A stretch of DNA of 64,000 nt. Origin: Candidatus Zipacnadia bacterium. GTDB lineage: Bacteria > Armatimonadota > Zipacnadia > Zipacnadales > Zipacnadaceae. Location: NCBI GenBank assembly GCA_029820565.1, contig JALGUR010000003.1, positions 67,304 to 131,303 on the forward strand, given 5' to 3'. Under the pieces are notes generated by a model that searched no databases, was not told where the DNA came from, and saw only the letters and a program-made list of their open reading frames with translations. Below, one piece after another: positions 1 to 64,000 of this stretch. A program made the position numbers and the translations under genes. Position 1 is the stretch's first letter; each line of letters opens with the position of its first letter.

Positions 1-125
1 CCCTAAAACGCCCGTGGAGGCCCCTATGCGGCCTGCCTTGACCCGGGGACGGGCGTTCTATTGGTAAAGTAACATAGGTGCGCTAAAGGGGGCTGCTGTT
101 CATCCGTGATAACGCGCGACAAGCA

Positions 126-295
126 GATAGCAAATGGATTGCGAAGCAGGACTTTCCGACTAATACAACAAACATTACAGCGCTATGGCGCACCTTGAGA
201 TAAGCGGCCAGGCGGCGGGGGGCTTGCCAGCGGGTCAATAGACTGTTATTATCAACATTGACAATTTTGCGCGCACTTACCCGCCGGCGGTCTTA
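126..295 (+). repeat. Paralogous ~165-bp upstream block, copy A
   Basis: Aligns by eye over ~165 bp (roughly 70% identity) with 1636..1797. Both lie directly upstream of small ORFs. Contains the ACCTTGAG...CAGG hairpin motif and a promoter-like element. Confidence 0.6.
224..252 (+). promoter_or_regulatory. Sigma70-like promoter (TTGCCA-17-TATTAT)
   Basis: TTGCCA at 224-229, 17-nt spacer, TATTAT at 247-252. The paralogous block at 1736-1764 has identical geometry. Confidence 0.5.
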
Positions 296-372
296 AGCGC
301 AGGCGGAGGGAGGAGCCGCGAAGGTCAGTGGAGTAGCACGCTTTGAATTCTACGCGGAAGGGGGGCAGTAGA

Positions 373-630
373 ATGAGCGAGATAGATGAAAAAGTACAGG
401 AGGCCCGGCGGATTATTCTGGAGTATATGCGCACAAAGTTTGGGTATACCCTGGAGGAGATGCTCCAAGACAAAGACCGCGTCACCGCGCAACGTATTGA
501 GCAGAGAACTGGCTTAGATGCAGCGGTCGTTCAGCAAGCATTAGACGGCCTCGTCGCTGAGGGCCTAATCTGCCAGAAGGAATGGCTCCCGCTGGGACAG
601 AAAATTTACTATGAGCCGCCCTGCGAGTAG
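373..630 (+). CDS. Small winged-helix-like DNA-binding protein (85 aa), family unknown
   Basis: ORF 343..630. ATG 373 follows the purine-rich GGAAGGGGGG. The segment TAQRIEQRTGLDAAVVQQALDGLVAEGLI resembles a wHTH recognition region. Confidence 0.5.
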   Translation: MSEIDEKVQEARRIILEYMRTKFGYTLEEMLQDKDRVTAQRIEQRTGLDAAVVQQALDGLVAEGLICQKEWLPLGQKIYYEPPCE

Positions 631-744
631 TAGCAATCACGTAGGGAAAGGAAACGGGCGCCGGACCTTGAGCTAACCGGCAAGTCGGGGGCGGAGGTTA
701 TCCAGCTAAAACAGGCCACTGACCTATGATAGGAGGCGAGAGTA

Positions 745-1104
745 ATGCGGGTGACTTACACTGTTGTGCTTATTCCGGAGGCGAAGGGCGGCTATGTGGT
801 AGAAGTGCCGGCCCTGCCCGGTTGTAGTACCTATGGCCAATCTCTCACCGAGGCTTTGATTAGGGCCGAAGACGCCATTGGGGGCTATTTGGCCGTATTG
901 CAGGAAGACGGCGATCCGGTGCCCCGTGAGGGGAAAGGCGTGACGGTAAGCCTGGGCGGCAAGCGGGAAGCAATATTGCGCAAGGTTAGCGTCGCCGTGC
1001 CGGCGGAGGCCCCTGGAGTAAGACTCATACCAGACCTTGAGATAAGCGGCCAGCCGCCCGTCGTACCGGTAGTCAGAGGCGGGGAGGTCCGGGCCACCGG
1101 CTGA
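745..1104 (+). CDS. HicB-like (UPF0150) antitoxin-fold protein, no HicA partner seen
   Basis: N-terminus YTVVLIPEAKGGYVVEVPALPGCSTYGQSLTEALIRAEDAI matches the HicB/UPF0150 pattern from memory. SD AGGAGG lies upstream. The C-terminal third overlaps repeat-motif copy 3. Confidence 0.6.
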   Translation: MRVTYTVVLIPEAKGGYVVEVPALPGCSTYGQSLTEALIRAEDAIGGYLAVLQEDGDPVPREGKGVTVSLGGKREAILRKVSVAVPAEAPGVRLIPDLEISGQPPVVPVVRGGEVRATG

Positions 1105-1215
1105 AGGCCTGGGCCCTGCGTCCCAAGGGCGGAGGTTGTTTGGGCCAACTGATAGATCAGCACAAGTGAATGCCGAGCCAAGTCAGCAGGTTGATGACCA
1201 AAGGAGGAAGCGAAG

Positions 1216-1629
1216 TTGAGAATTCCAAGCACGCCGCTTATGGGCGTTATTGTAATTAGTATGGCCTTAGTGGGGGGCTGTGGGCGGGGTGAGCGCGCAC
1301 CGACTGCGGAGGAGAAGGCGCCCCGGGGTCTGTTAGTGCCGGACATGGTGATGCTTGATGGTGGCAATCCTCGGTCGCCGCAGATTACCAATCAGTATCG
1401 CCAATTTGTGGTCGCCCTGGCCAAGCAAACAGCAACCAGCCAGAGCGAAGTGATAGATGAGGCGGCGCGGGTTAAGTATCTGCTTAGTGAGAAGCACGGC
1501 ATTGAAGTCTCGTATTGGAATGTTCTGCAGGGGGTGTGGACATCAATGCCATCCAGTGGTGGGTCCGGGCCATTTCGGGAATGGGCAGATAAGTGGATGG
1601 CAGCCGTTGTGGCCAGCCAGGGACAGTAG
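1216..1629 (+). CDS. Putative lipoprotein (137 aa)
   Basis: TTG start 7 nt after AAGGAGGA. Signal peptide with lipobox SMALVGGC. Confidence 0.5.
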   Translation: MRIPSTPLMGVIVISMALVGGCGRGERAPTAEEKAPRGLLVPDMVMLDGGNPRSPQITNQYRQFVVALAKQTATSQSEVIDEAARVKYLLSEKHGIEVSYWNVLQGVWTSMPSSGGSGPFREWADKWMAAVVASQGQ

Positions 1630-1635
1630 GTGGGG

Positions 1636-1797
1636 GATAGCAAGGGGATTGGCAGGCAGGATTCTGTGACTAACGCCGCAAACACTACAGCCGTATAGCA
1701 GACCTTGAGCTGAGCGTCAAGCAGGCGGCCGGGGCTTGGCATACGGGGAACAGACTGTTATTATTAACTTTGAGAGTTTTCTGCGGCTTGCCCGGCC
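1636..1797 (+). repeat. Paralogous ~165-bp upstream block, copy B
   Basis: Aligns with 126..295. Lies upstream of ORF 1852..2163. Confidence 0.6.
1736..1764 (+). promoter_or_regulatory. Sigma70-like promoter (TTGGCA-17-TATTAT)
   Basis: TTGGCA at 1736-1741, 17-nt spacer, TATTAT at 1759-1764. Paralogous to 224-252. Confidence 0.5.
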
Positions 1798-1851
1798 TTT
1801 GACCAGTGGGAAGGCCAAGACTATTTTGGCCGAACTAAGAGAGGAACACCG

Positions 1852-2163
1852 ATGAATACCGAGGCGACTGAGCAGGAGAAGAGCCAGGTTGAGGAGATTA
1901 TGGCGTGGGTGGCGGAGGCCCAGGCACTGGAGAAGGAGACCGCCCGCAAACTGCTGCACCGATACATCTGCGGCGGCCAGTGCGACTGGTATCAGACCAA
2001 GAGTGAGGCAGCCGGATTCCACAAGGGCGGCTTAACTGAGGCTGAGAAGGCAACTGTGCAAAGCGCGGTCAGTGAGGTCCTGCCTGGGGCCAGCGAGGAG
2101 GAGGTCTGGTATGTGGTCCACGGGGTATTGTGCCCGGGCCACCCGCGTACCAGACCCTCGTAG
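1852..2163 (+). CDS. Hypothetical protein (103 aa)
   Basis: ORF with GAGAGGAA SD-like sequence upstream. No recognisable family. Confidence 0.4.
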   Translation: MNTEATEQEKSQVEEIMAWVAEAQALEKETARKLLHRYICGGQCDWYQTKSEAAGFHKGGLTEAEKATVQSAVSEVLPGASEEEVWYVVHGVLCPGHPRTRPS

Positions 2164-2302
2164 TCGAGGTAAACCGGTAGCCTGTAAGTAGAGTGCGCCT
2201 GCCCAATATTGAGATGGCCGTCAAGGCGGCGGCAGATTAGCCGACTGAGCCGTTAGCAGTTCTGATAGCAAGTAGCAAGTAAATCAGAAGGGAGCAAAGT
2301 AG

Positions 2303-2644
2303 ATGCGCAATGGGACAACAGCGTTGTTGATAATAATAGCAGTGGTTAGTATGGCCTTGGTTGTGGGGTGCGGAAAATCTAAGAAACCACCAGTTTCCCC
2401 ACCACCACTGCCGGCTGATGTCGCTCACGGGTTTGGGCCAGGGCCGTCGGGTCCACCCGGCTCCTATGGTACACCGGCTCCGCAGCCGAGTGCTCAGCAA
2501 CCCAAACCCCCGGAGGAGGCCGTACCGGCAGGTCCTACTTATCGCGAGCGCTATGCCCAGGGGGAATTGACCCCTGAAGAACGCCGCGACGAACGGGCGC
2601 TGCAGGAAATTGAGAAGCAGTTAGGCTATCCAGTTGGCCCGTGA
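2303..2644 (+). CDS. Putative proline-rich lipoprotein (113 aa)
   Basis: SD AAGGGAG upstream. Lipobox SMALVVGC is paralogous to the signal peptide of ORF 1216. Confidence 0.5.
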   Translation: MRNGTTALLIIIAVVSMALVVGCGKSKKPPVSPPPLPADVAHGFGPGPSGPPGSYGTPAPQPSAQQPKPPEEAVPAGPTYRERYAQGELTPEERRDERALQEIEKQLGYPVGP

Positions 2645-2779
2645 AGCCCGAGGCAATATGCTTATGGCTGGGGGTAGGCTAACCGTCAAAGGGGCGGGGT
2701 AACACCGATGAAGTGAGAAGCAAACGGAAAGGTCTGGTCAAGCCGACCAGGTTCAGAATCCTATTGAGAGGGAGACAAT

Positions 2780-3013
2780 ATGGAGGAAACAGGTGATAGC
2801 AAAGAAGAACAGTGGGCCAGAAGGCAACAGCAATTAGTTTGTCCGCTGCTATCGCTGCGGCCCCAGACGCTTGACGATTCGGTTCGGCGATTGGTAAAGG
2901 CCGCCGATCCTAACGCCTGTCTGGGTGGGAGGTGTGCCTGGTGGGACGAGGAGGCGGGCACCTGTGCTGTACTGACGTTGGCCCGGATCGTTAGAGCACA
3001 GAGTGCGAAATAG
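2780..3013 (+). CDS. Small Cys-motif protein (77 aa), hypothetical
   Basis: SD GGGAG lies 5 nt before the ATG. The motif CLGGRCAWWDEEAGTCAV resembles small Cys-motif proteins I recall from prophage regions; this is weak evidence. Confidence 0.35.
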   Translation: MEETGDSKEEQWARRQQQLVCPLLSLRPQTLDDSVRRLVKAADPNACLGGRCAWWDEEAGTCAVLTLARIVRAQSAK

Positions 3014-3210
3014 CTGGTGGGCCCGGCATTGGCACCGACCTCCCGGCGGCCGGTAGGACGGGCGGGACGCTCGCCGTACCGATACTGATGGGCGTAAAGG
3101 CTGCTGTTTTTCAGAAAAGAGCTTTTGGCGCAGTCGCGGGCAGGAGAATTGGTTAGTTGGGGCGAACTTATGTCCAGGTTCTGGCTTGTTACCACTTCAT
3201 TTGGGGAGCG

Positions 3211-4116
3211 ATGACTATGCGAACACATAAGGCGGTACTACTTGTGGCGGTGGTGGGGTTGGTGTTAGGGGCGTGCCGACCAGAAAGTCAGAAGCCAGCG
3301 AAACCGGCGCAGCCATCTGCGCAGATAAGCAATCAACAGCAACAGTTGATGGAGGAGATTCTGGGTTATCTGAAACAGAGCGGCAGTACTCTGGAGACTT
3401 TAGCGCGGGAAGTCCAGCGCCGTGAGACCTTGGAGCGAGTGCCCAGCGGGATAGAAAGATTGGGCACCGACGTGCGAGTAGCCAAGGCATTGGTGAGTGC
3501 GGCGCGCCGGGCAGCAACTGCCAAGTCCACCGAGAAAACCGCAGGGACTCTGGGTCGGTTGGGGCCGGTATTGGTGGGTCTGCGCAGTCAGATACCGGCC
3601 GCGCTAATCACTCAGCACCTGGAGCGAGCCCTGGTGGCCATTAGCACCTCTTCGGCGGAGGAAGCGGTTAATTTGGCTTCGGCTTACCTGCTGGGGGCAG
3701 TGGATGTGGCAATGAAAGCGCCGGCGCGACTGGTCCCTGACGTGATGAAGGATATCGAGAAAGCCAAGGCCCGTGTGGATGGCAACAACCTGACCAAGGG
3801 GGCCAACCAGATACTGACGATATTGGAGCGGCTGTCGGAGCACGAGAGCATCAGTCTGGTAGAGAAGGCTATCGGCGAGGGCCGTAGCGCCCAGGAGGCC
3901 GTAGCGCGGGAAGCCTGGCCGGTAGTTGCCGCCGAACTTGACCAACTTGACCGCCTACTGGCTGAACTTCAGGAGAAGATAGAAGGCGAAGTAACTGCAG
4001 TGGAGGCCGAAGAAGTGCCCGAGGCTGAGGAGGAAGAAATTACTCCCGAGCGAGTGGTACCGGAGGCCGAGGGGGCGATGGCCCCAATACCCGAGGCGGC
4101 TGCTCCTGCTGACTGA
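3211..4116 (+). CDS. Putative coiled-coil lipoprotein with acidic C-terminus
   Basis: ORF 3157..4116. Likely start is ATG 3211 or 3217 after GGGGAG. Lipobox LVLGAC. E/A-rich tail. Confidence 0.55.
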   Translation: MTMRTHKAVLLVAVVGLVLGACRPESQKPAKPAQPSAQISNQQQQLMEEILGYLKQSGSTLETLAREVQRRETLERVPSGIERLGTDVRVAKALVSAARRAATAKSTEKTAGTLGRLGPVLVGLRSQIPAALITQHLERALVAISTSSAEEAVNLASAYLLGAVDVAMKAPARLVPDVMKDIEKAKARVDGNNLTKGANQILTILERLSEHESISLVEKAIGEGRSAQEAVAREAWPVVAAELDQLDRLLAELQEKIEGEVTAVEAEEVPEAEEEEITPERVVPEAEGAMAPIPEAAAPAD

Positions 4117-4222
4117 TAAATATGGTCAACACACACAGTTGTCGGGGTAGTGGTCGGCACAAGGGCAATTGCAGTCTGCGGGCAAAGAGAAATAGCCTGA
4201 CGCCAGCCCGGTAGAATATATT

Positions 4223-4273
4223 GGGGCACCCTTCGGCAGGCTCAGGACAGAGAGGATGCCCCTCCCACAATAG
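4223..4273. repeat. REP-like element, family GGCACCCTTCGGCAGGCTCAGGACAG...GATGCCCCTCCCAC
   Basis: Near-identical cores at 32283..32332, 44799..44843 (opposite orientation) and 59703..59800. Confidence 0.6.
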
Positions 4274-4415
4274 TTGGTGAATCTGGTGCTGTAGGAGCGG
4301 CATCTCTGCCGCGAGGGACTTCGCTGGACGGATGCCTCTCTGACGATAGATTTTCGCAACAGGCTTAGCAGTCAAACCAACGAATTGCAGCAGTAGATAA
4401 GGAGTTCACCGATAG

Positions 4416-7400
4416 ATGCCAGCGCCGTTTGTCCATCTGCACGTCCACTCCGAATATAGTCTGTTAGACGGCGCTTGCCGTCTATCGCAGTTGGTAGAGC
4501 AGGTAGCCGGGTTGGATATGCCGGCGGTGGCCCTGACCGACCACGGGGTGATGTATGGGGCCATTGATTTCTACAAGCACTGCCGAGCCGCTGGGGTAAA
4601 GCCGATTATCGGCTGCGAGGTATATCTGGCCACGCGCACTCGTTTTGACCGCTCCACCGCTGAAGACCGGAATGCTTACCATCTGGTGCTGCTGGCTGAA
4701 AACCTCCAGGGGTATAAGAACCTGATGAAACTGGTCAGTGCCGCGCACCTGGAGGGCTTCTACTATCATCCCCGAGTGGACTTTGAACTCCTGGGCAACC
4801 ATAGCGAGGGTCTCATCGCCCTCAGCGGATGTCAGCAGGGCTTGATTGCCACTGATATACTCCAGGATAGATTGGCCGCGGCTCGCCAGCACTGTGAGTT
4901 GTTCAAGGAATTGTTCGGGCCGGACAATTTCTACCTGGAGTTGATGAACCACGGCCTGGCGGAGCAGCAGCGGGTAATTGCGGCCAAGTTGCGGCTGGCT
5001 GATGAACTTGACTTGCCCGTGGTGGCCACCAATGATGTCCACTACCTCAACCAGCAGGATGCTGAGGCCCACGATGTGCTGCTGTGCATCCAGACCCAGT
5101 CCACCTGCCAGCAGGCCAACCGATTGCGCTTCCCCGGCGACCAGTTCTATCTGAAGTCAGCGGGCCAGATGAACGAGGTGTTCGGCGAGATACCGGAGGC
5201 GCTGAGCAACACGCTGGAAATCGCTGACCGCTGCAATGTAGAGTTGGAGTTAGGCAATTTGATGCTACCCCATTTTGCCGTGCCCACGGGACACGACCTG
5301 AACAGTTATCTGCGGGAGTTGTGTGAGCAGAATATTGAGGTGCGCTATGGCTCACCGCGCCCCGAGGTAATTCAGCGACTGGATTATGAACTGGATGTCA
5401 TTGCCCAAACTAACTACGCAGGTTACTTTTTGATAGTGGCTGACTTCATACGAGAGGCCAAGGAGCGTGGTATCCTGGTCGGCCCAGGGCGTGGCTCAGC
5501 CACCGGTAGTATTGTGGCGTATCTGCTGGACATCAGCGAGATTGACCCGCTACGGTACGGGCTGATATTTGAGCGGATGCTCAACCCGGAGCGGGCCAGC
5601 CCGCCGGATATTGACTTGGACTTCCCCGATGACCGCCGGGAAGAGATCATTGAATATGTAAAGGAGAAGTATGGGCGGGAGCGGGTCGCACAGGTAGTTA
5701 CCTTCAATACGCTGGGGGCACGGGCGGCCATCCGTGATGTAGGCCGGGCTATGGAAGTTCCCTTGAAGAAAGTGGATACGCTGGCCAAGTTAGTGCCCTT
5801 TGGCCGGTCGCTTGACAATGCATTAAAGTTGGTTGCTGAGTTGGCTGAGGCGGTCCAGGAAGATGAGGAAACGGCCCGACTGCTGAGCACTGCCCAGAAT
5901 CTGGAGGGCCTGGCGCGACACGCCTCGGTGCACGCCGCCGCTGTGGTTATTGCTGATGCTCCGCTAACTGAGTATGTTCCCCTGCGCGGCGAGAAAGATG
6001 GCACGGTCACCACCCAGTACGCCATGGGGCCGATAGAGGACGTGGGACTGGTGAAGATGGATTTCTTGGGCCTTAAAACCCTTACCGTTATTCAGCGGAC
6101 TGTGGAGGCGGTGGCTGACAATCACGGGGTAGAAATTGACCTGCTCAACCTGCCCCGGGATGACCCCAAGACATACCAACTGCTGTGCGCAGGGGATACG
6201 GTGGCGGTATTTCAGTTGGAAAGTGAGGGGATGCGCAGCCTGCTGCGGCAGTTGCAACCGGAGCGGTTTGAGCACATAATCGCGGCCGTGGCCCTATATC
6301 GCCCCGGGCCGATGCAACATATTGACACCTACTGTGCCCGGCGTCACGGGGAGCCGGTGAAGTATCCGCACCCGGACCTGGAGCCAATTCTGGCCGAGAC
6401 CTATGGCATAATTACCTATCAAGAGCAAGTGATGGAGATTGCCTCGATCCTGGCCGAGTTCAGTATGCCTCAGGCGGAAGTGATTATGCGGGCTATGGGC
6501 AAGAAGGACCACGAGAAGATGGAGCAGATGAAGCCGCTATTTATGCAGGGGTGTGTTGATAACGACGTATCCCAAGGGACGGCCCGCGAAATCTACGCGC
6601 GGATGGAGAGTTTCGCCTCGTATGGCTTTAATAAATCTCACGCCGCGGCCTATGCCCTGGTGGCCTACTGGACGGCGTATCTGAAGGCCAACTATCCGGC
6701 GGAGTTTATGGCCGCCCATCTGTCCACGGTGATGGATAGCAGTGAGGATGTGGCTAAGGCGGTGACCGAATGTCGGCGGTTAGGGCTACAGGTGCGGCCG
6801 CCTTCGGTCAATCGCAGTCAAGCGCATTTCGCCGTAGAGGGCACTGAGATTCTATTTGGCTTGGCGGCTATCAAGAATTTGGGTACGCCTACCGCGGCGG
6901 CGATCGTGGGCGAGCGTGACAGTGACGGCCCCTACCTGGGCTTGGCTGATTTTTCTCGTCGGCTGCCCGCTGAGAAAGTATCTGTTGCTTCGGTCAAAGT
7001 GCTCATCCAGGTGGGAGCCTTTGACGAGTTTGGCCAGCGCAATAGTCTGCTGGCCGCGGCGGATAGTGTGTATGCGGCGGGCCAGAAATACCAGCAAGAC
7101 CAGGCCGTAGGGCAAAGTTCATTGTTCGGAGGCAGTCAGCCGGCCGCTGACCAGTGGCCCGAGCCGCCGCTGCCGGACGTGCCGGCTATGACCGAGGAGC
7201 AAGTACTGGGACTGGAGAAGGAACTGCTGGGCCTGTATCTGTCCAGCCACCCGCTGGTCAAGAACCAAGAGCGGGTAGAGCAGTGTACTACGGCGTCAAT
7301 TGAGGAGTTGACTGAATTCGCCGATGGCAGCCGAGTGGTGGTAGGCGGCGTCATCGCCGAAACCAAGCGCCACATTGACAAAAACGGCGACTTGATGATG

Positions 7401-8003
7401 TTCCTGACGCTGGAAGGGTTGGCCGAGCAGGTGGAAGTAACGGTGTTGGCCTCGGCCTACGAGACCTGCCAGGAGAATCTGGAAGAGGGTAACCTCGTGG
7501 TAATGGCGGCCCGCGTGGACCGGCAACTGTCCCGCTCGGGCAACGATGACGAGGTGAAACTCTTGGCTGACGACGTTGTACCGCTGGATGAAGCCCAACT
7601 GGTCTCGCCGCGGCAGAGAAAGCAAGCTGAGCAGGGTCGGCACGAGGAGGCGCGGGGATCCGCCGAACAAGCACCCCCACCTGCGGCCCCCCTCTCTATC
7701 CCCCCGCAAGCGGGGGGAGATAGGGGGGAAAGTCGGCGCACCGGCCCGGCGCCGGCCCCGCGCACGGTTATCATTGAATTGGACGGGCCCCAGACTGATG
7801 ACCACACGCTTGCTTCTCTGAAGGAGGTTATGCGTCGCTACCAGGGTCCACAGCCGGTAGTGCTGCGGTTTACCGGTAATGGCCAGCAGCGGCGGGTAGA
7901 CTTGGGCGAGAACTACACCGTCAACTGCAGCGAGGAATTCCCCATCCAGGTCCGCCGCCTGCCCGGAGTCCTTACGCTGTGGGAGGAAGAGACGGCGAAG
8001 TAA
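4416..8003 (+). CDS. dnaE: DNA polymerase III alpha subunit
   Basis: 1195 aa. PHP N-terminus (FVHLHVHSEYSLLDG), pol III alpha core motifs and an OB-fold region. AAGGAG SD upstream. Confidence 0.97.
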   Translation: MPAPFVHLHVHSEYSLLDGACRLSQLVEQVAGLDMPAVALTDHGVMYGAIDFYKHCRAAGVKPIIGCEVYLATRTRFDRSTAEDRNAYHLVLLAENLQGYKNLMKLVSAAHLEGFYYHPRVDFELLGNHSEGLIALSGCQQGLIATDILQDRLAAARQHCELFKELFGPDNFYLELMNHGLAEQQRVIAAKLRLADELDLPVVATNDVHYLNQQDAEAHDVLLCIQTQSTCQQANRLRFPGDQFYLKSAGQMNEVFGEIPEALSNTLEIADRCNVELELGNLMLPHFAVPTGHDLNSYLRELCEQNIEVRYGSPRPEVIQRLDYELDVIAQTNYAGYFLIVADFIREAKERGILVGPGRGSATGSIVAYLLDISEIDPLRYGLIFERMLNPERASPPDIDLDFPDDRREEIIEYVKEKYGRERVAQVVTFNTLGARAAIRDVGRAMEVPLKKVDTLAKLVPFGRSLDNALKLVAELAEAVQEDEETARLLSTAQNLEGLARHASVHAAAVVIADAPLTEYVPLRGEKDGTVTTQYAMGPIEDVGLVKMDFLGLKTLTVIQRTVEAVADNHGVEIDLLNLPRDDPKTYQLLCAGDTVAVFQLESEGMRSLLRQLQPERFEHIIAAVALYRPGPMQHIDTYCARRHGEPVKYPHPDLEPILAETYGIITYQEQVMEIASILAEFSMPQAEVIMRAMGKKDHEKMEQMKPLFMQGCVDNDVSQGTAREIYARMESFASYGFNKSHAAAYALVAYWTAYLKANYPAEFMAAHLSTVMDSSEDVAKAVTECRRLGLQVRPPSVNRSQAHFAVEGTEILFGLAAIKNLGTPTAAAIVGERDSDGPYLGLADFSRRLPAEKVSVASVKVLIQVGAFDEFGQRNSLLAAADSVYAAGQKYQQDQAVGQSSLFGGSQPAADQWPEPPLPDVPAMTEEQVLGLEKELLGLYLSSHPLVKNQERVEQCTTASIEELTEFADGSRVVVGGVIAETKRHIDKNGDLMMFLTLEGLAEQVEVTVLASAYETCQENLEEGNLVVMAARVDRQLSRSGNDDEVKLLADDVVPLDEAQLVSPRQRKQAEQGRHEEARGSAEQAPPPAAPLSIPPQAGGDRGESRRTGPAPAPRTVIIELDGPQTDDHTLASLKEVMRRYQGPQPVVLRFTGNGQQRRVDLGENYTVNCSEEFPIQVRRLPGVLTLWEEETAK
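7687..7728. repeat. Imperfect GC-rich palindrome inside the dnaE C-terminal linker
   Basis: CCCCCCTCTCTATCCCCCCG-caag-CGGGGGGAGATAGGGGGG. It encodes APLSIPPQAGGDRGES in frame. Confidence 0.55.
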
Positions 8004-8039
8004 TCAACAACCCAACGCTGAGAGAGGGAGCCGCTCACT

Positions 8040-8969
8040 ATGACGGAAGCCGACTTCGGCAGCAACCATATTAGCGTTGTAGAATCGCCGTGGGAAGCGA
8101 GATTCGTCTCGTTGGTGCGGTCCGTTGAAGAACAACTGATGATAGCTTCGCCATTTATCGCGCGCGGCGCCGTGGAGATTCTAACAAATGAATTGGGGAA
8201 GATGACTATCTCCAGGGATTTTCAACTAGTCCTTCTAGCCAATTTCAGCATCCCCAATTTAGCTAATGGCTCAGTTGACGCCGCCTCAATAGCTGACCTC
8301 ATGGCGTCAATACCGCATGTTCGTGTGCATCATCTACCGGGCCTGCATGCGAAAGCATACATAGCAGACCACCACACGGCGGTGGTCACGTCGGCGAATC
8401 TCACGATGGGTGGTTTGCGGAATAACGTCGAATACGGAGTCAAGATCAAACTTCAGCCTATCGTGCGCGCAATCAAGCAACACATGGAAAAATACGCAGA
8501 ACTGGGCGCCATATTGCCATTCGAGGAAGTGCGACGCTTCGGTTGTGCAGCCGCGGAACTCCGAGATTTGCGCAGGGAAGTAGAAGAATCTGGACGAAAG
8601 AGATTGCGGGAAGAACTGCAGCACCGGCTCGATGCAGCGAATCTACAGCTACTCCGGCGACGTGCTCACGAAGAGACTACGAATAGCATATTTGCGCCGA
8701 CCGTACTCTACATATTGCACGAAGGCCCTATGAAGACCGTGGATATAAATCGTAGAGTCCAGAGTATTCACCCTGATTTGTGTGACGATGCAATAGACAG
8801 AGTAATTGACGGCGTGCACTTTGGGAAAAAATGGAAGCACTACGTACGTAATGCCCAGCAGTATCTGAAACGCAACGGGCTTATTCGACGTGAAGGCAGG
8901 CATTGGATGTTGACGACTTTAGGCACACAAGAATTTGGTCTCATTATCTCTCGGGGAGAAAGTGTTTAA
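8040..8969 (+). CDS. PLD-family (single HKD) nuclease-like protein with C-terminal Mrr_N-like winged helix
   Basis: HKD motif HAKAYIADHHTAVVTSANLT (nt 8346-8405). Coiled-coil linker. The C-terminal segment (ILHEGPMKTVDINRRV...YLKRNGLIRREGRHWMLTTLG) resembles an Mrr N-terminal wHTH. GC is visibly lower than the flanks. Confidence 0.75.
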   Translation: MTEADFGSNHISVVESPWEARFVSLVRSVEEQLMIASPFIARGAVEILTNELGKMTISRDFQLVLLANFSIPNLANGSVDAASIADLMASIPHVRVHHLPGLHAKAYIADHHTAVVTSANLTMGGLRNNVEYGVKIKLQPIVRAIKQHMEKYAELGAILPFEEVRRFGCAAAELRDLRREVEESGRKRLREELQHRLDAANLQLLRRRAHEETTNSIFAPTVLYILHEGPMKTVDINRRVQSIHPDLCDDAIDRVIDGVHFGKKWKHYVRNAQQYLKRNGLIRREGRHWMLTTLGTQEFGLIISRGESV

Positions 8970-9025
8970 TTGGACATCGATTAGAAGATGCAAAAGGTCA
9001 GGTCAGACTGCTGGGAGGATCGCAA

Positions 9026-9409
9026 ATGGTCTACCTCAACTGCGCCAAAGATGCGCTGTGGTTAGTAGAGGTTACTGCAAACTACGACCTGTCAAATAGG
9101 GATAGAGATCTGATAGCAGAAATTGCGAGCGAAGAGGCCCGAAAGTCAAGAGGAGCCTACTCCTTTATTGTCCATGGCATTGTAGAAAGCAACACGAGTT
9201 CTACGCTCCTCGTGGAAGCCTGCCAGACGGCACTCAATAACCTACTATTGGTACTCTCCGATAATCTCGCCTATGATATCAGTTGGACTCGCTACGATAA
9301 AGAGAAATGGCAGGTGTTTCACGCCGCTGACGGAAGCCCGCGGCGGGCTAAGGTTTTGATAGATTTAGAGCAGATAGATGAAGAATTGCAGTATTATATC
9401 GAATTCTGA
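9026..9409 (+). CDS. Hypothetical 127-aa partner of the PLD-wHTH gene
   Basis: ORF 8903..9409. ATG 9026 lies 6 nt after GGGAGGA. No recognisable family. Same low-GC block. Confidence 0.5.
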   Translation: MVYLNCAKDALWLVEVTANYDLSNRDRDLIAEIASEEARKSRGAYSFIVHGIVESNTSSTLLVEACQTALNNLLLVLSDNLAYDISWTRYDKEKWQVFHAADGSPRRAKVLIDLEQIDEELQYYIEF

Positions 9410-9465
9410 GGGGGAACGCATAGGCCACAATAGTTATGTAGATTGCTATTAGTGGGGGAGGGCTT

Positions 9466-10785
9466 ATGGCTAATATTATTGACATAATTGATGCTCGGGA
9501 CGATGGCGGTTCGGCACTGCAGGCGCTGCGCGAGCGGTCGGTGGTTGAAGTGGCGGGGGAAATTGAACAGGATGTGCGCCGCATAGTGGAGGATGTGCGG
9601 GCGCGGGGCGATGCGGCCTTGATTGAGTATGAGCAGCAGTTTGACTGCCCTACTTTGACCGCCGAGCGACTGCAGGTGACGGATGAGGAGATTCAGGCCG
9701 CCTATCAACAGGTCTCTGATAAGCAATTAGGGGCGCTGCGCCGGGCCAAAAACAATGTCTACGAGTTTCACCTGCGCGCTCGGCCCGCCTCGTGGCTGGA
9801 CAATTTTGAAGGCGTATGGTTGGGCCAGCGGATAACCCCGATTGAGTCGGTCGGCATCTACGTGCCGGCGAGAAGCGCCCCGCTGCCCTCCACGGTGTAT
9901 ATGTGTGCTATGCCGGCGCAAGTAGCCGGTGTGGAGCGTCTGGTGATATGCACACCACCGCGCCGGGACGGCTCGGTGGACCCGCTGACCCTACTGGCCG
10001 CGGCCGAGTGTGACGTGGATGAGATATATCGGGCCGGTGGGGCCCAGGCGATTGCGGCGCTGGCCTTTGGCACGGAAAGCATCGCAGCGGTCAATAAAAT
10101 CGTCGGTCCGGGCAATCCCTGGGTGACCCTGGCCAAAAAGTATGTTTTCGGCGTGGTGGGGATTGACTCGTTAGCCGGCCCCAGCGAGATCCTGGTCATT
10201 GCGGATGAGACTGCCCAGCCGGCCCTGGTGGCCGCTGACCTGCTGGCTCAAGCCGAGCACACCGGGGATAATACAGTGGTGCTGCTCACTGATGCCGAAA
10301 GTCTGGCTGAGGAAGTGGGCGAAGAGTTGAGCAGGCAGATTCAGACTTTGGACCGGGGCGAACTGATGCGCCAGTCACTGAACGAATATGGGGCGATTGT
10401 GTTAGTGCGGGATCTGCACCACGCGGCCCAGTTAGCCACTGAGATTGCCCCCGAACATCTGCAACTTATGGTAGCCGACCCCTTTGCCCTGCTGGCGGAA
10501 GTAGACAACGCCGGTTGCATCTGTCTGGGGCCGCTGTCGGCCGTGGCATTGGGCGATTATGCCGCTGGGCCCAGCCATGTCCTGCCCACTATGGGCACGG
10601 CGCGTTTTTCTTCGGGGCTGTCCGTGGATGATTTTGTGAAAAAATCCTCATTGATTTATGCTACCCCACCGGGCCTGCGGCGCGTAGCGGATGACGCTGT
10701 TGAACTGGCCGAGGCCGAGGGCCTCTCCGCGCACGCCCAGGCCATCCGGCGCCGGCAAAGTGATGATACAACGACTTGCAGGTAG
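9466..10785 (+). CDS. hisD: Histidinol dehydrogenase
   Basis: 439 aa with typical HisD motifs (GPGNPWVTLAKK, AGPSEILVIADE, QAEH). Confidence 0.95.
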   Translation: MANIIDIIDARDDGGSALQALRERSVVEVAGEIEQDVRRIVEDVRARGDAALIEYEQQFDCPTLTAERLQVTDEEIQAAYQQVSDKQLGALRRAKNNVYEFHLRARPASWLDNFEGVWLGQRITPIESVGIYVPARSAPLPSTVYMCAMPAQVAGVERLVICTPPRRDGSVDPLTLLAAAECDVDEIYRAGGAQAIAALAFGTESIAAVNKIVGPGNPWVTLAKKYVFGVVGIDSLAGPSEILVIADETAQPALVAADLLAQAEHTGDNTVVLLTDAESLAEEVGEELSRQIQTLDRGELMRQSLNEYGAIVLVRDLHHAAQLATEIAPEHLQLMVADPFALLAEVDNAGCICLGPLSAVALGDYAAGPSHVLPTMGTARFSSGLSVDDFVKKSSLIYATPPGLRRVADDAVELAEAEGLSAHAQAIRRRQSDDTTTCR

Positions 10786-10885
10786 GCGGCCCATCGTTTA
10801 TAATCTCACTATTGGAGACTGTTGCCAGAGGTAATTGAGGAACGGTAGAGTAAGTTGTGGAAGTTGAGGCCGTAGCGCGGTACTC

Positions 10886-10920
10886 ATATCGGGGCAGAGA
10901 TGCCCCTCCTACAAGTTGTT
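10886..10920. repeat. REP-like hairpin ATATCGGGGCAGAGATGCCCCTCCTAC
   Basis: Near-identical to 60787..60815. Stem GGGGCA/TGCCCC. Lies in the hisD-hisB intergenic region. Confidence 0.6.
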
Positions 10921-10983
10921 GCAACAGTCAATGCCGCTGCCAGTCTGTCCCCATCTCAGCAGTACCCAAGTAGGTGAGGCTAA

Positions 10984-11574
10984 ATGTCACTGCGAACTGC
11001 CCAACTATCACGCGAGACTGCGGAAACTAACATCGAAGTGCAGATCAACCTGGACGGCTCCGGTGAAGGTGAGATAGACACCGGGGTGGGCTTTTTTGAC
11101 CATATGCTCTCGCAACTCGCCAAGCACGGCCGCTTTGACCTGAATATAGAGGCACGGGGAGACCTGGAGGTTGACGCCCATCATACGGTGGAAGATGTAG
11201 GGATAATCCTCGGTCAAGCCCTCAAGGAAGCAGTCGGGGATAAGCAGGGAATGGTACGCTTCGGGGCGGCCAGTTGCCCGATGGATGAGGCGCTGGTGGC
11301 GGCGGCGATTGATTTTGGCGGCCGCGGGCACCTGGAATATGGGCTGAAACTGCCTGTGGCGAACGTCGGCGATTTTGACACCGAATTAGTCCGCGAATTC
11401 TTCATAGCGGTGGCCCACAACGCCGGTATGAGCCTTCACCTGACCCAGCAGGCCGGCATCAATACGCACCACATAATTGAGTCGGCCTTCAAATCCTTCG
11501 CCCGCGCTCTGGATGAGGCGACCAGATTGGACGAGAGGATTAGTGGGGTGCCGTCCACGAAGGGCCAACTGTAA
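10984..11574 (+). CDS. hisB: Imidazoleglycerol-phosphate dehydratase
   Basis: 196 aa. RETAETNIEVQINLDG and GFFDHML motifs. Confidence 0.95.
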   Translation: MSLRTAQLSRETAETNIEVQINLDGSGEGEIDTGVGFFDHMLSQLAKHGRFDLNIEARGDLEVDAHHTVEDVGIILGQALKEAVGDKQGMVRFGAASCPMDEALVAAAIDFGGRGHLEYGLKLPVANVGDFDTELVREFFIAVAHNAGMSLHLTQQAGINTHHIIESAFKSFARALDEATRLDERISGVPSTKGQL

Positions 11575-11649
11575 AGGGCGCTGCCATCCTGAGATTGTGG
11601 GAAGTGGCTGATATAAGGTAGTCCTCCCCCGTGTTATAGGTGGTTAGTT

Positions 11650-12261
11650 GTGATTGCACTGATTGACTATGGAATGGGCAATTTGGGCAGTGTGGATAAG
11701 GCACTGCGGCGGGTCGGCGGCGAGGTGCAGATGACCAGTGACCCGCAGGTCATCAGCCAGGCGGCGGGCGTAGTGCTGCCGGGCGTGGGGGCCTTTGACG
11801 ACTGTATGGACGGCCTCCACAAGCGTGGGCTGGCCGAGGCGTTGCGCCAGATTATCCGGGCCGGCAAACCGTTCCTGGGCATCTGCCTGGGCCTGCAAGT
11901 GCTGTTTGACCGTAGTGAAGAAGGCGAGAACGAAGGGTTGGGGATTATTCCCGGCGAAGTGGTGCGCTTCAAGCATAATCTGAAGATACCGCAGATTGGC
12001 TGGAACCAAATCAATGTCCGAAGCCAGGCACCACACCTGGCAGGAATCAAAGACGGGGTGTGGGTCTACTTCGTCCACTCCTACTACGTGGTGCCTGAGG
12101 ATGAGTCAGTGATCGCTACGACTACCGACTACGGCTACGAATTCTGCTCGTCAATCTGGCGCGAGAATATCTTCGCCTGCCAGTTCCACCCCGAAAAAAG
12201 CCAGGACGTAGGGCTGAAGATACTGGAGAACTTCACGCAGTTTCTTGGGCAGACGCATTAG
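11650..12261 (+). CDS. hisH: Imidazole glycerol phosphate synthase, glutaminase subunit
   Basis: GTG start. IALIDYGMGNLGSV, GICLGLQ (catalytic Cys) and FHPEKS motifs. Confidence 0.95.
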   Translation: MIALIDYGMGNLGSVDKALRRVGGEVQMTSDPQVISQAAGVVLPGVGAFDDCMDGLHKRGLAEALRQIIRAGKPFLGICLGLQVLFDRSEEGENEGLGIIPGEVVRFKHNLKIPQIGWNQINVRSQAPHLAGIKDGVWVYFVHSYYVVPEDESVIATTTDYGYEFCSSIWRENIFACQFHPEKSQDVGLKILENFTQFLGQTH

Positions 12262-12288
12262 CCCTACTTTCGAGGAGGCCCGGTAGTT

Positions 12289-13896
12289 ATGCAGATAAGA
12301 AACTTGATTAAGTCAGTGGGTGAGGCCGAAGTCCGCCACATCCTGGAGGCACTCTGTGAGGGGCGGTATCGGTTCCACGCCGGCGTCAGTCTTTCGCAGA
12401 TATTTGATCCTGAGGAGCCTGGGTGGACGAAAGAGGAGAAGCGCATGATCTTCCTGAGCAATGTCGACTGGCTGGTTACGGATGACTCGCCTGAGGAGAA
12501 GCCGTTGTTGGCGATAGAGGTAGACGGCCCCCATCACAAGGAGGGTGAACAGCAGCGGAAAGACCGAACGAAAGATGCCATATTCGCTAAGGCGGGACTG
12601 CCTTTGTTACGACACACTACTGAGCAGGTGGGGACCAAAGTAACAGAGCGAGAGATCCGAAGATGGGTTCTAATGCACTTCTGGCTACCTCCGGTCCTTG
12701 AGGCAAGCGACGATCTTGCGGTAGACCTGAAGAACCTATCCCTAGCGTTGGCCGGTGCCCTATCTGACGAGGTCCTCGAGTTTCTCAGAGTCAGAGAAAG
12801 GTTCAATAGCCTCTTTTGGCCGGACGTCTTTGCCGATGAAATACGCAGCGACCAAGCCATGGACAGGGTGCGTGAACTTGCGTCTTTCGCCTCAAAATAC
12901 ACGTTCCCGGATATACCTACACCGGAAGAGACACTTCGGGCGGACCGCGTAGTGAAAGAGATTGCTCTGCAGTTCCCAGATGGCACGACGTTCCGTAGCG
13001 CGGCACAATGTTTGAACACTGAGAGCCTGTACCCTAATTGGGTTGCCTTCCAGCGCGGAGCTATTGATGTCATGAGCCACGCCATCGAAGCATACGAGGA
13101 CGGTTCCTTTCGCCCCGATCCAACGGCGGAGTTTCCTCCTGAGTCTGACGAAGCAACGGAATATGACATCTGGCGGGACTTTTCCGTAGACTGGCGCCGG
13201 TCGGTGGAAGACTTTACCTACCAAAGACTCCGCTCAATACGCCAAGACCTCGAAGGGCGACGCAACGAGGTGTGGCCCGTCTCGTCGAAGCGCGAGTTCT
13301 TTTACCCACCTGTTGCTGGACTCCAGTGCGCCCACCGATATTGTTTCCAAACAACGGATGCGCCAGAGCAACGAGTCGTTTACGGAGTTGCAGAGGTATT
13401 TCGGGACGATGTGCGACAGAAAGGCGCCGCTTCGCAGCTTCAGCTCGCCCGTGACGTTGCGAAATACGACGCGCTGGTTCAGATACTTGACCTGGTGAAT
13501 CCAGAGGTGGATGTACGCACGACTATCGCGCCGGATATCGCCGTACGCGAGAGCGACACTGAGACTGACCGGCAGCGGAAAGCGCGCCATATTTCCGGCT
13601 CGGACTACGACTTGGTGACGATCACCAGCGAAATCAAGCTTACCAACCCCAAGCAGGAACAGATTCGGCTCATCGCCACCCAGAAGGTGGAAGGTGAGGT
13701 GACTGAGGCCAGCGATGAGGCCAAGTTCAGCAAGTTGAGCGAGGAAAGCTTCGGCCTTAATCCCACCAGCCGGATCAAGTGGGATGTGAAGCTATCTGGT
13801 GGCGAGGAAAAGAGCTTGACCTATACCTACCAGGTTTATGTGAAAGACAACTCTGCTGGCAAACCACAAAGGCATGATAATAATCCCTGCGATTGA
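12289..13896 (+). CDS. 535-aa protein: DUF2726-like (PD-(D/E)xK-type) N-terminal domain plus large uncharacterised C-terminal region
   Basis: N-terminus has the pattern SVGEAEV...VSLSQIF...NVDWLVTD...[11 protein letters not shown]...[19 protein letters not shown]. This matches DUF2726 as I recall it. GAGGAGG SD upstream. The stop overlaps the hisA start by 23 nt. Confidence 0.7.
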
Positions 13897-14599
13897 CCTA
13901 TCTGAGGGCCAGGTGGTGCGGTTGCGGCAGGGGGATATGCGGCAAAAGACCGTGTATTCCGATGACCCTGCGGCGCAGGCGCAACTATGGGAACAGCAAG
14001 GGGCCGAAGTTATCCACATTGTGGACCTGGATGGGGCGATAAGTGGCTACCCGGCTAATCTGGATGGTGTGGAAAACATTGTGGAAAACGTGGGAGTTCC
14101 TGTGGAAATGGGCGGCGGGCTGCGGACTGCCGATGACGTGGCACAAGTACTGGCGATAGGAGTGCGCTGGGCCATAATGGGGACGGCGGCCCTGCGTGAC
14201 CGGCCTGAGTTGGAGGAGGCATTGGACCGGTTCGGCGAACGGATTATTGTCGGCATTGACGCCCGCGACGGCAAAGTAACCGTAGAAGGGTGGACCGAAG
14301 GCAGCGAGATAGATGCGGTCTTCCTGGCGCGGCAGATGGAAGAATTGGGCGTGGAGCGGCTCATCTGCACCGATATTGCCACTGATGGGATGCTGCAAGG
14401 CCCTAACCTGGCGGCGATGCGGACCCTGGCCGAGGCAGTGCAGATCCCCATTATCGCCTCCGGCGGGGTGAGCACTACCCAGGACATCCGCGCGTTGCGG
14501 GAGCTGGAACCGTTAGGGGTAATTGGCTGCATCATCGGACGGGCGCTCTATGACGGGACACTGTCTTTAGGTGAGGCGCTGGCCGCCGCTTCACAGTAG
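13874..14599 (+). CDS. hisA: ProFAR isomerase
   Basis: [22 protein letters not shown]-terminus and typical (beta/alpha)8 HisA motifs. Confidence 0.95.
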
Positions 14600-14613
14600 T
14601 TGTGCCTGTGGGC

Positions 14614-14642
14614 TTGACATCTGAGGGAGGGCAATGTATAAT
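14614..14642 (+). promoter_or_regulatory. Consensus sigma70 promoter of the TA cassette
   Basis: TTGACA at 14614-14619, 17 nt, TATAAT at 14637-14642. Lies just after the hisA stop. ATG 14653 is 11 nt downstream of the -10, so the leader would be near-leaderless. Confidence 0.7.
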
Positions 14643-14652
14643 ATAGGAACGT

Positions 14653-15006
14653 ATGGGAGATAAAGCAATGGAAACGAGGGCAAGGATCAGTGACAAGCGG
14701 TGGCTCAGTCCCCCAGAGGCGGCGGAGTACCTGGGGATAGCAGTGAGCACCTTGTACCGGTGGCGCACGGAGGGGCGCATACGATTTTATCAATTCGGGG
14801 AACGCGTGAGCCGGATTAAGCGCGATGAACTGGATGGCCTGGCGCGACCTCAGCCCTCTGAGGGTACGGCGGCTCTGCAGGAATGGCAGCAGCAAGCCGA
14901 GACGCTTTTTCGCGAACTATATGAGCAATATGGTGTTGGCGACGATTCTGCCGAGGTCATCCGTGAAGCCCGTGAGCAGCGCTCTCGGCAACTGGGCGGG
15001 CGATAG
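14653..15006 (+). CDS. Excisionase/MerR-type HTH protein, putative antitoxin
   Basis: WLSPPEAAEYLGIAVSTLYRWRTEGRIRFYQFG is an HTH_17-like motif. An alternative start is ATG 14668 after GGGAGA. The gene ends 4 nt before the PIN gene. Confidence 0.75.
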   Translation: MGDKAMETRARISDKRWLSPPEAAEYLGIAVSTLYRWRTEGRIRFYQFGERVSRIKRDELDGLARPQPSEGTAALQEWQQQAETLFRELYEQYGVGDDSAEVIREAREQRSRQLGGR

Positions 15007-15009
15007 CGC

Positions 15010-15456
15010 ATGGCGGAGCGCATCTGTCTGGACGCCAGTGTGGCCGCCAAATGGGTCTTTCCGGAGGTCCACTCCGAAGAGGCGAGGGAAATCCAGACGG
15101 ATGTAGCCGATGGGCGCACCCAGATAGTAGTGCCGGACAGTTTCTTTATTGAATGCGTCAGTGTGGTCTATCATAAACATCAGCAGAGCCTGGCCGATAT
15201 GGAGCAGGCCCAGGCGGCCCTCGGTGTACTGCGGCAGGTCCCGGCCAACGTGACGGCGATCCGCGACGTCTCTCACCAGACCATGACCCTGGCCGAACGT
15301 CTAAACATCACTGTCTGGGACGCTGCCTATCTGGCTGTCGCTGAACATCACAACTGCGACTTGTGGACCGCCGATAAAAAACTTGCCCGGCAGACACAAC
15401 CGCACTTTGATTGGGTGAAGCTGCTGGGCACTGATGAATGGACTGAAGCGAGGTGA
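15010..15456 (+). CDS. vapC: PIN-domain ribonuclease toxin (VapC-like)
   Basis: Carries the typical acidic residues (ICLDASV..., [22 protein letters not shown]). 148 aa. Tightly coupled to the upstream HTH gene. Confidence 0.85.
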
Positions 15457-15463
15457 CGTTATT

Positions 15464-16246
15464 ATGTTAGCCAAGGTGGACGAAGGTCGCGTGGTTAAAG
15501 GTATAAAGTATGTGGACCATGTGGACGCCGGCGACCCGGTGGAGCAGGCCCAAGAATATGACCGCCAGGGGGCCGATGAACTGGTCTTTCTGGACATCAC
15601 CGCCTCTGTGGAAGGGCGGGAGATAGTGCTGGATATGGTCAGGCGGGCGGCGGAGTGTATCTTTATACCGCTGACCGTCGGGGGAGGTATCCGGACTGTT
15701 GAGGATATTCGCCAGGTTCTTAAGGCGGGCGCGGACAAGGTCTCTATGATGACGGCAGCGGTGCAGAATCGGGACCTGGTCAATGAGGCAGCAGGGCGCT
15801 TTGGCAACCAGTGCATTGTGGTCGCTATTGACGCCCAGCGTGTGCCGCGCGAGGGACGGGATGACTCGGATTTGGGGTATGCTCCCGACGAAGAGATTGA
15901 ATGGAAAGTATGGACGCACGGGGGGCATAAACCTACTGAGGTCGACGCACTGCAATGGGCCGGGGAGGCGGCCGCGCGTGGGGCGGGGGAGTTGCTGGTT
16001 ACCTCAATGGATGCCGATGGAACCAGGGCGGGCTATGATATAGAACTGCTGCGGCGCATCTCGCAAGAAGTGAGCATTCCGGTCATTGCCTCGGGGGGCG
16101 CGGGTAACATTGACCATATGTATGAGGCGCTCACCGCCGGCCAGGCGGATGCGGTGTTAGCGGCCAGCATCTTCCATTTCCGCCAATACACCGTCGGGCA
16201 GGTCAAAGAAGAATTGGCTGAGCGGGGCATTACCGTGCGCCGGTAG
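15464..16246 (+). CDS. hisF: Imidazole glycerol phosphate synthase cyclase subunit, atypical N-terminus
   Basis: ATG 15464 lies 8 nt after GAGGTGA. The protein is HisF-like throughout ([30 protein letters not shown]). It starts [13 protein letters not shown] and lacks the canonical RIIPCLD segment. Confidence 0.88.
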
Positions 16247-16251
16247 AGAGA

Positions 16252-16638
16252 GTGATTATGATGGACTTGTCGGCCCTGGAGTTTGATCAAAAAGGCTTGA
16301 TACCCGCAGTTATCTGTGACCATCAGAGCAACGAAGTGCTGATGGTAGGTTATATGAACGAGGAGGCGGTCCAGCGTACTGTGGCGAGCGGCCAGACTTG
16401 CTTCTGGAGCCGTTCGCGACAGCAGTTTTGGGTAAAAGGTGAGCACTCAGGGCACAAGCAGTACGTCAAGTGGATTCGTTTAGACTGTGATGGCGACTGC
16501 CTGCTAATCGGCGTGGAACAGGTGATAGGCGCTTGCCACCTGGGCTATCGCAGCTGCTTCTTCCGCGAACTGCGGGAGGACCGCTGGGAAGTAGTTGCTG
16601 ATAAGGTCTTTGACCCGGATGGAGTTTATGAGAACTGA
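16252..16638 (+). CDS. hisI: Phosphoribosyl-AMP cyclohydrolase
   Basis: GLIPAVICD..., [17 protein letters not shown] and CDGDCLL motifs. HisI domain only, no HisE. Confidence 0.92.
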
Positions 16639-19543
16639 GCAGGGCTCGGTATACAGTGGCCTAAGAGGCGCCGGCCTGGTAGTATGGGGCTTGGTGGTGG
16701 GACTGGCAATGGTCGCGACGATCTGCGCGGCCCAGGTAGAGCCCTCTCGCGCTGAGCAGGCTCAGGTGTGGCTGGAGTACGGAGTGGGACAGGCTCAGCA
16801 GGGCGACTACCAGAGCGCTGTTGAAGCACTCAAACGGGCTATCCAAATTGACCCTACGTTTCAGCCGGCTTACTACAATCTGGGTCTGGTTCTATACCAA
16901 GTGGGCAAGTCGGCGCCGGCGGCTCACTACTTCCAGGAAGCCCTCAAGTTATCTCCCACTGACTTACAGGCGCAGCGGGGCCTGGGGCTGGCCTACATTG
17001 CCCAAGAGAAGTACGACCGCGCGGCGCAACTATTTCAGGACCTGCTACGGACTACTCCTGATGATGTAACGGTGAAATTGCAACTGGGCCGCTGCTATCT
17101 GGCTCAGGGCAAGCCCCGCCAGGCTATCCCCCTGCTTGAGGAGGCCGCGGCAGCGCGCCCGGATCAGCCGCAGGTGCACCTGTATCTGGGGCAGGGCCTG
17201 GCTGCTGCTAAGAGAGTAGTGGAGGCTGAGATGAGCCTGGGCCGGGCTCTGAAATTGCAGCCTGATCTTGAGCCGGCTAAACTGGTGCTACTTAAATTAT
17301 ACATAGATGCGGGCCGATTCATTTCAGCCCAGCCGCTGGTTGAGGAACTGCTGGCGGACCATCCCCAGGACCGGGACTTACTGCTGGCTCAGATTAAGAT
17401 TTACGAAGGGTTAGGCCTGGACCGCGAGAGGCGTAAGGCGGAGGAGGCGCTGCTGGCAGTACTGCCGGCCCAGCAGGCGGTCGCCGGGCGAACGCAACTC
17501 GCGGCGCAATACTTTGCGGCCGGCCGCTATGAACAGGCTCTGAACCAACTTGATAAGGCACGTACGTTTCGCCCCCATGACCCCGAAATTGCTGAGGCGA
17601 TGGCCCAATGCCATCTGAAACTGGGCCAACCCCAGCGCGCTGTTGAACTCCTGGAGGATCGGTCCAAATATGAGGGAGGTAGCGTTGGCATATTTGTTAC
17701 TCTGGGCGACGCTTATGCCACTCAAAGTCAATACGAGAAAGCCCTGAGTGCGTACCAACAGGCGCTGACGATTGACCGCGACTTGCCAGTGGCCCTGGAG
17801 GGAGCGGCCCAGGCAAGTGGGAAACTGGGCAAGTCAGAGCAGACGGTCCAATATCTACGGCGCATTGTGGCAATTGTGCCCGATAGTGATCACCAGCGCC
17901 TGCGGTTAGCCGATCAACTAACCCTGGTGGGCGAATGGGGCGAGGCAATGCGGCAGTATGTAGCGGTTACCGCCGAAGGCTGCGATGAGAAATTAGTGGT
18001 GGAGAGCCTATCGCGGCTCATTTTGCTGGCAACTCAAACGGGTAATACAGCCTTTGAGATGCAACTGCGGCAACAGCGCCAGCAACTCACTGCGGAGGAC
18101 CCTGATAGCCGCCTGATTCAACTTATGAACCAGCAAGATAGCGGGGAGAAGCGTGAGCAGCAGTTGCGCGAGATGCTGGCGGAGCACCCTGAGAATCCCG
18201 ACTTGAAGGTAGCCCAGGCGGCCCTATTGATGAAGGCAGGTGAAAGTCAGCAGGCCGCAGCGATACTTGAAGAGGTGTTGACCGAGCAGCCGCTGCACGG
18301 GCCGGCCAATTATCTGCAGGCCCAGGTGCATCTGCGTCAGGACCAGCCGGCCACTGCCTTTGACTTTCTCAAGCGGGCTATCCTGGCTCAACCCAGCGCC
18401 CGCCGGGCTTATGAGGATTTGCTAATCTGTGCCGAAGCGACTGGGCAGTTGCCCGCCGCTACCGATTTTCTGACGGCGGTGCTGGCAGATGCTATCAGTG
18501 CCGGAGAGATGCCCGAAGGCGCGGTGAAGACCTTGCTTATGTCCCTAGCAGCCGCCTACCAGCGACAGGACGGGGCCGAGCGGGCGGCTCGGGAGTTAGC
18601 CAGACTCTCGGACGCCTATCCCCAGCGGCCAATTATGGCAATAGCAGCGGCCCGCACCCTGGTGGCCGCCGACCAAATCACCCAAGCCGTCAAGTATTAT
18701 TCGCGAGCGGCGCGTGTGCCGCGGTATGTTGATGCTTTGGTGGAGGCTACTGAAGTGCTGCTGGATAGCAGGCCCGCCGCGGCGGCTAAACCGGCTACCC
18801 AGTATCTGGCTCGGGTAGCCGGGGACGAGCAGGCAATGGCTTGGGTAGCGGAACTGCTGGTTAGGGGCCAGTCCATAGAGTCTGAGGAAAAAGAGGCGGT
18901 GCGGCGGCTGTTACACAGCCAGCCGGGCACGGCCGCCTACCAGTTTGCCCAAGTGGACCTGGCTGAGGTATTGGGGCAACTGCCCCAGGCTGAGGCCAGA
19001 TTAGCGGCCCGAGTGGCAACCCAACCGCAGAATACTGCTACCGCTGCGGGCTTGGCTTATGCCCTATGGCGGCAAGGGCGAGCGACTGAAGCCCTAATGC
19101 GACTGGATACGGTGTCTGCCTGCGGTGAACCTGCCGTGCAGGCTCTGAGGGCCAGCGTCTTGGCGGAACTCGGTCAGACTCAGCCGGCTGTAGAGGTGGC
19201 GTCAGAAGTGCTACTGGCTGCTCCGGGCCAGCCGCAGGTTTCGCTCCTGAGGGCGAGATTGCTTGCAGAGGATGAGGCTTACGAAGAGGCTTTGTGGGAA
19301 TATTGCCAAGTGTTGGCGAGGGAGCCAACTACTAAGGCGGCAGTCACGGGCGTGACGGAGTTGGCCAGAGGCCGGGACGTGGAACTATCTGTGATACTGA
19401 CAGCGCTGAGTCAGGTCTATGCGGTTTGCCCGCAGCCGGGGGTGATACGAGAATTGGCCGCGGGTCTGGGCGACCAGGAACTGATACACAAGTGGCTGGC
19501 CACACATCCGCAGGTAGCGGAACAAAGGGCAATTAGCCAGTAG
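16628..19543 (+). CDS. Large TPR-repeat protein with N-terminal membrane anchor or signal
   Basis: ORF 16595..19543. ATG 16628 follows GGATGGAG and overlaps the hisI stop. TPR-like A/L/Y-rich repeats run throughout. Confidence 0.8.
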
Positions 19544-19554
19544 ACGGAAGGGGT

Positions 19555-21834
19555 TCAGCGGGCGGTGTAAATGTGCACCTCGTGGGGGGCGAAACTATCC
19601 TGGAAACTGCCGTCAGCGCTGGCGGGCAACTGATAGCTTTCAAACATTGTCTGGAGGGCCTGGCCCGCAGCGGCTGGCACCTGAAAATGGCAGACCAATC
19701 CCTGATCAGAGGTATTGACTGCTACTACATACAGACCTTCGTTGTACTGCCATGTCGCCAGATGTAAGGCCCCTTCAGCGGCGGCGGGCAGGAGCGTGCG
19801 CTGCCCGTTTAAGATGACGGGGGCCAGCCACTGCAGTTGTCGGTTCAGGCGAGGGAAAGCCTGCCAGAGTTCGGGCGCATCCTGAGGCAGGTTAAAGGCC
19901 CTGGTACCGGGATAGGCCGGTATCTGATAACCGTAGTAGATAAGCCCCTTGGCCCCATGCATCAAGGCCAGGTAGGTCATAGCCCGCAGTTCGGCAACCG
20001 TAGGCGCCCGTCCCGGGCCCTGGATGTCCAGGGCAGCATCGCTGTACCAGCCGGGGCCGGAGGCCTGAATGGCCGCCCAGACTGGCTTGGAGTCCGCGAC
20101 GGCTTGCTGGGCGGCATTCAGTATTTGCCCGACACCAGTTACGGGCGAGGCAGGTATGGGCAGCGACCAGCCGACCACTATATCGCAGAAATCGCTGTAT
20201 AATTTCAGCAGTGATGGGGAGCTAAGCGCCATTAGGGTCGGATGGTGGGGACTGACTTGCTGCAAGCCCTGGTATAACTGCTCCATCGCGGCAGGCGGAA
20301 CTGACCTCTGATCGGGCCGGGCCAACACGTACCAACCCAACAGTGCCGGGTCATTGCCGAACTTGTCCTGAAGATTCTGCCAAAAGTCGCTCCCCGGCGG
20401 CGAGCCCGTGGCGCTGCTCAAGGTAGGTGAGGCGACCAGCAGTGATAGACCTAACTCATTGGCCTTCTCGGCCAAAGTGGAACTGGTCCGGCGAGAAGGA
20501 ACCACGACAAAGTTAAACCCGGCGGAGGCTATTGGGGATAGATTTTCAGGTTGCATTACGTGGTACAGGCCGCGGGGCAGTACGCGCGTACCATTTATGC
20601 ATAGGCTATTGTGGACATCGTAGCCCACTTCGCTGGGGGAGGGAGAGAGCCGGCGGACGGGCAGTTTTGTGGTATACCGACGGCTCGGCGTAAATTCGGC
20701 GGCCAGGCTCACCGTGTAATCCCCGGTCAGCATCGCCTTAAGAGGGAGTTTGATAGTGAAGCGGTTGGGGGTAGGTCGTTGGATGGCGTCACTGTCCTCA
20801 GTGACGTGGAGGTCCAGGGCGGCGATGCGGGCGGAGAGTTGGGCGGTTTTGGCTATTCGCTCAGTAGCGTTTATTCGGCCGGCGATCTCGAGGAACTGGA
20901 TGGGGATGCTACTGAGTATGGTCTGGCGAAAGGCAGGCTGGCGGCAGTGAGCCTCGATCAGTCCGGCGACGCCAATTTGCTGATGTTCGTATATGTCCCC
21001 GGTAGTAGGATCACTAACGATAATTTGCAGGTGGTGAGAGCGCTGCAGGGCGAAGCGGTACGGTATTGATAATAGCCCCTGCCCGTCGGCAGCGATGGTG
21101 GCCTGGCGCTGGGTGTGTATGCCCCGGCCGTCCTCGTCCTGGGCGATGAGCACAGCCTGGACCTGGCGGACGCGGTCAGTATGGTTGGTCAGGCGCAGAG
21201 TAGTGCGAAGCCTATCAGGAAACTCGTGGAGAATACCGGCTTCCTGGATTTGGGCCGATAGTTGATCCGGATAGGGACGCAGTGCCGCCTGGTCAATATA
21301 GAGGCGCCCGCGGCCTGTAACGCGCACCACGACTATGACCTGCTGCGTCCCCACAACTGGCTCAAAATACCATGACAACAGATTCCAATCCTGGGAGCGG
21401 GGAATAGGTTGGACTTCGGCTTGGAGGTAAGGTGTCTGCCACTCGCGCTGGTGGAAGTCCTGGCCAAAGGTAATTAGGGCGACCTCGGCCTGCGGCTGCT
21501 CATGCGTCCGGGCGTGACAAGTGAACAGCAGTCGGTCAGTGGGTAGATGACCAACGTCTATCGGGGTGCAGAACACGCCGAGTAGCGTGGGCTGAAGCCG
21601 TCCCTCCAGCACCAGGCACTTCTCACTTTGGTAGCCGCCGCCAATCAGTTTGGCCTCGCCCTCGGGCGTCCCGCCCGGGCTACGGGTGAACCAATTAGCA
21701 GCGCCACCGTGCTCGTCGGGCCGCTCAAAATCGCCGTTGAGCAGCAGATTGTCGGCAGCTACGGGTGAGACTACCGCTGTCAGCAGGATGAAGACTGCCA
21801 GACGCACTCCTAAAACTGGATGCCGAGTCATCAT
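19555..21834 (-). CDS. Secreted 759-aa protein, possibly carbohydrate-binding or glycosidase-like
   Basis: Signal peptide. NLLLNGDFE is a CBM-like N-terminal motif. The function call is weak. Confidence 0.6.
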   Translation of the reverse strand: MMTRHPVLGVRLAVFILLTAVVSPVAADNLLLNGDFERPDEHGGAANWFTRSPGGTPEGEAKLIGGGYQSEKCLVLEGRLQPTLLGVFCTPIDVGHLPTDRLLFTCHARTHEQPQAEVALITFGQDFHQREWQTPYLQAEVQPIPRSQDWNLLSWYFEPVVGTQQVIVVVRVTGRGRLYIDQAALRPYPDQLSAQIQEAGILHEFPDRLRTTLRLTNHTDRVRQVQAVLIAQDEDGRGIHTQRQATIAADGQGLLSIPYRFALQRSHHLQIIVSDPTTGDIYEHQQIGVAGLIEAHCRQPAFRQTILSSIPIQFLEIAGRINATERIAKTAQLSARIAALDLHVTEDSDAIQRPTPNRFTIKLPLKAMLTGDYTVSLAAEFTPSRRYTTKLPVRRLSPSPSEVGYDVHNSLCINGTRVLPRGLYHVMQPENLSPIASAGFNFVVVPSRRTSSTLAEKANELGLSLLVASPTLSSATGSPPGSDFWQNLQDKFGNDPALLGWYVLARPDQRSVPPAAMEQLYQGLQQVSPHHPTLMALSSPSLLKLYSDFCDIVVGWSLPIPASPVTGVGQILNAAQQAVADSKPVWAAIQASGPGWYSDAALDIQGPGRAPTVAELRAMTYLALMHGAKGLIYYGYQIPAYPGTRAFNLPQDAPELWQAFPRLNRQLQWLAPVILNGQRTLLPAAAEGALHLATWQYNEGLYVVAVNTSDQGLVCHFQVPAAAGQALQTMFESYQLPASADGSFQDSFAPHEVHIYTAR

Positions 21835-21850
21835 TTGTGTCCTCCTCAGA

Positions 21851-22837
21851 TTAGCACAAATCCATACCTATCTTAACCAATTCGCCACCGCTGGCCTGAT
21901 TCCTTCGCACGTCCCCCTGCGGCGGTGGAACGGCCAAGTATATATATCGGGTCAGCCCGCCCTTGGTAACCGGGGCGCGGCGGTGTATGCGCAGCCCCAG
22001 ATTGGAGAGCAGTTCGTCCTGAGGTCGGCCCGTCACGATAGCCATTCGCCTGACCTGAGATTTCAGATTGACGAGTATCTCGGTGTACAGCTTAGAATCA
22101 ACCGCTGAGGAATGGCCGTAGGGAAAATCCACCACGGCGGCATCAAATCTGCCGGGGATGGTGCGCGCATCGCTGACCACGATGTTAGCAGGCAGATTCA
22201 GAGCCCTCAGATTCTCGGCAGCCAGGCCGGCCAGTTTCTTGTTGATCTCCGCGCCCACGGCCCGCACCCCCATAGCCAGCGCCTCGGCAACTACAGTGCC
22301 TACCCCACAGCAGGGGTCAAGCAGCAAGTCGCCGGGCGCAACCACCAGATTGACCAGGGCCCGGGCCATCTGAGCGGGCAGGGCATTGGAGTAATCATGA
22401 GGGCGCTGGGACTGGTGGTGCCAGCCCTGGTCACTGCGCGAGATAATCGGCCCGAAGCGCCAGCAGCCCGGGCTCAGTACCACCGCCAGGGGCGTGCGGG
22501 GATTATCCAGGTTGGGATGACCGCAGATACAATCAGCGAGGGCTTTGACGATTTCGCTGGGGCTGGCCGGCACTTTAGGGGCGGGACGGTACACCTCAAT
22601 CCGGAAATCCTCATACTCCGGTTGCAAGTCGCCGACTTTATTTACTAATTCGTCTAAATTAGGCGCGGCGGCCACTTGTTGGGCGCAGAGGCGCGTATAG
22701 GCGGCCCGGCTCACATCTACGCCGGCCAGTCCGACGCCTACCCGGCCTGGCGCTGAGCAGCCGGCCAGCACAGCCAGTTCGGCGGTGGCTAACTGTAAGT
22801 ATTGGTCCGGGCCGGTTAATAAATAGAAACAGGACAC
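21851..22837 (-). CDS. SAM-dependent (RNA/DNA N-) methyltransferase, UPF0020/Trm11-like
   Basis: LLDPCCGVGTVVAEA (SAM motif I) and VVDFPYG (motif IV, the (D/N)PPY class). Confidence 0.75.
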   Translation of the reverse strand: MSCFYLLTGPDQYLQLATAELAVLAGCSAPGRVGVGLAGVDVSRAAYTRLCAQQVAAAPNLDELVNKVGDLQPEYEDFRIEVYRPAPKVPASPSEIVKALADCICGHPNLDNPRTPLAVVLSPGCWRFGPIISRSDQGWHHQSQRPHDYSNALPAQMARALVNLVVAPGDLLLDPCCGVGTVVAEALAMGVRAVGAEINKKLAGLAAENLRALNLPANIVVSDARTIPGRFDAAVVDFPYGHSSAVDSKLYTEILVNLKSQVRRMAIVTGRPQDELLSNLGLRIHRRAPVTKGGLTRYIYLAVPPPQGDVRRNQASGGELVKIGMDLC

Positions 22838-22928
22838 TTGTTCTATGATCCTTTTGGGGGTATTATGGTCAGTGTAACTGGTTCAGGTTAGTATCATAAC
22901 ACAGACAGAATCTTTATAGAAGGGGATA

Positions 22929-23987
22929 TTGATGAACGGATATGAACGAATAATGGCGGCTATGGCAGTGCGGGAGCCGGATCGGGTGCCGATTTTTGAA
23001 GTACTGATTCACAAGAATGTCTGGACTGCGCTGTGCCCCCAGGCCCAAAGCAAGGCAGATTTTGAAGAAATAATGGACTTTGATGGCGTCTGTTGTGGCG
23101 GACAGTTCAAAGCCGTCCAGGAGCAGGGAGACTATTATACCGATGAATGGGGTGTGATGTACAAGCGCGGTGGGCTGGAGGACGTAAATCACCCCGTCCA
23201 GGCCCCGCTTGAAAGCATTGACGACCTGCGCAACTATTCTCCGCCCGACCCCGACGCTCCCTGGCGGTTGGGCAAGTTGCCTGAGTTGGTCCAGCGCTTC
23301 GGCGGTCGGCGAGCGATAATATTCCACCTACGGACGGCGTTTATGGACTCAGCCTATCTGATGGGGCTGGATAAAATGCTGATGAACTTCCTGCTTGATG
23401 CGGAATTTGTCAATGCTGTTATGGACGTGGTCCTGGCGACCAATATGCGGATTGTTCGTAACGCTATCCGGGCCGGCGCTGATGTCATTTTGGTGGGCGA
23501 TGACTACGCTGCCAATGAAGCGCCCTTGATGTCGCCGGACAATTTCCACGAGTTTATTTTTCCGCGGTTGCGACGGATGGTGGAGATGGTCCACGAAGAA
23601 GGCGCCTATTTCATTAAACACTCTGACGGCAATCTTTGGCCGATTTTGGATGATATATTGGCGACTGGGACTGATGGACTCAATCCTATTGAACCGCAGG
23701 CGGGGATGGATATGGGCGAGGTCAAGCAGTACTGCGGCGACCGGGTCTGCCTAAGCGGGAATATTGACTGCGGCCACCTGCTGCCCCACGGCACTGTTGA
23801 GCAAGTGCGCCAGGCGGTAATTGATTGTATCAGAGAAGGCGCGCCCGGCGGCGGGTTCATTATGCACTCGTCCAACAGCATTCATTCCTCGGTGAACCCC
23901 GAAAACTACCGGGCGATGATTGAGGCGACGAGAGAATATGGAAAGTATCCCCTAACACTGCCGGAGGAAAATATTCTGGGAAGATAG
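22929..23987 (+). CDS. Uroporphyrinogen-decarboxylase (URO-D/MtaA-like) family protein
   Basis: 352 aa. The N-terminus ERIMAAMAVREPDRVPIFE and the overall pattern are typical of the URO-D/MtaA family. Confidence 0.8.
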   Translation: MMNGYERIMAAMAVREPDRVPIFEVLIHKNVWTALCPQAQSKADFEEIMDFDGVCCGGQFKAVQEQGDYYTDEWGVMYKRGGLEDVNHPVQAPLESIDDLRNYSPPDPDAPWRLGKLPELVQRFGGRRAIIFHLRTAFMDSAYLMGLDKMLMNFLLDAEFVNAVMDVVLATNMRIVRNAIRAGADVILVGDDYAANEAPLMSPDNFHEFIFPRLRRMVEMVHEEGAYFIKHSDGNLWPILDDILATGTDGLNPIEPQAGMDMGEVKQYCGDRVCLSGNIDCGHLLPHGTVEQVRQAVIDCIREGAPGGGFIMHSSNSIHSSVNPENYRAMIEATREYGKYPLTLPEENILGR

Positions 23988-24222
23988 AAAACTCTCAACA
24001 AGCCCTTGACCGCCGCGGCCGAGTGTGATCTATCATAAACTTGGCAGTGAAGTTGGGGACGGATTAACTTAAGCGCCTGGCGTTCAGACTAACAGTGTGT
24101 AGATAGCGGGATGAGAATGTATGATACTTTCTCTGTCTCTTGATAAGACGTCCCTGTAAGTTAGCAATAGCCTCAAGGGCCGATTCTCCGCCTGAGGGGC
24201 ACAAGTCCGTGGATAGCCTGCC

Positions 24223-24256
24223 ATCCGCGTCCTGCGTACAAGGGGCGCGGATTTTT
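24223..24256 (+). terminator. Hairpin plus T-run (possible rho-independent terminator)
   Basis: ATCCGCG (24223-24229) pairs with CGCGGAT (24246-24252), followed by TTTT. The 16-nt loop is large. Confidence 0.4.
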
Positions 24257-24360
24257 GTTGGGGGCTGAAGTCTCAACTATCGGCCAGGAGGGATAATTGG
24301 ACAAGCAGCTAAATTATCTTAGTAGTTGCGGCTTAGCCGCTACATTATCTGCAAAGAGAG

Positions 24361-25638
24361 GTGAGTACTATGTATGTACGCGTGTTAGGGCTGGCAGCGG
24401 TGATAGCCGTTAGTTGGCTGCTGATAGCTATGGGGTCAGCGGGGGCGGAGCGCCCCGCCATTGGCAAGCCGCCCCCGGAAGGGGTAGTGGAATTAGTGGG
24501 AGTGGGAGGTATTAGTCACAGCCTGGTGGACCTAAAAGATGGCTCCTTAATGCTTGTGGGAGGCGGTAGCTACCGGTTGTCCACAGATGGGGGCTTGACC
24601 TGGGGCGAGTCCCAGTCTCTGGGTGAAGGCATCTCGGGTAACGGTATCCTGCGACTCCAATCGGGCGTCCTGGCTCTGACCAGTGGTCCCCGAATCTGGT
24701 TGTCAGAGGACGAAGGCAAGACCTGGAGACAGGGCACGGACACCTTCCCCCAGATGCTAAGCGGTCCGTACAACTTCTATGATGAGATGATACAGCTCAA
24801 GAGCGGCCGGCTGGTTTACCCCTATTACGCCTCCTATTCGGGCAGGCACCCTGAGTTGCTTTACGAGGAATCTTCTGCCTACGGCACGTGGCGAGGTCAA
24901 CGCATGCAAATAGAAGGCCATGGCCACCTGCCAGAAATCTATGTTACCCTTATCAGCTACTCCGATGATGAGGGCCAGAACTGGACTCTTTCTGAGGGCG
25001 ATTGGGGTAAGCCCAACGCCCTCATGGGCTGGTTTGACGCCGAGGGCCTGCCTACCGGCTACCGGGGAGTGACCGGTTGTGGGGAAGCTACGGTGGCAGA
25101 GACTAGCGATGGCCGAGTTTTATTGTTCGCTCGCCCCACGGTAAACCGCATTGTCTACAGCTACAGCACCGACGGCGGTGAGAGCTGGTCAGCAGTGTTG
25201 CCTACACAGCTAGCGAACTCTATCTCGCCGCCGCGACTGAGGCGCATCCCGCAGACTGGGGACCTGATGTGTGTATGGAACCAAGTCTCAGCAGAGGAGA
25301 TTCGGCGGGGCTACCGGCGTGGGCGGCTTTCGGTGGCCATATCGAAAGATAGCGGGGCCACCTGGCAAAACTTCAAGACCATTGAAGTAAGCGAGGGACT
25401 AAGAGACATAGCGCGTATCCCTCCTGAGTACCCGGTTAAGCTAGTGCGAGCCCGCGATGACGTGGGTCAGTTGCCTGATGGCTGGGCCTACTTCCACTAT
25501 GCCAATGTCTGCTTTGCCGGGGATAAAGTCTATATTATGTACAGTCGCGGCAGCGCCTTGTTAGGTATCGCCGAACAGAACCTGAAGAAGCAGGAACAGG
25601 TCACTCGCATCTACCCGTTGGAGTGGTTCTATCAGTAA
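24361..25638 (+). CDS. BNR/Asp-box repeat exo-alpha-sialidase-like protein, secreted
   Basis: Five Asp-boxes (STDGGLTW, SEDEGKTW, SDDEGQNW, STDGGESW, SKDSGATW). Signal peptide. Confidence 0.8.
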   Translation: MSTMYVRVLGLAAVIAVSWLLIAMGSAGAERPAIGKPPPEGVVELVGVGGISHSLVDLKDGSLMLVGGGSYRLSTDGGLTWGESQSLGEGISGNGILRLQSGVLALTSGPRIWLSEDEGKTWRQGTDTFPQMLSGPYNFYDEMIQLKSGRLVYPYYASYSGRHPELLYEESSAYGTWRGQRMQIEGHGHLPEIYVTLISYSDDEGQNWTLSEGDWGKPNALMGWFDAEGLPTGYRGVTGCGEATVAETSDGRVLLFARPTVNRIVYSYSTDGGESWSAVLPTQLANSISPPRLRRIPQTGDLMCVWNQVSAEEIRRGYRRGRLSVAISKDSGATWQNFKTIEVSEGLRDIARIPPEYPVKLVRARDDVGQLPDGWAYFHYANVCFAGDKVYIMYSRGSALLGIAEQNLKKQEQVTRIYPLEWFYQ

Positions 25639-25695
25639 GAAAATTGGCGGTGGGCTTAGATAGACATTAGCATAGCCGCGCCTGTGTTATTTATC

Positions 25696-26784
25696 CTAAA
25701 GTTCACCGAACGCGGCGGCCACGGCCGGGTGACTGATCTCGCCAGCGGCGACATTGACGCCTCGGGCCAGGGCAGAATCATCGCTAATAGCCTGGTCCAG
25801 ACCCCGGTTGGCGATTTTGCGCACGTGGGGCAGCGTAGCATTGGTCAGGGCAAAGGTGGAGGTGCGGGGTACGGCCGCCGGCATATTAGGCACACCATAA
25901 TGCACCACATCATACTTCAGATACGTGGGCTGGGCATAAGAAGTGGGTACGATGGTCTCCACGCAGCCGCCCTGGTCTACGGCTACGTCAATGATTACCG
26001 CGCCCGGCTTCATATTCTGAACCATTTGTTCGGTGACGATTTTCGGAGCCAAGGCTCCTGGAATCAGGACTGAGCCGATCAGCAGGTCGGCATAGGAGGT
26101 GGACCGGGCCACGTTGTAGGGATTGGAGTAGACGGTGACGACGGTGCCGTGCATAATGTCGTCCAAGTACTTGAAGCGGTCGTGGTCAATATCCAGAATG
26201 GTAACCTGCGCGCCTATCCCTAGGGCCGTCTTGGCCGCGTTAAGCCCCACGGTGCCGCAACCAACAATGACTACCTCAGCCGGCGGCACACCCGGCACTC
26301 CCCCTAACAGCACTCCGCGACCGCCCTGATGCTGAGCCAGGTAGTGGGCGCCGATTTGCACGGCCAACTTGCCAGCCACTTCGCTCATCGGTATCAACAG
26401 GGGCAAACTGCCGTCATCGGCCTGTACAGTCTCATATCCCAATGCCGTAATGTTGCTGTCCAACAGGGCTTCGGTCAGTTCGGGGTCGGAGGCCAGATGC
26501 AGATAGGTAAATAGACATAGGTCCTCGCGCAAGTACCCATACTCGGCGGGCAAGGGTTCTTTAACCTTCAGAATCATCTCGGCCCGCTGCCACGCCTCAG
26601 CGGCGCTGTCCAGGAGTTGGGCACCAGCGGCCTGATATTCAGTGTCCGTCATGCCGCTGCCTTGCCCCGCGCCGCTCTGGAGCAGTACCGTATGCCCCTC
26701 GGTTACCAGTTGATGTGTCCCCGCGGGAGTTATCGCAACGCGATTTTCGCCTTGCTTGATCTCGGTTGGGACACCGATAATCAT
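25696..26784 (-). CDS. ald: Alanine dehydrogenase
   Basis: MIIGVPTEIKQGENRVAITP N-terminus. NAD motif VVIVGCGTVG. ATG 26784 lies 5 nt after AGGTGG. Confidence 0.93.
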   Translation of the reverse strand: MIIGVPTEIKQGENRVAITPAGTHQLVTEGHTVLLQSGAGQGSGMTDTEYQAAGAQLLDSAAEAWQRAEMILKVKEPLPAEYGYLREDLCLFTYLHLASDPELTEALLDSNITALGYETVQADDGSLPLLIPMSEVAGKLAVQIGAHYLAQHQGGRGVLLGGVPGVPPAEVVIVGCGTVGLNAAKTALGIGAQVTILDIDHDRFKYLDDIMHGTVVTVYSNPYNVARSTSYADLLIGSVLIPGALAPKIVTEQMVQNMKPGAVIIDVAVDQGGCVETIVPTSYAQPTYLKYDVVHYGVPNMPAAVPRTSTFALTNATLPHVRKIANRGLDQAISDDSALARGVNVAAGEISHPAVAAAFGEL

Positions 26785-26800
26785 TGCTACCACCTACGAT

Positions 26801-26830
26801 CCGTTGTAGGAACGACATTCCTGTCGCGAC
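26801..26830. repeat. REP-like hairpin GTAGGAACGACATTCCTGTCGCGAC
   Basis: Same family as 60761..60785 and the three tandem units at 36818..36954 (opposite orientation). Stem GCGACA/TGTCGC. Confidence 0.6.
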
Positions 26831-26842
26831 CGGCACAGCAAA

Positions 26843-26863
26843 GTAGTCTTGCCAGAAGACTAC
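26843..26863 (-). terminator. Possible terminator hairpin after tyrS
   Basis: 8-bp stem GTAGTCTT/AAGACTAC with a 5-nt loop, followed on the minus strand by a weak TTTG. Confidence 0.4.
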
Positions 26864-26870
26864 CCGGCAG

Positions 26871-28127
26871 CTATTCACTCAGAATTATCTTGGCAAACCG
26901 GCGCTTGCCGACTCGCAGGATATCGCCAGTGTTGACTGCGACCTGCGCGGTTTCGTCAGTCAATATCTCACCGTTAATACTTACCGCGCCGTCGCGGATA
27001 AGGCGGCGTGCTTGAGAGTTACTCTCGGCGAAACCGACCGTGACTATTAGTTTGACTAACCAGATCTTCCCCTCAGAGAAATCGTCAGGCGCTAAAGATA
27101 ACTCGGGTATCTCTGACGGCAACTGCTGCTCGGCGAAAACGCGGTCAAACTCGGCCCGCGCCGCAGCGGCGGCCCCTGCGGAGTGGTAGATGGTCACCAC
27201 CGCCTCGGCCAGATCGGCCTTGACCTGGCGGGGATGCAGTTCGCCAGCCGCCGTTGCCTGCTGCATTTGGGCGACCTCGGCCGAAGTCTTATCCAGGAGC
27301 AATTCGTGATACTGGGACATAAGTTCGTCCGGAATGGACATCAATTTGCCGAACATCTCACCCGGCGGCTCGGTGATGCCTATGTAGTTGCCCAGCGACT
27401 TGCTCATCTTCTGGTGGCCGTCAGTGCCCACTAACAGCGGCCAGGTCAGCACCACCTGCGGCGTCATCCCGTAGGCACGCATAATATCCCGCCCTACCAG
27501 CAGGTTAAAGAGCTGGTCACTGCCGCCAATCTCCACATCGGCCTGGACCGCCACCGAGTCGTAGGCCTGAATGAACGGGTAAAGCATCTCCAGTATGGAG
27601 ATGGGAATACCGTCATCTATGCGCAGCGTAAAGTCGTCCCGCTCTAACATCCGCGCTACTGTGTAGTGAGAAGCCAGGGAGAGCAAATCGGCGGCGTTCA
27701 TTTCGGCGAACCACTGGCTGTTGTAGACAATTTCGGCCTGCTCTACATCCAAGATTTTGCCGACCTGCGCGACGTAGGTGGCGGCATTATGCTTGATTTC
27801 CTCTTCACTGAGAATAGGGCGCGTCTTAGTGCGGCCGGAAGGGTCGCCAATGCGCCCGGTGTAGTCGCCTATGATGAATACCACCTGATGGCCCAATTCC
27901 TGGAATTGCTTCAACCGGCGCAACGGGACGCTGTGGCCCAGGTGTAAATCGGGGGCGCTGGGGTCGGCACCGTACTTTATGCGCAGGGGCCGGCCCTCGT
28001 TCAGTTTCGCCAGAAGTTCCTCGCGCACCACCACATTGGTGGCACCTTTGATTAGTATCTGTAGTTGTTCTTCCGGGGTCATTGTCAATTTGTCGCGCAC
28101 CACCTCTGATTTCACCAGGCGCAGCAC
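26871..28127 (-). CDS. tyrS: Tyrosine--tRNA ligase with C-terminal S4 domain
   Basis: HLGH and KMSKS motifs. The start is either GTG 28127 (SD AAGAGGAA) or ATG 28082. Confidence 0.93.
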   Translation of the reverse strand: MLRLVKSEVVRDKLTMTPEEQLQILIKGATNVVVREELLAKLNEGRPLRIKYGADPSAPDLHLGHSVPLRRLKQFQELGHQVVFIIGDYTGRIGDPSGRTKTRPILSEEEIKHNAATYVAQVGKILDVEQAEIVYNSQWFAEMNAADLLSLASHYTVARMLERDDFTLRIDDGIPISILEMLYPFIQAYDSVAVQADVEIGGSDQLFNLLVGRDIMRAYGMTPQVVLTWPLLVGTDGHQKMSKSLGNYIGITEPPGEMFGKLMSIPDELMSQYHELLLDKTSAEVAQMQQATAAGELHPRQVKADLAEAVVTIYHSAGAAAAARAEFDRVFAEQQLPSEIPELSLAPDDFSEGKIWLVKLIVTVGFAESNSQARRLIRDGAVSINGEILTDETAQVAVNTGDILRVGKRRFAKIILSE

Positions 28128-28132
28128 ACCGA

Positions 28133-28663
28133 CTATTCCTCTTTCAGGAAATTATATGTCCTTTTGCCTTTTTTCAATAGCCTAAACAATCCGCCATTTG
28201 TCAGCCGCGATACTATCTTATTTTCCTTCAGATGGTGGTCAGTGAAGGATAGGATTCCATCAGGCTTTAATACTCGATGTAACTCTTGTAGTACTCCATT
28301 CGGGTCACCTAAGTCGTGGAGTATATCGTATAATAAGGCTACATCTACGGCATTATCTGGCAATCCAGTTTTGCAATCAGAGCAAATGGTCTCCACATTG
28401 GTCAGTTGCTTTCTGGAAGCGATGCGCTGCACCATCTCGATGGCCAGTGGATGGATGTCCAGGGCATAGATTTTCCCTGACTCGCCCACCAATTCTGCCA
28501 GGGGGATGATATAAGTGCCGGGGCCGCAGCCATAGTCCAGCACATGAAACCCCGCCTCTATCCCTGCCTCTTGCAATATATTCATGCGAGGTAAGAAAAA
28601 GTCGCGAAACCTATAGCACAAAGACATAAGCCTAAAATGAAGATTGGGTTCAGGTTTATCCAT
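28133..28663 (-). CDS. Class I SAM-dependent methyltransferase
   Basis: VLDYGCGPGTY motif I. 176 aa. Confidence 0.85.
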   Translation of the reverse strand: MDKPEPNLHFRLMSLCYRFRDFFLPRMNILQEAGIEAGFHVLDYGCGPGTYIIPLAELVGESGKIYALDIHPLAIEMVQRIASRKQLTNVETICSDCKTGLPDNAVDVALLYDILHDLGDPNGVLQELHRVLKPDGILSFTDHHLKENKIVSRLTNGGLFRLLKKGKRTYNFLKEE

Positions 28664-28712
28664 GCTATGCTCCAGCCCTGTGCGCTATTTCCTTGTGGCT
28701 CTATATCTCCAC

Positions 28713-28741
28713 ATCATAACTGGGGACATTACACCTGTCAA
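28713..28741 (-). promoter_or_regulatory. Sigma70 promoter of the methyltransferase-tyrS-ald operon
   Basis: Minus strand: TTGACA (28741-28736), 17 nt, TATGAT (28718-28713). Confidence 0.6.
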
Positions 28742-29005
28742 AGTCTTATTCCACTGGGCGGAGTACGAGATGCACTAAACTTGGTGCGGAGCTGTATGAG
28801 TTTAGGGGCGTCATTACTCCTCACGTCGGCATGTAGGAACACGGGAAGGGATAACCGAGCCTGTCCCACTGGTAGCATTGGTGGGATTAGCGGCACCCCA
28901 ACCTGGGTAGGACAGGCGTCTCGTTTATGGTGAGCTTGTCGAACTGCCTGTCTGCCAACGCGACGGACGGGACGCCCGTCGTACCGCGCCCAATCGGCCG
29001 AACGA

Positions 29006-29791
29006 CTACTCTGCCGCTATGGCTGTGGCAGTAATGGTAATCTTGATCTTCCGGCCACAGTCGGGGCAGGTGATAATGAAACTGAAACTGCCCTCACCAA
29101 TTGTGGCCGGTTCGCCGGCCACCGTAACCGGGGGTATAGTGATGTGCACTTCCTCGGCGGGTGGCGTAACGACCTCAGCAGGGGCCTCAGGCGGCGCTTC
29201 AGCGGGAGCCTCAGCCGGGACCTCGGCGGGAGGGGCCTCCACTGGCTCAGGTGGCAGGGGAATAATCTCAACTGCCTCGGTGGGAGGTACTTCCTCACCG
29301 ATGACTATCTGGGCAATAAGATTATCGGCTGAGAAGTCAGCCCCGGCCAGGGGGAAAGCATGTATGGACGGTCCGCCTTCAATGCTGACCTCACTGGCGT
29401 GTAGCAGCCAGGTAGGTTGGCCGACTATGGTCTCCCCCGCCTGGGTAGTGACGGTGAGCTGCTGAATCTTCCACTGCGGCTGCTCCTCGGTGCCTTCATT
29501 GGCCCAGGTGGCCTCCACCGAGGCCAGGTCAGCGGCGGCGACACTATGCTCGGTGTCGTCTATCTGGATGGTGAAGGCGCCGCCGTCAGGCAGCAGTGTA
29601 CCGATGCCCGCGCCCGGGACTACGCCCAATTCCGCAATCCGGATTAGCCCACTGAGGGCCTGGCCGCTGCGCAGGTACACCGTACCCATAAGCCGCAGGG
29701 CTTCCTCCTCGGTCTGGGCACAGACACTGACCGCCACGCCCACCAGCAACACCACCAGCATCACTACAGTCGTCTTTCTCATAACTCTCAC
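29006..29791 (-). CDS. Secreted hypothetical protein with P/E/A-rich linker and C-terminal CPDC motif
   Basis: Signal peptide MRKTTVVMLVVLLVGVAVSVCA. PEA repeats. No family recognised. Confidence 0.55.
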   Translation of the reverse strand: MRVMRKTTVVMLVVLLVGVAVSVCAQTEEEALRLMGTVYLRSGQALSGLIRIAELGVVPGAGIGTLLPDGGAFTIQIDDTEHSVAAADLASVEATWANEGTEEQPQWKIQQLTVTTQAGETIVGQPTWLLHASEVSIEGGPSIHAFPLAGADFSADNLIAQIVIGEEVPPTEAVEIIPLPPEPVEAPPAEVPAEAPAEAPPEAPAEVVTPPAEEVHITIPPVTVAGEPATIGEGSFSFIITCPDCGRKIKITITATAIAAE

Positions 29792-29823
29792 CTTCCTTAT
29801 AAAGTCAGTTTGATGTGTAGTGG

Positions 29824-30834
29824 CTAAACCAATTTACCGCGGCGCATACGCAGCATTTCCACAAAGGCTTCCACGCGCAGTTTGTTGCGGCCGTCCAAGG
29901 GCGCGGGGCGGTCGCCCTCCAGGCTCAGTACCGGGCAGCTAATTCGCGGCTTTATCAATAAGTCCTCTATCTGCCGGAAGCAGAATGTCTGAGTGTAGTG
30001 AATTACGCCGTCCAAACGGCGCAATTGCACCTGCCGATTTACATCAGTAATGCGCCCGAAGACATCGTACGGATAAGTGTAGCGCTGATATTGGGTTACC
30101 AGGTCTTCGTCCAGTCCATCTATCATGGTAAACTGACGCTGGGTTTCGTTGAATACCACCTGCGCGCCCAGGCTTGCGGTGAACTCATACAGGTCGGTTA
30201 TTATGGGCGGCACGCCCATAAAGCCTAACCTCAGTGGTGGATTTGCCGCGGGCCGCCGCGCGGCCTCTTCGTAAAACTGCTTGGCCTCCTTATAGAACGA
30301 TTCTACCTCACCGTTGAAGTCACTGCAACAGACCTGATAGTAATGGTTCTCGGCTCCGGCAACTTTTCCCTCCTTCCAGGTCAACTCGTCAATCTTAGCG
30401 CACAGTTGGCGGACGGGCCGCAGTTCCTCGCGAGTCTGCTCGACTTGCTCCCAATTCACGCCAAAGTAGTCCATAAAGCGCTGAATCTGCGCTTGAAGCA
30501 GTTGCCGGTCGCGATCGTAAGGATAGGCAAAGGGGATAATGTCCACGCCGGCGGCCTGTAAGGTCTCCATCAGGGCATGGGTCTGGCTGCAATCGCCCTG
30601 AGTTACGGCTACCACCTGCTTAATGCCTCGGCGCAGCGCTACCGCGTATATCCCCTTAATCCAGCCACAGGCGTTGCGGGGATAGCCATCAAGTTCCGCC
30701 TGGGCGACCAGAGACTCGGGCTCGGGGTCGGTAATGAAGACGTTGTTCAGGTCAACCGGTGTCGCGCCGGCTGCCAGGAGTACCTCCACCGGAATTGTCG
30801 TCGTCAGACCTACTTCAGACATCTTGGGGCTCAC
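29824..30834 (-). CDS. 2-hydroxyacyl-CoA dehydratase / benzoyl-CoA reductase (HgdB/BcrC-like) family protein, single short subunit
   Basis: N-terminus GLTTTIPVEVLLAAGATPVDL and the overall pattern are typical of the HGD-D family (from memory). The start GTG 30834 overlaps the radical-SAM gene stop (GTGA); ATG 30822 is an alternative. Confidence 0.78.
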   Translation of the reverse strand: MSPKMSEVGLTTTIPVEVLLAAGATPVDLNNVFITDPEPESLVAQAELDGYPRNACGWIKGIYAVALRRGIKQVVAVTQGDCSQTHALMETLQAAGVDIIPFAYPYDRDRQLLQAQIQRFMDYFGVNWEQVEQTREELRPVRQLCAKIDELTWKEGKVAGAENHYYQVCCSDFNGEVESFYKEAKQFYEEAARRPAANPPLRLGFMGVPPIITDLYEFTASLGAQVVFNETQRQFTMIDGLDEDLVTQYQRYTYPYDVFGRITDVNRQVQLRRLDGVIHYTQTFCFRQIEDLLIKPRISCPVLSLEGDRPAPLDGRNKLRVEAFVEMLRMRRGKLV

Positions 30835-31649
30835 TTAACCTGCAATATTCGGTGGCACTGCGGAATTATGCGCACATCGTCTAATAATTCGCTGCACAAC
30901 TGCTGCCACTGCAATAGCGTCGCGGAGTCGGGCGGCCGGCAGTCGCCAACTGGTGTGACCGGCTGCAGCACGACCAGTGTGTCTCTGTCTACCTGAGTGA
31001 TAATGCGGCAAGCCTCCAACAATTCCTTCGTAGTCACACTATCGGTGAGTACAATCTTCACAAAACAGTTGGTCTGCTGGGCAACTTGCAGGAATTCACC
31101 AAACACCACGGCTGGCACTGGCTCAACCATAGTAGAAGGCAACTTGAAATCCATCGCCACCCAGTCAATGTTATTTATAACCGCGTTGAGCGCTTGAGCC
31201 AAATGTCCGGCGGTCTCCAGATAGACCTTATGACCTGCCTGATGCAGACGCTCAGACAGGGCGGCTACGAAGTCTGGATAAAGCAGCGGCTCACCGCCGG
31301 TCAGGCTGATGGAATGACAAGTCTCGCCGCGTGTAGTGACCAATTCTTCTACCAATCCCCGCAGAGCTTCCACACTGAGCGGATTATCGCATCGGGTGAA
31401 TTCTTCGCTCCCAGGGACTTGCTGAACGTGGCACGGCCCGCAAACGGCGCGTGCCGCCGGTGTGTCGCAATACCGGCAGGTCAAGTCGCAGCCGCGGAAT
31501 CTGATGAAGACCTGGCACACCCCCAGCAGCGGCCCTTCCCCCTGAACGGAGCAAAAGACTTCGTAGATGGGTGCCGTCAGCCGCGCCACTCTACGGCACT
31601 CCCCTGACCTTGTGGCAGGCCGCCTCACAGGATTCCATCTCCGCGACAT
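30831..31649 (-). CDS. QueE-like radical SAM protein
   Basis: YEVFCSVQGEG and FIRFRGCDLTCRYCDTP (CxxxCxxC) motifs. The likely true start is GTG 31589, which has GGGGAG 9 nt upstream and lies 1 nt after the upstream stop. Confidence 0.85.
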   Translation of the reverse strand: MSRRWNPVRRPATRSGECRRVARLTAPIYEVFCSVQGEGPLLGVCQVFIRFRGCDLTCRYCDTPAARAVCGPCHVQQVPGSEEFTRCDNPLSVEALRGLVEELVTTRGETCHSISLTGGEPLLYPDFVAALSERLHQAGHKVYLETAGHLAQALNAVINNIDWVAMDFKLPSTMVEPVPAVVFGEFLQVAQQTNCFVKIVLTDSVTTKELLEACRIITQVDRDTLVVLQPVTPVGDCRPPDSATLLQWQQLCSELLDDVRIIPQCHRILQVK

Positions 31650-32148
31650 AGGCTGCCATTATCTCGGGTGCTATCTCTTCAGGGACTATTCCCAACTCGT
31701 CGAGCCCGATGGCGGGCACGGGGGCATCAGTGGGGTCAATATTCAAGGCAAAATGAATAAGCGTAGAGACTGGCGAAGCCGTAGCAATTGATACCGAGAG
31801 TTTGCGGTCTTCAACAAATAGATCATCACCACTGCGGCGCAGGGGTAAGTCAGGCTGGCGGTCGCGCAGTATCTCGCCGGTCAGGCAAATCAGCAGCCGC
31901 TGGCGCAAGATAGCCTGCGGGAGGCGGTCATCAAAATGCTCGGCAATGAAGTGTAGCATCAACGCGGCACGAATGCCTACTCCTCGCTGCACATCCTCCT
32001 GGTCAACCATATTTTCCAGCGCGACGCGGCAAGGCCCGATGAAACCGACGATGGCGTGACCGTCCAGGCCTATGGTCTGGGCAATCCAACCGGAGCGCAG
32101 TTCCTTGCCGGTGTAGGGTATCTGGTTTTCGGCCATTTGCCAGTGCAT
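31591..32148 (-). CDS. DUF366-like protein
   Basis: ORF 31591..32262. The N-terminal 38 codons overlap REP hairpins, so ATG 32148 is preferred. The pattern YTGKELRSGWI...MLHFIAEHF...GDDLFV...KLSVSIAT...IHFALN matches my memory of DUF366. Confidence 0.62.
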   Translation of the reverse strand: MHWQMAENQIPYTGKELRSGWIAQTIGLDGHAIVGFIGPCRVALENMVDQEDVQRGVGIRAALMLHFIAEHFDDRLPQAILRQRLLICLTGEILRDRQPDLPLRRSGDDLFVEDRKLSVSIATASPVSTLIHFALNIDPTDAPVPAIGLDELGIVPEEIAPEIMAAYVAEMESCEAACHKVRGVP

Positions 32149-32282
32149 GTCTCGGCAATCACGCACCCTCCTGTAGGAGGGCCATCCCTGGCCCGAGAGC
32201 GGTCCCGCCTTCGCTGTGAAAGGAGCTTCGGCGGGCAAGCGCGGCAAGGATGCCGCTCCCACAGCAGGAGAAGGAATGGGTC

Positions 32283-32332
32283 GGGGTACCCTTGCACAAG
32301 CTCAGGACAGGCAGGATGCTCCTCCCACAGCG
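32283..32332. repeat. REP-like element, same family as 4223..4273
   Basis: GGGGTACCCTTGCACAAGCTCAGGACAGGCAGGATGCTCCTCCCACAGCG. Further related hairpins lie at 32164-32195 and 32241-32268. Confidence 0.6.
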
Positions 32333-32358
32333 TAAGTTAATGCGTCATGCAAAGCGGG

Positions 32359-33798
32359 TTAGTTGATGACCTGGAGTTTCATCATATTGGTGGTGCCGGG
32401 AGTGCCGATGGGTGTGCCGGCAGTGATGACGATGACATCTCCGGACTTGACCAGTTCATTGTCCTTGGCCTGGCGCGTCACGTTGGCAATCATCTCGTCG
32501 GTGTTCTGGGCTGGCGGTATCAGCATGGGCCGTACCCCCCAGTATAAGTTGCAGCGGCGGGCGGTGGCCTCCAAGGGAGTGGCCGCGATTATGGGCACAC
32601 GGGGGCGGCACTTGGAGGCCAGGCGGGCAGTGGAGCCCGAGTGAGTGAAGGCGACGATAGCGGCAGCCCGCACGTCTTCAGCAGTCCGCGCCGCCGCCCG
32701 GCTGAGCGCATCAGCGAAGTCGAGAAACTCCTCGCCAGCCTCCGTTTTGGTGTGCAAGTGTGCCCCTTTCATCTGCTCCTGCTCGGCGGCGGCCGCAATG
32801 CGCCGCATCATCTGCACCGACTCGACGGGATATTGCCCAATGGCGGTTTCTCCCGAGAGCATTACGGCGTCAGTGCCGTCAAATATAGCATTAGCTACGT
32901 CGGAAGCCTCGGCTCGGGTGGGTCGCGGGCGTTCCCGCATTGAGTCCAACATCTGGGTAGCAGTTATGACCGGCTTGCGCAACTCGGAGCAGGTGGCGAT
33001 GATACGCTTCTGCAGAATCGGAACTTGCTCAGGCGGCAGTTCCACCCCCAAATCGCCACGGGCTACCATAACTGCATCGGCAGTCTGCACTATCTCGGCC
33101 AGTTCATCCAAAGCCTCGGGCTGTTCCAATTTGGCGATGACGGGAAGATCGCGGTCGGCGGCGCTGATTATCTGTTTTATCTCGCGTATATCTTCAGCCG
33201 ACCTGACAAAACTAAGAGCGACATAGTCAAACTCGTGGCTCAGGATGAACTCCAAATCTATCCGGTCCTTTTCAGTCAACGCCGGAGCGCTCACTAAAAC
33301 ACCGGGCAAGTTTATTCCCTTGTGCTCGCCCAATTGGCCGCCGATGATTACCGCGCAGCGCACTTGGGTGGCCGTAGTGTCTATCACCTGCAATTCGAGT
33401 AGCCCGTCATCGAGAAGAATACGGTTGCCGGCCTGGACGTCCTGGGGCAGTTGCTGGTGGGTAGTAGATACCCGCGAACTATCTCCGGGCACGGGCTGGG
33501 TGGTTATTATGAACTCTTCGCCCGGCCTCAAGGTGACCGGCTTACCACCGTGCAGCAGGCCGGTGCGAATTTTAGGCCCCTGCAGGTCCCCAATCACACC
33601 AATGTGTGTGTCATTGTCAGCGGCAAGCTTACGGAGTTTCTGGAGCCGGGCCAGATGCCGGGTGTGGTCGCCGTGGGAGAAGTTAAAGCGGGCCAGGTCC
33701 ATACCGGCCTCAATCAGCCGGCCAATAGTCTCTTCGTCTTGCGAGGCGGGGCCCAGCGTGCAGACAATTTTGGTGGGCGTCTGGGTTGTCATTACCAT
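32359..33798 (-). CDS. pyk: Pyruvate kinase
   Basis: 479 aa. TKIVCTLGPAS, MDLARFNFSHG and VARGDLGVE motifs. Confidence 0.96.
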   Translation of the reverse strand: MVMTTQTPTKIVCTLGPASQDEETIGRLIEAGMDLARFNFSHGDHTRHLARLQKLRKLAADNDTHIGVIGDLQGPKIRTGLLHGGKPVTLRPGEEFIITTQPVPGDSSRVSTTHQQLPQDVQAGNRILLDDGLLELQVIDTTATQVRCAVIIGGQLGEHKGINLPGVLVSAPALTEKDRIDLEFILSHEFDYVALSFVRSAEDIREIKQIISAADRDLPVIAKLEQPEALDELAEIVQTADAVMVARGDLGVELPPEQVPILQKRIIATCSELRKPVITATQMLDSMRERPRPTRAEASDVANAIFDGTDAVMLSGETAIGQYPVESVQMMRRIAAAAEQEQMKGAHLHTKTEAGEEFLDFADALSRAAARTAEDVRAAAIVAFTHSGSTARLASKCRPRVPIIAATPLEATARRCNLYWGVRPMLIPPAQNTDEMIANVTRQAKDNELVKSGDVIVITAGTPIGTPGTTNMMKLQVIN

Positions 33799-33879
33799 TT
33801 GTCCTGAGGGTACGGCTCGTTGTTACAGGATTAGTGGACTTCTGTGCGATAATACACAGTTCCCGTAAGTATGCAGGCG

Positions 33880-33908
33880 TTTACACCCCGGCACAGATGT
33901 GCTATAAT
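33880..33908 (+). promoter_or_regulatory. Sigma70 promoter (TTTACA-17-TATAAT)
   Basis: TTTACA at 33880-33885, 17 nt, TATAAT at 33903-33908. Lies about 90 nt upstream of ATG 33998. Confidence 0.6.
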
Positions 33909-33997
33909 CCTACTAAATTCAGATACTACTAAACATAGCGGGCCCTGTCAACTGCGAGGCTCATTCCAACCGCCCCCGGCGGCAGGAGGAAAGGTCT

Positions 33998-34636
33998 ATG
34001 ACTGAAGAGATTAGTGCTGAAGAACTGTGGGAAGAGACGCGCCACGCGCTGCAGCAGGGAGACATAAATCGGCCCCTGTGGGAAGCAGCTGCCGCGGTAC
34101 GCCCTATAACTGTGGACCAAGATACCCTGATACTGGGATTGCCACCCGCTGAGCGGCAACATGCCAGTTACCTGGAGACGGCAGTCAACAAGTCGCGTAT
34201 TCAGCAGATATTTGAGTCCCTGGTCGGCCGCCGCCTGGACCTCCGTGTCATTTCGGGCACCACGGAGCAGGATTGGGAGCGACTCAGACAAAGGGAGCAA
34301 GGCTCAATGGATGCAACTGCCGCCCGGGCACGGGCGCAGGTGACGGGTCGCGGCGCACTGAATGCCTGGCGCGAAGGGGGCCAGGAAGTTAGTGCGCTGT
34401 TGAAGGGAACTCGGGCGCGGGCCGGTAGTATGCACTTAGCCCAGTCGTTGATTAAGGCGTTGCCGCTTATTTGGCAAACCGAACAGGAGGCCCGCCAACA
34501 GGAAGCGGCGGCTGAGGATATGCATAGCCAGCAACTGGACAGCATTCTGGAGCGGGTCGCCACGTACTGTAACCTACCGGCTCCAGTAGTGGCTCTGGAA
34601 TATCTCCGATACCGTTCAGCAAAAGACAAAATGTAG
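33998..34636 (+). CDS. Hypothetical protein with DnaA-N / DnaX-C-like N-terminal pattern
   Basis: AGGAGGAAAGG SD upstream. The N-terminal ~95 aa (LWEETRHAL...PLWEAAAAVRPITVDQDTLILGLPP...IQQIFESLVGRRLDLRVI) follow the DnaA domain I-like pattern. No ATPase domain is present. Confidence 0.55.
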   Translation: MTEEISAEELWEETRHALQQGDINRPLWEAAAAVRPITVDQDTLILGLPPAERQHASYLETAVNKSRIQQIFESLVGRRLDLRVISGTTEQDWERLRQREQGSMDATAARARAQVTGRGALNAWREGGQEVSALLKGTRARAGSMHLAQSLIKALPLIWQTEQEARQQEAAAEDMHSQQLDSILERVATYCNLPAPVVALEYLRYRSAKDKM

Positions 34637-34733
34637 GGACGGATGTCCACGGGATCCTCCACCCGTAGCGGTAGAGGGCGTAAATGCAATAAAAAACAGC
34701 GGGCGGAAGGTGCTTCGCACTTCCGCCCCTACA
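34632..34733 (+). repeat. ~100-bp MITE-like element with terminal inverted repeats TGTAGGG...CCCCTACAG (copy X)
   Basis: Homologous to the reverse complement of 51832..51928. The right hairpin GGCGGAAGGTGCTTCGCACTTCCGCC is nearly identical between copies. Confidence 0.7.
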
Positions 34734-34748
34734 GACGGCGCAGCAAAC

Positions 34749-36728
34749 ATGGCACTACGAAACCAATCGGCAGTAGCTGATAAGACTATAGCAGTGAAGT
34801 CATCCCTGTGGTATTGTCTATTCCCTCTCATTCTCTGTCTGATTGCTACGGCCTCAAGTGTGGCGTCAGCAGCGCCTACTGTGTCGGTCGTCGCTATCAA
34901 TGGGCGGACTGTGCCCTGTCAGCCGCCCGGAATCTGGCAACAGGATACTGTGTACCTGCCCGATGAGTTTCTGCGCCGGTTCTTGGGCATCCAGGTCATC
35001 AAAGACGCCGAGACGAGTAGTTGGCTGCTGCGAGCCTATGGTAAGACGCTACGGGTGCGGCCAGAGGAAACTGTATGCCGACTGGGCTATGAGGTATTGG
35101 AAACGTCAGCCGCGCCCCAACTTCGCCAGGAGCATCTGTATATCCCGTTGGGATTGGTAACTGAAGTCTTTGCCATTAGCCTCGCGAAGGACGAGGAACT
35201 TGAGCGTGGCGGTGACGTCCAACTGAGCGTGGCCCGGGCAGATGTAACTGACGTCAGATGTGGCTCGCATCCGGACAGAGCGCGGATAGTAATAGACCTG
35301 ACCGGGCCGGCTACTTACCTGTGGGGAATCGAAGACAGTACGGTACTTGTGGACATCGCGGGACGGCCGCAGGCGTCTGAGGGCCAGAGCCGTCTGCGCT
35401 TGCTCACCTTTGATGACGAATTGGTCACTCGCGTCAGCCAGTCGGTTACCGCCGATGGGTTTCATCGCATCGTTATTAGCCATAATAGTCCGGGTCCGGC
35501 CCATATCTTTACATTGACGGGACCTGACCGGATTGTTGTAGACATACCACGTCCTACTCCACCAACTCCGACTGAACCCGACACTGAACCTTCCCAACTT
35601 CAGCCGAAGCCGCTAATGTGGCAGGTTCGTAATTTCGGTACTCCCCGAGGGCCGGTGCAAGTTTATGTATTGAAAGTTGCTCCCCAGGAGGTGCGTCCGG
35701 CGCTGGCCGGGGTCACGGTCCACCAGCGTCGCTCCGTGCTGAGTATTGCTGGTCGGGAAGGGGCCCAGGCGGCCGTCAATGGCGGGTTTTATGCCCGGCA
35801 GGGTCTGCCGTTGGGCCTGGTGATGATTGATAGGGAGTGGATCAGGCCGCCACTACTGCGCCGGACTGCTTTGGGGATAACCTCTGATGGCGAGGTGCTG
35901 ATGGACAACTTGAGATTTGATGGTCGCCTCTATTTCAAAGGGCATGGCTATTTGCAACTGGACGGTCTTAATGAGGGCCACACCGATACCGATGGCGTGG
36001 CGGTATATAATAAGTGGTGGGGAAGACAACTGATAGGAAGCAACAGTTGCACCCGCTTAGCTGTCTCGGCTTCAGCAGGGGATGGGGAACTGGGCACTGG
36101 AAACAGCGACGGCACTGAAGCAGCAGATAATGAAGCCCAGGAAGAGGGTGACGGCCAGGATTCGGGATTATCATACTGCTGCCAGGGGGTAGTTGTGGCG
36201 AAGGCGAGTGACGGTGACGCGGTGGAAATTCCGCCTAATGGCTTTGTCATTTCGGGACGAGGCAAGCATGCTGAACTACTGGCCCGAATCGAGCCTGGAG
36301 AACAGGTGACTCTGAAACTTAATACTAAGCCGGCCTGGGAAGAAGTCTACCACGCTCTGGGGGCAGGCCCGAGACTGGTTAGAGATGGTAAGATTAGCAT
36401 AACTGCGCGTGCCGAGCGGTTTCGTCAGGATGTCACCAAGGGAATCTGCCCGCGCACCGCGGTCGGAGTTACCAAGCAGGGCGAACTACTGTTGGTAGCA
36501 GTAGAACCGGCGCCGGGCAGTGCGGCCCGAGGCATGAGTCTGGAAGAGGTGGCTACCACAATGCTGAAATTGGGAGCGTTACAGGCTATGAACCTGGATG
36601 GGGGCGGGTCTACTACGGTGGTGGAAGGCGACCGTGTCCTGAACCATCCTGCTGACGGCTGGCTGCGGCCAGTATCTAATGCCCTGGTGGTTATTGCCCC
36701 GCCACAACAGCCGGCCAGCAATGAGTAG
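34749..36728 (+). CDS. Phosphodiester glycosidase (NAGPA/DUF2233) family protein with N-terminal stalk and AMIN-like regions
   Basis: AVNGGFY and AMNLDGGGSTT motifs. Signal or anchor sequence. ATG 34749 is preferred because 34710-34748 overlaps a repeat. Confidence 0.78.
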   Translation: MALRNQSAVADKTIAVKSSLWYCLFPLILCLIATASSVASAAPTVSVVAINGRTVPCQPPGIWQQDTVYLPDEFLRRFLGIQVIKDAETSSWLLRAYGKTLRVRPEETVCRLGYEVLETSAAPQLRQEHLYIPLGLVTEVFAISLAKDEELERGGDVQLSVARADVTDVRCGSHPDRARIVIDLTGPATYLWGIEDSTVLVDIAGRPQASEGQSRLRLLTFDDELVTRVSQSVTADGFHRIVISHNSPGPAHIFTLTGPDRIVVDIPRPTPPTPTEPDTEPSQLQPKPLMWQVRNFGTPRGPVQVYVLKVAPQEVRPALAGVTVHQRRSVLSIAGREGAQAAVNGGFYARQGLPLGLVMIDREWIRPPLLRRTALGITSDGEVLMDNLRFDGRLYFKGHGYLQLDGLNEGHTDTDGVAVYNKWWGRQLIGSNSCTRLAVSASAGDGELGTGNSDGTEAADNEAQEEGDGQDSGLSYCCQGVVVAKASDGDAVEIPPNGFVISGRGKHAELLARIEPGEQVTLKLNTKPAWEEVYHALGAGPRLVRDGKISITARAERFRQDVTKGICPRTAVGVTKQGELLLVAVEPAPGSAARGMSLEEVATTMLKLGALQAMNLDGGGSTTVVEGDRVLNHPADGWLRPVSNALVVIAPPQQPASNE

Positions 36729-36817
36729 GGCTATGGGGCCCGCAGGCGGGCAGGCGACGGCGTGGGCTACGCTGCTGTGGGAGGGCCATCCTTGGTCCGA
36801 CTGCGGTGGTGGCACAT

Positions 36818-36954
36818 AACTGCAGTCGCGACAGGAATGTCGCTCCTACGAAGTTATAGCAACAACTGCAGTCGCGACAGGAATGTCGCTCCTACGAGGT
36901 TATAGCAACAACTGCAGTCGCGACAGGAATGTCGCTCCTACGAGGTTATAGCAA
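36818..36954. repeat. Tandem repeat, 3 x 46 bp
   Basis: Units begin at 36818, 36864 and 36910: AACTGCAGTCGCGACAGGAATGTCGCTCCTACGA(A/G)GTTATAGCAAC. Each contains the GCGACA/TGTCGC hairpin. There are no unique spacers. Confidence 0.85.
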
Positions 36955-36956
36955 AA

Positions 36957-37151
36957 TGTAGGGGCGAATGTACCTAAGCACATCCGCCTGCGTCTGGTCA
37001 GAGCAAGGATGCCCTTCCCACTGTGGATGATCGGTGGGCCGGGCTCGGTGCGCCGCCGTGACCTTGACGCGTAGGCGAGGTTCTCTAACCTCGCTCCGTT
37101 GTAAGTATTGACCAAGGGGGCAGGAGTTGGCTGCAATTTCCGCCCCTACAG
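36957..37151. repeat. ~195-bp element bounded by TGTAGGGGCG...CGCCCCTACAG inverted termini (copy Z)
   Basis: Same termini as copies X and Y. Internal hairpins (GGCGAATGT/ACATCCGCC, GGCGAGGTT/AACCTCGC). Confidence 0.55.
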
Positions 37152-37236
37152 GCGTCGCCGGCGATACAAGCCGGCAGGCACAGCAAGGACGCCCCGGGGA
37201 CACCTGATGGGGGCTATAGTGCGTTTATCTATATGA

Positions 37237-40035
37237 GTGCGAACGATGGATAGCCGAAGGTTAGTGAAACTCTGCGGCCTGGCGCTGATAGTATTACTCA
37301 CCGGCTGTGGCCGGTGGGGGGCGGCTCGTCATAACCGCCAGCATTATGCGCTTACCGAAAAAGAACTGGTTACTGCGTACCCTTGGTTAGACGAGTTTAT
37401 TCCCGCCTGGCAACAGGAGGTCGACTTTGCGGCCGGCAATATCCCCGGCTACTCAGACTTGGGTTGTTTCCCCGTGGGCAATGGTTACGTCTTTGCCTAC
37501 GAAGGACTGAAGTATCCTCTGGGCACTATAGACAATATCATCGGCCCTGAATATCAAAAATCGGGCGGCTTTTTCGGCGAAGTCATACCTGCACTTGTAG
37601 TCCACAATCACCCCGTCGCCTGGAGCCAGCAGAGCATAAAATGGATAAAGCCAGCGGGCATTGTCACCATCCATTCCGTTGCGGAAAGTGGCTTGGGTTT
37701 GACCACCTATGACTTCGCCTGTGCCGACTTGCCTGCTTTGGTGAGAGTAGTGGTGGCGACGAACAATGGCGAGAGACCTCAGCCCTCGGTGGCCGTGGCC
37801 CTGACTTTCACCACGCCTGCCGCCGAAGAAATTGCCGGTGATATTCTTATCACTCGCGGGGACCGGCGCATGCGCTGTGGAGCTCTGGGCACCAAGGCCA
37901 TTGTCAGCGAGGAAGTTGTGATCCCTGAATTACCCGCCGAATTGGAGCGGCAGATTCGTCCGACTACATTGGGAGATATAGGCACCTCGTGGCGATGTGA
38001 ATTGGGGGCGCTTGAACCTGGAGAGAGTGTGGCCAAACTAACATATCTCATATTCAGCACTTCCCCGACTGACGAGCAAGACACATTGAATCAAATCTCA
38101 CGGCGCGGCTTTGACCTGCTTGACGATGCCCATCAGTACTGGTGCGACTGGCACAATCGTACCACTTGCGTGGAATGCTCGGATGAGAAAGTGGCGGCGC
38201 TACTGGATATTGAAAAATATCTGTGTGCGATTCAGCAGGCCTACGAAGGTGGCTTCTCGCCTATGGATGGCTACAGTTACACGTGGGTTCGCGACAGCAA
38301 TGGGCCCATCCGCTATCTGCTGGCCTGCGGGGAGTTTGAAGCCGTCAAGCGGCACCTGGAATATCATTTCAAGGGCTGTGCCCAGCAGCAGCGTATCGGC
38401 AATAATCTGCCCCTGGACCTGCAATTTGAGGAGGAGACTGTTCAGCCGGATTGGAGCGAGGTGCCAGTAGACCGGGCCGAGGTGCCCAGTTTTGTCATAT
38501 TACAGCACTACTGGTATTATAAATACACTGGCGACCTGGACTTGATAGAAAGACACTGGCCCTATTTGGTCCGCTGTCTGAAGGGCCAGCAGGTAGACGA
38601 GCGCGGTACGCTGCCCTTCCACGGCGATGAGACCTACCGCTTCCCCGGCTATCAATTATTCAACGCCGGCCGCGACGCCAGTGACTATGTCAGCCTGGAA
38701 GCCTGCTCGGCGGATTCGGCCTTTGAGTATGTGGCCGCCGCGGAGGCCCTGGCGCGGATGGCCACTGCTCGCGACAGAAGTGATGAAGCCCAGGAATATC
38801 AAGGCTCGGCCCGATCAGTGCGACGGGCCACCGAGCGGCTCTATTGGCAGGGGCAGGTGGACGACGGTTTCTATGCCCCGGCGATGTCGGACTTCTCCTC
38901 TCAGGTGCACCGCTATCCCTTTGCGCCGATCAATATGCGCCCGCTATGGATAGGGTATGCCGAGGCTGACGAGCGTCAGGAAAGTAACGTGCTCAATGCC
39001 CTCAAGTATTTGTGGAAAGAGGAAGGCACGGTCACTCTCACGCCCTCCTTTGGCTACTATGTGCCCATGACTGTCGGCTATGTGCTGTACAATCTGGCCG
39101 AAATTGGGCATCCATCGGCCCGGCGAGCTCTGGAGGGGGTCCTCCGTGCTGCGGAATGCTCTGGTGGCTACGCCGAGATGAATGAGCCCAATGACCGACC
39201 CAGTGATGAGGTCTGGGGTCAAAACCGTGTCCGGCCCTGGGAAGGCGGCATCAATGCCCAGGCGATATTGCATTATCTGACCGGCCTTAAGGCTGATGCG
39301 CCTCAGGCCAAGGTCTCCTTGCGTCCCTGGATGCCGCAGTCGTGGGAGTGGCTGAAGGTCAGTAATCTGCGCGTCGGCGACTTCCGCCTGCGCCTGGAAG
39401 TGGACCGGCAGCGCTGTGTGGTAACGCGGGACGATGATAGTGACAAGGTTCTGACCCTGGACCTGACTGTGCCGCTGTACGGCAAACTGTCCCGGTTGGC
39501 CGGCAATTGGCAGGAGCATTCGGGTCGCCAAGCGGCGTCCTTTAGCCGCTACGGGCAGCATTGGGTGCGCATTGACCATATAGAACTGGAGCCCCATGGG
39601 ACGGTGAGCGTGCTCCCGGAGTATGCCCGGGAACTGCTGATGCCCGAGACAACACTGCCTGAGGCGATGCCCTTTGAATACGGTCCGCCTGAAATCAGCG
39701 GCTCGGCCCAGGTGCTGCTGCTCACATGGAGCAAAGAGACCGCCGAGGAATACCGCAACGAATACGGCTCGCGCCTGGCGACGCTCGATACGAAGATAGC
39801 CTTCCCGCCGGAGTTTCTGCGGGCGGCGCTGGTGAGGGCTGATGGCTCGCGCCGCGTGGATACAGTAATTCTGGACGTGAGCGAGTATTCGGGAGCTTTC
39901 AAACGGCCAGGGTTCTGGCAGGACGGGCCGGGTGGCAAAATACTGGCCGAGTTCAAAGAGGCCGGTGGGGAGGTCTTAAAGCCGAAGATTGTCCGCCAGA
40001 TGCCCCGCTCCCCGTGGGGCCTACAACGGAAATAG
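37237..40035 (+). CDS. Large lipoprotein with GH15-like (alpha/alpha)6 glycoside hydrolase region
   Basis: Lipobox LLTGC. YSYTWVRDS is a GH15-type WxRD motif. The family call is moderate. Confidence 0.7.
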   Translation: MRTMDSRRLVKLCGLALIVLLTGCGRWGAARHNRQHYALTEKELVTAYPWLDEFIPAWQQEVDFAAGNIPGYSDLGCFPVGNGYVFAYEGLKYPLGTIDNIIGPEYQKSGGFFGEVIPALVVHNHPVAWSQQSIKWIKPAGIVTIHSVAESGLGLTTYDFACADLPALVRVVVATNNGERPQPSVAVALTFTTPAAEEIAGDILITRGDRRMRCGALGTKAIVSEEVVIPELPAELERQIRPTTLGDIGTSWRCELGALEPGESVAKLTYLIFSTSPTDEQDTLNQISRRGFDLLDDAHQYWCDWHNRTTCVECSDEKVAALLDIEKYLCAIQQAYEGGFSPMDGYSYTWVRDSNGPIRYLLACGEFEAVKRHLEYHFKGCAQQQRIGNNLPLDLQFEEETVQPDWSEVPVDRAEVPSFVILQHYWYYKYTGDLDLIERHWPYLVRCLKGQQVDERGTLPFHGDETYRFPGYQLFNAGRDASDYVSLEACSADSAFEYVAAAEALARMATARDRSDEAQEYQGSARSVRRATERLYWQGQVDDGFYAPAMSDFSSQVHRYPFAPINMRPLWIGYAEADERQESNVLNALKYLWKEEGTVTLTPSFGYYVPMTVGYVLYNLAEIGHPSARRALEGVLRAAECSGGYAEMNEPNDRPSDEVWGQNRVRPWEGGINAQAILHYLTGLKADAPQAKVSLRPWMPQSWEWLKVSNLRVGDFRLRLEVDRQRCVVTRDDDSDKVLTLDLTVPLYGKLSRLAGNWQEHSGRQAASFSRYGQHWVRIDHIELEPHGTVSVLPEYARELLMPETTLPEAMPFEYGPPEISGSAQVLLLTWSKETAEEYRNEYGSRLATLDTKIAFPPEFLRAALVRADGSRRVDTVILDVSEYSGAFKRPGFWQDGPGGKILAEFKEAGGEVLKPKIVRQMPRSPWGLQRK

Positions 40036-40062
40036 GGCAATTACGCCATAAACGACATTTGC

Positions 40063-40097
40063 GGGGAACCCCTCTTTTGAAAAAGAGTGGCTTCCCC
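40063..40097. terminator. Hairpin between convergent genes (possible bidirectional terminator)
   Basis: GGGGAA...CTCTTTTGAAAAAGAG...TTCCCC is a nested palindrome between the GH15-like (+) and RDD (-) stops. Confidence 0.45.
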
Positions 40098-40189
40098 ACA
40101 CCCCTCCGCAGAAAACTTTCAAATCGTAGGAGAACCGGGCGCGGCCGGATTATGGTTGCGCTCTGTCCACTGCCCACTATCTGTGTCGT

Positions 40190-40738
40190 CTACGGCGTGT
40201 ATATCACCCGCGTGTCCACGATCTGGTCGTGCCAGCCGCGGTACTCGGGGTTGAAGGCCACCGAGAGGAACATCAAGGAGCACGTGCAGTTACCCAAAAT
40301 ACCTTTGATAAGGTAGCGGGCCAGGGCAATGCCATAACCGATGGGGCTACCATCAGCCCGCACAATCTTAATGTGCACTGCCATCTTGCCCAGGGTGGCC
40401 CCCCAGGTGCCATTCATAATTACATAGTACAGCAGCCCTATGCCCGCAGGCAGAAACTGAGCCATAATCATAAACGGATCCGCTGGTGTATCCGCCGCCA
40501 ATCCCTCCCAAATTGCGGATCCTCCGGCAAGGCCAAACACTACCAGTCCACTAGGCACCATCAATATCAGCCCGTCAATCAAGGCAGCGGCCACGCGGAT
40601 CCAGAAGCCCGCATTGTTGAACTGCATAGGAACGGCGGGGCTCAGCGGCGGTGGTGGAGCGGGCCGGACCGCAACGGGTGGCACGGGTGGTGCGGGTGGC
40701 GCAGGTCTGCCTTCGGCTGGCTGGCGCAGCGGGGGCAC
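40190..40738 (-). CDS. RDD-family membrane protein with Pro-rich N-terminus
   Basis: FWIRVAAALIDGLIL...RADGSPIGYGIALARYL...WHD is the RDD pattern. Apparent GTG start, with an in-frame TGA two codons upstream. Confidence 0.8.
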   Translation of the reverse strand: MPPLRQPAEGRPAPPAPPVPPVAVRPAPPPPLSPAVPMQFNNAGFWIRVAAALIDGLILMVPSGLVVFGLAGGSAIWEGLAADTPADPFMIMAQFLPAGIGLLYYVIMNGTWGATLGKMAVHIKIVRADGSPIGYGIALARYLIKGILGNCTCSLMFLSVAFNPEYRGWHDQIVDTRVIYTP

Positions 40739-40827
40739 TCTTCATCGAACGGCCCCAGGGCATATCCGCATTTGGGGCAAGTCCGTGGACGCGGCGGGGT
40801 GGTCTCACTATTACTCACAGTTATCAC
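40642..40827 (-). other. Zinc-ribbon ORF, frame-shifted relative to the downstream RDD ORF
   Basis: CPKCGYALGPFDEECPRC zinc ribbon. It overlaps the RDD ORF by 97 nt in a different frame. It looks like the detached N-terminal module of a zinc-ribbon-RDD fusion. Confidence 0.5.
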
Positions 40828-40868
40828 CTTCTTCGCTCATCCCCTCCCGTCTGGGTTTCGGTGAGGGG

Positions 40869-42068
40869 TTAGGGGCGAGATAGTGACGCCGATGGCCAGA
40901 GTGGCGCCGGTGTGCTGGTCACGCCTAAAGTCAGGTAGGGCAAGTAGTCGTCAGCGAACTGCTGGTTATAGTTGAATACCACGAAGCCAGAGGCGCCGGC
41001 GCCCCGGGCGATGAGGATTTGGTCCACCAGTTGCTGCGGGCCATCAAACTGGCAAGCATCACTAAACGGGCCCAAGCCCGCCACCAGTGGTACCTGACCC
41101 GCCACCAGTTCCTGTTGCTGCCGCAGCCAGCCGGTGAATCTCATTATATCGGCAGTATAATTCATAGGGCAGATAAAATCAACCAGACCTTGCTGCGCCC
41201 ACGCGGTTGCATCCTGGCCGAATCTTTCTTTGGCTGACGGCCAGTCAGGAAAGGCAGCGGCTGATACAGCAATGTGGGGCCGGATAGACTTGACCGCCGT
41301 CGCAATCTCGGCCACCAGGCTGGTAATTTGCTGCTGGCGCCACTGAATGAAGGCATCTTTATAGGGCCCTGAGATTACCTCCTGCGGCCACCTCACCCCT
41401 GGCCCCTCTCCGTTGCGGAGAGGGGAATGGGGTGAAGCCCCAAAAGTATCATGAATGAACTTACGCCGGCAATGCTCACAATAGCAGCAGTCACGGTGGG
41501 GATAACGAATATAGTCAAGTTGCAATCCCGCCACGGGATAATTGCGCACTATCTCCAAGGCCACGCCTATTAACTGCTCGCGATTATAAGGATTGGTAGG
41601 ACATAGCCAGGGGAGAGTATCACCGCCGGAGGTGCGCATCAGGCGGCCCTGGGCGGCGAGCCGCGCTTTAGTCTGCTCGGAAGCAAACAACGCCTCCAGC
41701 ACCAGCATACGGGCGTGGACCTGAATGCCATACTTGTAGCCGGCGGTGGTGGCTTCAGCGAGATAATCGTGTGAGGCGGCTTTCTCCGAAACTGGCAGTA
41801 TATGGCTGGGATAATAAGCCACTCCGGCACTACACATATAGGGAAAGACCGCGTTGAAGTTGGCTTGATGAAGACTCTGGATAGTCTGCTCCCAGTTGGG
41901 GATGCCATAGTAGTGGGCCCATACGGCGCGCAACTCGTAGGTATAGGCAGGACGCAGGCCGGGAGAGGCTGCTAAAGTGACTGAGAGGGGTAGAGTGCAA
42001 GTCAACAGGCTCAACGCAGCGACAAGTGAACAGTGCCTTAGTTGTGGGGACAAGGAGAATATGTTCAT
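40869..42068 (-). CDS. GHL10/UPF0748 (YngK/YddW-like) glycoside-hydrolase-like protein, secreted
   Basis: ELRAVWAHYYG...ANFNAVFPYMCSAGVAYYPS pattern. Signal peptide from ATG 42068; the longer ORF to 42191 overlaps the ABC gene. Confidence 0.75.
   Translation of the reverse strand: MNIFSLSPQLRHCSLVAALSLLTCTLPLSVTLAASPGLRPAYTYELRAVWAHYYGIPNWEQTIQSLHQANFNAVFPYMCSAGVAYYPSHILPVSEKAASHDYLAEATTAGYKYGIQVHARMLVLEALFASEQTKARLAAQGRLMRTSGGDTLPWLCPTNPYNREQLIGVALEIVRNYPVAGLQLDYIRYPHRDCCYCEHCRRKFIHDTFGASPHSPLRNGEGPGVRWPQEVISGPYKDAFIQWRQQQITSLVAEIATAVKSIRPHIAVSAAAFPDWPSAKERFGQDATAWAQQGLVDFICPMNYTADIMRFTGWLRQQQELVAGQVPLVAGLGPFSDACQFDGPQQLVDQILIARGAGASGFVVFNYNQQFADDYLPYLTLGVTSTPAPLWPSASLSRP
41393..41435. repeat. 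43-bp nested palindrome inside the GHL10-like CDS
   Basis: TCACCCC-tgg-CCCCTCTCC-gttgc-GGAGAGGGG-aat-GGGGTGA. It encodes SPHSPLRNGEGPGVR in frame. Confidence 0.7.
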
Positions 42069-42099
42069 ATTGCAGTCTGAACAGTGGCCCGGGCCTCGA

Positions 42100-43920
42100 T
42101 TAGGTGGAACGGGCTGGCTGGCCGTCCTTAGCGGCGTACTCGTCCATTTTTCGTTGGGCCTGCTTAAACTGCACTTCACATAATTTCTCATACACTCCGC
42201 CGGCTGTGGCTAACTCGGCATGAGTGCCCTCTTCGACTATTTCCCCTTCGTCCAGTACCAGGATGCGGTCGGCATTGATCACCGTAGAGAGCCGATGAGC
42301 GATAATGAAAGTAGTGCGGTTTTGCATCAGATGCTCTAAGGCCTCTTGGATGAGGGCCTCGGACTCCGAGTCCAGGTCGGAGGTAGCTTCGTCCAAGATA
42401 AGTATGCGCGGATTGCCTAAAATAGCGCGAGCAATGGTGATACGCTGGCGCTGGCCGCCGGACAGACGGGCGCCGCGCTCCCCGACCCGGCTCTCGTAGC
42501 CGTCGGGGAATTCCATAATAAAATCGTGAGCGTTAGCAGCAATAGCGGCTTGCACTACCTCTTCATCGGTAGCGTCGGGTTGGCCATACTTTATATTCTC
42601 GCGCAGAGTCCCGGCGAATAAGAAACTCTCCTGCATCACCATTCCTATTTGCTGGCGCAGGTTGGTCAGAGAGATGTCTCTGAGGTCGTGGCCGTCAATC
42701 AGTATTTGGCCCGAGGTAGGGTCATAGAATCGGGGTATCAGGTGGACCAGGGTGGTCTTACCGCCCCCGGAAGGCCCGACCAGCGCAATGACCTCGCCGG
42801 GTTGAGCCACCAAGTTAATGTCCCTCAGCACCGGCTCGGTAGGTTCGTACGCAAAGTCTATATGACGCATCTCCACTTTGCCCTTTACCGTGCGCAGTCG
42901 TATCGGCTCCTTGGCTTCCTGGACACTGGGCACGGTATCCAGGCTTTCGAAGATGCGTTCCACGGCGGCGGTGGCCCAATTGATGATATCACTAATGTAA
43001 ACCAGGAGAATAACAGGTCCATACAACATTCCCACATACGCGCGAAACGCCACCAACATCCCAATGGTCAAGTCACCAATGTAAAGAATATGGTAACAGC
43101 CCATGGCCAATATCGCTAAATTGGCCGCTTGAGTAATAAAATTAGCATTGACGCGGAGGATAGTACGCCAGCGGCCCAGGTTAATATTGAGGGATATGCT
43201 CTGGCGAATTTCCTTCACGAAGCGGCGGGCTTCCCATTGTTCCCGGGCAAATGACTTGATAACGCGAATCCCGGAGATGGATTCGGAGAGGGTAGCGTAG
43301 ACCTGCGAGTACTGGTTGCGGGCCTCATGCGCGAGGTGTCGGATGCGACGGCGCAACAGCATAAAGTTAAGCATGTATATGGGCAGAGCTACCGTGGCGA
43401 CTATAGCCAATTGCCAATTTATGCTATACAATATAATCAGTGCCACCACTATTGTGACGAAGTTAGTTATAATCTCGACAAGTTGATCACTGAGAATGCT
43501 TTGTACGGCCTCCACGTCGTACAACACTCGGGCCATAATCCAGCCGCTGGGGTTAGTCTCAAAGTATCGCAAGGAGAGCCGCTGGATATGGCGAAACAGG
43601 CGCTGGCGGATATCAAAAACGATGCGGTTGCCGACCACCAGGAGCAATAAGCCACGCGCGTAGCTGACCATCCACTGAGCCAGGTATATTCCGCCCAGTA
43701 CTGAACAGATAACAGTTATAAAGTGAGTAATCTCAGGACGAGCCCCCGGCTTCTGGGCTGAACTCAGGGCATAGAAAACTGTCAATTTGTCTATTATCAC
43801 GCCGAATATGAGCGGCAACAGCATACCTAACCCGGTGGCCAGAAATACCAGCAACACTGCCGTAACTATTTGCCACTTATAGCGCCGCCCAAATTGTAGT
43901 AGTCTAATGAATAACGACAT
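42100..43920 (-). CDS. ABC transporter, fused permease/ATPase (MsbA-like exporter)
   Basis: Six-TM N-terminal half. Walker A GPSGGGKTT, signature LSGGQRQR, Walker B ILILDEATS. Confidence 0.95.
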   Translation of the reverse strand: MSLFIRLLQFGRRYKWQIVTAVLLVFLATGLGMLLPLIFGVIIDKLTVFYALSSAQKPGARPEITHFITVICSVLGGIYLAQWMVSYARGLLLLVVGNRIVFDIRQRLFRHIQRLSLRYFETNPSGWIMARVLYDVEAVQSILSDQLVEIITNFVTIVVALIILYSINWQLAIVATVALPIYMLNFMLLRRRIRHLAHEARNQYSQVYATLSESISGIRVIKSFAREQWEARRFVKEIRQSISLNINLGRWRTILRVNANFITQAANLAILAMGCYHILYIGDLTIGMLVAFRAYVGMLYGPVILLVYISDIINWATAAVERIFESLDTVPSVQEAKEPIRLRTVKGKVEMRHIDFAYEPTEPVLRDINLVAQPGEVIALVGPSGGGKTTLVHLIPRFYDPTSGQILIDGHDLRDISLTNLRQQIGMVMQESFLFAGTLRENIKYGQPDATDEEVVQAAIAANAHDFIMEFPDGYESRVGERGARLSGGQRQRITIARAILGNPRILILDEATSDLDSESEALIQEALEHLMQNRTTFIIAHRLSTVINADRILVLDEGEIVEEGTHAELATAGGVYEKLCEVQFKQAQRKMDEYAAKDGQPARST

Positions 43921-43972
43921 TGCCGGTCACACAACTCCTGTCATTCACTTACTTGCGCAGCCAATTGGAAGT

Positions 43973-44000
43973 ATTATAGCCATCCACAGAGGTTTGTCAA
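43973..44000 (-). promoter_or_regulatory. Sigma70 promoter of the ABC exporter gene
   Basis: Minus strand: TTGACA (44000-43995), 16 nt, TATAAT (43978-43973). Confidence 0.6.
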
Positions 44001-44048
44001 ACGTCGTAGGTAAGCCGAATTGGGGTTAAGTTAGTCGGCAAATAAATT

Positions 44049-44071
44049 AGGGACACTGCGCGGCAGTGTCC
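44049..44071 (-). terminator. Rho-independent terminator after the response regulator gene
   Basis: 10-bp perfect stem GGGACACTGC/GCAGTGTCCC with a 3-nt loop, followed on the minus strand by TAATTTATTT. Confidence 0.7.
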
Positions 44072-44148
44072 CCAGCGAAGCTTTCAATATCATATTGGTC
44101 GGCAGGCTATGCGCCGCTCGGCGCACTCGCGGGCAACTCGGCCGCCGG

Positions 44149-44565
44149 CTACACCTCCCAGACGGGCTCCTCGTCATAGCCCCCGCCCGGCTCTTCCAGG
44201 CTCTGGAAGATGCGCTCGACGAAAGTGAGCAACTCCCGAGGGTTAAATGGCTTGGTCAGATATGAACTGACTCCCGAGGACCAGCCCTTGAATATATCGG
44301 CGTCCTGGGCCTTAGCCGTAAGCATTATTATCGGAATGTCTTTGGTGGCGTCATCAGCCTGGAGTTTCTTAAGCACCTCAAAACCGTCCATGCGGGGCAT
44401 CATAACGTCTAAGATAAGCATATCTGGTCTCTCTTGGGCCAGCATCTCCAGAGCCTCTATCCCATCGTAAGCCACGGCCACCTCGTAACCTGCTCTCTCC
44501 AGGTTCACTTGCACTAACCGTACAATGTGACGCTCGTCATCAACTACTAAAATTTTCCTGGCCAT
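44149..44565 (-). CDS. Single-domain response regulator (CheY-like receiver)
   Basis: KILVVDDE..., DMLILDVMMP and LTAK motifs. 138 aa. Confidence 0.92.
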   Translation of the reverse strand: MARKILVVDDERHIVRLVQVNLERAGYEVAVAYDGIEALEMLAQERPDMLILDVMMPRMDGFEVLKKLQADDATKDIPIIMLTAKAQDADIFKGWSSGVSSYLTKPFNPRELLTFVERIFQSLEEPGGGYDEEPVWEV

Positions 44566-44649
44566 CTTGGCTGTGTCCTCCTTAACCAGACACCACAGTC
44601 AGTGCCGTGGGCGGGGCCTGACTGGCCCCTGGCGTCTCAAGTTGATATC

Positions 44650-44679
44650 ATTATAGCACAATGGCCCTTCTGTTGTCAA
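44650..44679 (-). promoter_or_regulatory. Sigma70 promoter of the response regulator gene
   Basis: Minus strand: TTGACA (44679-44674), 18 nt, TATAAT (44655-44650). Confidence 0.5.
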
Positions 44680-44708
44680 ATGTATCAAAGGCTTTTTTTT
44701 GATAGCCC

Positions 44709-44737
44709 TTGACAACTTTCCAAAGCTGGAATATAAT
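44709..44737 (+). promoter_or_regulatory. Consensus sigma70 promoter of DUF1559 gene 1
   Basis: TTGACA at 44709-44714, 17 nt, TATAAT at 44732-44737. Confidence 0.7.
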
Positions 44738-44760
44738 AACCCTGTGTGAACAGCAATATT

Positions 44761-44782
44761 AAGGAGGTGAATGCTTTCCTGA
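44761..44782 (+). promoter_or_regulatory. Leader element: 10-nt SD AAGGAGGTGA plus mini-ORF ATG-CTT-TCC-TGA
   Basis: 19 of 21 nt are identical to the leader of the second DUF1559 gene (60850..60830, minus strand). Confidence 0.55.
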
Positions 44783-44798
44783 GAGCAGAGAGGTCACG

Positions 44799-44843
44799 GT
44801 AGGGGGGACACCCTCCTGTCCTGAGCCTGCCGAAGGGTGCCCG
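44799..44843. repeat. REP-like element (family of 4223..4273, inverted) inside the DUF1559 leader
   Basis: GTAGGGGGGACACCCTCCTGTCCTGAGCCTGCCGAAGGGTGCCCGG is the reverse complement of the 4223 family core. Confidence 0.6.
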
Positions 44844-44933
44844 GCTTGTCCGCCGAAGCTGGATGAGCAGCGCAGGCGCGATGGCTGATGAAGCCGAGTA
44901 CTCAAAACACACACCAAAGAGGAGTTGAGCAAA

Positions 44934-45584
44934 ATGCTGAGTAAGCGACGTGGTTTTACGTTGATCGAGCTGCTGGTGGTGATTGCGATAATCGCAATCC
45001 TGGCAGCGATCCTGTTCCCGGTCTTTGCCCGGGCGCGGGAGAAGGCGCGGCAGACCAGTTGTCTGAGCAACAGCAAGCAGATAATGCTGGGCTGCTTGAT
45101 GTACGCCAGTGACCATGACGACTATGTGCCGTTCCTCAATGGGCATCCGTACTACTGGTGGAACTTCGGTTGGCCTTGCATCGAACCCTACATCAGGAAC
45201 AACCAGATAATTTACTGTCCCTCGTTCGGGGGAGACCGGGTTGCTTATTGTAACCCCGAGTACCATCATCCCCGGACCCCTGACCAATGGAACGAGAGCT
45301 GGGTGCTAGCCTATAAATTCGCCGACTACCAGCACCCCGCCGAAAACGGTTGGTTATTCGAGGGGCACAATGATCCAATGACCGGCGGAAACGGTCCCGA
45401 GCTAGTCTGCCTGTTCTGCTGGCACTGGGGTGAGTGGTACTGCATGATATGCGAGCGCCACAACGGGGGCGGCAACATCGCCTTCGTTGACGGGCACGCC
45501 AAATGGCAAGATGCGCAGGCGTTGTACGATGCGGGGATGGCCGACGAGGAATGGGCCAGGCGGATGTATGGCCACGACTTCTGA
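44934..45584 (+). CDS. Prepilin-type N-terminal cleavage/methylation domain protein, DUF1559 family
   Basis: [44 protein letters not shown]-terminal [13 protein letters not shown] motif. The ORF is open from TTG 44925. Confidence 0.88.
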
Positions 45585-45813
45585 TAATAGGGCATCGGCA
45601 AAGACCTGAGAGCAGCATAGGGAGCCGAGTACAAGGGCCATTATGCCTGATTACCCGAGTGATCGGGTCCAAAAAGGTTGCGGCGCCTGGGTGTTCGAAT
45701 ATTGAAACTCAACCGCATGGCCGTGGCTTGCCTTGCCTTTTCGTGTTCGTGCGCTTCAGGCGCATCAAGGACATGGGCGATGCTGTACAATGCGAGGCAG
45801 GTGATAAGGAGGT

Positions 45814-46158
45814 TTGAAAATGCGCGAACGCTTGCTGTTATGCCTTGCCGCCTCTGCGATGGTCTTGGCGGCCTGCACCGGGTCGATCCCCGACTACGAG
45901 AAGATAGGTGAGGAGCAATACTCAATGGGGTCTGACCCGAGGACGGGAGAAGCATTGCAGGGGCTAAGAGTCGCGGTCAGTACTTCAGATGTGGGGCGGG
46001 CGAAGGCTATAGCAGAGGACGTGGTTAAGCAAGTTGGCGGAGCCTACTACATGATAATCGTTCGCATTTACTCGGCGGGCGCCAGACCTGGCGAAGCCAG
46101 AGCCGAGCAGATATTCATCTGGTCAAGAGGCAGGGGCCTCAGAAAGGTCCGCCGCTAG
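45814..46158 (+). CDS. Putative small lipoprotein
   Basis: AAGGAGG SD upstream. Lipobox LAAC. Confidence 0.5.
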   Translation: MKMRERLLLCLAASAMVLAACTGSIPDYEKIGEEQYSMGSDPRTGEALQGLRVAVSTSDVGRAKAIAEDVVKQVGGAYYMIIVRIYSAGARPGEARAEQIFIWSRGRGLRKVRR

Positions 46159-46229
46159 CCTCATCTGCGTGGTGGCCATGGGACGCGCAGTGGCGCGAGA
46201 CGTGCAGGCTGGCGAGCACGGTTAATGGG

Positions 46230-47771
46230 CTACGAGAGGGACTGTTCGATCAGTTGCTGCCTGACGTCGAAGCTTCCTTCCAGTTGCCCATACAAGTGCT
46301 GGTACAATTCGTAATAACCTTCGTACAATTGTTGACACCGCGCATCAGGGGCTACTTCATCCACCACCCTGATAGTCGCTTGGCAGGCCTCGGCGACGGT
46401 ATTATAGGTGCCCACGCCAACCCCGGCCAGCAAGGCTACGCCAAACGCCGGCCCCTCGTCAACATTGATAGTGCAGTGGGGCTGACCGGTTATGTCGGCC
46501 TGGATCTGCCGCCACAACTGGCTGCGGGCCCCCCCACCCGAGGCTCTCACTTCGGTCATATCAGCGCCCATCTGTTTGATTATCTCCAGCGAATCCCGCA
46601 GGCCGAAGGCCACGCCCTCCATCACGGCGCGAATGATGTGCGCCTTGGTATGGCGCAGGGTCAGGCCGAAAAACACGCCGGTGGCGTTAGGGTTGGGATA
46701 AGGGGTGCGCTCGCCGGTCAGGTAGGGCAGGAACAACAATCCTTCGCTTCCCGGCGGCACGGTGCGGGCCGCCGCAGTCATATACTCATAGGGATCGCGA
46801 CCGGTAGAGACGGCGACAGCCTGCTCATCGGCGCAGAGCGTATCGCGCAGCCAGCGAAACGACCCGCCCGCGGATAGCATCACGCCCATCACGTGCCATT
46901 TGCCGGGCACCGCGTGGCAGAAGGTGTGGGTGCGCAACTCCTCGTCCATCAGCGGCTCGTCCAGATAGGCAAACACCACCCCTGAGGTGCCTACCGTGGA
47001 GGAAACTACGCCGGTCGCCACAATCCCGTTGCCCACTGCTCCCGCGGCCTGGTCACCGCCCCCGCCGACCACCGGGGTGCCGGCTTTCAGTCCGGTCAAT
47101 TCCGCTGCTTGGGGCGTAATGGTGCCGGTGACTTCGGGCGATTCATACACTTTGGGCAACAATTCCAGGGGCAAATCAATCCGGTTCAGGATCAATTCTG
47201 ACCAGCGCCGCTGGGGGACGTTAAAAAGCGAAGTGCCCGAAGCGTCGCTGACTTCGCTGGCATACTCGCCGGTGAGCCGCAAACGGATGTAATCCTTGGG
47301 CAGCAGGACCTTGCGCAGGCGGGCATAGTTGTCCGGCTCCTCCTGGCGCAGCCAGATGATCTTGGGCGCGGTGAAACCGGTCAGCACCGGGTTGCAGGTC
47401 TCCTTGACTATGTCGGCCTCGCCGACGGTTTCGGTAATCCACTCACACTGGGCCGCCGTGCGCTGATCGCACCAGAGAATGGCGGGCCGGATCACCTCAT
47501 CGGCCTCGTCCAGGAATACCGAGCCGTGCATCTGTCCGGATAGGCCAATCCCCTCTACTTCTTCGCCGGAAACCCCAGCATTACTCAGGACCATTCTAAT
47601 AGCCTCCACTGTTGCCGCCCACCACTGCCGAGGGTCTTGTTCGGCCCAGTTGGGCCGGGGCGTGGACAGGGGATACTCTACTAACGCCCGCGCCACTATC
47701 TGGCCGACTTCGTCAATCAGCAGCGCTTTGGTCCCCGTAGTGCCGACATCAAAACCAAGAGAATAACCCAC
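46230..47771 (-). CDS. xylB: FGGY-family carbohydrate kinase, xylulokinase-like
   Basis: LGFDVGTTGTKALL N-terminus and FGGY signature regions. 513 aa. Confidence 0.85.
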   Translation of the reverse strand: MGYSLGFDVGTTGTKALLIDEVGQIVARALVEYPLSTPRPNWAEQDPRQWWAATVEAIRMVLSNAGVSGEEVEGIGLSGQMHGSVFLDEADEVIRPAILWCDQRTAAQCEWITETVGEADIVKETCNPVLTGFTAPKIIWLRQEEPDNYARLRKVLLPKDYIRLRLTGEYASEVSDASGTSLFNVPQRRWSELILNRIDLPLELLPKVYESPEVTGTITPQAAELTGLKAGTPVVGGGGDQAAGAVGNGIVATGVVSSTVGTSGVVFAYLDEPLMDEELRTHTFCHAVPGKWHVMGVMLSAGGSFRWLRDTLCADEQAVAVSTGRDPYEYMTAAARTVPPGSEGLLFLPYLTGERTPYPNPNATGVFFGLTLRHTKAHIIRAVMEGVAFGLRDSLEIIKQMGADMTEVRASGGGARSQLWRQIQADITGQPHCTINVDEGPAFGVALLAGVGVGTYNTVAEACQATIRVVDEVAPDARCQQLYEGYYELYQHLYGQLEGSFDVRQQLIEQSLS

Positions 47772-47826
47772 AATTGCTCCCTCCTATTATGCCGTGAGTA
47801 ACCGAACGTATCTGGGAGTAGCGAAG

Positions 47827-48201
47827 CTACTCAGCCTTTTCTATGTTGACTGCCGTGCCGGATGGGACGGCTTTGAGCACCGTCGGATCGCCTTCAATCT
47901 TCCCGAATACCGTGACGGGACTGGCCGGCCGGATCTCATCGCCGCGGCTCATGGGGGTAGGCCCAAAGAAAATGCAGAAAGCCGAGCCGGGTGGCCAGTA
48001 GCCCAGATCTCCCAGTTCAACTACCTCCTGGCCCTGTTCGCCACCCGCGTCCACGGGGATCTCAAAGTATATCTCATCCCCCCAGGTCTGGGCGGAGCCC
48101 TCAATGGGTAGGGCCTCCCAGATTAGGTTGGCAGTGTTGGTGTGATTCAGTTCCGCGGTGACGGTTACCTCTCCGGCGGTTATTTGGATGCGTCTGGCCA
48201 T
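47827..48201 (-). CDS. Cyclophilin-like fold protein (DUF3830-type)
   Basis: 124 aa. The pattern TAELNHTNTANLIWEALP...GDLGYWPPGSAFCIFFG is typical of this family, from memory. Confidence 0.7.
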   Translation of the reverse strand: MARRIQITAGEVTVTAELNHTNTANLIWEALPIEGSAQTWGDEIYFEIPVDAGGEQGQEVVELGDLGYWPPGSAFCIFFGPTPMSRGDEIRPASPVTVFGKIEGDPTVLKAVPSGTAVNIEKAE

Positions 48202-48250
48202 TGCTTATTTCTCCTTGGTGACAACTGCCATTGATACGGATAGCAAACAG

Positions 48251-49600
48251 CTACTCGGGCTGTGGTCGCAAATCATACATAGCAATGCCGGCCAGGGGCT
48301 TGGGATAGAAGTATGTGCCCTTCTGTGGCATATAGTCGCCGGCCTGTGCCACCTCAATGACCTCCTGGACCTGAGGCGGATTGATCAACAACGCCAGGGC
48401 CGACTCGCCGGTGTCAACCAACCCAATCGCTTCCTCAGCGCTGGTGGTGAACAATATATTCTTCTGGCTCTCAGCATAGCGCCCGCTGAGTCCGAGCAGC
48501 CTTTCAATGATGATATTATGTAAAACCGCCAGGTCCAGATTGCGCCATGCGGCCGAGCGCTCCAGCGCGAAGTTACCCAGTGAGGCAGCACCCCGGGGTA
48601 AGGTGAGCAGCGCGATCTGGTCCTCGCCGCTGTATAGTCCAAAGACATGATTATCATGGCCCAGGTCGCGCATTTCCCGCAGCACCGCCGCCAGAGCCCC
48701 GCAGCGCTCGTCGGGGGCGCCACGCAGGGCTCGGTGGCTCACTGTGAACAGCCCGCCCCCAGGGTCCCGAAAGTACTTGAAAGAATCCACGGGCACCTCT
48801 CGTATCACGCGGTGCGAGGGCAGGATAGTAAGCGGCTGAGTCTCCCAGTTGCACAGGAACATGGTAGTATATTCGCAGGGCGCCTCCGGCCATGAGCCAT
48901 GAGTGTCTCGCATCTGGTCCCGATAGTTCAGGGCAGCCTGATAGCGGTGATGGCCGTCCGCGATGATGATTTGCTTATTCGCCATCACTGCCGCAATGCC
49001 CTCCACTACCTCGGGTGCGTTGACTACCCACATACGATGCCCTATACCTTCATCGTCGCTAACCTCAAACAGAGGATCCCGAGGCAGGGCGGAGTTCAGC
49101 AGGTGGTCAACAGTACCCTTGGGGTCTGAGAACAGGCCGAAAATCTGGCTGAAGGTACACTGACAGGCGCGCATCAGACCCAGCCGGTCGGTCTTAACCG
49201 CCGGCCGTATCTGTTCGTGGGGCAGCACCACGCGCTCATGGTAGTCGTGGATCTTGACTGCCGCTATGCAGCCTTGCCGCTTAGTTCGTCCTTCCAGCGG
49301 GGCGTCATATTCCTGTTCGTAGACATAAACCGCAGGCGCCTGCTCCTGAATCAATACGTCTTCCTTGCGCCAGCGCTCCAGATCCTCAGCCGCGCGCGGA
49401 TGCCGGGACAGGTAGGCATCGGACACCAGTGGGGCCTGGCCCAGGGTAAGATGAACGACATTATAGGGACTGCGCACACAGTAGTCGGCGTGTTGCCCTT
49501 CGCCGATGACATCGTAGGGAGGTGCTAACACGCTGGCCATATTGTTTATTTTGTCCGGGTTGTAGCGCCAGGCACGAAAAGGTCTGATGGTGGCCATCAA
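48251..49600 (-). CDS. DUF1015 family protein
   Basis: IRPFRAWRYNP...LAPPYDVI N-terminal signature. 449 aa. Confidence 0.85.
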   Translation of the reverse strand: MMATIRPFRAWRYNPDKINNMASVLAPPYDVIGEGQHADYCVRSPYNVVHLTLGQAPLVSDAYLSRHPRAAEDLERWRKEDVLIQEQAPAVYVYEQEYDAPLEGRTKRQGCIAAVKIHDYHERVVLPHEQIRPAVKTDRLGLMRACQCTFSQIFGLFSDPKGTVDHLLNSALPRDPLFEVSDDEGIGHRMWVVNAPEVVEGIAAVMANKQIIIADGHHRYQAALNYRDQMRDTHGSWPEAPCEYTTMFLCNWETQPLTILPSHRVIREVPVDSFKYFRDPGGGLFTVSHRALRGAPDERCGALAAVLREMRDLGHDNHVFGLYSGEDQIALLTLPRGAASLGNFALERSAAWRNLDLAVLHNIIIERLLGLSGRYAESQKNILFTTSAEEAIGLVDTGESALALLINPPQVQEVIEVAQAGDYMPQKGTYFYPKPLAGIAMYDLRPQPE

Positions 49601-49709
49601 AGGTGTCCAATTTTTTCTTTACACTTGTGCAGCTAGCCAGGGAATTCACCGCCGGAGCGGCCAAATTGCTGAGCGACACACTATAATGGGGTGAACACTA
49701 CGCGGAATC

Positions 49710-50908
49710 CTACTTGGGCGGTAGAGCCCAGCGGACAACCTCCAAGTGGGTCCCGTTGTCCGCGCCCCGGTAGGTGTAGCAGGAGACGAGAGCGCCATCG
49801 GCTAATTGTATCGTGTTGCCAAAGCCCCCGCCCTGGTTCCCGCCCCAGGGGGTCTTGCCTTCTATGATGATGCGGTCGGAGTGGAAATCTCAGGTCTCCC
49901 CGTCATCGTGGCTGAGGATCGCTTGTAACCCAATCGGATAAAACACGGCCCGCTGCGTGAACGTCATCAACAGCCGACCGTCCTGCAGGCGGATGACCCG
50001 GGGGTAATGCATGCCATAATCGCCATGGTCGCGCAGGTCACTCCAGGTCTGGCCGTTGTCGGTGGACTCGCAGCGCAGCATCCGGTCAATCCCGTCGCCG
50101 CCACTGGGCACGGCTCGGCCATCTTCCATAGGATACATCGGGCTGGGTGGTCCGCAGCGGATGAAGTGCAGCAGTTTGCCGGATTGGGCGCGGAAGGTGA
50201 AATCCTCGCTGAAGAACCCATCAAAGTTATCATAGGGCCGGCCGTGGTAGGTACCCATCTTCACCGGTGGGGCCGACTTGTCCCAGGTGGCCCCGCCATC
50301 GCGGGAGACCCACACATAGCCCAGGTTCGTTTGATTGCACGCCACGCCGAAAAGCAGCGTGCCGTCGGGCAATTCCACTACATTGCGGGAAGCCGTGCTG
50401 CCGGCCCTTTCTGGGAAGCCCTCGGGACCGATGCGGGTCCGTTCCCAGGTGAAGCCATACCGTCAGAGGTACAGGTGAGCCACTGTTCGCGCCCGATGAG
50501 GTCGGTGATCTCGGTGCGTTCTGACCAGGTCCGGCCACCGTCGGATGATCGCCACGTGCCGGTCCACTCGCGTAACTTGCCCTCAACTCGCTCGCCGAAC
50601 AGGGCGACCATCACCAGTTCCCCGCTGGGCAGCAGGGCCATACTGGGTTTGTAGGCCGGGCCGACTATGATGCGCTCGGCCGGTAATTTCCAGGTGCCCA
50701 GAGTTCGCGGGTTATTGACGCGAATGGGTAATGAGGTGTAGGTTTCCATAGTGTTCGCCTCCGCTTTCGGTAGAGTGTTACGACGCAGAGAAATGCCGCC
50801 CAGCAAGGCGGTCGCTCCTAACCCCGCCGCCCAGCCGGTATACTTCAGAAAGTCCCGCCGCCCCATCAGCTGCTCGTGGCCGTTCTCGTCCGGTTTGCCT
50901 GGCTTCAC
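49710..50908 (-). pseudogene. BNR/Asp-box sialidase-like gene with Tat signal, disrupted by a frameshift and an in-frame TGA
   Basis: Tat motif GRRDFLKY. Asp-boxes SSDGGRTW, SRDGGATW, STDNGQTW, and SHDDGET followed by TGA (49892-49890) where Trp is expected. The frame switches near 50455-50465. The reading frame continues to TAG at 49712-49710. Confidence 0.75.
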
Positions 50909-50963
50909 GCGAATGGCCTCCTATAACGTCGCCTTAATCTCCCCAAGAATATGGAGTAATACC

Positions 50964-51785
50964 TCACACAAACTGGCTGAGATGCTCCTTACCCTGGGCA
51001 AAGCCCGCTTCGCGGCCCCAGGCGCGGTCTTCGTGCTCGATGCTCAGCACCCCGTCATAACCGTTGTCTCGCAGCCTGCTGACGTATATTCCCCAATCAA
51101 TCTCGCCAAAGCCGGGGATTACAAATCGCCACCAGCCATCGGTCCGGTTGCCCACATAGGCCCTTTTGTGAGCAACAACCTCGGTGTCTTTGGCGTGGGT
51201 GTGGAAGATTCTATCCGCAAATTCTTCCACCGCGGCCAGATAGTCAATGTCTTGCAAGACCAGATGGGAGGGATCGAAATTTAGCCCCAGATTATCGTCG
51301 GGGACCAGTTCAAACAGTCTATCCCACTGACCCAGGTGCATAATATTAGTGGCAAACCAGTTCTCCAGGGCTATGTTGATACCGGCATCGGCCGCTTGGG
51401 CACAAAGCTTCCGCAGAAACGGCGCGGCCAACTGCTCCAGGGCCTGCTCGCGACTCATTCCCGCCGGCGGCAAGCCGCCATTGCAGCATAACACATCGGT
51501 GCCCGCCTTCGGGCAGGCCTCAACCAGGTCCAGCACCCATTGTTGATTGTGTTCGCGCACGGATTCGTCAGCCGGGGTGATGTCAATGTAGGCAGCCAGG
51601 CTGCTGAGCGACAAGCCGGCGGCACGGATGCGCGCCGCCAGACTTTCCACTGCGTGGATATCAAAATGCTGACAATCCTCGGCAGCCCACACTTCCAGGT
51701 ATTCAATGCCGACCTGATGGGCGCAATCAATTACGGTATCCAGGCTGTCACCAGAGAATGGTGCGGTTAGCATTCCTACGTGCAT
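50964..51785 (-). CDS. Sugar phosphate isomerase/epimerase (xylose isomerase-like TIM barrel)
   Basis: 273 aa. The pattern is typical of the AP_endonuc_2 family (FDPSH..., HAKD, SIEHED). Confidence 0.82.
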   Translation of the reverse strand: MHVGMLTAPFSGDSLDTVIDCAHQVGIEYLEVWAAEDCQHFDIHAVESLAARIRAAGLSLSSLAAYIDITPADESVREHNQQWVLDLVEACPKAGTDVLCCNGGLPPAGMSREQALEQLAAPFLRKLCAQAADAGINIALENWFATNIMHLGQWDRLFELVPDDNLGLNFDPSHLVLQDIDYLAAVEEFADRIFHTHAKDTEVVAHKRAYVGNRTDGWWRFVIPGFGEIDWGIYVSRLRDNGYDGVLSIEHEDRAWGREAGFAQGKEHLSQFV

Positions 51786-51831
51786 AGCGTCTCTCTCCTT
51801 CGGTTAGTACGATAGTAGATGGCTTGCCTTC

Positions 51832-51928
51832 TGTAGGGGCGGAAGTGCGAAGCATCTTCCGCCCGCCGTTACTTACGCCCACCTCACTGCCACCACGGGC
51901 GGATGATCCTGCGGACATCCGCCCCTAC
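51832..51928 (-). repeat. ~100-bp MITE-like element with TGTAGGGG...CCCCTAC termini (copy Y)
   Basis: Its reverse complement aligns with 34632..34733. Hairpins GGCGGAAG.../...CTTCCGCC and GGCGGATG/CATCCGCC. Confidence 0.7.
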
Positions 51929-51940
51929 GATCGCGCCGCT

Positions 51941-53086
51941 CTATTCCTGCCAGGCCATCAATATTCCAACTATCTGCCGGACGGTGAAGCCCAGCAACCC
52001 GCGAGCCGTCTGGGGGTCCATAGCCTGCGCCAGACTGATGGGCCCATTAATGCAGGAGAACAGGGCGGTGAAACCGCATTCGTACAACTCGCCCGCCTCC
52101 GGGTCAACGCTTCCCCCAATGCCAATAACCGCAATACCCAGTTCTTTGCCTATTTGGGCCGGGGCGCTGGGGGCTTTGCCAAAGGCCGTCTGGCGGTCAA
52201 TGCGGCCCTCGCCGGTAATTATCAGGTCAGCGCCCTGGGCCTTCTCGCGCAGCCTTACGGCTTCTACAACAATCTGAACACCTGGCTCCAAGGAAGCATC
52301 GGCAAAAGGCACCAGCCCGGCTCCCAGCCCGCCGGCGGCGCCGGCTCCGGGTATTTCGGCCACTGACTTGCCAATGGCTTTCTCCAACACTTTAGCGTAA
52401 TGACGCAGTCCGGCGTCCAAGGCTTGCACCTGGGCCGGGGTAGCGCCCTTCTGGGGGGCATATACATACGCCGCTCCCTGAGGGCCATATAAAGGATTGT
52501 CAACATCACAGGCGACCCGCACCTGACAATCTGCCAGGCGACTGTCCAATGCTGAGATGTCAATATAGGCAATGTCCTTCAGACGCCCACCGCTGACTCG
52601 CGGTATCGGTTGCCCTTGTTCGTCTAAGAACCGCGCTCCCAGGGCCTGAGCCATTCCCGCGCCGCCGTCGTTGGTAGCACTGCCGCCGATGCCCACAATT
52701 AACTGCTGGCAGCCCTGGTCAAGCGCCGCCTTTATCAACTGCCCGGTTCCGTAGGTAGTAGTGTGCAGCGGATTGCGGTATTCTTGGGGCACCAGCGGCA
52801 AACCCGACGCGGCAGCCATCTCAATAACCGCCGTCTGCCCGTCACCCAGGATGCCGAAGGTGGCTGTCACCGGCTCGCCCCGCGGTCCTTCTACTTGCTG
52901 GCTAATGAACTTGCCGCCGGTGGCCTGCACCAGGGCATCCACCGTTCCCTCGCCACCGTCAGCCAGGGGCACCGATATTACCTCGATTTCACTGCTAACA
53001 GCCTTAATTCCAGCGCTGAGGGCGGCACTGACTTCTGCCGCAGGTAAACAGCCCTTAAATGAATCAGGCGCTACTACGATTTTCAT
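51941..53086 (-). CDS. Glycerate kinase
   Basis: MKIVVAPDSFKG N-terminus (ATG 53086). VPLADGGEGT and TGEG motifs. Confidence 0.9.
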   Translation of the reverse strand: MKIVVAPDSFKGCLPAAEVSAALSAGIKAVSSEIEVISVPLADGGEGTVDALVQATGGKFISQQVEGPRGEPVTATFGILGDGQTAVIEMAAASGLPLVPQEYRNPLHTTTYGTGQLIKAALDQGCQQLIVGIGGSATNDGGAGMAQALGARFLDEQGQPIPRVSGGRLKDIAYIDISALDSRLADCQVRVACDVDNPLYGPQGAAYVYAPQKGATPAQVQALDAGLRHYAKVLEKAIGKSVAEIPGAGAAGGLGAGLVPFADASLEPGVQIVVEAVRLREKAQGADLIITGEGRIDRQTAFGKAPSAPAQIGKELGIAVIGIGGSVDPEAGELYECGFTALFSCINGPISLAQAMDPQTARGLLGFTVRQIVGILMAWQE

Positions 53087-53333
53087 AATACAGTAATCAG
53101 TGGACAGGAACGAAAGCAACGGAAGCAAAAACAGGAACGGCATCTAACGGCAGACGACGGGACGGCAACAGTAGACGGCACGAGCGCCGCTCCTATAGAC
53201 AACACCGGCAATGCGAGCCGGGCTTTTATTAGGGTGTATGGCGGGACGGAAGTTGGTGCCAACTTCTACCTGCCGTTATCTGCCGTTAACTGGTCACTGT
53301 CGCCTGGCTACTGTTCACTGATTCCTGCCGCTA

Positions 53334-54266
53334 TTACAGCTCGGCCCACATGCGCCGGAAAGTGCGCTGGGTCTGGGCTACTACCAGGTCCGGGTCCTCA
53401 TCGGCGACCGGCTTGACCTCGAAACTGACAATCGGCTTGTCGGTAGGCACCTGGGCCTGGAAGTAACCCACGTAGATGAGGCTTTCCATATACTCCTGCA
53501 ACTCAGCCACATCATTCTCCCCGCCCGGGTAGCCAAAGTGCGGGTGCATATCGCCATAAGCCGGATCTTCCTTGTCAGCCATCATGCAATTGCCGGCATG
53601 GACGTGAATAAGATACTCGCTGGCCTGACTGAGGCAGTCGCTGGGCGACTCGTCCAGCAGAGGCAGGTGAGAGAGGTCAATGAGCAGGCCAAAGTTATCT
53701 ACCTGCTGACGGATTCGCTTGGCCACCTCAACCGCGCGGGGGGTAGGCCCAATCAGGCACTTCTTATCTATCTTGTCATCAAAGGCCTCCAGCGAAATCC
53801 AGGACCGATAGTCGGTGGCCTGGCTCTGGGCGTAGCGGCACAGTTCCACCAGGGAGTCGACCAGCAAGTCCATCTGCCGGCTGCGCTCGTCATCAGTGTC
53901 CGGGTCCGGCCCGCTGAGCACGGCGGTGATTTTGGCCTGCAGTTCGTAGGCCGCATCAATGGATTTTTTTACCTCGTCCACGGCCGCCTGCCGACCCTGA
54001 TCATCGGGGTCGTTGAGGCTCAACTTGGCTCCCAGTAGATTCGGCTGAGCAGCCATCCCGTACGATATTCCGCTCTGCTCGGCGATGGCCAGTAGTTCGG
54101 CGTGGATACCAGGTTGGTCCACGCGCTTGACTTCCAGAACATCAAAGAAGTCGCCGCTGGCCAGTCTGCGGATGGTCTCCTGAACCGCGGGTGGCTCGGT
54201 CGCCTGCGGGTACGCCATAAAGTGAACCAGTCCGATGTCCATTAACTGTCGCCACGATTGTGTCAT
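53334..54266 (-). CDS. Sugar phosphate isomerase/epimerase-like TIM barrel protein
   Basis: ORF 53334..54506. ATG 54266 is preceded by GGAGGG. The upstream 80 codons look non-coding. Confidence 0.78.
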   Translation of the reverse strand: MTQSWRQLMDIGLVHFMAYPQATEPPAVQETIRRLASGDFFDVLEVKRVDQPGIHAELLAIAEQSGISYGMAAQPNLLGAKLSLNDPDDQGRQAAVDEVKKSIDAAYELQAKITAVLSGPDPDTDDERSRQMDLLVDSLVELCRYAQSQATDYRSWISLEAFDDKIDKKCLIGPTPRAVEVAKRIRQQVDNFGLLIDLSHLPLLDESPSDCLSQASEYLIHVHAGNCMMADKEDPAYGDMHPHFGYPGGENDVAELQEYMESLIYVGYFQAQVPTDKPIVSFEVKPVADEDPDLVVAQTQRTFRRMWAEL

Positions 54267-54420
54267 TGTAATAACCCTCCTAGGTATCCTTAAAGTTTTT
54301 CGAAATAGGCGGAATCGCCAAGATAGCATAAATGAGGCCCACGGTAGGCACCCCGTTCCGCCGGACCCGCACCCGCTGCCGCAACGCTGGCCTATGTCTC
54401 TCATCCACGACGGTAACCCA

Positions 54421-55476
54421 TCATTCTTCCTGGGCAGATGGTCCGATCTTGCCGATGAGCAGGTACGGCGACCGGATCTTGTGAAGCTGTTCCCCGCCGG
54501 CCCCATACAGAATGTTGTTCTTTAGTACAAAGAAGATCTCGACCACCGCGCGGGGCATCGGTTGAAGCGACTCGTAGCTGTCCTCCTGCGTATCATACAA
54601 GAAGACCGCCGCACTGGTGCCGTAGTCGGAGCCGTGAACCTTTCCATCCTCCGCCGAGGCTATGTACGGGCCGAAGATCAGGATGTAGCGGTCGTCATAC
54701 GCAAGAGCGGTTTGGGCCCGGCAGGGGAAGGGGACACGGCGGATCCGTGTCCACGTGTCGGCGGTGATGTCATACTTGTACGCATCGTCGACATTATACG
54801 CTGGTTCCTTGTCAGTCCGATAGCCGCCGAATACGTAAAGATTGCCGCCGCAAGCAGCAGCAGCAAAATGGCTAGTCGGGGGCCCGGGCATGGGGGTTAG
54901 CGTTTGCCAGTTAGCGTCCAGATTGTGAGTGTCCAGGGCATAGAGAGCATTAGACATTTGGGTTAGGCCATAGTCTCTGGAGCCACCCACGGCATAGATG
55001 ACACTGCCCACTGCTGCACCCATGGTAAATACCGCTGGTTCAGGCAAAGAAGGCCCTCGCGACCACTCGAACCTCGGCTCTCCTTCCTCTGTATTCGCCA
55101 CCCGTGAAAGTATGTAGCCATTCGCGATGGGCGTGAAGTCCTGCCCGCAGCCGCCAAAGGTATACATTTTCCCCTCCACCACAACACTGAGCGCGTAGGC
55201 CAAGTCGCGCGGCAGATCCGGCCCCATGCGCCAGATGCCAGTCTGGACGTCATAGAGCTGTGTCCATCTCAGAAACCGCTTCGCTTCCATCGTATGCCAG
55301 AAGGTCCCGCCGGCAAGGATCAATGTGTCACCGATCATCCCGGTCATTCCACCGGCGGTGGGCTGAAGCATATTGGGGCCCTGCGACCATGCGATGGATA
55401 GAGGCGCTTCGGCGTGCCCCGCCCCGCCCACCAGAGTCAAACTGGCAGCAAATAGGATATAAAGACACTTGTACAT
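54421..55476 (-). CDS. Secreted Kelch-repeat beta-propeller protein, possibly NanM-like mutarotase
   Basis: Signal peptide. Repeated GG...Y.FGG Kelch motifs. The NanM analogy is an inference from architecture and the sialidase neighbours. Confidence 0.7.
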   Translation of the reverse strand: MYKCLYILFAASLTLVGGAGHAEAPLSIAWSQGPNMLQPTAGGMTGMIGDTLILAGGTFWHTMEAKRFLRWTQLYDVQTGIWRMGPDLPRDLAYALSVVVEGKMYTFGGCGQDFTPIANGYILSRVANTEEGEPRFEWSRGPSLPEPAVFTMGAAVGSVIYAVGGSRDYGLTQMSNALYALDTHNLDANWQTLTPMPGPPTSHFAAAACGGNLYVFGGYRTDKEPAYNVDDAYKYDITADTWTRIRRVPFPCRAQTALAYDDRYILIFGPYIASAEDGKVHGSDYGTSAAVFLYDTQEDSYESLQPMPRAVVEIFFVLKNNILYGAGGEQLHKIRSPYLLIGKIGPSAQEE

Positions 55477-55700
55477 TGCAGTTATTCCCCTGCGAAATTG
55501 TTCACACAGCTATTATCCGAGATTCCCCGTTTAGCGTTTGCTTACCCTTGTATTTTTCCAGTCTGTCAGAAATTCCTTCTCCGGCTCGCGATGTATGCAC
55601 GAAAGCCCGGAATTTGCAGGCTTTCCCGAGGCCTTGAGCCCGAACTGACCGACCTTTGCGGCTTTCGAGGATAGCAGCCGCAGTACTCCCTGGGCATAAG

Positions 55701-56528
55701 TTAGAAGCCCATGTCCTGGGCCATATCGCCGGCGGCCTTGACCCAGGCGTGCTGCGGATCATCGTGCGGCGCCATGCGGCGCTCAGTGACACCGGCCATC
55801 ATCCATAGATAATACAGTTGATAGCCAGGAGCCGCCGCGACTGGATGATAGCCGCCGGGTATCAATACGCTATCCCCATTTCCGACTGCGTAGGTCTCAT
55901 CCACACTGCCATCATCGGTGTATATGCGCTGAATGCCGAAGCCCTGCGGCGGATTGGTGCGGAAGTGATAGATTTCTTCCATATTCACCTCAAAGGGGTA
56001 ATTATCCTCCTCGTGTTTGTGGGGCGGATAACTGGACCAGTTGCCCGGCGGGTTGAAGGTCTCACCAATCAGCAGGCGCTGGGCCCCAGGGACATTGGCG
56101 CCGATGATATTATGTATTCGTCGTCGCCAGTTCCAGTTACCTGCCTGGTTGATTTGCACTTGGTCGGGTATGATTATCTGAGCGGGCGCGGTGCTGTCCG
56201 AGGGTGCTGTGCAGACCGCTACCTCCGCTGTGCTGTCGGCCAATAGACTCACGGAACTGTTAGGTGGCAGGTAGGCACCGGCCGGCTTGCCCGCGAAAAC
56301 CGAAGTTCTGCCGCCTAAATTAGGATACTCCTGGCCGTCTACAACCAATGTGATTACTCCGCTGAGAATAACCAGCCCCATCTCGGTCTGGTCAGTCTGC
56401 ATCTGGTGGGCATCGCCTGCGCCGAGACGCAGGATGGAAAAACTAAGTAGTCGCAATTCGCCACTACCCGCTTCGTAAATGACATTTTCAGTCTGGTCTA
56501 ATTGTTGCTTAATCAAGTAATCTGGCAT
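55701..56528 (-). CDS. iolB: 5-deoxy-glucuronate isomerase (IolB/KduI-like cupin)
   Basis: YPPHKHEEDNYPFEVNMEEIYHF motif. ATG 56528 follows GGGAGGAG. Confidence 0.8.
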   Translation of the reverse strand: MPDYLIKQQLDQTENVIYEAGSGELRLLSFSILRLGAGDAHQMQTDQTEMGLVILSGVITLVVDGQEYPNLGGRTSVFAGKPAGAYLPPNSSVSLLADSTAEVAVCTAPSDSTAPAQIIIPDQVQINQAGNWNWRRRIHNIIGANVPGAQRLLIGETFNPPGNWSSYPPHKHEEDNYPFEVNMEEIYHFRTNPPQGFGIQRIYTDDGSVDETYAVGNGDSVLIPGGYHPVAAAPGYQLYYLWMMAGVTERRMAPHDDPQHAWVKAAGDMAQDMGF

Positions 56529-56619
56529 AAATACTCCTCCCTTTATGATTGTATTTCTTCGGGAGGCAACAATATCCCTCTTGGGCAAGTAGATATTGCG
56601 CAGTTATTCCTGCCTGGCA

Positions 56620-56648
56620 TTGACAGGTGAATGACTGCTCACTATAAT
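56620..56648 (+). promoter_or_regulatory. Consensus sigma70 promoter of ribB
   Basis: TTGACA at 56620-56625, 17 nt, TATAAT at 56643-56648. ATG 56658 is only 9 nt past the -10. Confidence 0.65.
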
Positions 56649-56657
56649 GACGGTGGT

Positions 56658-57269
56658 ATGAAGCCCGGTAGAATACACGAAATAATTGAGCACTTCCGCA
56701 GGGGCGGATTTGTGGCACTGCTGGACGCTCCCGACCGGGAGGGCGAGGCCGACCTACTCCAGGCCGCCGAATTCGTCAGCGGTGAGAGTTTGAATTTTAT
56801 GGCCCACCACGCTCGCGGGCTGGTGACTGTAGCCATAACTGCTCAACGATTGCAGGAGTTGGAAATACCACTGATTGAGCCGCGCTTCGCCAGCGATAAT
56901 ACCCCTGGCTTCGCAGTGCCGGTTGACTACAAGCCAGCCACCACGACGGGGGTGTCAACTTTTGACCGGGCGGCGACCATCGGTGCCTTAATTGATCCCC
57001 AGACCGCCCCGGAAGATTTTGCCCGGCCCGGTCATGTCTTTCCGCTGGCGGCGGCCGAACACGGTTTGGCCCAGCGCGCTGGCCACACCGAAGGTGCTGT
57101 GGCGCTGGCCCGCTTGGCCCATCTGTACCCGGCGGTGGTTATGTGCGAAATAATGGCCCCGGATGGGCATATGGCCGCCGGGGAGAGCCTGAGTGGGTTT
57201 GTTGATGCGCACCAGATTCCTCTGGTCACTGTGCAACAAGTGCAGCGGACCGCGCAGGCTGCTGAATAA
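56658..57269 (+). CDS. ribB: 3,4-dihydroxy-2-butanone 4-phosphate synthase
   Basis: GGFVALLDAPDREGEADLLQAAE and GHTEGAV motifs. ATG 56631 lies inside the promoter spacer, so 56658 is preferred. Confidence 0.88.
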   Translation: MKPGRIHEIIEHFRRGGFVALLDAPDREGEADLLQAAEFVSGESLNFMAHHARGLVTVAITAQRLQELEIPLIEPRFASDNTPGFAVPVDYKPATTTGVSTFDRAATIGALIDPQTAPEDFARPGHVFPLAAAEHGLAQRAGHTEGAVALARLAHLYPAVVMCEIMAPDGHMAAGESLSGFVDAHQIPLVTVQQVQRTAQAAE

Positions 57270-57409
57270 CCTGCGGGAATATAGCCGGGAACCCTGACTT
57301 GAAAAGTGGGTACCTTTGGGTGCGTCTTCTTGGTCAGCTGAGATACGGACTTGCTAACGGGAGCCGTCAGGGGCTGATGGCCAGGCCGAAAGGTAGCACC
57401 CGTTGTGGG

Positions 57410-59536
57410 CTACGGTTTGAGGATTTCTCTGAGTTGCAGAATCTTCTGACATAGTTCCCCGCGGATTTGCTGAAGGTCACCATCTATATCGAGATCTTTT
57501 AGCCAGATTCGAATTCCGGCAACCTTTTCTGTGGCAACGCCTGTTTGCTCCGCCTCATCCAGCAGGTTCTGCAGGAGAGTTACATATCGCACGTCGTCTA
57601 CGCCTTCGCGGAATCCTTCCCACTGCAGAGTGTCTACGACTCCCGAAGAGGTGGGATAAGCCATTATCAATCTAAAGCCGGCGTCAAAATCGTTCCAGAT
57701 ATGCCCCGAACCCTCGTGCTGGTAGGCATAGTCCATAGCCCCCGAGTATCCCGCCTTCCATAGAGCCAGTCCGTAGTGGTCCCGGTAGGTGTACGGGAGG
57801 GGCTGGCCGTACTGGGGATTAGCGTAAGAGTACATCCGAAATCCCCGCGCCTTTACCTTGGCCGCTAATCGAGGATGGAACTCTCCTTGGTCTATCCCGT
57901 GTACGTTAGGAGCATCCAGAATATCCCCCACGAGCGGGAAAAAATCGTAGGGGTAGACGGCGGCAAAGACTTTCAATCCCGCCTTATGGGCGTTGACAAA
58001 GGCGTTTCTTTGCTGTTTCAGTCGTTCACCCGACGCTTCGTCCGGGCCGTAGACATAGACTTCTCCGAACCCAAACTTCTTAGCTGCCGCCAACAGTTCA
58101 GACAAGCCGGCACCCGAATAGGGGCTGTAGCCGCAGGTGAAGAGCCGCTCCTCGCTCAAGCCCGCCCGTTCGCGTATTTGCAGGTACCTTTCCAGCCGCT
58201 CGCCGCCTTGATAGGCAATGGGGTTTATGACGCCATGGTCTTTCATGTTTCTGAACTCGGCGGCCAACTGCGGTTCGGTTTTCCGTTCCGAGGAGATGAC
58301 CGGCACATTATCCCCTTTCAACTTGCCTCGGTAATAGTGAGAATACTCGAGGCACGGCGCCGGAAGCCTAAAAGGCAGCACGCTTAGCGTCATGGGAATG
58401 GTCCGGGCCGGTGCGTTTGCCGGTTCTATGTGTATGCTGCCCTGGTAATCGCCGGGGAGCCCCTCGGGTGGGACATAGACAGTTATCCAGAACTGCTTAG
58501 GCTGCAGCGCCGGAATGTCCACAGGCAGTAGCGCCGGGGCATCCTCAATGATAAACTCTGGCTTCAGTGACCGGTTGATCCTGTTAATACTGTAATAGCG
58601 CGTCCGACCTTCCAGATTGGTAGCCCGCAACTGCTGTTTGCACCTGTCGGCATCGACGCGCACCAGTTCGTCATCATGCAGAAGCAGTTCCGAGGTTAAT
58701 GCGGGCCCTAAGCCACCCGACCGAAACCAGCACTTTACTGCAAGTACATCGAGCGATGATATCGTATGGTCACCATTTTTCAGTGGCGAGACGCTCACCT
58801 TGACGTCCCTTAGTTGTTTTCCTGCCAGGATCACGAAACTGGCCGGTTCAAATTCATCCTGGGCCGCAATGATTGCCATGCTCTCACGCTTGAGGCTCGC
58901 CGGTATCACGGCTGAGGAGGGCAGGATCTTCTCATTGGTTATCGGCTTTACGGGAATGACCTCGTAATCCCCGGCTATCTTGGGCTTGGAGACAGCCGGC
59001 TGGGGCTGCGCGCGCAGCGGGAGGCTGGTTACCTCAAAATCGTCCACATATATGACTACATGGGTGTTTGCGAAACGACCGCCCCGCGGACGCACATATA
59101 CGGCTAGTCCCTCCATATGGAGAAGCTGCAACGACTGGAGCTCTTTCTTCTTCTTGGCTTTGAAGACGTGTCCGCTGGTCCCGCGAGCCGGATTCTTGTA
59201 GGCGTAACCCAACTCAACACTCGCCTCGCCCTTCGCACAGACTTTCCCGGTGAACTTCAGGGGCTGGGTGAAGGGAAAATCCACCGGCAGCCACCAATAG
59301 GCATAATGGCCTTTGGGAATCGTTACATCTAACTTGAAAGAACGCTTCCCGCTGGCAGCCTTGTCCTCGCTGATTCCCGCGTAGTGGGTTTCTATCTCGC
59401 CGGCGTTTGTCGCCCAGTGCTCCAGCGGGGTGTATTGCTCCCCTTCAAAACCCTCCTTTATCAGGACTTCAGCGTGGAGCGACGTGGCCACAGTGCCAGC
59501 AGCCAGCACGGCCAAAACTATCAGGAGTTTGCGCAT
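57410..59536 (-). CDS. Secreted 708-aa protein with DUF4091/GH123-like C-terminal region
   Basis: Signal peptide. The C-terminal pattern LQWEGFREGVDDVRYVTLL is typical of DUF4091, from memory. Confidence 0.6.
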   Translation of the reverse strand: MRKLLIVLAVLAAGTVATSLHAEVLIKEGFEGEQYTPLEHWATNAGEIETHYAGISEDKAASGKRSFKLDVTIPKGHYAYWWLPVDFPFTQPLKFTGKVCAKGEASVELGYAYKNPARGTSGHVFKAKKKKELQSLQLLHMEGLAVYVRPRGGRFANTHVVIYVDDFEVTSLPLRAQPQPAVSKPKIAGDYEVIPVKPITNEKILPSSAVIPASLKRESMAIIAAQDEFEPASFVILAGKQLRDVKVSVSPLKNGDHTISSLDVLAVKCWFRSGGLGPALTSELLLHDDELVRVDADRCKQQLRATNLEGRTRYYSINRINRSLKPEFIIEDAPALLPVDIPALQPKQFWITVYVPPEGLPGDYQGSIHIEPANAPARTIPMTLSVLPFRLPAPCLEYSHYYRGKLKGDNVPVISSERKTEPQLAAEFRNMKDHGVINPIAYQGGERLERYLQIRERAGLSEERLFTCGYSPYSGAGLSELLAAAKKFGFGEVYVYGPDEASGERLKQQRNAFVNAHKAGLKVFAAVYPYDFFPLVGDILDAPNVHGIDQGEFHPRLAAKVKARGFRMYSYANPQYGQPLPYTYRDHYGLALWKAGYSGAMDYAYQHEGSGHIWNDFDAGFRLIMAYPTSSGVVDTLQWEGFREGVDDVRYVTLLQNLLDEAEQTGVATEKVAGIRIWLKDLDIDGDLQQIRGELCQKILQLREILKP

Positions 59537-59702
59537 AGTCCATCTCCGCGTTTGGTTTACTTAGACTGTTGCGAAAGATACTCATACATTATAGCAGAGG
59601 GGGTGCTGTCAAGGGACGGTTGTGTTAGAATCATCGCGAGGTGTGGGAACTTCTTCAGTGCGAGAACGAATTGCGTAAGTCCTCGTGGGCCAAACCGTAC
59701 AT

Positions 59703-59800
59703 ATATCGGGGCACCCTCGGACAGGCTCAGGACAAGGCAGTTTGACAAGCTCACTGTAAACGGGATGCCCCTGCCCCGGGGTTTTGCAACAGTCTCCTAC
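59703..59800. repeat. Composite REP-like element (families of 10886 and 4223)
   Basis: ATATCGGGGCACCCTCGGACAGGCTCAGGACAAGGCAG...GGGATGCCCCTGCCCC...CTCCTACG. Confidence 0.5.
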
Positions 59801-59957
59801 GATCTACGAGCACTCCTCGGCAGGTACGCACGGGCTAAGGCGGACCCAAACCATCCGAGTCCCTATGTACCATCACCGTCCGTGCGTACCTGCTATCCAC
59901 GCAATGGGCCTATTTCCCATGTGCCGTGGTAGGCACAGCCGGGCAGACTTGCATTAG

Positions 59958-60665
59958 TTAGCCTGAATACCCAGAGTGCCCCCACAGAATCTGGTCAGCC
60001 TGGTACTCGGCATTGGCAGGGTCGCCCGTCTCATACCCGTCGTAGAAGGAGGCCTGGCTCAGCCACTTGGCGTGGCCATCTATAAAGGCATGGTTGCCGC
60101 CCCCATTGTGGTCGTTGCAGACGCATAAGGTCGAACTGGCGGACGGTGGATAACCCCCACACCATGGGCACATCACAAAGGACATCCCCCACCCCCAACC
60201 GGTACCGCTCCAGTGACCCAAGCTCTGGGTATCTGCTTCAAACAGCCAGGCGGTCTGGCCCGGATAGTCGTAGGCGTCGAATAGACGCGTCGGACCCTCA
60301 CCTGCCGACCGGTTGGCGTAGTCATAGTACTGGCGGCCATACGTGGCACTCAGCCCCCGCGCATGGTCCGGACTGAGAACCGGGCATACGAAAAGCTGGT
60401 CGTTTCTCACGTACGGCAGCAGGCCGCCGTAGATTGTAGTATACGGTGGGAAGTGAACGTGGGGCATGTGCCCATCGTAGTCACTGGCGTACATCAGCCC
60501 GGCCAGAGCGATTTGCTTGATGTTGCTCAAGCACGCAGTCTGGCGGGCTTTCGCCCGCGCCCTTGCGAACACGGGAAACAGAATGGCCGCCAGGATTGCG
60601 ATAATCGCAATCACCACCAGCAATTCTATCAACGTAAATCCACGTCGCTTGCTAATCATTGTCAT
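59958..60665 (-). CDS. Prepilin-type N-terminal cleavage/methylation domain protein, DUF1559 family (second copy)
   Basis: [58 protein letters not shown] motif. Confidence 0.88.
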
Positions 60666-60760
60666 TACCTCCTTGGAATTGTCTTCTGTCTCGTATGAGG
60701 CAGAAGAGTCTGGTACGGCTTACGACTTGTATTGTTCTGCTTACGGCTGTCTCTCACCGT

Positions 60761-60815
60761 TGTAGGAGCGACATTCTTGTCGCGATTATATCGGGGCAGG
60801 GATGCCCCTCCTACG
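60761..60815. repeat. Composite REP element with GTAGGAG...CTCCTAC termini inside the DUF1559 leader
   Basis: TGTAGGAGCGACATTCTTGTCGCGA (family of 26801) fused to TTATATCGGGGCAGGGATGCCCCTCCTACG (family of 10886). Confidence 0.65.
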
Positions 60816-60825
60816 TTGTAATTGG

Positions 60826-60850
60826 TTACCAGGCAAGCACTCACCTCCTT
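60826..60850 (-). promoter_or_regulatory. Leader element: AAGGAGGTGA plus mini-ORF GTG-CTT-GCC-TGG-TAA
   Basis: On the minus strand, the SD is at 60850-60841 and the mini-ORF at 60840-60826. Matches the leader at 44761-44782. Confidence 0.55.
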
Positions 60851-60901
60851 GGGTTAGTCTATTTGGGTAAAGGCATACACCACATACCCTTTATAATTTA
60901 T

Positions 60902-60930
60902 ATTCTACTCGTTTGCGGCGAGTATGTCAA
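60902..60930 (-). promoter_or_regulatory. Sigma70 promoter of DUF1559 gene 2
   Basis: Minus strand: TTGACA (60930-60925), 17 nt, TAGAAT (60907-60902). Overlaps the 3' end of the EamA gene. Confidence 0.6.
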
Positions 60931-61865
60931 GTGGTGTGCGGAGAATGTTTCGCCGGGTAGCGGGCCAGGTAGACACCCCCCAGAGTCACGGCTATTCCCA
61001 CAAACTGAACTATCGCCAGCCGTTCGTGCAGGAAAATGGCGGCAGCCAACACAGCCACTATGGGCTGAAGATACTGATAAACCGCCGTGTGGGCCGGGCT
61101 CGTCAACTTGATACTTCGATACCACATCAAAAAGGCGTACACCGACCCCAGCAACACCACGTACGCCAGGCAGAGCCAGTGAATAGTCCCGAGAGTAGAC
61201 CACGGTCCCGCTAATACCTGCCTCAGACCCAAAGGTACGATGACGATATTAGCAATGCAGGTGCACAGAGCGATGACCATAAGAGTTCCGTGCCGCTGCA
61301 TGAGGCCCTTGCTGATTACCATAAATAGTCCGTACAGCAGCGCCGACAGCACCATTATCATATCGCCGGCAACGGAGTTGGTGAACTGACCAGCCCGGCT
61401 GCTACTGCCCAGGACTATCAAAGCCACCCCGCCCAGGGCGGTGAGGATGCCGAGCCAGTTGCGCAAGCATATCGCCTCCAGCCCCAGTGTGGCTACTAAC
61501 AGTGCCGTCCAGACCGGTGCGGTGCTTATAATAAGGGCCCCTTCACTGGCGCTAGTCAGACTTAGAGCATAGAGAAAACTCATCAGTTGTATACCCATCA
61601 ATACTCCGGTTCCCAGCAGGGGCCAGAAGTCAGTTGACAGAGCCTGATGAATTCGGCGGCCCAGCAGTAGTAGTATGGCGACCAACAGCACACTGGCACA
61701 GCAGGTGCGGATGCACTGCAGCGCGGCGGGGGAAAAATCAGAGAGCAAAAACTTCTGGGCTACCGCCGAACCGCCCCAGACGACGGTCGCCGACAGGGCG
61801 CCCCAATCTATGGATGGAACGGTAGACTCGGTGGATTGGCGTGTCTCGTCGCAATTACCTGACAT
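60927..61865 (-). CDS. EamA/DMT-family transporter
   Basis: Ten predicted TM segments. Two EamA-like halves. Confidence 0.85.
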   Translation of the reverse strand: MSGNCDETRQSTESTVPSIDWGALSATVVWGGSAVAQKFLLSDFSPAALQCIRTCCASVLLVAILLLLGRRIHQALSTDFWPLLGTGVLMGIQLMSFLYALSLTSASEGALIISTAPVWTALLVATLGLEAICLRNWLGILTALGGVALIVLGSSSRAGQFTNSVAGDMIMVLSALLYGLFMVISKGLMQRHGTLMVIALCTCIANIVIVPLGLRQVLAGPWSTLGTIHWLCLAYVVLLGSVYAFLMWYRSIKLTSPAHTAVYQYLQPIVAVLAAAIFLHERLAIVQFVGIAVTLGGVYLARYPAKHSPHTT

Positions 61866-61956
61866 TAGGGGCCTTGCTATCCTTCTGAGAAGTTGGGAGG
61901 CAAGATTGGCGGACAGTTGGGGTTAGTAATGCCTCGCGCATCAGTCAGATGTCAGA

Positions 61957-63297
61957 CTACGTCTGAGGCGGGTGGAGAGGTATCTTGCAACGGATGGTAG
62001 TGCCTACTCCTTCTTCACTTTCTACTGCCACGGTGCCCCCGTGGGCATCCACCACATTTTTGACAATACGAGTGCCCAGGCCCGTGCCCATTGGCTTAGT
62101 ACTGATGGCGTCATCGGTGAAGAGTTTAGCCTTGACGTCTTCGGGCATTCCCGACCCGGAGTCCGCGCACTCCAGGATGAGGCAGTTGCCGTCGGGGAAT
62201 TCGCCCTCAGATTGGCCTTTTACGCGGAAAGTGATGGTGTCGCCAGGCTCACATGCATCCATAGCATTGAAGATAAGATTGTAGATAGCATTATAGATTT
62301 GCTTGGCGTCTACCATAGCCGTCGGCACTTCGTGGGGCGCTTCAATACTAACTGTGATCCCTTCTTTGTCGGCTTGGACAGCCAGCAGGTGGCCCACTCG
62401 CTGGGCAATGGGGACTACCTCAGTCAGTTCGAAATGCGGCTCAGCCACTATCCCCTTGACGGCCGCGGCAATCTCGGCCATGCGCTGCTGGACAGCGTTG
62501 CAGCCCTCCAACATGATCTCAATCATCTCGGGATACAGTTCGCGCAGTTCGGCCATCGTCTCAGCAATTTGCTGCGTCTCACTGTCCGGGCAGGTCAGTT
62601 GCTCCAGGCCTTCATCAAACTGTTGATAGACGTCGTCGGCCACCAGTTGTAGCGTCTCGGCACCGGTCATTGTTGGCGTAATCATATTCTTTACGTCGTG
62701 GCTGATATCTCCGATAAATCGTACCACCGTCGCCAGCCGGGCTTCTTCGTGCAGCCGGGCCGTCTCAATAGCTGCAGCAATCTGCGCGGCCATAATCTCT
62801 ATCAGGGTGACGTCATGCTCATCGAAGGGACCGCCGCGCTTGTTCAATACTTGCATTACCCCTATCGGTTGGCCTTCTACTGACTTCAGAGGGACGGTCA
62901 CCATATTGGTGGTTATGAAGCCGACTTCCTCGCCTACCTCCCGCAAATGAGCCTTCTCTTTACTTACATCCGCCGAAACGCTGCTTTCTGCGGTCTGGTA
63001 GACTTGTCCGGCTATGCCCTGGTCCGGTTCTAATTCCATCCCCATCAACTCTTCGGCCTTTTCGCCCACTACGTACTCAAAGACTAATTTGTCCTTGTCC
63101 GCATCGTAAAGCAATATGGAACCAGCGTCGGCCTCGGCGACCTCCAGACTAATATCCAAGGCCTCCTGGACCAATTCCGTGGTTTTGGTAATGGCGCTGA
63201 GGCCGGCGGCTATGCGCCGGGCCGCATCCAACTGGCGCTCCAGTTCCGATATCTGACGACGAAGATTATGTATACTGGTAGTTTGGTTATCTTTCAC
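61957..63297 (-). CDS. GAF-domain sensor histidine kinase
   Basis: GAF-like N-terminus. H-box FIGDISHDVKN. N, G1 and G2 boxes (NLIFNAMDA, DSGSGM, GTGLG). Confidence 0.88.
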   Translation of the reverse strand: MKDNQTTSIHNLRRQISELERQLDAARRIAAGLSAITKTTELVQEALDISLEVAEADAGSILLYDADKDKLVFEYVVGEKAEELMGMELEPDQGIAGQVYQTAESSVSADVSKEKAHLREVGEEVGFITTNMVTVPLKSVEGQPIGVMQVLNKRGGPFDEHDVTLIEIMAAQIAAAIETARLHEEARLATVVRFIGDISHDVKNMITPTMTGAETLQLVADDVYQQFDEGLEQLTCPDSETQQIAETMAELRELYPEMIEIMLEGCNAVQQRMAEIAAAVKGIVAEPHFELTEVVPIAQRVGHLLAVQADKEGITVSIEAPHEVPTAMVDAKQIYNAIYNLIFNAMDACEPGDTITFRVKGQSEGEFPDGNCLILECADSGSGMPEDVKAKLFTDDAISTKPMGTGLGTRIVKNVVDAHGGTVAVESEEGVGTTIRCKIPLHPPQT

Positions 63298-63408
63298 TCG
63301 CTAAAATCTCCCAAGTCCCCGGCTGTCGTCAACAGAGTTGCCTGGTCCCATGTTGAGCGCCTGGGGTGAATAGGTTGCCAGTATTCGCGATACGATTGCA
63401 GAATTCCC

Positions 63409-64000
63409 CTAACGAGGGCTGGGCAGCCGCGCCGGTCGCCGAGGCGCGACCTGAGCTGCGATAGCAGCGGCCCGTTTGGCCTGCTCCTCGTGGCCAGCCT
63501 GCTTGAGAGCCTGGGCGAACCGCAGCCAGATGGTGTGATTGAACGGATGAGCCTGGGCCGCATGGTACAATTCGGTCAATCCCTGTCCCTCCTCGCCCAT
63601 CAGGACCAACGCCCAGGCCGCGACAGCCTCGGCAGTGCCATCGCCCGGCTCAAGTTCTTGGGCCTCTTTGGCCAGTTCACGGGCCTCCTGGAGGTGCCGC
63701 TTCTGCTGGGTTAGCAGCATCGCCAGTCGCAACTTGGCCGGGGCCAGGTCGTCTTGGGCTTTGATGGCTGTGCGGTACTGCTCTTCAGCCTCCGCCAGTC
63801 GGTCAGTCAACTGGAGGATGTCGCCATAGGCAAAATGACTGGAGGCTTCTTGCGGGGCTAATTTGACGGCATTAGCTGCTGCCTTGAGCGCCCCCTGTAG
63901 GTCGCCGGTGGCCTTGTAGGCAGTAACTAAGTTCAGACAGGCCACCGTCAGGTCGGGATCAAGTTCCAAGGCTTTACGAAAATCCGCAATGGCTTTCGGC
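63409..64000 (-). CDS. TPR-repeat protein, 5' end beyond the window
   Basis: The frame stays open to nt 64000 (…AIADFRKALELDPDL). TPR-like repeats. Confidence 0.7.
   Translation of the reverse strand, partial: PKAIADFRKALELDPDLTVACLNLVTAYKATGDLQGALKAAANAVKLAPQEASSHFAYGDILQLTDRLAEAEEQYRTAIKAQDDLAPAKLRLAMLLTQQKRHLQEARELAKEAQELEPGDGTAEAVAAWALVLMGEEGQGLTELYHAAQAHPFNHTIWLRFAQALKQAGHEEQAKRAAAIAAQVAPRRPARLPSPR

Follow-up and report, generated by a model that had tools for sequence, protein, structure and literature searches.

Three coupled genes of a Candidatus Zipacnadia bacterium, encoding a DUF366 protein, a QueE-type radical SAM protein and an HgdB-like protein, as a candidate preQ0 biosynthesis module

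Three minus-strand genes in the 64,000 nucleotides of Candidatus Zipacnadia DNA analysed here (the window) encode a DUF366 protein, a QueE-like radical SAM (rSAM) protein and a single-subunit HgdB-like (HGD-D) protein, which raises the question of what these families do together. An earlier note, made from the sequence alone, regarded them as a free-standing, undescribed radical enzyme system and gave the production or modification of a deazapurine-like metabolite as a second guess. The data favour the second guess, on account of the QueE assignment and the que operon context, and disfavour the first: an already characterised pathway, that of preQ0 (7-cyano-7-deazaguanine), accommodates DUF366 and QueE, two of the three genes, but not HGD-D. 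The trio is thus probably, at modest confidence, a lineage-specific (Armatimonadota, class Zipacnadia-like) preQ0 biosynthesis module with two accessories. Since queC, queD, folE, tgt and queF are absent from the window, this pathway assignment rests on homologous loci.

Gene layout and domain content

29006 to 29791, minus strand: conserved signal-peptide protein with a Pro/Ala/Glu-rich tract, 261 aa
29824 to 30834, minus strand: single-subunit Fe-S protein of HgdB-like (HGD-D) type; start at GTG 30834 (336 aa) or at ATG 30822 (332 aa)
30831 to 31589, minus strand: QueE (7-carboxy-7-deazaguanine synthase) by sequence features, of a class outside the curated HMMs, 252 aa from GTG 31589
31591 to 32148, minus strand: DUF366 (PF04017) protein, 185 aa from ATG 32148
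32149 to 32358, no strand: pyk-DUF366 intergenic region with dispersed REP-like repeats, 210 nt

The open reading frames of the trio are listed at 31591-32262(-), 30831-31649(-) and 29824-30834(-), and the stop and start positions read from the sequence bear out the proposed coupling. A single base separates the TAG of the DUF366 gene (31593-31591) from GTG 31589 of the rSAM gene, a start backed by a database protein of 252 aa with 100% identity (P0121); the rSAM stop TGA shares bases with GTG 30834 as GTGA. This overlap, described earlier, holds for GTG 30834 but not for ATG 30822, the start that corresponds to the 332-aa HGD-D gene called on the same contig (P0241/P0518) and that leaves 8 nt between the genes where GTG 30834 would give a 4-nt overlap. 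The trio is tightly packed whichever HGD-D start is right. The three domain calls agree with Pfam: PF04017 (195 bits, cut-off 29.9), PF04055 Radical_SAM (50.6 bits, together with Fer4_12) and PF06050 (123.7 bits).

The DUF366 gene had been correctly identified, but its proposed end at 32262 is the GTG of the longest open reading frame. ATG 32148 is the more likely start judging from the sequence, because the long frame matches Pfam only from residue 39 onwards and homologues measure 181-187 aa. The N-terminal extension to GTG 32262 enters the dispersed repeat of the pyk-DUF366 region, which has a fold z-score of -2.7. Three REP hairpins had been placed there at 32164-32332; a dispersed repeat is present, but as two direct copies of a 19-nt element and one 18-nt inverted pair at 32212-32332. 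The 19-nt element occurs in six copies in the window against 0.12 expected, and the intergenic repeats have no Rfam match.

On the other side, the 261-aa gene follows the HGD-D stop after a gap of about 35 nt with no terminator-like site and is probably co-transcribed with HGD-D. In almost every Armatimonadota locus, a homologue of this gene (117-330 bits) comes immediately after HGD-D. The protein has no Pfam, NCBIfam or PADLOC match and is possibly unrelated to the trio in role; its interpretation as a degenerate activase was rejected, given the lack of similarity to the activase HMM and the presence of a signal peptide.

QueE, DUF366 and the que operons

The QueE-type N-terminus YEVFCSVQGEG and the CxxxCxxC cluster motif CDLTCRYC, both pointed out earlier, were found in the rSAM protein. 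In an alignment of 18 diverse members, C34, C38 and C41 are invariant (18/18), while ExFxSxQGEG, R30, D42-T43, TGGEP, LET.G and the C-terminal PQxH are invariant or nearly so. The HMMER alignment matches this signature with Q13, E15, R27, D50 and T51 of B. multivorans QueE, whose roles in substrate and Mg binding are those reported for the 4NJG structure. The top PDB matches are representatives of three QueE types (4NJG, 6NHL and 5TGS), and the top NCBIfam matches are the five curated QueE models, each far under its cut-off (60-80 bits against 200-300; best TIGR03963, 71.6 bits against 260). Homologues of the protein carry the QueE name from NCBI/JGI, and those embedded in operons likewise score under the curated cut-offs. 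That all curated models are missed points to an unmodelled, sixth QueE class.

By radical SAM chemistry, QueE makes 7-carboxy-7-deazaguanine (CDG) from 6-carboxy-tetrahydropterin. The gene order queD-queC-DUF366-queE-folE is found in Desulfofundulus and Pelotomaculum, with folE2 in place of folE in Thermaerobacter, and que operons containing DUF366 and this QueE type extend over Bacillota and other phyla. Linkage of the QueE-type rSAM gene with queC, queD and folE is documented by 42 of the 80 homologous species loci, by the folE-bearing Bacillota operons and by a locus (L090) in which QueC is fused to QueE. In complete que operons the DUF366-type rSAM protein is the sole QueE candidate. From the presence of all QueE signature motifs, together with homologues in queD-queC-DUF366-queE-folE operons, the middle gene of the trio is assigned as a true QueE.

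A QueE could also serve a pathway to another deazapurine or pterin-derived small molecule, such as a secondary metabolite or a DNA modification, rather than tRNA queuosine precursors, and preQ0-pathway genes are reused in DNA modification and natural products (PMC5699537). A methyltransferase gene near the trio, as well as in the Thermaerobacter cluster, would fit this idea, which is nevertheless highly improbable: that gene possesses a promoter-like site of its own and is missing from most related loci, the vicinity of the trio holds no DpdA/TGT-like gene, no PADLOC gene and no biosynthetic tailoring gene, and housekeeping genes (pyk, tyrS) surround it. The window methyltransferase, present only here and in L007, was rejected as a member of the system, and no PADLOC defence-system membership was detected.

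DUF366 adjoins queC within preQ0 clusters in 42 of the 80 species loci and the QueE-type rSAM gene in 62; it is missing from the one cluster with the QueC::QueE fusion. It is a cross-phylum companion of both genes. At the structural level, the protein matches PDB 2DDZ (E 5e-29; TM 0.92), a DUF366 structure available since 2007 without a function. Foldseek with the AF2 model (pLDDT 96) returns 2DDZ and then catalytic domains of biotin/lipoate protein ligases, including BirA, LplA and LipL1 (E ~2e-6, probability 1.0, TM 0.5-0.63), so that the modelled fold is of the biotin/lipoate-protein-ligase type. An hhalign comparison with the catalytic-lysine motif of BirA gave E 5e-4 at a probability of only 32%; it places the invariant GDDL...RKLS of DUF366 on the NDLYLQDRKLA strand and aligns K116 with BirA K183. 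No Pfam ligase match was obtained among 25 members even at E<=10. Literature searches for a DUF366 function (PF04017, COG2029, PH0223, 2DDZ, IPR007162) returned nothing, and a 2026 QueC-family preprint mentions neither DUF366 nor dehydratases.

QueE releases CDG and ammonia, and QueC consumes both. In the favoured preQ0 module, DUF366 would bind or adenylate the carboxylate intermediate CDG, the obvious candidate among carboxylates for its substrate; alternatively, it may physically couple QueE to QueC.

The HgdB-like protein, its activase and its radical SAM neighbours

The last gene encodes, as had been recognised, a single short HgdB-like subunit (332-336 aa) with PF06050 and the fold of HadC, BzdO and DCCP (AF2 model with pLDDT 92; Foldseek, TM 0.75-0.79). 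Its orthologues, 46-58% identical across all genomic contexts, have only C56, C82 and C285 as conserved cysteines. All three are invariant in what is, by sequence, a compact and highly conserved three-cysteine orthogroup. With three conserved cysteines in place of a seven-cysteine motif, the protein is expected to carry one [4Fe-4S] cluster. No second HGD-D-like ORF that could supply a partner subunit is present in the 64-kb window, in line with the earlier note, or in the Armatimonadota loci; a DUF2229/HGD-D partner is seen only in RtcA-type loci.

The activase also proved absent from the window, as previously claimed: a search with an HMM made from six activase domains of fusion proteins gave no BcrAD_BadFG-like ORF there at E<=1, and the 5.6 kb adjoining the window at its start and the ±10 kb around 27 related loci are likewise without one. 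In about 45 other loci, a BcrAD/HgdC-type ATPase is adjacent to or fused with orthologues that share 46-58% identity. The three-cysteine group normally travels with this ATPase and is repeatedly placed right after queE. Six or more different architectures link HGD-D to queE: the trio; L014 and L055, both with the order queD-queC-DUF366-queE-HGD-D, followed in L055 by an activase above the TIGR00241 cut-off; L135/L154/L167 (queD-queE-HGD-D); L090, with fusions; and L168, where the queE-HGD-D order is inverted.

These architectures bear on whether HGD-D is a mere syntenic passenger, functionally unlinked to queE and DUF366 in a gene order inherited within Armatimonadota. The block pyk-trio-hyp-tyrS is conserved, and most orthologues outside Armatimonadota do not adjoin que genes. 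The three families nonetheless recur together, the trio being conserved and co-inherited in 24 loci at species level and in further loci from metagenomes, some of which differ in their flanks. Its survival with wholly different flanks in L088, the queE-HGD-D adjacency in unrelated architectures such as L090 and L168, and the overlapping or abutting start and stop codons make a passenger role very unlikely.

The earlier note proposed that in activase-less lineages the rSAM protein replaces the archerase and starts HgdB-like chemistry, for example by hydrogen abstraction in the manner of glycyl-radical activases. Part of the evidence agrees with this. Among 37 HGD-D-anchored loci with a flank of at least 2.5 kb, adjacent genes include both an rSAM gene and an activase in none, only rSAM in 7, only activase in 23 and neither in 7 (Fisher p = 3e-4, kinship ignored). 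Furthermore, HGD-D forms overlapping-gene operons with three rSAM families (QueE-type, PflX-like and SPASM), the QueE-type and PflX-like proteins are related to organic-radical activases, and 64 + 5.6 kb of this genome hold no activase. The proposal is weakened, however, by L055, L090 and L168, where queE, HGD-D and activase coexist, and by the roughly 45 activase-linked loci. Between activase-linked and activase-less (queE-linked) HGD-D proteins, 89 positions are identical and no group-specific loss is apparent. The rSAM protein keeps every substrate- and Mg-binding residue of QueE and is the sole QueE candidate in complete que operons, and lineage-specific gene order may account for the exclusivity. 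Initiation by the rSAM protein is consequently rated as quite unlikely.

A further alternative assigns HGD-D to a later queuosine step, either as a QueF replacement (ATP/activase-driven conversion of preQ0 to preQ1 through reduction of its nitrile) or in the QueG/QueH role of epoxyqueuosine reduction. The position of queF is that known from B. subtilis-type queCDEF operons, and HGD-D fills this slot in L014 and L055; a search with a Pfam-validated seed detected no QueF homologue, either in the window or among 170 loci, and the tRNA/RNA genes tyrS, rph and rtcA recur around HGD-D loci. The nearest sequence relative, DCCP, reduces the acetylene triple bond with an ATP-dependent reductase (PMC7317905), but HGD-D has three conserved cysteines instead of the DCCP seven-cysteine motif. 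Moreover, neither the window nor 11 que-type loci contain a preQ1 or other riboswitch. Equally similar orthologues are found in tight operons with unrelated rSAM enzymes and in glutamate-fermentation or housekeeping contexts, and most HGD-D/activase pairs lie in non-queuosine surroundings (murI...rph-rdgB or glmE-mal...fumarase). A later-step role appears unlikely. The literature search found no paper linking queuosine to HGD/BCR-type proteins.

Within the favoured preQ0 module, HGD-D would serve QueE as a redox partner with a low-potential Fe-S cluster, and the activase that primes it would be encoded at another site in the genome. In this role it may maintain the QueE cluster in its reduced state or catalyse the reduction of a 7-deazaguanine intermediate. 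To our knowledge, it is the HGD-D component that converts the substrate in every characterised relative, rather than shuttling electrons. Judging from the operons of other lineages, this protein also appears to work with different rSAM enzymes there. A broader reading, entertained tentatively, is that the three-cysteine orthogroup is a dedicated rSAM partner, either a low-potential reductase, charged by ATP and an archerase, that primes rSAM clusters or an HgdB-like enzyme whose radical chemistry an rSAM protein can start in place of an archerase, with DUF366 as a ligase-fold preQ0 component not recognised before.

Collectively, these findings tie DUF366 and the pair of single-subunit HgdB-like protein and activase, widespread in anaerobes, to the biosynthesis of 7-deazaguanine, the queuosine/archaeosine precursor, and to rSAM enzymes, and they expose an annotation gap, a QueE class missed by current curated HMMs. 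If the HgdB-like protein exchanges radicals or electrons with rSAM enzymes, two large anaerobic radical enzyme families would be linked, with a bearing on how rSAM clusters are reduced in organisms without flavodoxin. Should it replace QueF or QueG/H, it would close a gap in the pathway of anaerobes.

Comparison with known systems

The closest parallel to the HGD-D protein is DCCP/DCCP-R (6ENO, 7YYL). DCCP is its best PDB match by sequence, the single-subunit HgdB-like fold is shared (TM 0.78), and HGD-D orthologues likewise have a BcrAD/HgdC-type ATPase as partner, which recalls a two-component reductase driven by ATP. In contrast to DCCP, whose seven-cysteine motif goes with an [8Fe-9S] cluster (PMC7317905), the protein is about 90 residues shorter, scores 37 bits against the DCCP model NF040772 (cut-off 350) and has no activase near its gene in the window. 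With HadBC/HgdAB plus HadI/HgdC and with BzdNO it shares the Pfam HGD-D domain, the HadC/BzdO fold (Foldseek E ~1e-13) and the three-cysteine motif, and the activase of its orthologues matches TIGR00241, as in HadI/HgdC. Unlike these dehydratases and reductases, it lacks a heterodimer partner, no CoA-transferase or acyl-CoA genes surround the trio, and it is set among genes of tRNA-base biosynthesis and rSAM enzymes.

DUF366 shares the fold of the BirA/LplA catalytic domain, but at only 185 aa it lacks the GRGRxGR loop and any Pfam-level match. The rSAM protein resembles the glycyl-radical activases PflA and NrdG in its small QueE/NrdG-type fold and in the idea of an rSAM gene coupled to its target enzyme; it differs in keeping the small-molecule binding residues of QueE, and the HGD-D protein, unlike the PflA/NrdG targets, has no glycyl-radical domain or motif. 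Compared with queCDEF operons, the trio queE stands apart from queC and queD and has DUF366 and HGD-D as companions instead of queF, whereas its homologues do cluster with queD, queC and folE/folE2. With the known QueE enzymes (4NJG, 5TGS, 6NHL) it shares CxxxCxxC, ExFxSxQGEG, the D-T Mg site, TGGEP and the PQxH[KR] C-terminus.

Gene boundaries and surroundings of the trio

The trio at 29824-32262 is a variant gene cluster for preQ0 (7-cyano-7-deazaguanine). The observation made in the earlier note is confirmed and its interpretation is borne out in part; its candidate undescribed radical system is not. All three open reading frames are present as described, and Pfam agrees with the domain calls (DUF366, 195 bits; Radical_SAM, 50.6 bits; HGD-D, 123.7 bits). 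The closest species-level relatives are MAGs of Candidatus Zipacnadia, a class within Armatimonadota (identity 74% for DUF366 and 82% for HGD-D).

Genes of the trio and the gene that follows
start most likely ATG 32148, minus strand: DUF366 gene
start GTG 31589, minus strand: radical SAM gene
start GTG 30834 or ATG 30822, minus strand: HGD-D gene
29006-29791, minus strand: conserved signal-peptide protein, 261 aa, directly after HGD-D and syntenic across Armatimonadota

In the sequence, a single base separates the DUF366 stop TAG (31593-31591) from the radical SAM start, which is backed by a 100%-identical 252-aa database protein (P0121). The radical SAM stop TGA does overlap GTG 30834 as GTGA, but the contig's own gene call has 332 aa, which places the HGD-D start at the ATG and leaves a gap of 8 nt; packing is tight under either start. 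The DUF366 gene most likely begins at ATG 32148 rather than at GTG 32262: homologues measure 181-187 aa, and Pfam matches the long reading frame from residue 39 onwards.

In the spacer between pyk and DUF366, where REP hairpins had been proposed, a 19-nt element is present twice, alongside one inverted pair. Since the element is dispersed, with 6 copies in the window versus 0.12 expected, the REP reading is reasonable, and AGGATGCYSCTCCCACAGC resembles a REP-like repeat family belonging to the host genome. It occurs as intergenic pairs on both strands (4253-4306, 32247-32331 and 36774-37024); there was no match to any Rfam family.

Downstream, no terminator lies between HGD-D and the 261-aa gene, which sits between HGD-D and tyrS in almost all Armatimonadota loci. 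Its secreted product matched no family; it contains a repeat tract rich in Pro, Ala and Glu and, at the C-terminal end, a CPDCG motif. The following methyltransferase and tyrS genes have a strong promoter-like site (11/12 matches) and probably form a unit of their own. This methyltransferase (28133-28663, minus strand), also found before tyrS in locus L007, is a candidate relative (78 bits) of the small class I SAM methyltransferase closing the Thermaerobacter preQ0 cluster after folE2 (L005:8818-10231).

Elsewhere in the window, two features interrupt a histidine biosynthesis operon (9466-16635, plus strand; hisD, hisB, hisH, hisA, hisF, hisI): at 12289-13893 a DUF2726 gene of 535 aa, and at 14653-15453 a toxin-antitoxin-like pair of the HTH/PIN kind. 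Genes 44925-45581 (plus) and 59961-60665 (minus) have a type IV pilin-like prepilin N-terminus in common. No defence-system model matched.

A QueE class and its DUF366 companion

Judged by sequence and gene context, the radical SAM protein is a QueE. Five QueE models are its top NCBIfam matches, all far under cut-off, and the three solved QueE types lead its PDB matches. Homologues about 48% identical to it bear the name QueE at NCBI and JGI, and the QueE signature is invariant among 18 diverse family members: ExFxSxQGEG, an Arg before the cluster, CxxxCxxC followed by D-T, TGGEP, LET.G and a C-terminal PQxH[KR]. Desulfofundulus, Pelotomaculum and other Bacillota carry the gene in a queD-queC-DUF366-queE-folE operon, the Thermaerobacter order is queD-queC-DUF366-queE-folE2-methyltransferase, and one metagenome contig fuses QueC with this QueE class. 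Operon-embedded homologues likewise reach only 60-80 bits against the curated models, which indicates an unmodelled QueE class rather than a different enzyme.

DUF366 belongs with the preQ0 genes as their companion, as is apparent from the 80 species-level loci recovered by a profile search.

Gene arrangements among the 80 DUF366 loci
queD-queC-DUF366-queE: 23
queC-DUF366-queE: 6
queC-DUF366, mostly Melainabacteria: 8
DUF366-queE-HGD-D: 24
queD-queC-DUF366-queE-HGD-D: 2
DUF366 alone, mostly Planctomycetota: 10

The confident AF2 model (pLDDT 96) first matches 2DDZ from Pyrococcus, the sole solved relative, and next biotin and lipoate protein ligases, in their catalytic domains. Profile comparison aligned the invariant GDDL...RKLS strand with the catalytic-lysine strand of BirA (E 5e-4, probability 32%); Pfam detects no similarity to ligases. 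QueE makes 7-carboxy-7-deazaguanine (CDG) and ammonia, and QueC consumes both; DUF366 may therefore bind or activate CDG, or bridge QueE and QueC. Its absence from the single QueC::QueE fusion cluster fits bridging, though n=1. The searchable literature held nothing on DUF366 function. In L042 (2828-6137), DUF366 precedes a non-QueE radical SAM/SPASM gene (477 aa) and an HGD-D orthologue, so it too can accompany another radical SAM enzyme.

The HGD-D protein and its activase

Among 1.84 billion proteins, the HGD-D family has 367 representatives at E<=1e-3; it is compact and strongly conserved. A BcrAD_BadFG ATPase is fused to about a dozen of these, and the activase adjoins HGD-D in approximately 45 of 80 HGD-D-anchored metagenome loci, all with proteins 46-58% identical to that of the window.

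Recurrent HGD-D contexts (L handles denote homologous loci)
murI...HGD-D-activase...rph-rdgB
glmE-mal-HGD-D-activase-fumarase
rSAM/SPASM-DUF2229 partner-HGD-D-RtcA
PflX-like rSAM-metallophosphatase-HGD-D
que-linked: queD-queE-HGD-D (L135, L154, L167)
que-linked: queD-QueC::QueE-HGD-D::activase (L090)
que-linked: queD-queC-DUF366-queE-HGD-D-activase-tyrS (L055; activase above the TIGR00241 cut-off)
que-linked: HGD-D-activase-queD-queC-DUF366-queE (L168)

Given these several que-linked forms and the trio kept amid entirely different flanks in L088, the link between the HGD-D orthogroup and queE is recurrent and architecture-independent.

Individual loci add detail. In L090 (8646-11815), queD is followed by the adjacent fusions QueC::QueE (452 aa) and HGD-D::BcrAD_BadFG (604 aa), with class I fumarase/mesaconase genes downstream. 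In L141 (5495-10027; also L127, L151), overlapping genes encode a radical SAM/SPASM protein (459 aa), a DUF2229/HGD-D-like partner (369 aa), an HGD-D orthologue (56% identical to the window protein in L141) and the RNA 3'-phosphate cyclase RtcA, with no activase nearby. A tight operon without activase combines a PflX-like radical SAM gene (~320 aa), an ApaH/PrpE-like metallophosphoesterase and HGD-D (L134:6402-8987, L157:6359-9008; also L169, L170). In L122, L131, L149, L166 and L105, HGD-D and activase lie between glutamate mutase E/methylaspartase and fumarase-like (mesaconase) genes, a glutamate-fermentation setting with an adenosylcobalamin radical enzyme.

The ORF search bears out the reported absence of an activase and a partner subunit: the window and the 5.6 kb before its start contain neither a BcrAD_BadFG-like ORF nor a second HGD-D-like one. 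The proposal that the radical SAM protein replaces the archerase is consistent with the mutual exclusion of adjacent radical SAM and activase genes in HGD-D-anchored loci with a flank of at least 2.5 kb (0 both, 7 radical SAM only, 23 activase only, 7 neither; Fisher p = 3e-4 without phylogenetic correction), and with overlapping-gene operons that pair HGD-D with three unrelated radical SAM families. However, the orthogroup is normally accompanied by an activase, and queE, HGD-D and activase occur together in three loci. Moreover, 43 activase-linked and 34 queE-linked activase-less proteins have 89 positions in common, with the same residue conserved at >=90%, against only 8 and 5 group-specific positions, all conservative changes. 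With the analysis covering the loci themselves, the simplest reading is still an activase encoded elsewhere in these genomes.

Proposed role of the HGD-D protein and comparison with known systems

The HGD-D protein may act as a low-potential redox partner for QueE and, elsewhere, for other radical SAM enzymes; this favoured role would explain the association with several such families at uniform sequence similarity. Catalysis of a later queuosine step, as a reductase analogous to QueF or QueG/H, is less favoured; it would explain the queF-like operon slot and the lack of QueF in all 170 loci. Collectively, two families without assigned function, DUF366 and a conserved HgdB-like/activase orthogroup, are tied both to radical SAM enzymes and to the synthesis of 7-deazaguanine, a link for which no published account was found. 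The HGD-D protein has a HadC/BzdO/DCCP-like fold. In contrast to the seven-cysteine double cubane protein (DCCP), its only conserved cysteines are C56, C82 and C285, a pattern that implies one [4Fe-4S] cluster with a site left open.
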